This document shows, in pieces, positions 1-7,265 of a stretch of DNA of 7,265 nucleotides. Every line of letters starts with the position of its first letter. Positions within the stretch are counted from its first letter, which is position 1. The stretch is from a virus (taxonomy: Duplodnaviria; Heunggongvirae; Uroviricota; Caudoviricetes). Location: the IMG/VR virus record IMGVR_UViG_2609459803_000004. One strand, given 5' to 3'. Below the pieces are notes generated by a model. It was not told the origin of the DNA and ran no database searches. It worked only from the letters and a program-made list of their open reading frames with translations. The translations under genes were made by a program, and so were the position numbers.

Positions 1-258
1 ATGCAAACCGTTATTTTTGGTCGTTCGGGTTGCCCTTACTGTGTGCGTGCAAAAGATCTGGCTGAGAAATTGAGCAATGAACGCGATGATTTTCAGTATC
101 AGTATGTAGATATTCGTGCGGAAGGGATCACTAAAGAAGATCTACAACAAAAGGCAGGTAAACCCGTAGAAACCGTGCCGCAGATTTTTGTCGATCAGCA
201 ACATATCGGCGGCTATACCGATTTTGCTGCATGGGGGAAAGAAAATCTGGACGCCTGA
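1..258 (+). CDS. grxA: Glutaredoxin 1
   Basis: 85-aa ORF starting at window position 1; the translation has the CPYC active-site motif and reads as near-identical to E. coli GrxA from memory. Followed by a hairpin terminator. Confidence 0.93.
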   Translation: MQTVIFGRSGCPYCVRAKDLAEKLSNERDDFQYQYVDIRAEGITKEDLQQKAGKPVETVPQIFVDQQHIGGYTDFAAWGKENLDA

Positions 259-265
259 TCGTCTG

Positions 266-300
266 ACAAGCCCTCGCGTTGAGGGCTTTACTGATTTTTT
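266..300 (+). terminator. Rho-independent terminator downstream of grxA, shared with the convergent ybjM 3' end
   Basis: Inverted repeat aagccctc (268-275) / gagggctt (281-288) with a 5-nt loop, followed by a T-run at 295-300. The ybjM stop codon (288-290) lies inside the stem. Confidence 0.6.
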
Positions 301-665
301 CTGTGCTGTGGTTTAAACAAACTACTGATAAATAAGAAACACAGTGCCCCCAGCGCACACCAGAACACCGCGCTTAGTAACCATGCCAGCTCTTGCCAGA
401 ATGAGCGCGTCGGTGAAAAAAACAGCCGCATAATGAGCATCGAACAGGGTGCCGCCAGCATTGCGCCAAACAGAGGTTTCAGGACTTCTCTACGCTGTGA
501 AAAGAAGCTGGCGACTGCTCCAGGAAGAATGAAAAATAGCAAGCCGATTTCAGGATGCCCGGCAGCCCGAAAAGCGCCTTTCATGTGCGTCGCCAGAAAA
601 AGGCACACCACAATGAAGAGGACAAAACAGCAGATTGCCCCCGCCCAACGTTGTTTATGTTTCAC
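288..665 (-). CDS. ybjM: Small inner-membrane protein YbjM
   Basis: 125-aa hydrophobic ORF, GTG start at 665 preceded by a perfect AGGAGG Shine-Dalgarno with 5-nt spacing (minus strand). Length and sequence match my recollection of E. coli YbjM; convergent with grxA as in E. coli. Confidence 0.85.
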   Translation of the reverse strand: MKHKQRWAGAICCFVLFIVVCLFLATHMKGAFRAAGHPEIGLLFFILPGAVASFFSQRREVLKPLFGAMLAAPCSMLIMRLFFSPTRSFWQELAWLLSAVFWCALGALCFLFISSLFKPQHRKNQ

Positions 666-934
666 TCGTTCCTCCTGACACTGCGTCTATCGAACACATT
701 TTTCGCCAGTGTGGCGTTCAGTAAGATAAAGCCGCTTCGCATTCCATGCTAATATAGGCCAACGCAATTCATATAGCCGTTGATACCTAATGTGATTACA
801 CTAGTAAAATATATTGTTGCTTTACTATCGTTTAGGTGCGCTGAATGAATCTGCGCCCTGAATTCTGGTAAAAAACATTATCGTAAATTACCATTTCTTT
901 CAACAGCTTACTAGTAAACAAGAAGTTAGCCTCC
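666..934. promoter_or_regulatory. Divergent ybjM/ybjL intergenic region with palindromic ACTAGT-core sites
   Basis: A perfect 10-bp palindrome ttactagtaa at 908-917 and a related site acactagtaaa at 798-808, about 110 bp apart, lie upstream of both divergent genes. Promoters are not precisely mapped. Confidence 0.3.
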
Positions 935-2620
935 GTGAATATAAACGTCGCCGAATTGTTAAATGGGAATTACATTCTGTTATTATTTGTGGTCCTCGCG
1001 CTTGGGCTATGTCTCGGAAAGTTACGACTTGGTTCGATCCAACTGGGTAATTCCATTGGCGTTTTAGTCGTATCGCTGTTATTAGGCCAACAACATTTCA
1101 GCATTAACACCGATGCGCTTAATCTTGGCTTTATGCTGTTTATTTTCTGCGTCGGGGTCGAAGCCGGACCGAACTTTTTTTCCATTTTTTTTCGCGATGG
1201 GAAAAATTACCTAATGTTAGCACTGGTGATGGTTGGCAGTGCGCTGGTGATCGCCTTAGGGTTAGGTAAGCTGTTTGGCTGGGATATTGGCCTGACGGCC
1301 GGTATGTTAGCAGGCTCTATGACGTCGACACCGGTTCTGGTCGGTGCTGGCGATACACTGCGTCATTCCGGCATGGAAAGCAGGCAGCTCTCACTGGCAC
1401 TGGATAATCTGAGCCTCGGGTATGCCTTAACCTATTTAATCGGTCTGGTGAGTTTGATTGTTGGTGCGCGTTACTTGCCGAAATTGCAGCATCAGGACTT
1501 ACAGACCAGCGCCCAGCAAATCGCCCGCGAACGTGGCCTGGACACTGATGCCAACCGTAAGGTTTATTTACCGGTGATCCGCGCCTATCGCGTCGGCCCG
1601 GAACTGGTGGCCTGGACCGACGGCAAAAATCTGCGTGAACTGGGTATTTATCGACAAACCGGCTGCTACATTGAACGTATTCGACGTAACGGGATTCTGG
1701 CAAATCCAGACGGTGATGCCGTGCTACAAATGGGCGATGAAATAGCGTTGGTAGGCTATCCCGACGCCCATGCCCGACTCGATCCCAGCTTCCGTAACGG
1801 TAAAGAAGTTTTCGATCGTGACCTTCTCGACATGCGTATCGTCACTGAAGAAGTGGTCGTTAAAAACCATAACGCTGTAGGTAAACGTCTCGCACAACTG
1901 AAGTTGACCGATCACGGTTGCTTCCTTAACCGCGTCATTCGTAGCCAGATTGAGATGCCGATAGATGACAACGTCGTGCTTAACAAAGGTGACGTTTTAC
2001 AAGTCAGCGGCGATGCCCGCCGCGTAAAAACCATCGCCGATCGCATCGGCTTTATCTCGATTCACAGCCAGGTCACTGACCTGCTGGCATTCTGCGCCTT
2101 CTTTGTTATTGGGCTGATGATCGGGATGATCACCTTCCAGTTCAGCACATTCAGTTTCGGCATGGGGAACGCTGCCGGGTTGTTATTCGCCGGAATTATG
2201 CTGGGCTTTATGCGTGCTAACCACCCGACCTTCGGTTACATTCCGCAGGGTGCATTAAGCATGGTGAAAGAGTTCGGCTTGATGGTGTTTATGGCAGGCG
2301 TTGGTCTGAGCGCCGGTAGCGGTATTAATAACGGCCTGGGCGCGATTGGCGGTCAGATGTTGATTGCCGGATTGATTGTCAGTCTGGTGCCCGTGGTTAT
2401 CTGTTTCTTGTTCGGTGCTTATGTATTGCGAATGAACCGCGCGCTGTTGTTCGGCGCAATGATGGGCGCACGTACCTGCGCGCCGGCAATGGAGATCATC
2501 AGTGATACAGCTCGCAGTAACATCCCGGCGCTGGGCTATGCGGGCACCTATGCAATCGCCAACGTCCTGCTGACGCTGGCAGGGACAATCATCGTCATGG
2601 TATGGCCAGGATTAGGATAA
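935..2620 (+). CDS. ybjL: Putative transporter YbjL (AAE/YidE-type membrane protein with central cytoplasmic RCK_C/TrkA-C-like domains)
   Basis: 561-aa ORF with a GTG start. Hydrophobic N- and C-terminal halves flank a soluble central region; the translation matches my recollection of E. coli YbjL over its full length. Confidence 0.92.
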
Positions 2621-2663
2621 AACTGAAGTTGCCCTGAAAATGAAATTTTTTTGCACAACCGCA

Positions 2664-2690
2664 GAACTTTTCCGCAGGGCATCAGTCTTA
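2664..2690 (+). promoter_or_regulatory. Sigma-E (RpoE)-type promoter of rybB
   Basis: GAACTT at 2664-2669 (-35 element), 16-nt spacer, TCTTA at 2686-2690 (-10 element), with the RybB 5' end (G at 2697) 7 nt downstream. Fits the sigma-E consensus (GGAACTT / TCNAA class) from established knowledge. Confidence 0.55.
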
Positions 2691-2696
2691 ATTAGT

Positions 2697-2775
2697 GCCA
2701 CTGCTTTTCTTTGATGTCCCCATTTTGTGGAGCCCATCAACCCCGCCATTTCGGTTCAAGGTTGATGGGTTTTTT
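2697..2775 (+). ncRNA. rybB: RybB small regulatory RNA (sigma-E-dependent, Hfq-binding repressor of outer-membrane protein mRNAs)
   Basis: Sequence gccactgcttttctttgatgtcccc... matches the RybB sRNA as I recall it, including the conserved 5' seed. It ends in a 10-bp perfect stem (cccatcaacc 2733-2742 / ggttgatggg 2760-2769) plus a T6 run (2770-2775). Position downstream of ybjL on the same strand as in E. coli. Confidence 0.85.
2733..2775 (+). terminator. Intrinsic terminator of rybB
   Basis: 10-bp perfect GC-rich stem with an internally paired loop, followed by tttttt. Confidence 0.8.
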
Positions 2776-2833
2776 GTTGCCTGAAATTTAAGCTGTTTAA
2801 AATCATGATGTTAGAAGCACTGTTTTTTAACGA

Positions 2834-2855
2834 TGGCGACAAAATGGCGGCAGCG
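2834..2855. repeat. Left copy of a 22-bp direct repeat (tggcgacaaaatggcggcagcg); candidate att core at the ogr-side prophage junction
   Basis: Matches 7226-7247 at 21 of 22 positions (a at 2844 versus g at 7236), in the same orientation. Directly abuts the ogr stop codon (2856-2858). Confidence 0.5.
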
Positions 2856-3074
2856 TCAAAGAGAGAGCGCCACCTGTCCTGATTTCATTGGATGCGGCTG
2901 AACCGGATTTGACTCTTTTGGCGTTGCAATCGAACGAACAAAAGTTTCATGGGTAACAAAAGTATGGCTGCAGTTAATGTTCTGGCACTGGTTGTAACGC
3001 TCTTTGGTCAATGAAGATACCTGAAAACTGCTGCGAGTATGGGCGGCACTTCCACACAGTGGGCAAATCATCAT
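2856..3074 (-). CDS. ogr: Ogr/Delta-family zinc-finger late-gene transcriptional activator
   Basis: Translation MICPLCGSAAHTRSS...KERYNQCQNINCSHTF... carries the C-x2-C...C-x4-C zinc-finger pattern of P2 Ogr. Proposed ATG at 3074 has a GGGAGA Shine-Dalgarno 9 nt upstream and gives 72 aa, the size I recall for P2 Ogr. The ORF track's longer version starts at GTG 3107. Confidence 0.85.
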   Translation of the reverse strand: MMICPLCGSAAHTRSSFQVSSLTKERYNQCQNINCSHTFVTHETFVRSIATPKESNPVQPHPMKSGQVALSL

Positions 3075-3164
3075 TTTTCGAGTTCTCCCCATTTTTGCTA
3101 AATTCACAATAATGATACCGCATTATTCCATTTTGCAAACTTAAAAGTTCTCCATTGCGAAGAA

Positions 3165-3635
3165 TCATTCCATTTCGAAATCATCAATCCTCACTTCAAG
3201 CTCCAGACTGGTCGTAAAACCGTTATCCGGGCTGACGGTATGCGTCAGAGTCGTAATGGTCCATTCCGCATCATCTATCGGCTGTTTAAAACCACTGACC
3301 TTCACAGGCATTTCCGTGTAGAGATCTGCCCGCCCTTCTGCCAGTTGTAGCGAGAATGACGCAACGCCACGTTGCAGGCGTTCCCACTGCATTTTCGCCG
3401 CCCGTTCGGCGTTGCTCCGGTTGGCATAGGTGCGATTAAGTACCAGCACGTTTTCATCTGTACCCACCAGGTAATCGCCCTGCTTCGCTTCCGGCTCTTT
3501 CTTCTGCTTCTTAGTCCTGCGCTTACGCTTCACCGTGGTGCTTTCTTTCTTCGCGGGTTCACCAGGCGTAACCTTGCTGCCAGTTCCCGGCACTCTTTTT
3601 TGCTCATACTGTGCAGGTAATCGTGCAACTCCTTG
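3165..3635 (-). pseudogene. 3' fragment of P2-family tail gene D (gpD C-terminal ~150 residues), no intact 5' end
   Basis: Lys/Arg-rich stretch followed by DYLVGT..NVL...YAN...RAAK...QRGVA.F...GFK..ID...W pattern, which matches my recollection of the gpD C-terminus. Sits immediately upstream of ogr on the same strand, as D precedes ogr in P2. The frame is open up to a stop at 3636-3638 and overlaps the end of the gene-A fragment in another frame. Confidence 0.6.
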
Positions 3636-4351
3636 TCATCCATGCGGGTAATATCCGTTCTGGTGTCCCCATCAGCTGATTTATCTTTCTCCTGTTGGTT
3701 CAAATTTTCAGCAAGGGGACAGTTATTGCCACGAGTCCAAGGGGCGCAAGCGCCCTGGTCGGCTACCGCCTCCTGAACGTCAACGGCCTTACGAACCATT
3801 TTCCACTTCACTGCATGAGTGCAGATCTTGCCCTCTGAAATGGGTGACCAGATGCCATAAATACGAATACCGTGATCGCCATAGGCGGTCGGCTCTTCGT
3901 TGATTTCATAAGCGGTTCTGATGAGGTGATATTTACGGGGAACCAGTACGCCGCCCTGCTTCATGATGTAGGAGGCAAAACAACCAGCATCAGCAGCAGC
4001 CAGGATGGCATCAAGGCGCGGGTTATCCAGTACCGGCGCACCTGCTTTTTTGTCCCCCTGTTGCCTTGCCGCCTGACCAGCCAGCAATCGCAGTTCACGG
4101 TAAGCCTGACGCCCCGGAATGCCAAAGAAGCGGAATTGCTGAACACGATGCAGAGACGCCCAGGCATTAACGTATTCAGCGTTATCACGCAGGGATTTAC
4201 CCGTTTCCTTGCTGATCTCACCAGCCAGACCACGCCCGTCAATGTTCTTACTGATGTATTTCGCGATGTAGCTTGTTGGCGTACCTTTGCGCGGGTTTGC
4301 CGGGCTTTGCTTTACCAGCAGCGATGCAAATGATGGTTCTTTCGTCAGCAT
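3530..4351 (-). pseudogene. Truncated gene-A-type rolling-circle replication initiator (retains the Tyr catalytic motif, lacks the N-terminal HUH part)
   Basis: Motif [14 protein letters not shown] matches the double-tyrosine active-site motif of phiX174/P2 gpA-type initiators (YxxKYxxK). No HUH motif lies upstream within the ORF. An ATG at 4351 has a GAGG Shine-Dalgarno overlapping the cII stop codon; the ORF track starts at GTG 4381. The 3' end runs out of frame into the D fragment. Confidence 0.7.
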
Positions 4352-4358
4352 AAGTACC

Positions 4359-4874
4359 TCACAGCAAACCAAATGAAGCACCGAGGCCAGTCACGGTATC
4401 AACTGCACTCGCCATCGCAGGGTTAGCCTGTAAACGGGCCTGCAATGAAACAGCAGCCAACGCCATCAGTCGTGTTACAGAGTTAATGCTGCTGATAGCA
4501 TCACGACGGCCTGCACTGGTTTTTACATCGCCAGATGCCGCACCTGCAGCAACACGCCCGATCTCTGCGGTTGCACTCATGACGTAATGTGGCAGTTTCT
4601 CTTTTGCCACCTCATTAATCGGTACACATGGCAGGCAGTGAATCTGAGCCAGAAAACCATCTACTAGCGTTGAATCTTCAGTCAGATCGGTAAGCAACCA
4701 GATTTCTGGTGCGGTTAATAAATGAGGTTGAGCTGGGTTCAGCTTGTTCCGCAGAATCTGCACATTCATGCCTGCACGTTCTGCCAGTTGCACCAGGTTG
4801 TGGCGCAGTGCGAATGCACGACAGGCTTCATCAAAATGTGGATGTTTGGAAACTTGGTAATCAAACATAGTCAA
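4359..4874 (-). CDS. cII: Phage 186-type CII lysogeny-establishment activator
   Basis: 171-aa ORF; translation ([19 protein letters not shown]...[27 protein letters not shown]...) matches my recollection of 186 CII (about 169 aa) along its length. GAGG Shine-Dalgarno 8 nt upstream of the ATG at 4874. Confidence 0.8.
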
Positions 4875-4887
4875 TGCCTCTGATGTA

Positions 4888-4929
4888 TTTCAGAATCGAA
4901 CTAATTAAGGTTTAGATTGCATTCTGAAA
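4888..4929. promoter_or_regulatory. 9-bp perfect inverted repeat (tttcagaat / attctgaaa) spanning the apl-cII junction
   Basis: Arms at 4888-4896 and 4921-4929, separated by 24 bp, overlapping the apl 3' end and the cII leader. Candidate protein-binding site or RNA structure; no U-run follows, so it is not an intrinsic terminator. Confidence 0.3.
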
Positions 4930-5122
4930 GCGCATCAACGGTCATGGCTGCTATGTTGATCATCACTTTTTCGCGTTTTTTATCTTTGCGCAAACGGTGA
5001 CGGATAAGGCGTCCATCAGCCAACATGTCATTGATAGTATCGATGGACAGCCCTGTCAGCTCGCTATAGCGTTCAATAGTCACATGAGGCGTGGTAAGAG
5101 TGATTGAAATGTTAGGTCTCAT
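4901..5122 (-). CDS. Apl/Cox-like small DNA-binding regulator (excisionase / lytic-side repressor analogue)
   Basis: 73-aa basic ORF with a helix-turn-helix-like segment (ERYSELTGLSIDTINDMLADGRL). It is the first gene of the operon transcribed away from cI, immediately upstream of cII, as apl is in phage 186. Confidence 0.5.
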   Translation of the reverse strand: MRPNISITLTTPHVTIERYSELTGLSIDTINDMLADGRLIRHRLRKDKKREKVMINIAAMTVDALSECNLNLN

Positions 5123-5247
5123 GATGCAACATTCCTCGTTTAATGATGATTAATCAGGACGAATACGAATCGTTTGTATTTTGTGAACACCATAAACATA
5201 CGATCGCACAGTGAAATCGTCAAGACAAAAGTTCACTTGGAGTGACC
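5123..5247. promoter_or_regulatory. Immunity switch region between the apl-like gene and cI (promoters and operators)
   Basis: AT-rich 125-bp region containing the perfect palindrome tgattaatca (5147-5156), the inverted pair gtgaac (5183-5188) / gttcac (5231-5236), and additional gtgaa/gtgac motifs at 5211 and 5242. Confidence 0.5.
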
Positions 5248-5817
5248 ATGAATTTGGAGAAAGGCGGACGAGGCGCTATAGAGCGCATGGTAGAAGCTTA
5301 TGGATTCAAGACTCGACAGGCGTTGTGCGATCATTTAGGAATCTCTAAAAGTACACTCGCCACACGCTACATGCGTGACTCATTCCCAGCAGAATGGGTA
5401 ATCCAGTGCGCCCTTGAAACAGGCACTTCGCTTAATTGGCTCACAACCGGGCATGGTTCAAAGCAAACTTCAGGTAATACAAATACTATGGAAGTTGCTA
5501 AATATGTATTATCTGATGGGGCTTTGTGTGAAGACGGTTTTTATATTTTCGATAGAGAATTTCTACCGTCGGCATTCAAGAATCTTTTTGTAATCACAGA
5601 TAATAATTCTGAATTTATTTGTGATAAGGAATTTGATGATATACGTGATGGTAAATGGGTAATAAGTATTGATGGCGAAATAACGATCCGTGACATTACT
5701 CGTTTACCCGGTGGAAGAATCTTCGTCGAGGGTGGAAACAGAGCCTTCGAATGTAAGATAGAAGACATTGAAATAATTGGTAAAATTATAAGTTTAACAG
5801 TCAAGTATGTTAAATAG
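5248..5817 (+). CDS. cI: Phage 186-type CI immunity repressor (N-terminal HTH, C-terminal oligomerisation-type domain)
   Basis: N-terminus ...AYGFKTRQALCDHLGISKSTLATRYMRDSFPAEWVIQCALETGTSLNWLTTGHG matches the 186 CI-family HTH domain as I recall it. Size (189-191 aa) is close to 186 CI. GGAG Shine-Dalgarno 6 nt upstream of the ATG at 5248; the ORF track begins at GTG 5242. Confidence 0.8.
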   Translation: MNLEKGGRGAIERMVEAYGFKTRQALCDHLGISKSTLATRYMRDSFPAEWVIQCALETGTSLNWLTTGHGSKQTSGNTNTMEVAKYVLSDGALCEDGFYIFDREFLPSAFKNLFVITDNNSEFICDKEFDDIRDGKWVISIDGEITIRDITRLPGGRIFVEGGNRAFECKIEDIEIIGKIISLTVKYVK

Positions 5818-5832
5818 TACCGGGAGGAAACT

Positions 5833-6024
5833 ATGCTTGGTAAGGTATTTTTTGTGGTTTTATCATGTTCTTTGTTATTAAACCCACTAACTACCTATGC
5901 TAGAAATTATCCCTGCTCAGGGAAAAAGGGAGGTGTTTCTCACTGTACCTCAGATGGCAAATTCGTTTGCAATGATGGAACTATTAGTAAATCCAAAAAA
6001 ATCTGTACTAAAAACTCACGATAA
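5833..6024 (+). CDS. Small secreted cationic Cys-rich protein of unknown function
   Basis: 63-aa ORF with a strong GGGAGGA Shine-Dalgarno 4 nt upstream. Predicted signal peptide ([23 protein letters not shown], AxA-like cleavage after TYA), then a ~40-aa Lys-rich mature peptide with 4 Cys. AT-rich, and placed between cI and int. Confidence 0.55.
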
Positions 6025-6212
6025 CTTTTGCTTTTATATCTGCGTCTAAAATAAAAATGAGCCGCAGGTTAACCGCAAAAGTTACATGCTCACATAGCAA
6101 AAAGAATAGCCAACTTCATTATGGCTTCAGTGAGATGTATGGTCGTAGGATTTCATACATTGACACTGGTTATACATACAGTAAAAATGCTCTCTACTGG
6201 AGGGCATTTTTT

Positions 6213-7265
6213 ATGGCAGTACGAAAACTCACCACAGGGAAATGGCTTTGCGAATGTTACCCCGCCGGACGAAGTGGGCGTCGTGTGCGTAAACAATTCG
6301 CCACCAAAGGCGAAGCTCTGGCTTTTGAGCGTCACACTATGGAAGAAACCGAATCAAAGCCATGGCTGGGCGAATCAGTGGATCGTCGAACCCTGAAAGA
6401 CGTGGTTGAGCTATGGTTCAAACTACATGGTAAATCTCTGACTGCTGGGCAGCATGTCTATGACAAATTGCTGCTGATGGTTGGCGCTCTGGGCAATCCT
6501 CTTGCAACCGATCTCACCTCTAAAATGTTTGCCCACTATCGAGATAAACGCCTGACAGGCGAGATCTACTTCAGCGAGAAATGGAAGAAAGGAGCAAGCC
6601 CGGTCACCATTAACCTGGAGCAAAGCTATCTAAGTAGTGTTTTTAGCGAACTATCCCGTCTGGGCGAATGGTCGTATCCGAACCCACTGGAGAACATGCG
6701 AAAATTCACCATCGCAGAAAAAGAGATGGCATGGCTTACCCATGAGCAGATTGTTGAATTACTGGCTGATTGCAAACGTCAGGACCCAATTCTAGCACTG
6801 GTAGTTAAGATATGCTTAAGCACAGGCGCACGCTGGCGAGAAGCCGTAAATCTTACTCGTTCACAGGTGACCAAATACCGAATTACCTTTGTAAGAACGA
6901 AGGGGAAGAAAAACAGAAGTATCCCTATCAGTAAAGAGCTTTACGAAGAGATCATGGCGCTTGATGGATTCAATTTCTTCACAGACTGCTATTTTCAATT
7001 TTTATCCGTGATGGAAAAAACGTCTATCGTGCTCCCTCGCGGTCAACTCACACACGTTCTGCGCCATACGTTTGCGGCGCACTTCATGATGTCGGGTGGA
7101 AACATTCTGGCCTTACAAAAAATTCTCGGACACCACGATATAAAAATGACTATGCGTTACGCACATCTGGCACCGGATCATCTGGAAACGGCGCTCCGTT
7201 TCAATCCTCTGGCAACGCTGCCAAGTGGCGACAAAGTGGCGGCAGCGGTTGGCATTACCCCGTAA
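6213..7265 (+). CDS. int: P2-family tyrosine integrase
   Basis: N-terminus MAVRKLTTGKWLCECYP...RVRKQFATKGEALAFE and C-terminal catalytic region (LSTGARWREA; HVLRHTFAAHFMMSGGNILALQKILGH...MRYAHLAP with the R, H-x-x-R and Y residues) match P2 Int-type recombinases. GGAGGG Shine-Dalgarno 8 nt upstream of the ATG at 6213. The ORF track's 402-aa version from 6057 is probably a spurious N-terminal extension. Confidence 0.9.
   Translation: MAVRKLTTGKWLCECYPAGRSGRRVRKQFATKGEALAFERHTMEETESKPWLGESVDRRTLKDVVELWFKLHGKSLTAGQHVYDKLLLMVGALGNPLATDLTSKMFAHYRDKRLTGEIYFSEKWKKGASPVTINLEQSYLSSVFSELSRLGEWSYPNPLENMRKFTIAEKEMAWLTHEQIVELLADCKRQDPILALVVKICLSTGARWREAVNLTRSQVTKYRITFVRTKGKKNRSIPISKELYEEIMALDGFNFFTDCYFQFLSVMEKTSIVLPRGQLTHVLRHTFAAHFMMSGGNILALQKILGHHDIKMTMRYAHLAPDHLETALRFNPLATLPSGDKVAAAVGITP
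7226..7247. repeat. Right copy of the 22-bp direct repeat (tggcgacaaagtggcggcagcg); candidate att core inside the int 3' end
   Basis: 21 of 22 identity with 2834-2855. Lies in the codons for ...GDKVAAA, 6 codons before the int stop. Confidence 0.5.

Follow-up and report, generated by a model that had tools for sequence, protein, structure and literature searches.

The stretch at positions 2697–2856 of the 7,265-nt sequence analysed here (the window) very probably consists of an intact rybB small RNA gene and the attL junction of a decayed P2-like (Peduoviridae) prophage of the 186/Fels-2 type, with the attachment core in the end of rybB and a nearby 22-nt direct repeat representing doublets of integrase arm sites. 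The initial annotation had placed a P2-like prophage remnant against rybB, and this is borne out by phage genes with Pfam matches that begin directly after the intact small RNA gene. It had also read the 22-nt repeat as the att core and had the insertion start 59 bp past the rybB terminator, and here our results differ: the crossover lies in 2766–2778, and the sequence is already phage DNA from 2791.

On the host side, the window carries grxA (1–258, plus strand), ybjM (288–665, minus strand), ybjL (935–2620, plus strand), and then rybB (2700–2778, plus strand), in the conserved position downstream of ybjL that the gene also has in K-12. The rybB gene is intact, covering positions 1–79 of the 79-position Rfam model RF00110 with a score of 105.3 bits (gathering threshold 40, E-value 1.4e-21), and it matches the sequence of K-12 rybB (b4417); its terminator hairpin was folded at 2731–2771. 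Window positions 2621–2790, which include the promoter region, are identical to the corresponding sequence of L003 and L004, both genomes with an empty site, and the RybB promoter, transcript, and terminator are unchanged relative to empty-site genomes. In K-12, rcdA ends only 19 bp from the 3′ end of rybB, and the two genes are convergent. Three genomes with an empty site, K-12, O157:H7 86-24, and the UPEC strain SCAID URN1, are colinear with the window to 2778–2790 and then go straight to rcdA; after the break they read tctactaccctgcaacc... (the rcdA 3′ end), whereas the window reads agctgtttaaaatcatg...

The same break points recur across the species. Elsewhere among 5,426 complete E. coli genomes, homology with the window breaks at 2778 or 2790, and a reciprocal query with the K-12 sequence gave the same points. 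The 3′ flank of the small RNA gene had been suggested as the integration target; the position of these breaks and a core made of the last 13 nt of rybB place the target at the 3′ end of the gene. A count of occupied versus empty sites had also been proposed: the rybB-ogr-D junction of the window was found in 1,115 of the 5,426 genomes (junction query), and rybB and rcdA were contiguous, hence empty, in 4,227 of them (K-12 reciprocal query). Positions 2791–2833 and the adjoining 22-mer occurred in none of the empty sites examined.

The sequence TGGGTTTTTTGTT, accompanied by 12 imperfectly matching nt, is the only block common to attL, attB, attR, and attP. It constitutes the final 13 nt of the 79-nt rybB gene, that is, the end of the terminator stem and the U-tract. 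The attL core accordingly spans 2766–2790, with the 13-nt identity block at 2766–2778 and the imperfect 12-nt extension GCCTGAAATTTA at 2779–2790. This extension, on the 3′ side of the block, is polymorphic and tracks the right-hand flank. We mapped the crossover in three genomes in which both junctions are readable (the identical contig L106, CP122904/L016, and E. coli HS); in these, the 12 nt are phage-type at attL (GCCTGAAATTTA or GTCTGAAATTTA) and host-type at attR (ATCTAAAACTTA or ATCTAAAATTTA), and the exchange therefore occurred to the left of the extension, inside TGGGTTTTTTGTT. The crossover lies within the 13-nt block at 2766–2778, a position given to the block and not to the individual staggered cuts.

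The last codon of the window is the stop of int, and the attR core is found 75 nt past its end. Because the window stops these 75 nt short of attR, the true core could not have been recognized from the window. The right junction can be read in contig JNMQ01000010.1 of a draft assembly (GCA_000700425.1), which is 100% identical to the window over all 7,265 nt: there, the int stop is followed by 75 nt of phage DNA, then by TGGGTTTTTTGTT ATCTAAAACTTA, and then by rcdA. The occupied relatives BL21(DE3) and E300010 likewise have the int stop, ~75–100 nt of non-host DNA, TGGGTTTTTTGTT with 12 further nt, and rcdA. Phage DNA extends 93 nt past 7247, comprising 7248–7265 and the 75 nt outside the window. 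The record of Klebsiella phage 4LV2017 (KY271398) puts a 19-bp att site at this same block, immediately behind a full copy of Klebsiella rybB. A literature search linking rybB with attB returned nothing relevant.

The layout of attP gives the most direct view of which sequences belong to the phage. Contiguous attP was found in two independent sequences, Klebsiella phage KP12, a partial clone with an odd taxonomy label, and the IMG/VR contig UViG_3300018486_000049, and these two make up the attP sample. Both have the order int 3′ end with TGGCGACAAAGTGGCGGCAGCG, 93 bp, TGGGTTTTTTGTTGYCTGAAATTTA, 43 bp, TGGCGACAAATTGGCGGCAGAG, and the ogr stop. Such an arrangement, with int and ogr side by side, is possible only in an excised or packaged form. 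Since both copies of the 22-mer are present in one attP, where they flank a different shared block, both are phage DNA, one in each arm. The P′ arm, from the core to ogr, corresponds to window 2791–2855; it is without a counterpart in empty sites, joins the core and the P arm without a break in KP12 and the IMG/VR contig, and is, together with ogr, 97% conserved in Klebsiella phages. Within the P′ arm, an IHF-like site at 2801–2813 has one mismatch to the consensus, a kind of match that occurs near chance level. The arms were examined for binding sites of IHF and the excisionase Apl, for which direct repeats in the P arm (AACTTATTGTTTT) are candidates only. A small phage hairpin, aacccgtttacataaatgggtt, precedes the core block in attP and plausibly terminates int transcription. 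We also considered an int reading frame that crosses the att core and changes its C-terminus on integration; this was ruled out, as the int stop codon precedes the core by 75–78 nt in attR as well as in attP.

The repeat itself is real. Its two copies, TGGCGACAAAATGGCGGCAGCG at 2834–2855 and TGGCGACAAAGTGGCGGCAGCG at 7226–7247, are identical at 21 of 22 positions, with 4e-5 such pairs expected by an analytic estimate for 2600–7265 and none found in 300 shuffles. Each copy coincides with a predicted arm-type Int-binding doublet on the minus strand. The P′ doublet at 2833–2855 consists of TGCCGCCATTT and TGTCGCCATCG at 11-bp spacing, 43 bp from the core; the P doublet at 7225–7247 consists of TGCCGCCACTT and TGTCGCCACTT, also at 11-bp spacing, and lies inside the 3′ coding end of int, 93 bp from the core in attP. 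The motif RTGGCGRCA occurs four times in the window against an expectation of 0.29, always within the doublets (two per 22-mer), and 0 of 200 shuffles reached four. The RefSeq record of phage 186 (NC_001317) gives the arm consensus as YAYCGCCAYTY and has its sites in tandem pairs, spaced by 11 bp, on both flanks of the core. The four arm units of the window, at 2833–2852 and 7225–7244, match this consensus at 8–10 of 11 positions, the lowest being TGTCGCCATCG at 8/11. A closely related 186-type arm consensus, tgccGCCActt, is given by Nilsson et al. (2011; PMC3448106). A near-consensus arm motif, CCCCGCCATTT, was also seen in the loop of the rybB terminator (2741–2751) and was discarded as chance level, since ~1.4 such one-mismatch matches are expected per window.

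The doublets are conserved well beyond this locus. In a survey of species-representative genomes, the doublet and a rybB-type core at 116-nt spacing were present in 15 of the tabulated loci with an Int identity of at least 74%, from about 10 genera (Escherichia, Silvania, Raoultella, Citrobacter, Kluyvera, Klebsiella, Scandinavium, Dryocola, and Serratia); in two Serratia loci among these 15, only the GGGTTTTTT part of the core was matched. Yersinia loci, at 70% Int identity, have variant forms. The 116-nt spacing is kept in three loci in which a cargo ORF (moron) lies between a shortened int and the doublet. Some integrases with 54–56% identity, and without a rybB-type core nearby, still have the doublet at the 3′ end of int, which fits a motif that is read by the conserved N-terminal domain and not a site-specific core. 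In P2, 186, and lambda-type systems, the N-terminal domain of Int binds the arm sites, assembling the intasome. The integrase in the window has both an N-terminal arm-binding domain (Int_N) and a catalytic domain (Phage_integrase). From the consensus match, the layout, and the conservation, we infer that the 22-mers are tandem 186-type arm-binding sites for Int.

We propose that a heterobivalent tyrosine integrase recombined attP with attB, with the last 13 nt of rybB (TGGGTTTTTTGTT) as the exchange region. The attP copy of TGGGTTTTTTGTT sits behind the phage’s own small hairpin and, because attP has its own copy of the 13-nt block, integration rebuilds rybB exactly at attL. At attR, a 13-nt tail of rybB is kept beside rcdA, with the phage hairpin and a T-run facing rcdA, and no host gene is broken. 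The N-terminal domain of Int would contact the P′ doublet next to the ogr stop and the P doublet in the 3′ end of int. The locus is a clean case of a phage that targets a small RNA terminator and rebuilds that terminator exactly.

Three other explanations of the junction have to be weighed against this one. It is exceedingly improbable that the 22-nt repeat is the att core, with integration 59 bp downstream of rybB and host DNA at 2779–2833, even though the repeat is highly non-random and brackets the region from ogr to int. If it were the core, a single 22-mer with contiguous flanks would be expected in the empty site; the empty sites go from the end of rybB to rcdA and lack the 22-mer along with the adjoining 43 and 93 nt. 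In particular, 2791–2833 is missing from all empty sites examined, the 93 nt beyond 7247 are phage and not host, and both copies occur in a single contiguous attP, where they flank another shared block. The repeat also fits the phage 186 arm-type consensus, not a core. The initial annotation had itself named a lack of contiguity between these flanks in empty-site genomes as the result that would count against it, and this is what we found: 2791–2833 and the sequence beyond 7247 are absent from empty sites and are contiguous in the attP of free phage. What stands of its reading is the repeat as a non-random feature, and what falls is the role assigned to it, as the copies lie inside the two attP arms. 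Direct repeats on both sides of a prophage are not necessarily its att core; in this case, the repeat is most consistent with an arm-site doublet.

The 55 bp at 2779–2833 could instead be the scar of an earlier, different element, which would make the locus a tandem or composite island formed by two integrations. Hotspots often gather tandem elements, as with the tandem islands at a tRNA-Leu gene described by Hudson et al. (2014; PMC4048246), and the 12 nt at 2779–2790 are present in some empty sites too. We nonetheless regard two integrations as extremely unlikely, given that, in free attP, 2791–2855 runs uninterrupted into the core and the int-side arm, that the same segment is 97% conserved beside ogr in Klebsiella phages, and that the window has no second integrase and no second att repeat. 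Alternatively, the repeat could have arisen when the int 3′ end was recombined or duplicated (as might happen with the insertion of a moron), which would make it a by-product without a binding function. The region does get rearranged, as the last ~45 bp of int, doublet included, persist behind an inserted ORF, as a non-coding relic, in BL21, HS, E1V33, and others. Yet the ogr-side copy has no int-like sequence beyond the 22 nt, and integrases at 54–56% identity, with no rybB-type core nearby, have the same doublet motif at their 3′ end. Moreover, both copies are at fixed distances from the core across genera, and the relic is kept precisely when int is displaced, which argues for selection on the sites; a functionless by-product is thus very unlikely. 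The preferred reading remains an attL junction with its core in the end of rybB and an Int arm-site doublet on either side in attP.

Beyond attL, the phage genes of the window describe a heavily reduced prophage. The remnant runs from 2779 (the base after the attL block) to a window-equivalent position of 7353 (the end of the attR block), about 4.6 kb, and it keeps the P2/186 gene order (D, ogr, att, int, cI, apl, cII ... A), as in phage 186 across att and in intact relatives. The ogr/B-type late-gene activator (2856–3074, minus strand; Pfam Ogr_Delta, 6.7e-22) corresponds to a CDS annotated by RefSeq in JNQH497, and a promoter-like site lies upstream of it on the minus strand (3139–3112). It is followed by D′, a 3′ fragment of the tail gene D (3165–3560, minus strand), which matches positions 199–302 of 305 of the Pfam Phage_GPD profile and is colinear with the full-length D of JNQH497 to 3560. 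A′, an internal 745-bp piece of the rolling-circle replication gene A (3554–4298, minus strand), has a weak Pfam Phage_GPA match and is 99.87% identical to positions 10115–10859 of the intact prophage L096, inside its gene for an 804-aa A protein. A reading frame at 3530–4381 had been considered as a P4 alpha-like primase of a P4-type satellite, and this was ruled out by the Phage_GPA match and by alignment to gene A of intact relatives.

The control and integration region is better preserved. It includes intact cII (169 aa; 4359–4868, minus strand; Pfam Phage_CP76, 6.8e-42), for which the exact protein is found in intact prophages, and intact cI (189 aa; 5248–5817, plus strand; Pfam Phage_CI_repr, 2.8e-33, and Phage_CI_C, 2.7e-27), which has the same length as in relatives. 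Between them, a 73-aa reading frame (4901–5122, minus strand) had no match in a Pfam scan and is assigned as an apl/cox-like gene by position only: every relative has a gene of the same size at the same place between cI and cII, and it corresponds to apl in the 186 map. Between cI and int lies a 63-aa YdcA-like ORF (5833–6024, plus strand), probably a moron; it had no match in the copy of Pfam that we scanned, and the identical gene in relatives has a precomputed match to PF27300 YdcA. The tyrosine integrase is intact (350 aa; 6213–7265, plus strand; Pfam Int_N, 8.3e-32, and Phage_integrase, 7.2e-22). An identical integrase protein is indexed in 1047 assembly blocks, with rcdA as the next gene in all eight of the places shown.

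Two deletion junctions are visible when the window is compared with intact relatives, among them prophages that are 99.9% identical to its phage DNA (e.g., L096, L098, L101, and L013). At the first (3554–3560), the 3′ region of A is fused to D: in BLAST alignments, D homology ends at 3560 and A homology starts at 3554, with at most 7 bp of microhomology. This deletion extends from 207 nt before the A stop, over cos and the late genes, into D, of which the last ~400 nt are left. At the second (4297–4298), window 4297–7265 corresponds to L096 6572–3604, and window 3554–4298 corresponds to L096 10859–10115. The 3,542 bp lost there contained fil, DUF5347, DUF2732, a traR-like gene, dam, and the first 1.46 kb (5′ part) of A. 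Between them, these two internal deletions cut a prophage of at least some 30 kb down to about 4.6 kb, leaving ogr, D′, A′, cII, apl, cI, the YdcA-like moron, int, and both att sites as decay leftovers. The full complement of structural, lysis, and replication genes of a functional phage is not there, as the late genes are gone except for D′ and ogr, and most of A is gone. Judged from its sequence, the remnant may still be capable of excision, because none of cI, apl, cII, int, and the two att sites looks damaged. None of the 5,426 complete E. coli genomes has a full-length match to the remnant, which was found in three draft contigs only. The identical contig, JNMQ01000010.1, came to light through an exact match to the protein of the A′ fragment ORF (window 3533–4351). 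Separate decay products occur at the same site: in CP122904, a full D is joined near apl, and E300010 has an IS100 insertion. The BL21 copy at rybB has a truncated A and cII, plus the retron Ec86. The locus shows how prophages of a single type, all at this site, have decayed independently and step by step.

The position of ogr raises the question of transcription toward rybB. The minus-strand scan predicted no terminator between the ogr stop (2856) and rybB; the scanner also missed the rybB terminator, the loop of which is too large for its limits, and its negative result is therefore weak. The stretch between ogr and rybB folds no better than shuffled sequences. Antisense read-through into rybB is conceivable because no terminator is predicted after ogr, and with no terminator of its own and a stop codon that abuts the arm sites, transcripts of ogr or the late genes would run antisense through rybB. 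That such transcription takes place, with the state of CI modulating RybB and the sigma-E envelope-stress response, we consider unlikely. A large effect of read-through is weighed against by the unchanged RybB promoter, transcript, and terminator, and by rcdA, which already converges on rybB (19 bp away) in empty sites. In the annotation of phage 186 (NC_001317), the promoter of B, the ogr homologue, is CI-repressed, and the cI reading frame of the remnant is full-length, at 189 aa as in intact relatives. By analogy, ogr of the remnant would be repressed by CI, which would also speak against a large effect. A comparison of the cI-apl spacer with the region upstream of ogr gave one shared operator-like 10-mer with a mismatch only. 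If the effect were real, the choice of integration site would have created a regulatory coupling from phage to host.

Integration of P2/186-like phages at rybB is already known in both E. coli and Klebsiella, and the attP architecture is of the textbook 186 type. Archer et al. (2011; PMC3032704) list three P2-type prophages, Rybb*W, Rybb*B, and Rybb*Cr, with the “rybB ncRNA” as their insertion site, and they assign the ogr-D′ remnant of K-12 to the “cyaR RNA”. The prophages PhiECO1-3 share one integration site (Nilsson et al. 2011; PMC3448106), and we located PhiECO1 of E. coli HS between rcdA and ybjL. In Klebsiella, Hudson et al. (2014; PMC4048246) place the island Kpn38RybB “precisely within the gene for RybB”. 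The present site is hotspot #29 of Hochhauser et al. (2023; PMC10121019), who give Felsduovirus prophages within rybB as its only occupants. Given a published hotspot and a 186-type attP, the finding is an ordinary one, since both its class and its site are already known.

The Rybb* prophages, PhiECO1-3, and the occupants of hotspot #29 share with the window the rybB site between ybjL and rcdA and the same layout of int, cI, cII, ogr, and D, and the BL21 and HS copies align to the window at 95–99%. The window differs from the Rybb* and PhiECO prophages in being a 4.6-kb remnant with two specific deletions, whereas the BL21 copy carries its retron and other deletions. Kpn38RybB and phage 4LV2017 have the same target and a P′ arm and ogr that are 97% identical; in contrast to the window, they belong to a Klebsiella host and are full-length, viable or inducible phages.

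Phage 186 offers the closest model for the attachment site. Its attP has the same order of B/ogr, arm doublet, core, arm doublet, and int, with YAYCGCCAYTY at 11-bp tandem spacing, and its core is likewise a copy of the 3′ end of a gene for a small stable RNA, so that this gene is rebuilt. However, the target of 186 is a tRNA-Ile gene (ileY) with a 36-bp common core, and that of the window is a small RNA terminator with a 13-nt identity block; in 186, moreover, B is followed by a terminator, tB, and the B-side arm is longer, whereas in the window the ogr stop abuts the doublet, with no terminator predicted. The parallel with K-12 that the initial annotation drew is correct, since the cryptic prophage PR-X (ogrK and the D′ pseudogene yegZ) is annotated as overlapping the 3′ end of cyaR. 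Like the window, PR-X is a P2-type remnant that keeps ogr and part of D, and its annotated left end overlaps the 3′ end of a gene for an Hfq-dependent small RNA; unlike it, PR-X is located at CyaR, has the P2-type integrase specificity (arm sites tgTGGaCa; Nilsson et al. 2011, PMC3448106), and is a 0.6-kb remnant with no int.

Several relatives share an arrangement in which a shortened integrase gene (int) is followed by a cargo ORF and then by the arm-site doublet, the pair of tandem predicted Int-binding sites. This arrangement is seen at 7599-8100 of the BL21 locus and at 2297-2773 of the E. coli HS locus, and also in the compared loci L021, L030, L038, and L063. Downstream of the cargo ORF, the terminal ~45 bp of the original int gene's 3' end persist as a non-coding relic that includes the doublet, at the usual 116 nt from the core. 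The interval between int and the doublet looks like a spot for cargo insertion, with an arm site under functional constraint as its boundary.

Prophages of this type at rybB have decayed independently in different strains: among CP122904.1, BL21, and E300010, the deletions end at different points, and an insertion of IS100 as well as cargo in the form of retron St85/Ec86 are seen. The remnant in the window itself was found in only three draft contigs. In this remnant, a 283-aa ORF (3530-4381, minus strand; 273 aa if counted from the ATG at 4351) runs through the fragment of gene A and stops 24 nt beyond the deletion junction that joins it to the fragment of tail gene D, so that it ends in D-derived sequence read in another frame than D. 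The ORF is annotated as a protein by gene callers, with a weak Phage_GPA match, and the remaining D fragment is called as a separate, overlapping gene of 122 aa. Between cI and int, a 63-aa ORF (5833-6024, plus strand), whose product contains several cysteines and has an N-terminus resembling a signal peptide, was found in all relatives examined, and is probably a moron expressed in lysogeny. Its precomputed annotation is PF27300 YdcA, although our Pfam scan of the window gave no match for it.

The 12 nt directly 3' of rybB (window 2779-2790) exist as two alleles among empty-site E. coli (L001, L003, and L004): ATCTAAAACTTA in K-12, and GCCTGAAATTTA in O157 and UPEC, the latter being identical to the phage-side version. 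The presence of GCCTGAAATTTA in empty sites could be the footprint of an earlier integration followed by excision, or else plain polymorphism. Two contigs labelled “MAG: Bacillota bacterium” also contain this enterobacterial integrase, at 99% identity and with a rybB-type core in L020 (JAEWTL010000113.1), and at 51% identity in L084 (QAKE01000041.1); the former, at least, very likely entered its MAG as contamination during binning.

Within the rybB terminator loop, CCCCGCCATTT (2741-2751, plus strand) differs by one mismatch from the arm-site consensus of phage 186, but this resemblance is probably a coincidence, because by our own calculation ~1.4 such matches are expected in the window by chance. 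The core in the KP12 attP is bracketed by a 7-bp inverted repeat, CATAAAT / ATTTATG (at 2479-2517 of that locus), whose halves are candidate core-type Int sites. On the int-side arm, AACTTATTGTTTT occurs as two direct-repeat copies ~19 bp apart (window-equivalent 7288-7319 in L106, the window's own genome), which overlap matches to the IHF consensus with one mismatch each. In phage 186, Apl and IHF sites have been mapped on this arm, and the repeats here are candidates for sites of either kind.

Follow-up and report, generated by a model that had tools for sequence, protein, structure and literature searches.

The 7,265-nt stretch of DNA analysed here (the window) very probably carries a grounded, decaying 186-type prophage (P2 family, Peduoviridae) at rybB, of which the terminal genes are left after two internal deletions. 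As parental template in the comparison served the intact 33.4-kb rybB-site prophage of E. coli FDAARGOS_1248 (L019). BLAST aligns the element to this prophage in three collinear blocks of 97.7-98.2% identity, in line with a P2-family remnant, and by collinearity the remnant of 4,575 bp (4.6 kb) equals the intact 33,403-bp prophage minus 25.5 kb and 3.3 kb. The deletions left ogr at the left end and, at the right end, cII and apl on one side of the lysogeny switch and cI, a ydcA-like gene and int on the other. An earlier, sequence-only reading had described a minimised 186-like prophage with intact int, cI, apl, cII and ogr, and homology agrees: all five genes match those of intact relatives end to end. 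Ogr, Apl and CI are 100% identical to the proteins of the intact prophage L001/L019, CII is 98.8% and Int 99.4% identical. Across the retained genes, 47 nucleotides and 5 amino acids are changed relative to this prophage, thus mostly at synonymous sites. Frameshifts or truncations in int, cI or cII, named by that reading as possible counter-evidence, were not found; all three are full length in the window. None of the retained genes has accumulated inactivating mutations, which is a point against an explanation by decay only.

The element occupies the 3' end of the small RNA gene rybB, a published P2-type insertion site for which Rybb*W, Rybb*B and Rybb*Cr are listed (PMC3032704). The gene is intact (2700-2778, plus strand; Rfam RF00110, 105.3 bits, model positions 1-79 of 79) and matches the K-12 empty site identically as far as the attachment core. 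We defined this core from the K-12 empty site, the window, an attP-like tandem junction in L001 and the attR in L002. It is built from the 3' half of the rybB terminator and the T-run, and its attL copy, ATGGGTTTTTTGTT (2765-2778, plus strand), is the last 14 nt of rybB and the true left boundary. The attR copy lies in the source contig (L006) at window-equivalent positions 7340-7353, 75 nt past the window. Because of these core positions the element starts at 2779, where phage DNA begins, and not at 2834 as had been proposed, and it ends past the window. The 22-bp direct repeats (D2; 2834-2855 and 7226-7247, 21 of 22 positions identical) had been taken for both copies of the att core. We reject this assignment, since they are phage DNA flanking the core in attP and match the arm-type consensus of the 186 integrase. 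The left copy is a P'-arm pair of Int arm-type sites (TGGCGAC/TGGCGGC, 11-bp spacing, plus strand), in which AAATGGCGGCA agrees with the reverse-complemented 186 arm consensus YAYCGCCAYTY at 10 of 11 positions. The right copy (plus strand) is the P-arm pair AAGTGGCGACA and AAGTGGCGGCA, assigned by the repeat, the position in attP and the 186 consensus, and it is overlapped by the 3' end of int. This gene (6213-7265, plus strand) encodes a full-length tyrosine integrase of 350 aa (Pfam Int_N and Phage_integrase), which is 54% identical to 186 Int over 346 of 350 residues. Hence, a tyrosine integrase lies beside one att end, and arm sites flank a core shared with the host. Judged by sequence, Int, the excisionase, both cores and the arm sites appear intact.

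At the opposite end, 78 nt from the attL core, lies the late-gene activator gene ogr (2856-3074, minus strand; 72 aa, full length), an Ogr/Delta zinc finger gene by the att end, as is typical of the family (Pfam Ogr_Delta PF04606, E 7e-22). Ogr is identical at 72 of 72 residues to Ogr of L001/L019, BL21 and Klebsiella phage 4LV2017, and 54% identical to B of 186. Its upstream region (3075-3164, minus strand) is the same as in the intact prophage at 90 of 90 nt. A consensus scan places a promoter-like site there (TTTGCA-16-TATCAT, 3139-3112), which may be a working promoter and a target of CI repression. The next feature is a 3' fragment of tail gene D, comprising about the last 131 codons (3165-3560, minus strand; Pfam Phage_GPD, profile positions 199-302 of 305) and collinear with L019 42-836.

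Junction 1 joins D to the 3' region of the replication gene A at 3554-3560, where the BLAST chains overlap by 7 bp; the parental sequences display the microhomology GGTTC / GTTT(C/A). Here 25.5 kb are lost (L019 837-26364), with tail, lysis, capsid, terminase and portal genes, cos, cargo, a tum-like gene and the 3' end of A. Junction 2 (4297/4298) joins A to codon 18 of fil at a TT microhomology. It removed 3.3 kb (L019 27109-30401), comprising the 5' half of A, dam, a traR-like gene, DUF2732 and DUF5347 genes and most of fil. Between the junctions lies an internal fragment of A (3554-4297, minus strand), matching PHROG 91 'nicking at origin of replication' at profile positions 453-686 of 852 and aligning with residues 433-655 of 186 A. 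It is devoid of the N-terminal half and of the final 69 codons and retains the Tyr motif YIAKYISK as well as a 186-like ori sequence at 3720-3755, a string that matches 186 around position 28576. The first 18 fil codons (4298-4351) are in frame with this fragment. The resulting fil'-'A fusion ORF of 273 aa (3530-4351, minus strand) continues out of frame through sequence derived from D up to its stop and is presumably a non-functional by-product of the two deletions. The D fragment, the A fragment fused to fil and a 63-aa YdcA-family gene described below had been overlooked in the sequence-only reading.

No complete E. coli genome holds both junctions together (best coverage 83%), and this could suggest a misassembly or chimera confined to a single draft genome, which had been considered from the outset. 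However, the exact fusion protein, which spans junction 2, recurs on 3 contigs, and these come from at least 2 samples. One of these is a 198-kb contig with normal host flanks to which the window is 100% identical, and the microhomology at both junctions is ordinary. We regard an artefact as next to impossible.

The right-hand part retains a switch of the 186 type, in which the gene for a CI composed of Phage_CI_repr and Phage_CI_C points away from a Cox/Apl-like gene with cII (CP76) behind it. cI (5248-5817, plus strand) encodes an immunity repressor of 189 aa (Pfam Phage_CI_repr 1-64 of 65, Phage_CI_C 2-100 of 101) that is 100% identical to CI of L019 and 33% identical to 186 CI. As proposed before, it is a 186-type CI without a significant S24 domain; its Peptidase_S24 match stays below the Pfam threshold. 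The divergent switch region (5123-5247) has pR leftward and pL rightward, and a consensus scan gives TTGACG-17-TATGTT at 5223-5195 as candidate pR; over these 125 nt, 4 differ from the intact prophage. The apl-like gene (4901-5122, minus strand) encodes a full-length protein of 73 aa that matches PHROG 575, labelled 'Cox-like excisionase and repressor' (E 6e-31, profile positions 1-68 of 71); the protein has no Pfam match and no detectable similarity to 186 Apl. The lysogeny-establishment regulator gene cII (4359-4868, minus strand; 169 aa, full length) matches Pfam Phage_CP76 over 1-146 of 146 (E 7e-42), and CII is 69% identical to 186 CII over 169 of 169 residues. Between cI and int lies a moron (5833-6024, plus strand) for a small 63-aa YdcA-family protein, which is Cys-rich and has a hydrophobic N terminus (NCBIfam NF007463, 115.8 bits, cut-off 93; also PHROG 6000, with PF27300 listed for the same protein). 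This gene was found in every remnant examined, and by its position it is likely co-transcribed with cI and int.

Apart from the D fragment the window has no capsid, tail or lysis genes, and cos and tum are likewise absent, which confirms the previously reported gene losses. The Tum/DinI-like antirepressor gene, situated beyond A in intact relatives, was deleted. With both L019 intervals missing and only fragments of D and A remaining, the element is no functional prophage. It is no P4-like or other satellite either, cos and a functional A being deleted. Ogr and the ori-like sequence are still present, but a replicase is missing, and neither PHROGs nor Pfam gave a match to satellite families. 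PADLOC returned 0 matches to known anti-phage defence among all 8 proteins.

The parent phage integrated via Int recombination at the 14-bp core formed by the rybB 3' end, and the core copy brought by the phage restores the terminator of the sRNA. Two illegitimate deletions at microhomologies of 2-7 bp followed, one from mid-D to the 3' part of A (25.5 kb) and one from mid-A to fil codon 18 (3.3 kb). Lost with them were all morphogenesis and lysis genes and cos, the cargo hotspot and the Tum/DinI-like gene, as well as most of the early genes and the N-terminal half of A. By analogy to 186, CI expressed from pL would hold pR shut and keep apl, cII and the fil'-'A fusion silent. CI probably also shuts the ogr promoter, as it does in 186, although this extrapolates from a phage whose CI is only 33% identical. 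Tum is the antirepressor of 186 (186 record annotation). Loss of its homologue would mean that CI is no longer inactivated by SOS, and an SOS-proof CI would lock the switch, so that Apl is not made and no excision occurs despite intact Int, Apl, cores and arm sites.

Why exactly these genes are left can be explained by their position, as ogr and int are terminal and the cI switch lies at most 2.2 kb from the right end, so that internal deletions leave this set. In addition, loss of cI while fil, A and other pR-driven early genes remain would switch those genes on, and such derepression would act as a filter. Terminal position and filter together imply that survival of the genes needs no positive selection.

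The rybB site of other strains offers a comparison. In a survey of 5,426 complete E. coli genomes, rybB holds a large insert in about 1,100 and a small remnant in about 7; the rybB flanks are spaced within 0.8 kb in 4,294, within 5.5 kb in 4,301 and within 13 kb in 4,327. The small remnants vary by strain and have differing junctions, most of them with cII shortened or missing, and at least 15 differently deleted versions occur at the site, the ends being kept in all. BL21 lacks 3,369 bp of early region that REL606 keeps intact, and both are E. coli B derivatives; thus, deletions of this kind can appear even among close relatives. In the related remnants deletion endpoints also recur at the same nucleotide with different partners, an observation that the proposed history does not explain.

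The full-length genes had been read as a sign of retention by selection. In such a scenario cI-apl-int-ogr would be a domesticated immunity module under positive selection, CI would guard against the common 186-like phages of the rybB site, and the YdcA-like moron may add further benefit. Related prophages are present in about 20% of complete E. coli genomes, which makes homoimmune challenge plausible, and an intact prophage with a 100% identical CI exists. Furthermore, the annotation of all 16 comparison loci shows ogr, apl, cI and the ydcA-like gene as intact, as in the window, and the predominance of synonymous changes in the retained genes is in line with constraint. However, the 16 loci are a biased sample, partly picked by similarity to these same genes, and the synonymous excess arose mostly while the sequences sat in functional phages. 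The exact remnant is found on 3 draft contigs only and in 0 of the 5,426 complete genomes, with a post-deletion divergence too small to be measured. Small remnants are rare altogether, and their heterogeneous junctions argue for recent, independent decay and not for an old conserved module. Of the 16 loci, which do not include the window, 9 have a truncated or missing cII and one has an int with an internal stop. The comparison therefore does not back selection, and as terminal position and the derepression filter account for the pattern without a benefit, we consider a domesticated module unlikely. A point against decay is that 7 of 7 small remnants of the flank-only count have retained ogr, apl, cI and the ydcA-like gene in intact form, a result that a uniform random-endpoint model makes only moderately likely (by our own estimate roughly 0.4 per event).

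A second functional proposal was that, when P2-like phages or P4-like satellites enter the cell, the orphan ogr fires their late promoters early or ectopically, as interference or as helper. The protein is full length and does not differ from Ogr of intact phages, the region upstream of the gene is unaltered, and in E. coli K-12 and B cryptic ogr genes are reportedly functional. However, the promoter pB of the 186 ogr homologue B bears two sites for CI and is shut off in lysogens (186 record annotation), and the remnant retains cI, which weakens constitutive interference. Moreover, a supply of Ogr would help a P2-like phage rather than hinder it, and as the terminal gene by attL ogr can survive without a function. 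We judge this role highly improbable.

With 186 (Eganvirus ev186, NC_001317) the element shares the gene order B/ogr - attP - int - cI - (pL/pR) - apl - cII - fil, a two-domain CI without S24 autocleavage, a 169-aa CII, an ori-like sequence inside A and the arm-type site consensus. It differs in its integration at the rybB 3' end instead of the tRNA-Ile gene ileY, in the YdcA-like gene between cI and int, and in the deletion of 86% of its genome, tum included. Immunity specificity differs as well, because CI is just 33% identical and Apl lacks detectable similarity. The insertion site is shared with Rybb*B, Rybb*W and Rybb*Cr, defective P2-type prophages of E. coli B, W and Crooks (Archer et al., 2011; PMC3032704), the latter two known here from the table in that paper alone. 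The BL21 element (Rybb*B) has 100% identical Ogr and Apl, a 98.4% identical CI and a 96% identical Int and is likewise defective by internal deletions. In contrast to the window element, however, it spans about 21 kb and keeps many tail and head genes and a retron (St85-family in the record annotation, Ec86 in PMC3032704). The K-12 ogrK-yegZ P2 remnant at cyaR, known here by its listing as 'ogr-D'' (PMC3032704), also combines a terminal ogr with a 3' fragment of D, but it sits at another att site, and its immunity and integration end is gone. It indicates that the ogr end of P2-like prophages commonly survives. Complete relatives are L019, whose CI, Apl and Ogr are identical, and Klebsiella phage 4LV2017 / KP12; unlike the remnant, these are complete phage genomes. 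4LV2017 has highly similar Int (98.9%), CII (99.4%) and Ogr (100%), whereas its CI differs (48% identical).

Thus, the element represents a common step in the decay of a prophage and no newly evolved device, and its kept ends fit internal deletion combined with a filter against derepression. If CI is expressed and the switch locked as in a 186 lysogen, the host would likely be homoimmune to phages with the same CI, have lost its free attB and express the small YdcA-like protein.

The window element is a cryptic 186-type prophage remnant at the known rybB site, both real and ordinary. Assembly GCA_000700425.1 has a 198-kb contig with which the window aligns at 100% identity. In E. coli W, B and Crooks, the "rybB ncRNA" has been listed among the places where P2-type elements insert, and the E. 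coli B element at this site carries the retron Ec86 (Archer et al., 2011, PMC3032704). In line with that list, the BL21 locus holds a defective prophage of about 21 kb between ybjL/rybB and rcdA, which shares with the window element the site as well as identical Ogr and Apl proteins. Hence, both the kind of element and its site are already published, and by itself the element is a routine annotation result. What is gained are corrected boundaries, with the core in the rybB terminator, an att anatomy corrected by assigning the repeats to the arm sites, and an exact record of the deletions.

The host flank consists of grxA (1-258), ybjM (288-665, minus strand) and ybjL (935-2620, plus strand), followed by rybB (2700-2778; Rfam RybB, 105 bits, full model), from where phage DNA extends to the last base of the window. 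The sequence-only reading had listed ogr, cII, an apl-like gene, cI and int, and all five are present at full length according to Pfam, PHROG and tblastn against an intact prophage and phage 186. Ogr (2856-3074, minus strand, 72 aa) belongs to Pfam Ogr_Delta, CII (4359-4868, minus strand, 169 aa) matches Phage_CP76 end to end, and CI (5248-5817, plus strand, 189 aa) matches Phage_CI_repr and Phage_CI_C, its sole S24 match lying below threshold. The 73-aa Apl/Cox-like protein (4901-5122, minus strand) has no Pfam match and falls into PHROG 575, "Cox-like excisionase and repressor" (E 6e-31); int (6213-7265, plus strand) encodes 350 aa. In local tblastn, Ogr, Apl and CI are 100% identical to the proteins of the intact FDAARGOS_1248 prophage, CII 98.8% and Int 99.4%, all in full-length alignments, and identity to phage 186 is 69% for CII, 54% for Int, 54% for Ogr (B in 186) and 33% for CI. 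Functional cryptic ogr genes were reportedly described by Slettan et al. in 1992. Three features had been missing from the earlier list, namely the 3' piece of D (3165-3560), part of the interior of the replication gene A (3554-4297) and a YdcA-family gene of 63 codons between cI and int (5833-6024, plus strand). The A piece is without its N-terminal half and its last 69 codons, and carries the YIAKYISK tyrosine motif and a sequence resembling the 186 origin (3720-3755). It is fused in frame with the first 18 codons of fil (4298-4351). PADLOC defence models found no match among the proteins of the window element. A satellite reading of the window element was ruled out, there being neither cos nor replicase.

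Attachment sites could be defined with the help of FDAARGOS_1248 (NZ_CP069542.1, ~3.54-3.61 Mb), where rybB is occupied by two intact 186-like prophages in tandem, in the order int of the first, an attP-like junction and ogr of the second; this natural attP defined the core and the arm sites. Comparing the window with the empty site of K-12, the right junction of strain A134_1EC and the attP-like junction gives ATGGGTTTTTTGTT as the att core. Its left copy in the window (2765-2778) is the last 14 nt of rybB, and its right copy lies 75 nt beyond the window end, where it was found in the source contig. The element thus runs from 2779 to the window-equivalent position 7353 and measures 4,575 bp core to core. 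A 22-bp direct repeat at 2834-2855 and 7226-7247 had been taken for the two att cores, which does not hold. In attP, both copies flank the core at about 55-115 bp, and each consists of two TGGCG(A/G)C elements in tandem. The 186 record annotates YAYCGCCAYTY as the arm-type consensus for Int, and AAATGGCGGCA and AAGTGGCG(A/G)CA agree with its reverse complement at 10 of 11 positions. Hence, the repeats represent the P and P' arm sites.

The history of the element can be read from L019, one of the two FDAARGOS_1248 tandem copies, which is 33,403 bp long core to core and carries a full P2/186 gene set. The window aligns with it in three collinear blocks (L019 42-836, 26365-27108 and 30402-33370; 97.7-98.2% identity). 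Therefore, judged from the alignment, the remnant is an L019-type prophage minus 25,528 bp, from mid-D to the 3' part of A, and minus 3,293 bp, from mid-A to fil codon 18. The first junction (~3554-3560) has a microhomology of 3-7 bp, the second (4297/4298) only TT. Together, the two deletions created a fil'-'A fusion ORF of 273 aa (3530-4351, minus strand) under pR. The fusion spans the origin-like sequence and keeps the active-site tyrosine motif of A; gene callers annotate it as a protein and will go on listing this spurious product, which is a handy exact marker of the lineage. The exact fusion protein occurs on three contigs, so the arrangement is not an assembly artefact of one record, a possibility the sequence-only reading had raised; the window's own junction pair was found in no complete genome searched. 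On both grounds the arrangement is real but limited to a narrow lineage.

How such remnants are distributed was surveyed in 5,426 genomes with K-12 flanks of three lengths, which were joined only when the insert was short enough. Flanks were joined in 4,294 genomes at a maximal gap of 0.8 kb, in 4,301 at 5.5 kb and in approximately 4,327 at 13 kb, the class of 5.5-13 kb inserts being likewise approximate. A large insert at rybB is present in about 1,100 genomes, in agreement with the 1,176 that carry this cII type, and a small remnant in only about seven. A search with the source locus and 2.5-kb flanks returned seven loci of at most 5.5 kb among the matches listed; six were examined, and the seventh, EC06, is the same as A134_1EC in span and identity. 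Small and larger remnants together show at least 15 different architectures at rybB. All examined remnant architectures keep ogr, apl, cI, the ydcA-like gene and int. cII is truncated or absent in 9 of 16 loci and int of strain E3 (CM130010) has an internal stop. The syntenic comparison finds intact prophages in some genomes and remnants in others at rybB, and the remnants differ from strain to strain. BL21 and REL606 are recent laboratory derivatives of E. coli B. The early region is intact in REL606, and BL21 lacks 3,369 bp of it; this deletion must therefore be very recent and postdate the split of the two. It is located at L004 (BL21) 20908-20914, in comparison with L024 (REL606) 1217 and 4575, lies between the imperfect repeats CAGCTACCCGCAC and CAGATACCGCAC, and removed the 3' part of cII, fil, DUF5347, DUF2732, traR-like and dam genes and the 5' part of A.

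The description of a minimised 186-like prophage was largely right, and the accompanying argument for retention by selection is unproven; terminal position and a derepression filter would account for the pattern. The terminal genes are ogr at attL and int at attR, and the switch is no more than 2.2 kb away from attR. These genes survive internal deletions, and if cI were lost while fil, A and the remaining early genes driven by pR persisted, the latter would be derepressed, which is expected to be harmful. Decay without selection probably explains the remnant. That the cI-containing set is a selected immunity module is improbable: all seven small remnants do retain ogr and the switch and no retained gene is damaged in the window, but small remnants are rare, heterogeneous and apparently young, and several have lost cII or int, all of which speaks against an old conserved module. 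The retained genes differ from the intact prophage at 47 nucleotides versus 5 amino acids. This synonymous excess mostly predates the deletions and does not decide between selection and decay, and dN/dS against the intact prophage was rejected as uninformative on post-deletion selection.

From what is known of 186, CI made from pL would repress pR and probably also the ogr promoter, and induction would proceed only via the SOS-controlled antirepressor Tum. As the earlier reading had noted, a tum-type gene is missing; L019 carries a DinI-like tum homologue beyond A, in DNA deleted from the remnant. With the sole induction route gone, the switch should be locked in the lysogenic state, Apl would not be made, and the element would stay in place, yet all excision components, in cis and in trans, appear intact in sequence. 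The region upstream of ogr is identical to that of the intact prophage. Motifs common to the pR/pL region and the ogr promoter were limited to an 8-mer (GAACTTTT) and loose GTGAAC-type half-sites, and because CI operators could not be defined, control of ogr by CI in the remnant, though probable, is an extrapolation from 186. In phenotype, a carrier would be expected to be homoimmune, to have its attB occupied and to express the small YdcA-like protein. Common 186-like phages of the rybB site would probably meet immunity in this strain and find no free attB.

In 186, int follows directly after cI, whereas the window element has the ydcA-like gene and a 188-nt gap before int. The YdcA-family protein has a hydrophobic N terminus and four cysteines in the remaining ~40 residues, and its gene was seen in all examined prophages of this type, remnants as well as intact ones. 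Heteroimmune relatives (L021, L023) carry a KAP-family P-loop NTPase gene in the same position, once together with a second cI-like gene; hence the cI-int gap looks like a cargo slot. The 188-nt gap holds a 15-nt inverted repeat (TAACTTTTGCTTTTA / TAACCGCAAAAGTTA, 33 nt apart, 6022-6084) and, just upstream of int, a promoter-like TTGACA-17-AAAAAT (6160-6188, plus strand), so that int may be controlled separately. A further variable cargo position, which the window element lacks, lies by attR, where small inserts occur between int and the P-arm sites (a 333-bp hypothetical gene at L004 23707-24039, a 270-bp hypothetical gene in L012-L015 and a Panacea-domain gene pair at L022 8627-9855) and int 3' ends diverge in line with them. 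Mid-size remnants of 13-14.5 kb (L018, 2017.11.01CC; L020, APEC O78, with at least 15 genomes like it; L021, E2, with about 10) have lost all capsid, tail and lysis genes and keep part of terminase or portal together with the neighbouring stretch, which in P2-family phages harbours cos; the cos site itself was not pinpointed. They also keep a cargo hotspot with genes of the TIR, PIN or KAP-NTPase type, tum, A in intact form, the complete early region and the switch, as well as int and ogr. By gene content this is the set needed by a helper-dependent P2-derived satellite, and these remnants might behave as such.

When the related remnants (L002-L005, L011-L018, L020-L023) were mapped on L019, identical deletion endpoints, exact to the nucleotide, were found joined to different partners in unrelated strains. 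The cII endpoint between CAGATA and CCGCACC (L019 30642) has six partners (D 1197, U 1845, D 556, T 2951, A 27279 and a further fragment in BE2-5), the D endpoint after GGCGGGTA (L019 1197) three (cII 30642, A 27361 and terminase 20880), the D endpoint after CATCATCTA (L019 556) two, both of them cII positions, and the T endpoint after CAGATA (L019 2951) also two. In the window, the cII site corresponds to 4536-4544 and the D sites to about 3275-3280 and 3554-3567, L019 1197 being deleted; the window's own endpoints (L019 836 and 27108) lie 7-14 bp from endpoints seen in BL21, ET896 and E300010. The dinucleotide TA is found at about 13 of 20 junctions, against a share of 4.1% among all dinucleotides of the prophage. 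Two events at the cII site have imperfect homologies of 11-12 nt, and the others have only TA in common. Inspection of the sequences near the reused endpoints revealed no Chi site and no convincing dif/Xer-like site. The nick region of a 186-type origin bears no resemblance to the endpoints, and the prophage's own invertase was rejected, as the sites of this enzyme are centred on AA/TT and follow a Din-family consensus, which the junctions do not resemble. Among the sampled records, no genome with a broken cII probe had a second match of the kind that an IS or another insertion at this site in cII would produce, and by reasoning neither tandem-prophage recombination nor junction transfer between strains explains the reuse.

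That the remnants so often stop immediately left of apl-cI may be due to a break hot spot in cII rather than to selection. That 186-like prophages at rybB erode non-randomly, by a recurrent process that reuses sites, is a tentative and rather unlikely proposal; should a specific activity that makes breaks, or a DNA structure, lie behind it, P2-family prophages would repeatedly be reduced by a defined mechanism to immunity-only remnants such as that in the window. With at least 15 variants of one prophage type that carry different deletions at a single locus, share endpoints and include the deletion by which the two E. coli B derivatives differ, the series may merit study as a view of how prophages are dismantled.

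What the first reader, a model, noticed from the sequence alone, without database searches (positions are those of the whole stretch)
5833..6024. Uncharacterised cationic Cys-rich secreted peptide gene in the lysogenic cI-int operon
A 63-aa ORF with one of the strongest Shine-Dalgarno sequences in the window sits between cI and int, so it should be co-transcribed with the repressor in the lysogenic state. It has a Sec-type signal peptide and a ~40-aa mature peptide with 4 Cys and many Lys ([40 protein letters not shown]), consistent with a disulfide-stabilised periplasmic or exported peptide. Position and AT-rich composition are typical of a moron. Candidate functions are superinfection exclusion at the envelope (analogous to the small Cor/Llp-type exclusion proteins), a receptor-blocking factor, or an antimicrobial/bacteriocin-like peptide. 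I cannot assign it to a known family from memory.
Basis: partly seen in the sequence, partly recalled or inferred. Interest (0 to 1): 0.6.

Follow-up and report, generated by a model that had tools for sequence, protein, structure and literature searches.

The report
Prophage-borne YdcA-family secreted mini-protein gene
The 63-codon gene between the repressor and integrase of this defective E. coli prophage is real and conserved, but it belongs to the already catalogued YdcA family of small exported disulfide-bonded proteins; its function is untested, and its only solved relative is a subunit of the Legionella type IV secretion machine.

Summary
ORF 5833-6024 (+) has a GGGAGG Shine-Dalgarno, lies 15 nt after cI and 188 nt before int, and encodes a signal peptide plus a 40-aa cationic, 4-Cys peptide. 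It is not unassignable. It is an exact copy of RefSeq WP_000900883.1, a "YdcA family protein" (NCBIfam NF007463, 115.8 bits against a cutoff of 93; Pfam PF27300; PHROG 6000). About 12% of complete E. coli genomes carry it, including BL21. It is under strong purifying selection (15 synonymous against 2 non-synonymous variants; no broken copy in 84).

The cI-int junction is a variable cargo slot. It is empty in phage 186. Sibling prophages hold ydcA plus a PifA-like KAP NTPase, or PD-Lambda-1. Haemophilus phage HP2 has an unannotated ydcA there.

The YdcA domain is homologous to each lobe of Legionella Dis2 (PDB 7MUC), an outer-membrane-proximal Dot/Icm subunit. In Methylococcales it also occurs as an N-terminal module of secreted nucleases, where it alternates with lipoprotein anchors.

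Best reading: an autonomous, lysogeny-expressed periplasmic docking module. The biological effect is unknown. Novelty is low for the gene and moderate for the Dis2 and nuclease links.

The parts
5822..5827 (+). Shine-Dalgarno GGGAGG, 5 nt upstream of the ATG
   Evidence: read directly from the sequence
5833..6024 (+). ydcA-family gene (63 codons plus stop), identical to RefSeq WP_000900883.1
   Evidence: NF007463, 115.8 bits, cutoff 93; phrog_6000, 1.9e-34
5833..5901 (+). predicted Sec signal peptide (aa 1-23, [23 protein letters not shown]), SPase I type
   Evidence: hydrophobicity and the -3/-1 rule; this region is variable across homologues while conservation starts at the cut site. Heuristic only; SignalP was not run
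5902..6021 (+). mature 40-aa cationic peptide with the YdcA domain ([12 protein letters not shown]...[15 protein letters not shown]; Cys 28, 38, 46, 58)
   Evidence: invariant columns; AF2 pLDDT about 90 for residues 30-55; homology to the Dis2 lobes
5242..5817 (+). cI repressor, first gene of the lysogenic operon
   Evidence: Pfam Phage_CI_repr and Phage_CI_C; operon layout by analogy with the phage 186 annotation
6025..6212 (.). AT-rich spacer that forms the variable cargo slot. Bases 6017-6123 are unique to this arrangement; sibling prophages carry a 1.3-kb KAP NTPase gene here
   Evidence: blastn breakpoints at window 6016 and 6124 against L010 4184 and 5520
6213..7265 (+). integrase (runs off the window end)
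   Evidence: Pfam Int_N and Phage_integrase; RefSeq start in the identical region
4901..5122 (-). apl/cox-like excisionase-repressor, divergent from cI (the switch region lies at 5123-5241)
   Evidence: phrog_575, 4.8e-30
4359..4874 (-). cII-like activator
   Evidence: Pfam Phage_CP76, 6.7e-42

Best explanation
The ORF is a functional single-gene moron of a 186-like (Peduoviridae) prophage remnant. It is transcribed with cI from the lysogenic promoter(s) and translated from its own strong SD. It is exported by Sec and cut by signal peptidase I. In the periplasm it is locked by two disulfides into a roughly 35-residue cationic hairpin domain of the YdcA family (PF27300). It has no catalytic motif and no conserved partner gene. 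It most likely acts as a stand-alone docking or binding module that attaches to a conserved component on the periplasmic, outer-membrane-proximal side of the envelope. Its duplicated relative Dis2 docks in this way on the lipoproteins DotC, DotD and DotK. YdcA modules likewise take the place of lipid anchors on secreted nucleases. In the lysogen this would alter or occupy an envelope site to the benefit of the host and prophage, through stress tolerance or exclusion of incoming DNA or phage. Shown: gene reality, family membership, conservation, position in the cargo slot, homology to Dis2, and the nuclease fusions. Inferred: co-transcription, export, disulfides, the docking function, and the phenotype.
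For: Identity and selection: NF007463 at 115.8 bits against a cutoff of 93; PF27300 YdcA; 4 Cys and P27, S29, K32, G33, G34, F44, G49, S52, S54, K55 invariant in 35 homologues; 15 synonymous against 2 non-synonymous variants and no broken allele in 84 copies; the ORF DNA is present in 648 of 5426 complete E. coli genomes. Export: 168 of 182 family proteins have an N-terminal h-region, and the domain starts at median residue 27. Operon: same strand as cI and int, a 15-nt gap after cI, and no terminator-like site on the + strand in 4800-6400; phage 186 annotates cI-int as one pL/pE operon ending in a terminator after orf69. Autonomy: the neighbours of 61 diverse viral-contig copies are heterogeneous (cI, RdgC, HicB, tape measure/minor tail, DUF4236, int, GemA). 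Docking role: homology to both lobes of Dis2 (PDB 7MUC_AN) is supported by a profile HMM at E 1.1e-4, the mature peptide alone at E 2.2e-4, Foldseek on the AF2 model at prob 0.98, and hhalign at 93% with score 34.8 against a maximum of 15.7 in 100 column shuffles. Dis2 lies next to the outer membrane and contacts DotK, DotC and DotD (PMC8486379, PMC12716638). In 66 orthologous Endonuclease_NS genes, mostly from Methylococcales, the N-terminus is a YdcA module in 23, a lipobox in at least 12, a YHYH-like motif in 7, and a plain signal peptide or truncated start in the rest. There is also a fusion to SNase, and tandem 2-3x repeats exist. Host benefit: deleting the chromosomal paralogue ydcA sensitised E. 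coli W to 3-hydroxypropionate (PMC7642389).
Confidence: 0.5

Rival explanations
1. Superinfection or DNA-entry exclusion. The periplasmic peptide blocks a step that incoming phages (or conjugative or transforming DNA) need at the outer membrane or periplasm, and so protects the lysogen. This is a specific version of the docking model.
For: It lies in the lysogenic operon, in a slot that otherwise holds known or candidate defence genes: PDC-S20/PifA-like KAP NTPase and PD-Lambda-1. The region between integrase and primase is reported as a minor P2 defence hotspot (PMC13586616). It is carried by unrelated temperate phages and by small mobilisable plasmids. It is retained intact in degraded prophages, including BL21.
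Against: It is not in PADLOC. A chromosomal non-prophage paralogue lies at the cybB-hokB locus, so the family is not confined to mobile elements. The 50-75% identity of the core across distant proteobacteria is unusual for a receptor-specific blocker. No phenotype data exist.
Confidence: 0.2
2. Periplasmic or extracellular polyanion (DNA) binding module. The cationic hairpin binds nucleic acid. When free it would sequester or mark DNA in the periplasm. When fused it raises the substrate affinity of secreted nucleases.
For: Recurrent fusion to two unrelated nuclease folds: Endonuclease_NS in 4 clusters and SNase in 1. An SNase gene lies 24 nt upstream of ydcA in viral contig L113. There are fusions to the PBCV basic adaptor domain and to Lys/Ala-rich tails. 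The domain has a median net charge of +4 and invariant K32 and K55. Many phage hosts are naturally competent genera: Haemophilus, Moraxella, Acinetobacter (the competence is from general knowledge).
Against: The same position in orthologous nucleases is often a lipoprotein anchor, which points to localisation rather than substrate binding. Dis2 is a protein-docking structural subunit. No known DNA-binding fold matches.
Confidence: 0.15
3. Orphaned half of a two-gene YdcA + KAP NTPase (PDC-S20, PifA-like) abortive-infection module. YdcA would be the periplasmic sensor or anchor for the membrane NTPase, and in this window it has lost its partner.
For: The order cI-ydcA-KAP-int recurs in E. coli and Klebsiella prophages, with 11-nt or overlapping junctions. 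It is kept even when the KAP proteins are only 55% identical. The KAP protein hits PADLOC PDC-S20 at 1.3e-171 and PifA at 3.1e-15. The window carries a 107-bp unique stub exactly where KAP sits.
Against: The ydcA-only arrangement is the common one: 592 E. coli genomes have full-length matches, under purifying selection. PADLOC treats PDC-S20 as a single-gene candidate. YdcA occurs in dozens of contexts without KAP. All the KAP pairings seen lie in the same slot of related prophages, so the linkage is not independent evidence.
Confidence: 0.1
4. Secreted antimicrobial peptide or bacteriocin, or a periplasmic protease inhibitor.
For: It is small, cationic and disulfide-rich. There are weak sequence resemblances to Pin-II proteinase inhibitors (E 0.07-0.76).
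Against: No immunity, export or modification gene lies beside it here or in other contexts. Relatives are structural or accessory domains. The Pin-II hits are not significant, and Pfam reports no inhibitor family. A toxic periplasmic peptide made constitutively in about 12% of E. coli, and as a chromosomal paralogue at the cybB-hokB locus, is implausible.
Confidence: 0.04

Closest known systems
E. coli chromosomal YdcA (b1419; 57 aa, 'periplasmic protein')
   Same: Same family (NCBIfam PRK10040 models; Pfam PF27300) and the same architecture: a signal peptide followed by one 4-Cys domain. The core motif PCSGxKGG[IV]SHC...KFVCNDG[ST]ISxSKKxC is shared, at 51% overall identity.
   Different: It is chromosomal, lying between cybB and hokB rather than in a prophage. 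It belongs to a different sub-model: the window ORF scores 68.5 bits on NF007462 against 115.8 on NF007463. It is reported to be YdcI-controlled and acid-induced, and its deletion sensitises E. coli W to 3-HP (PMC7642389). The molecular function is equally unknown.
Legionella pneumophila Dis2 (Lpg0823; PDB 7MUC/7MUD chain AN), subunit of the Dot/Icm T4SS outer-membrane cap
   Same: Each Dis2 lobe is homologous to the YdcA domain. Some Dis2 orthologues carry precomputed PF27300 hits. Both are exported, disulfide-pinned, and lack enzymatic motifs.
N-terminal YdcA modules of secreted nucleases (Endonuclease_NS of Methylococcales; one SNase fusion)
   Same: The same domain directly follows a signal peptide and is joined to the enzyme by a flexible linker.
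   Different: There it is an accessory module of an enzyme. Here it is the whole protein. In orthologues it is interchangeable with a lipobox or a YHYH-like motif.
Unannotated ORF of Haemophilus phages HP2 and S2 (L002 3420-3602)
   Same: It lies in the same slot, immediately after cI and upstream of int, in a P2-like phage. It is 60 aa with the same motif.
   Different: It is followed by a second cargo gene (orf1, a secreted tRNA_anti-like OB-fold protein). It is not annotated in the phage record.
Lysogenic-conversion envelope proteins (lambda Bor/Lom, T5 Llp, phi80/N15 Cor)
   Same: A works-like analogy only, from general knowledge: small envelope proteins made by (pro)phages that change the cell surface.
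   Different: There is no sequence relation. Llp, Cor and Bor are lipoproteins, and this ORF has no conserved lipobox.

Membership tests
YdcA family (Pfam PF27300; NCBIfam NF007463 / PRK10040.1-2; PHROG 6000) | Score above the curated model cutoff | tested here: met
   NF007463 scores 115.8 bits against a cutoff of 93, E 5.3e-34. phrog_6000 E 1.9e-34. Homologues carry PF27300 'YdcA'. RefSeq names the identical protein 'YdcA family protein'. The local Pfam copy lacks PF27300.
YdcA family (Pfam PF27300; NCBIfam NF007463 / PRK10040.1-2; PHROG 6000) | Four conserved Cys within PCSGxKGG[IV]xHC-x(3-5)-F[IV]CxDG[ST]xSxSK(K/R)xC | tested here: met
   C28, C38, C46 and C58, together with P27, S29, K32, G33, G34, F44, G49, S52, S54 and K55, are invariant in 35 sequences (alignment).
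YdcA family (Pfam PF27300; NCBIfam NF007463 / PRK10040.1-2; PHROG 6000) | N-terminal Sec signal peptide directly preceding the domain | tested here: met
   The h-region has a Kyte-Doolittle mean of 2.2-2.7, and TYA precedes the predicted cut site. 168 of 182 family proteins share an N-terminal hydrophobic stretch. This is heuristic; SignalP was not available.
Dis2 (Lpg0823)-type T4BSS outer-membrane-cap subunit | Sequence and fold homology of the lobe | tested here: met
   HMMER E 1.1e-4 and 2.2e-4. Foldseek prob 0.98. hhalign 93% for lobe 1 and 76% for lobe 2, with 0 of 100 shuffles reaching the observed score.
Dis2 (Lpg0823)-type T4BSS outer-membrane-cap subunit | Two tandem lobes with 10 Cys (five disulfides) | tested here: not met
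   The window protein has one lobe with 4 Cys. The Dis2 family has invariant C41, 42, 51, 60, 68, 70, 84, 85, 103 and 112.
Dis2 (Lpg0823)-type T4BSS outer-membrane-cap subunit | Assembly into a Dot/Icm T4SS | not testable with these tools
   No dot/icm genes lie in the window or in the 19-kb surrounding locus. Assembly itself would need biochemistry.
Cor/Llp-type superinfection-exclusion lipoproteins | Lipobox with an invariant lipidated Cys | tested here: not met
   Cys12 (VLSC) sits at position 12. This is too close to the N-terminus under the PROSITE lipobox rule (recalled from general knowledge), and it is absent or in a non-lipobox context in most homologues.
Cor/Llp-type superinfection-exclusion lipoproteins | Sequence membership | tested here: not met
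   No Pfam or PHROG hit other than the unnamed phrog_6000.
Catalogued anti-phage defence systems (PADLOC 2.0) | Match to a defence-protein model | tested here: not met
   0 families for the window ORF and for the 61-aa sibling. The neighbouring KAP NTPase of sibling prophages hits PDC-S20 and PifA.
Bacteriocin / antimicrobial peptide loci | Linked immunity, export or maturation gene | tested here: not met
   The flanking genes are cI and int only. Neighbours elsewhere are heterogeneous. One CdiI immunity-family neighbour was seen among 46 downstream genes; no recurrent immunity, export or maturation family appears.
Pin-II (potato type II) proteinase inhibitors | Significant sequence match and the 8-Cys repeat | tested here: not met
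   PDB hits only at E 0.07-0.76. No Pfam hit. The domain has only 4 Cys.

The most novel reading that the evidence does not exclude
YdcA-type single-lobe proteins may be a pan-proteobacterial class of exported docking modules, of which the supposedly Legionella-specific Dot/Icm subunit Dis2 is a duplicated member. Under this reading the prophage copy is a lysogeny-expressed decoy or blocker. It would occupy a conserved outer-membrane-proximal site, such as a lipoprotein tether or an OmpA-like protein, and thereby exclude incoming phage or conjugative DNA. It might also serve as the periplasmic arm of the PifA-like KAP NTPase found beside it in sibling prophages.
Probability: 0.12. Interest if true: 0.7.

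Novelty: already known. Interest (0 to 1): 0.35.

Why it matters
The gene itself is catalogued, so nothing new is being discovered at the locus. Three points still make it a useful lead.

First, it is one of the commonest accessory genes of 186-like prophages. About 12% of complete E. coli genomes carry it, including the laboratory strain BL21. It is constitutively positioned in the repressor operon, yet no function is known.

Second, the link to Dis2 gives an experimentally solved structural context for an orphan family. It also contradicts the published view that Dis2 is Legionella-specific.

Third, the swap between a YdcA module and a lipid anchor in secreted nucleases gives a concrete, testable hypothesis of envelope retention or docking.

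A short set of experiments in BL21 or K-12 could settle whether this is a new kind of single-peptide lysogenic-conversion or exclusion factor.

Tried and rejected
- **Local Pfam copy:** it lacks PF27300, so it gave only a meaningless GULLO2-like hit at E 0.075.
- **PADLOC:** no model matches the ORF.
- **Weak PDB sequence hits:** Pin-II inhibitors, LDL-receptor repeats and dispersin scored E 0.07-8.7. I judged these to be Cys-rich composition noise.
- **Weak NCBIfam hit:** lpg1681_fam at E 0.11 was not pursued.
- **Lipoprotein reading:** Cys12 is not conserved and sits too close to the N-terminus, so this was rejected.
- **Literature hits for 'ydcA':** most concern unrelated namesakes. From my own knowledge these are the Bacillus rhomboid YdcA and positional gene names in plasmids and the gonococcal genetic island. 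Only PMC7642389 concerns the E. coli paralogue.
- **First structure job:** That sequence was later verified from a genome.
- **First IMG/VR scan:** returned only near-identical copies. It was re-run with a distant first sequence.
- **Dis2 fragment search:** a 46-aa Dis2 fragment returned only two proteins. It was re-run with a longer relative.
- **'Conjugal transfer protein' UniRef name** for the cluster: no T4SS genes lie nearby in the E. coli loci examined, although a small Acinetobacter plasmid copy sits beside a gene annotated TraD. I treated the name as an annotation artefact.
- **E. coli 'plasmid' hits:** they carry chromosomal flanking genes (rcdA, ybjJ) and look like mis-assigned chromosome fragments.

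Full report
**1. What is in the window.**
The window is an E. coli chromosomal segment, matching the 7265-bp IMG/VR contig IMGVR_UViG_2619619133_000004. It carries grxA, ybjM and ybjL, with gene names assigned from the RefSeq annotation of matching genomes and my own knowledge. Next comes the sRNA gene rybB at 2700-2778. After that lies a heavily deleted 186-like (Peduoviridae) prophage:
- ogr (2856-3107, -);
- a tail gene D fragment (3165-3593, -);
- a replication gene A fragment (3530-4381, -);
- cII (4359-4874, -);
- apl/cox (4901-5122, -);
- cI (5242-5817, +);
- the target ORF (5833-6024, +);
- int (6213 to the window end, +).

In other strains the same prophage is intact between ybjL and rcdA. 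BL21 carries a similar remnant.

**2.
The ORF, its GGGAGG Shine-Dalgarno 5 nt upstream, the 15-nt gap after cI, the hydrophobic N-terminus and the Lys-rich 4-Cys C-terminal part are all present.

It is a real gene. The protein scores 115.8 bits on NCBIfam NF007463, whose cutoff is 93. It scores 1.9e-34 on PHROG 6000. An all-against-all HMMER search found 312 representative clusters at E<=1e-3. In 35 diverse homologues the four Cys and ten other residues are invariant, while the N-terminal 23 residues vary freely.

Against the BL21 allele there are 10 synonymous and 1 non-synonymous differences (pN/pS about 0.03). Among 84 copies (9 nucleotide alleles) there are 15 synonymous and 2 non-synonymous variants. 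Both non-synonymous changes lie outside the Cys core, and no copy is disrupted. The ORF DNA is found in 648 of 5426 complete E. coli genomes, 592 of them at full length.

**3. It belongs to a known, named, uncharacterised family.**
RefSeq annotates the identical protein (WP_000900883.1) as "YdcA family protein". The precomputed Pfam family is PF27300 "YdcA". The founding member is the 57-aa chromosomal YdcA, found between cybB and hokB in the E. coli genome examined.

The only functional data I found for that paralogue are these: its deletion sensitised E. coli W to 300 mM 3-hydroxypropionate, and it is reported to be acid-induced under YdcI (PMC7642389). No paper in the searched library discusses the family as such.

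**4. Genomic setting: a cargo slot in the lysogenic operon.**
In phage 186, cI and int abut directly. With orf69 they form one operon driven by pL/pE and ending at a terminator (record annotation). In the window the ORF is on the same strand, and no terminator-like site lies on that strand between 4800 and 6400. Co-transcription with cI is therefore a reasonable inference, but it is not shown.

Comparison with relatives shows that the junction is a variable slot:
- ydcA alone, as here;
- ydcA followed by a 443-aa KAP-family NTPase in E. coli and Klebsiella prophages, which matches PADLOC PDC-S20 (1.3e-171) and PifA (3.1e-15);
- PD-Lambda-1 and no ydcA in phage vB_EcoM-813R9;
- an unrelated 349-aa ORF in Klebsiella phage 4LV2017;
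- in Haemophilus phages HP2 and S2, an unannotated 60-aa ydcA homologue starting at the cI stop, followed by a secreted OB-fold protein and then int.

Homology between the window and the KAP-bearing arrangement breaks at 6016 and resumes at 6124. A recent survey lists the region between integrase and primase as a minor defence hotspot of P2-like phages (PMC13586616). It does not mention YdcA.

**5. The gene is an autonomous moron.**
Homologues occur in Moraxella, Acinetobacter, Haemophilus and Pseudomonas phages. They also occur on Acinetobacter and Rhizobium plasmids, including 4-kb mobilisable plasmids, and in chromosomal non-mobile contexts.

In 61 non-redundant viral-contig contexts the flanking genes are heterogeneous. 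Neighbours include CI repressors, RdgC, HicB, tape measure and minor tail genes, DUF4236, integrases, GemA and DinI. There is thus no obligate partner. The target is probably a host component conserved across proteobacteria, because the 35-residue core stays 50-75% identical from Enterobacteria to Haemophilus, Moraxella, Acinetobacter and Pseudomonas phages and Rhizobium plasmids.

**6. What the domain is: link to Dis2.**
A profile of the family hits one solved structure: chain AN of the Legionella Dot/Icm T4SS (PDB 7MUC/7MUD), at E 1.1e-4. The mature peptide alone, without the signal peptide, gives E 2.2e-4 and aligns to both halves of that chain. The AF2 model (pLDDT 79 overall, about 90 for residues 30-55) finds the same chain by Foldseek at probability 0.98.

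Profile-profile comparison of mature YdcA domains (173 sequences) with mature Dis2 orthologues (30 sequences) gives 93% probability for lobe 1 and 76% for lobe 2. The score is 34.8, against a maximum of 15.7 in 100 column-shuffled controls. Some Dis2 orthologues carry precomputed PF27300 hits.

**7. What the domain is: modules on nucleases.**
Among longer family members the only recurrent enzymatic partners are two unrelated secreted nuclease folds: Endonuclease_NS (4 clusters) and SNase (1). There are also fusions to the PBCV basic adaptor domain, and proteins with two or three tandem YdcA domains.

I examined 66 orthologous Endonuclease_NS genes, mostly from Methylococcales. Their N-terminal module falls into four classes:

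| N-terminal module | Genes |
|---|---|
| YdcA domain (hmmsearch E 1e-7 to 1e-21) | 23 |
| Lipobox-type signal | at least 12 |
| YHYH-like GCH..G.YHCH motif | 7 |
| Plain signal peptide or truncated start | the rest |

A domain that alternates with a lipid anchor at the N-terminus of an exported enzyme is most simply a localisation or retention module. This agrees with the outer-membrane-proximal docking of Dis2.

A substrate-binding (DNA) role is the main alternative. It is favoured by the basic character of the domain (median net charge +4), by the invariant lysines that Dis2 lacks, and by an SNase gene immediately upstream of ydcA in one viral contig (L113).

**8. Most likely mechanism.**
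The peptide is made with CI in the lysogen, exported by Sec, cleaved after TYA and oxidised to two disulfides. It then acts as a free single-lobe docking module on a conserved envelope component on the periplasmic side of the outer membrane. The physiological outcome is not determined; it could be envelope robustness or exclusion of incoming DNA or phage.

| Claim | My estimate |
|---|---|
| Identity, export and moron status | about 0.9 |
| Docking-module mechanism | about 0.5 |
| Specific superinfection-exclusion outcome | about 0.2 |
| DNA-binding alternative | about 0.15 |
| Orphaned partner of the KAP NTPase | about 0.1 |
| Bacteriocin or protease-inhibitor readings | at most 0.05 |

**9. 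Novelty and score.**
The gene is already catalogued: it has an exact RefSeq protein and Pfam, NCBIfam and PHROG families. The finding itself is therefore "already known", with function unknown.

Three things add value: the positional conservation in the cI-int slot from E. coli to Haemophilus P2-like phages, the homology to Dis2, and the module swap with lipid anchors in nucleases. These turn an orphan family into a testable hypothesis. Interest: 0.35.

Noticed in passing
window 2700-2778 (+): RybB sRNA gene (Rfam RF00110, 105 bits) lies about 80 bp from the left end of the prophage remnant (ogr at 2856-3107). The prophage may use the rybB 3' region as its attachment site.
   Followed up: no
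window 3165-4381 (-): The prophage is a deletion remnant. A C-terminal fragment of tail gene D (Phage_GPD positions 199-302) overlaps a fragment carrying only the last 27 positions of the replication gene A profile. All late genes are missing, yet cII-apl-cI-ydcA-int are intact.
   Followed up: partly
L002 3420-3602 (Haemophilus phage HP2, NC_003315; same in S2 and AY027935): An unannotated 60-aa YdcA-family ORF starts at the cI stop codon, upstream of orf1 and int. The public phage records lack this gene.
   Followed up: yes
L010 4198-5529; L013 4198-5529; L256 1489-2832: Sibling 186-like prophages of E. coli and Klebsiella carry a KAP-family P-loop NTPase (PADLOC PDC-S20, PifA-like) immediately after ydcA. 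The junctions are 11-nt or overlapping, and the order holds at 55% KAP identity. This may be a two-gene unit that PADLOC treats as a single gene.
   Followed up: partly
L008 3091-4767 (Escherichia phage vB_EcoM-813R9): The same cI-int slot holds a PD-Lambda-1 defence gene (PADLOC 3.1e-120; DUF4041 + T5orf172) and no ydcA. The slot therefore behaves as a defence or cargo hotspot.
   Followed up: partly
L180-L251 (Methylococcales genomes): Orthologous secreted Endonuclease_NS nucleases have interchangeable N-terminal modules: YdcA domain (23 of 66), lipobox (at least 12), a YHYH-like GCH..G.YHCH motif (7), or a plain signal peptide. Some genomes, such as Methylomicrobium lacus (L216 and L250), hold two paralogues with different N-terminal modules (YHYH-like and none detected).
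   Followed up: yes
PDB 7MUC chain AN; proteins P0237-P0354: Legionella Dis2 (annotated 'neurogenic locus notch') is a tandem duplication of the YdcA domain. Published papers call it Legionella-specific with no structural neighbours. L. pneumophila dis2 lies beside an M23 peptidase, a rhomboid protease, a Wzy_C protein and a glycosyltransferase, not beside dot/icm genes (L257).
   Followed up: yes
L113 2084-2761 (IMG/VR contig): A secreted SNase-type thermonuclease gene lies 24 nt upstream of a ydcA homologue in a viral contig. The association with a nuclease here is by adjacency rather than fusion.
   Followed up: no
proteins P0056, P0058, P0060, P0062 (about 105 aa; P0056 is from Herbaspirillum huttiense): These YdcA variants carry a C-terminal Cys-rich extension that matches the PBCV-specific basic adaptor domain (PF08789; best E 2.6e-4).
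   Followed up: no
window 7221-7265 vs L001 11376-11419 and L019 7882-7926: Relative to UC4224 and BL21, the window lacks about 350-480 bp downstream of int, including a small hypothetical ORF. Homology jumps about 20 nt before the normal int stop, so the int 3' end here may be altered. The window ends before this can be resolved.
   Followed up: no
window 6160-6188 (+): A promoter-like site, TTGACA-17-AAAAAT (10 of 12), lies in the spacer just upstream of the int start. It could give int expression independent of cI-ydcA. It is only a consensus match.
   Followed up: no
window 5833-6021 (protein): There is a weak NCBIfam hit to the Legionella 'lpg1681 family' (E 0.11, residues 17-53). Given the Dis2 link, this might be another distant Legionella relative.
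   Followed up: no
L006 (NZ_CP148400.1, 'plasmid' pZ1323HEC0009-3): This 55-kb E. coli record in the plasmid collection carries the prophage together with the chromosomal genes rcdA, ybjJ, ybjI and mdfA. It looks like a mis-assigned chromosomal fragment.
   Followed up: no
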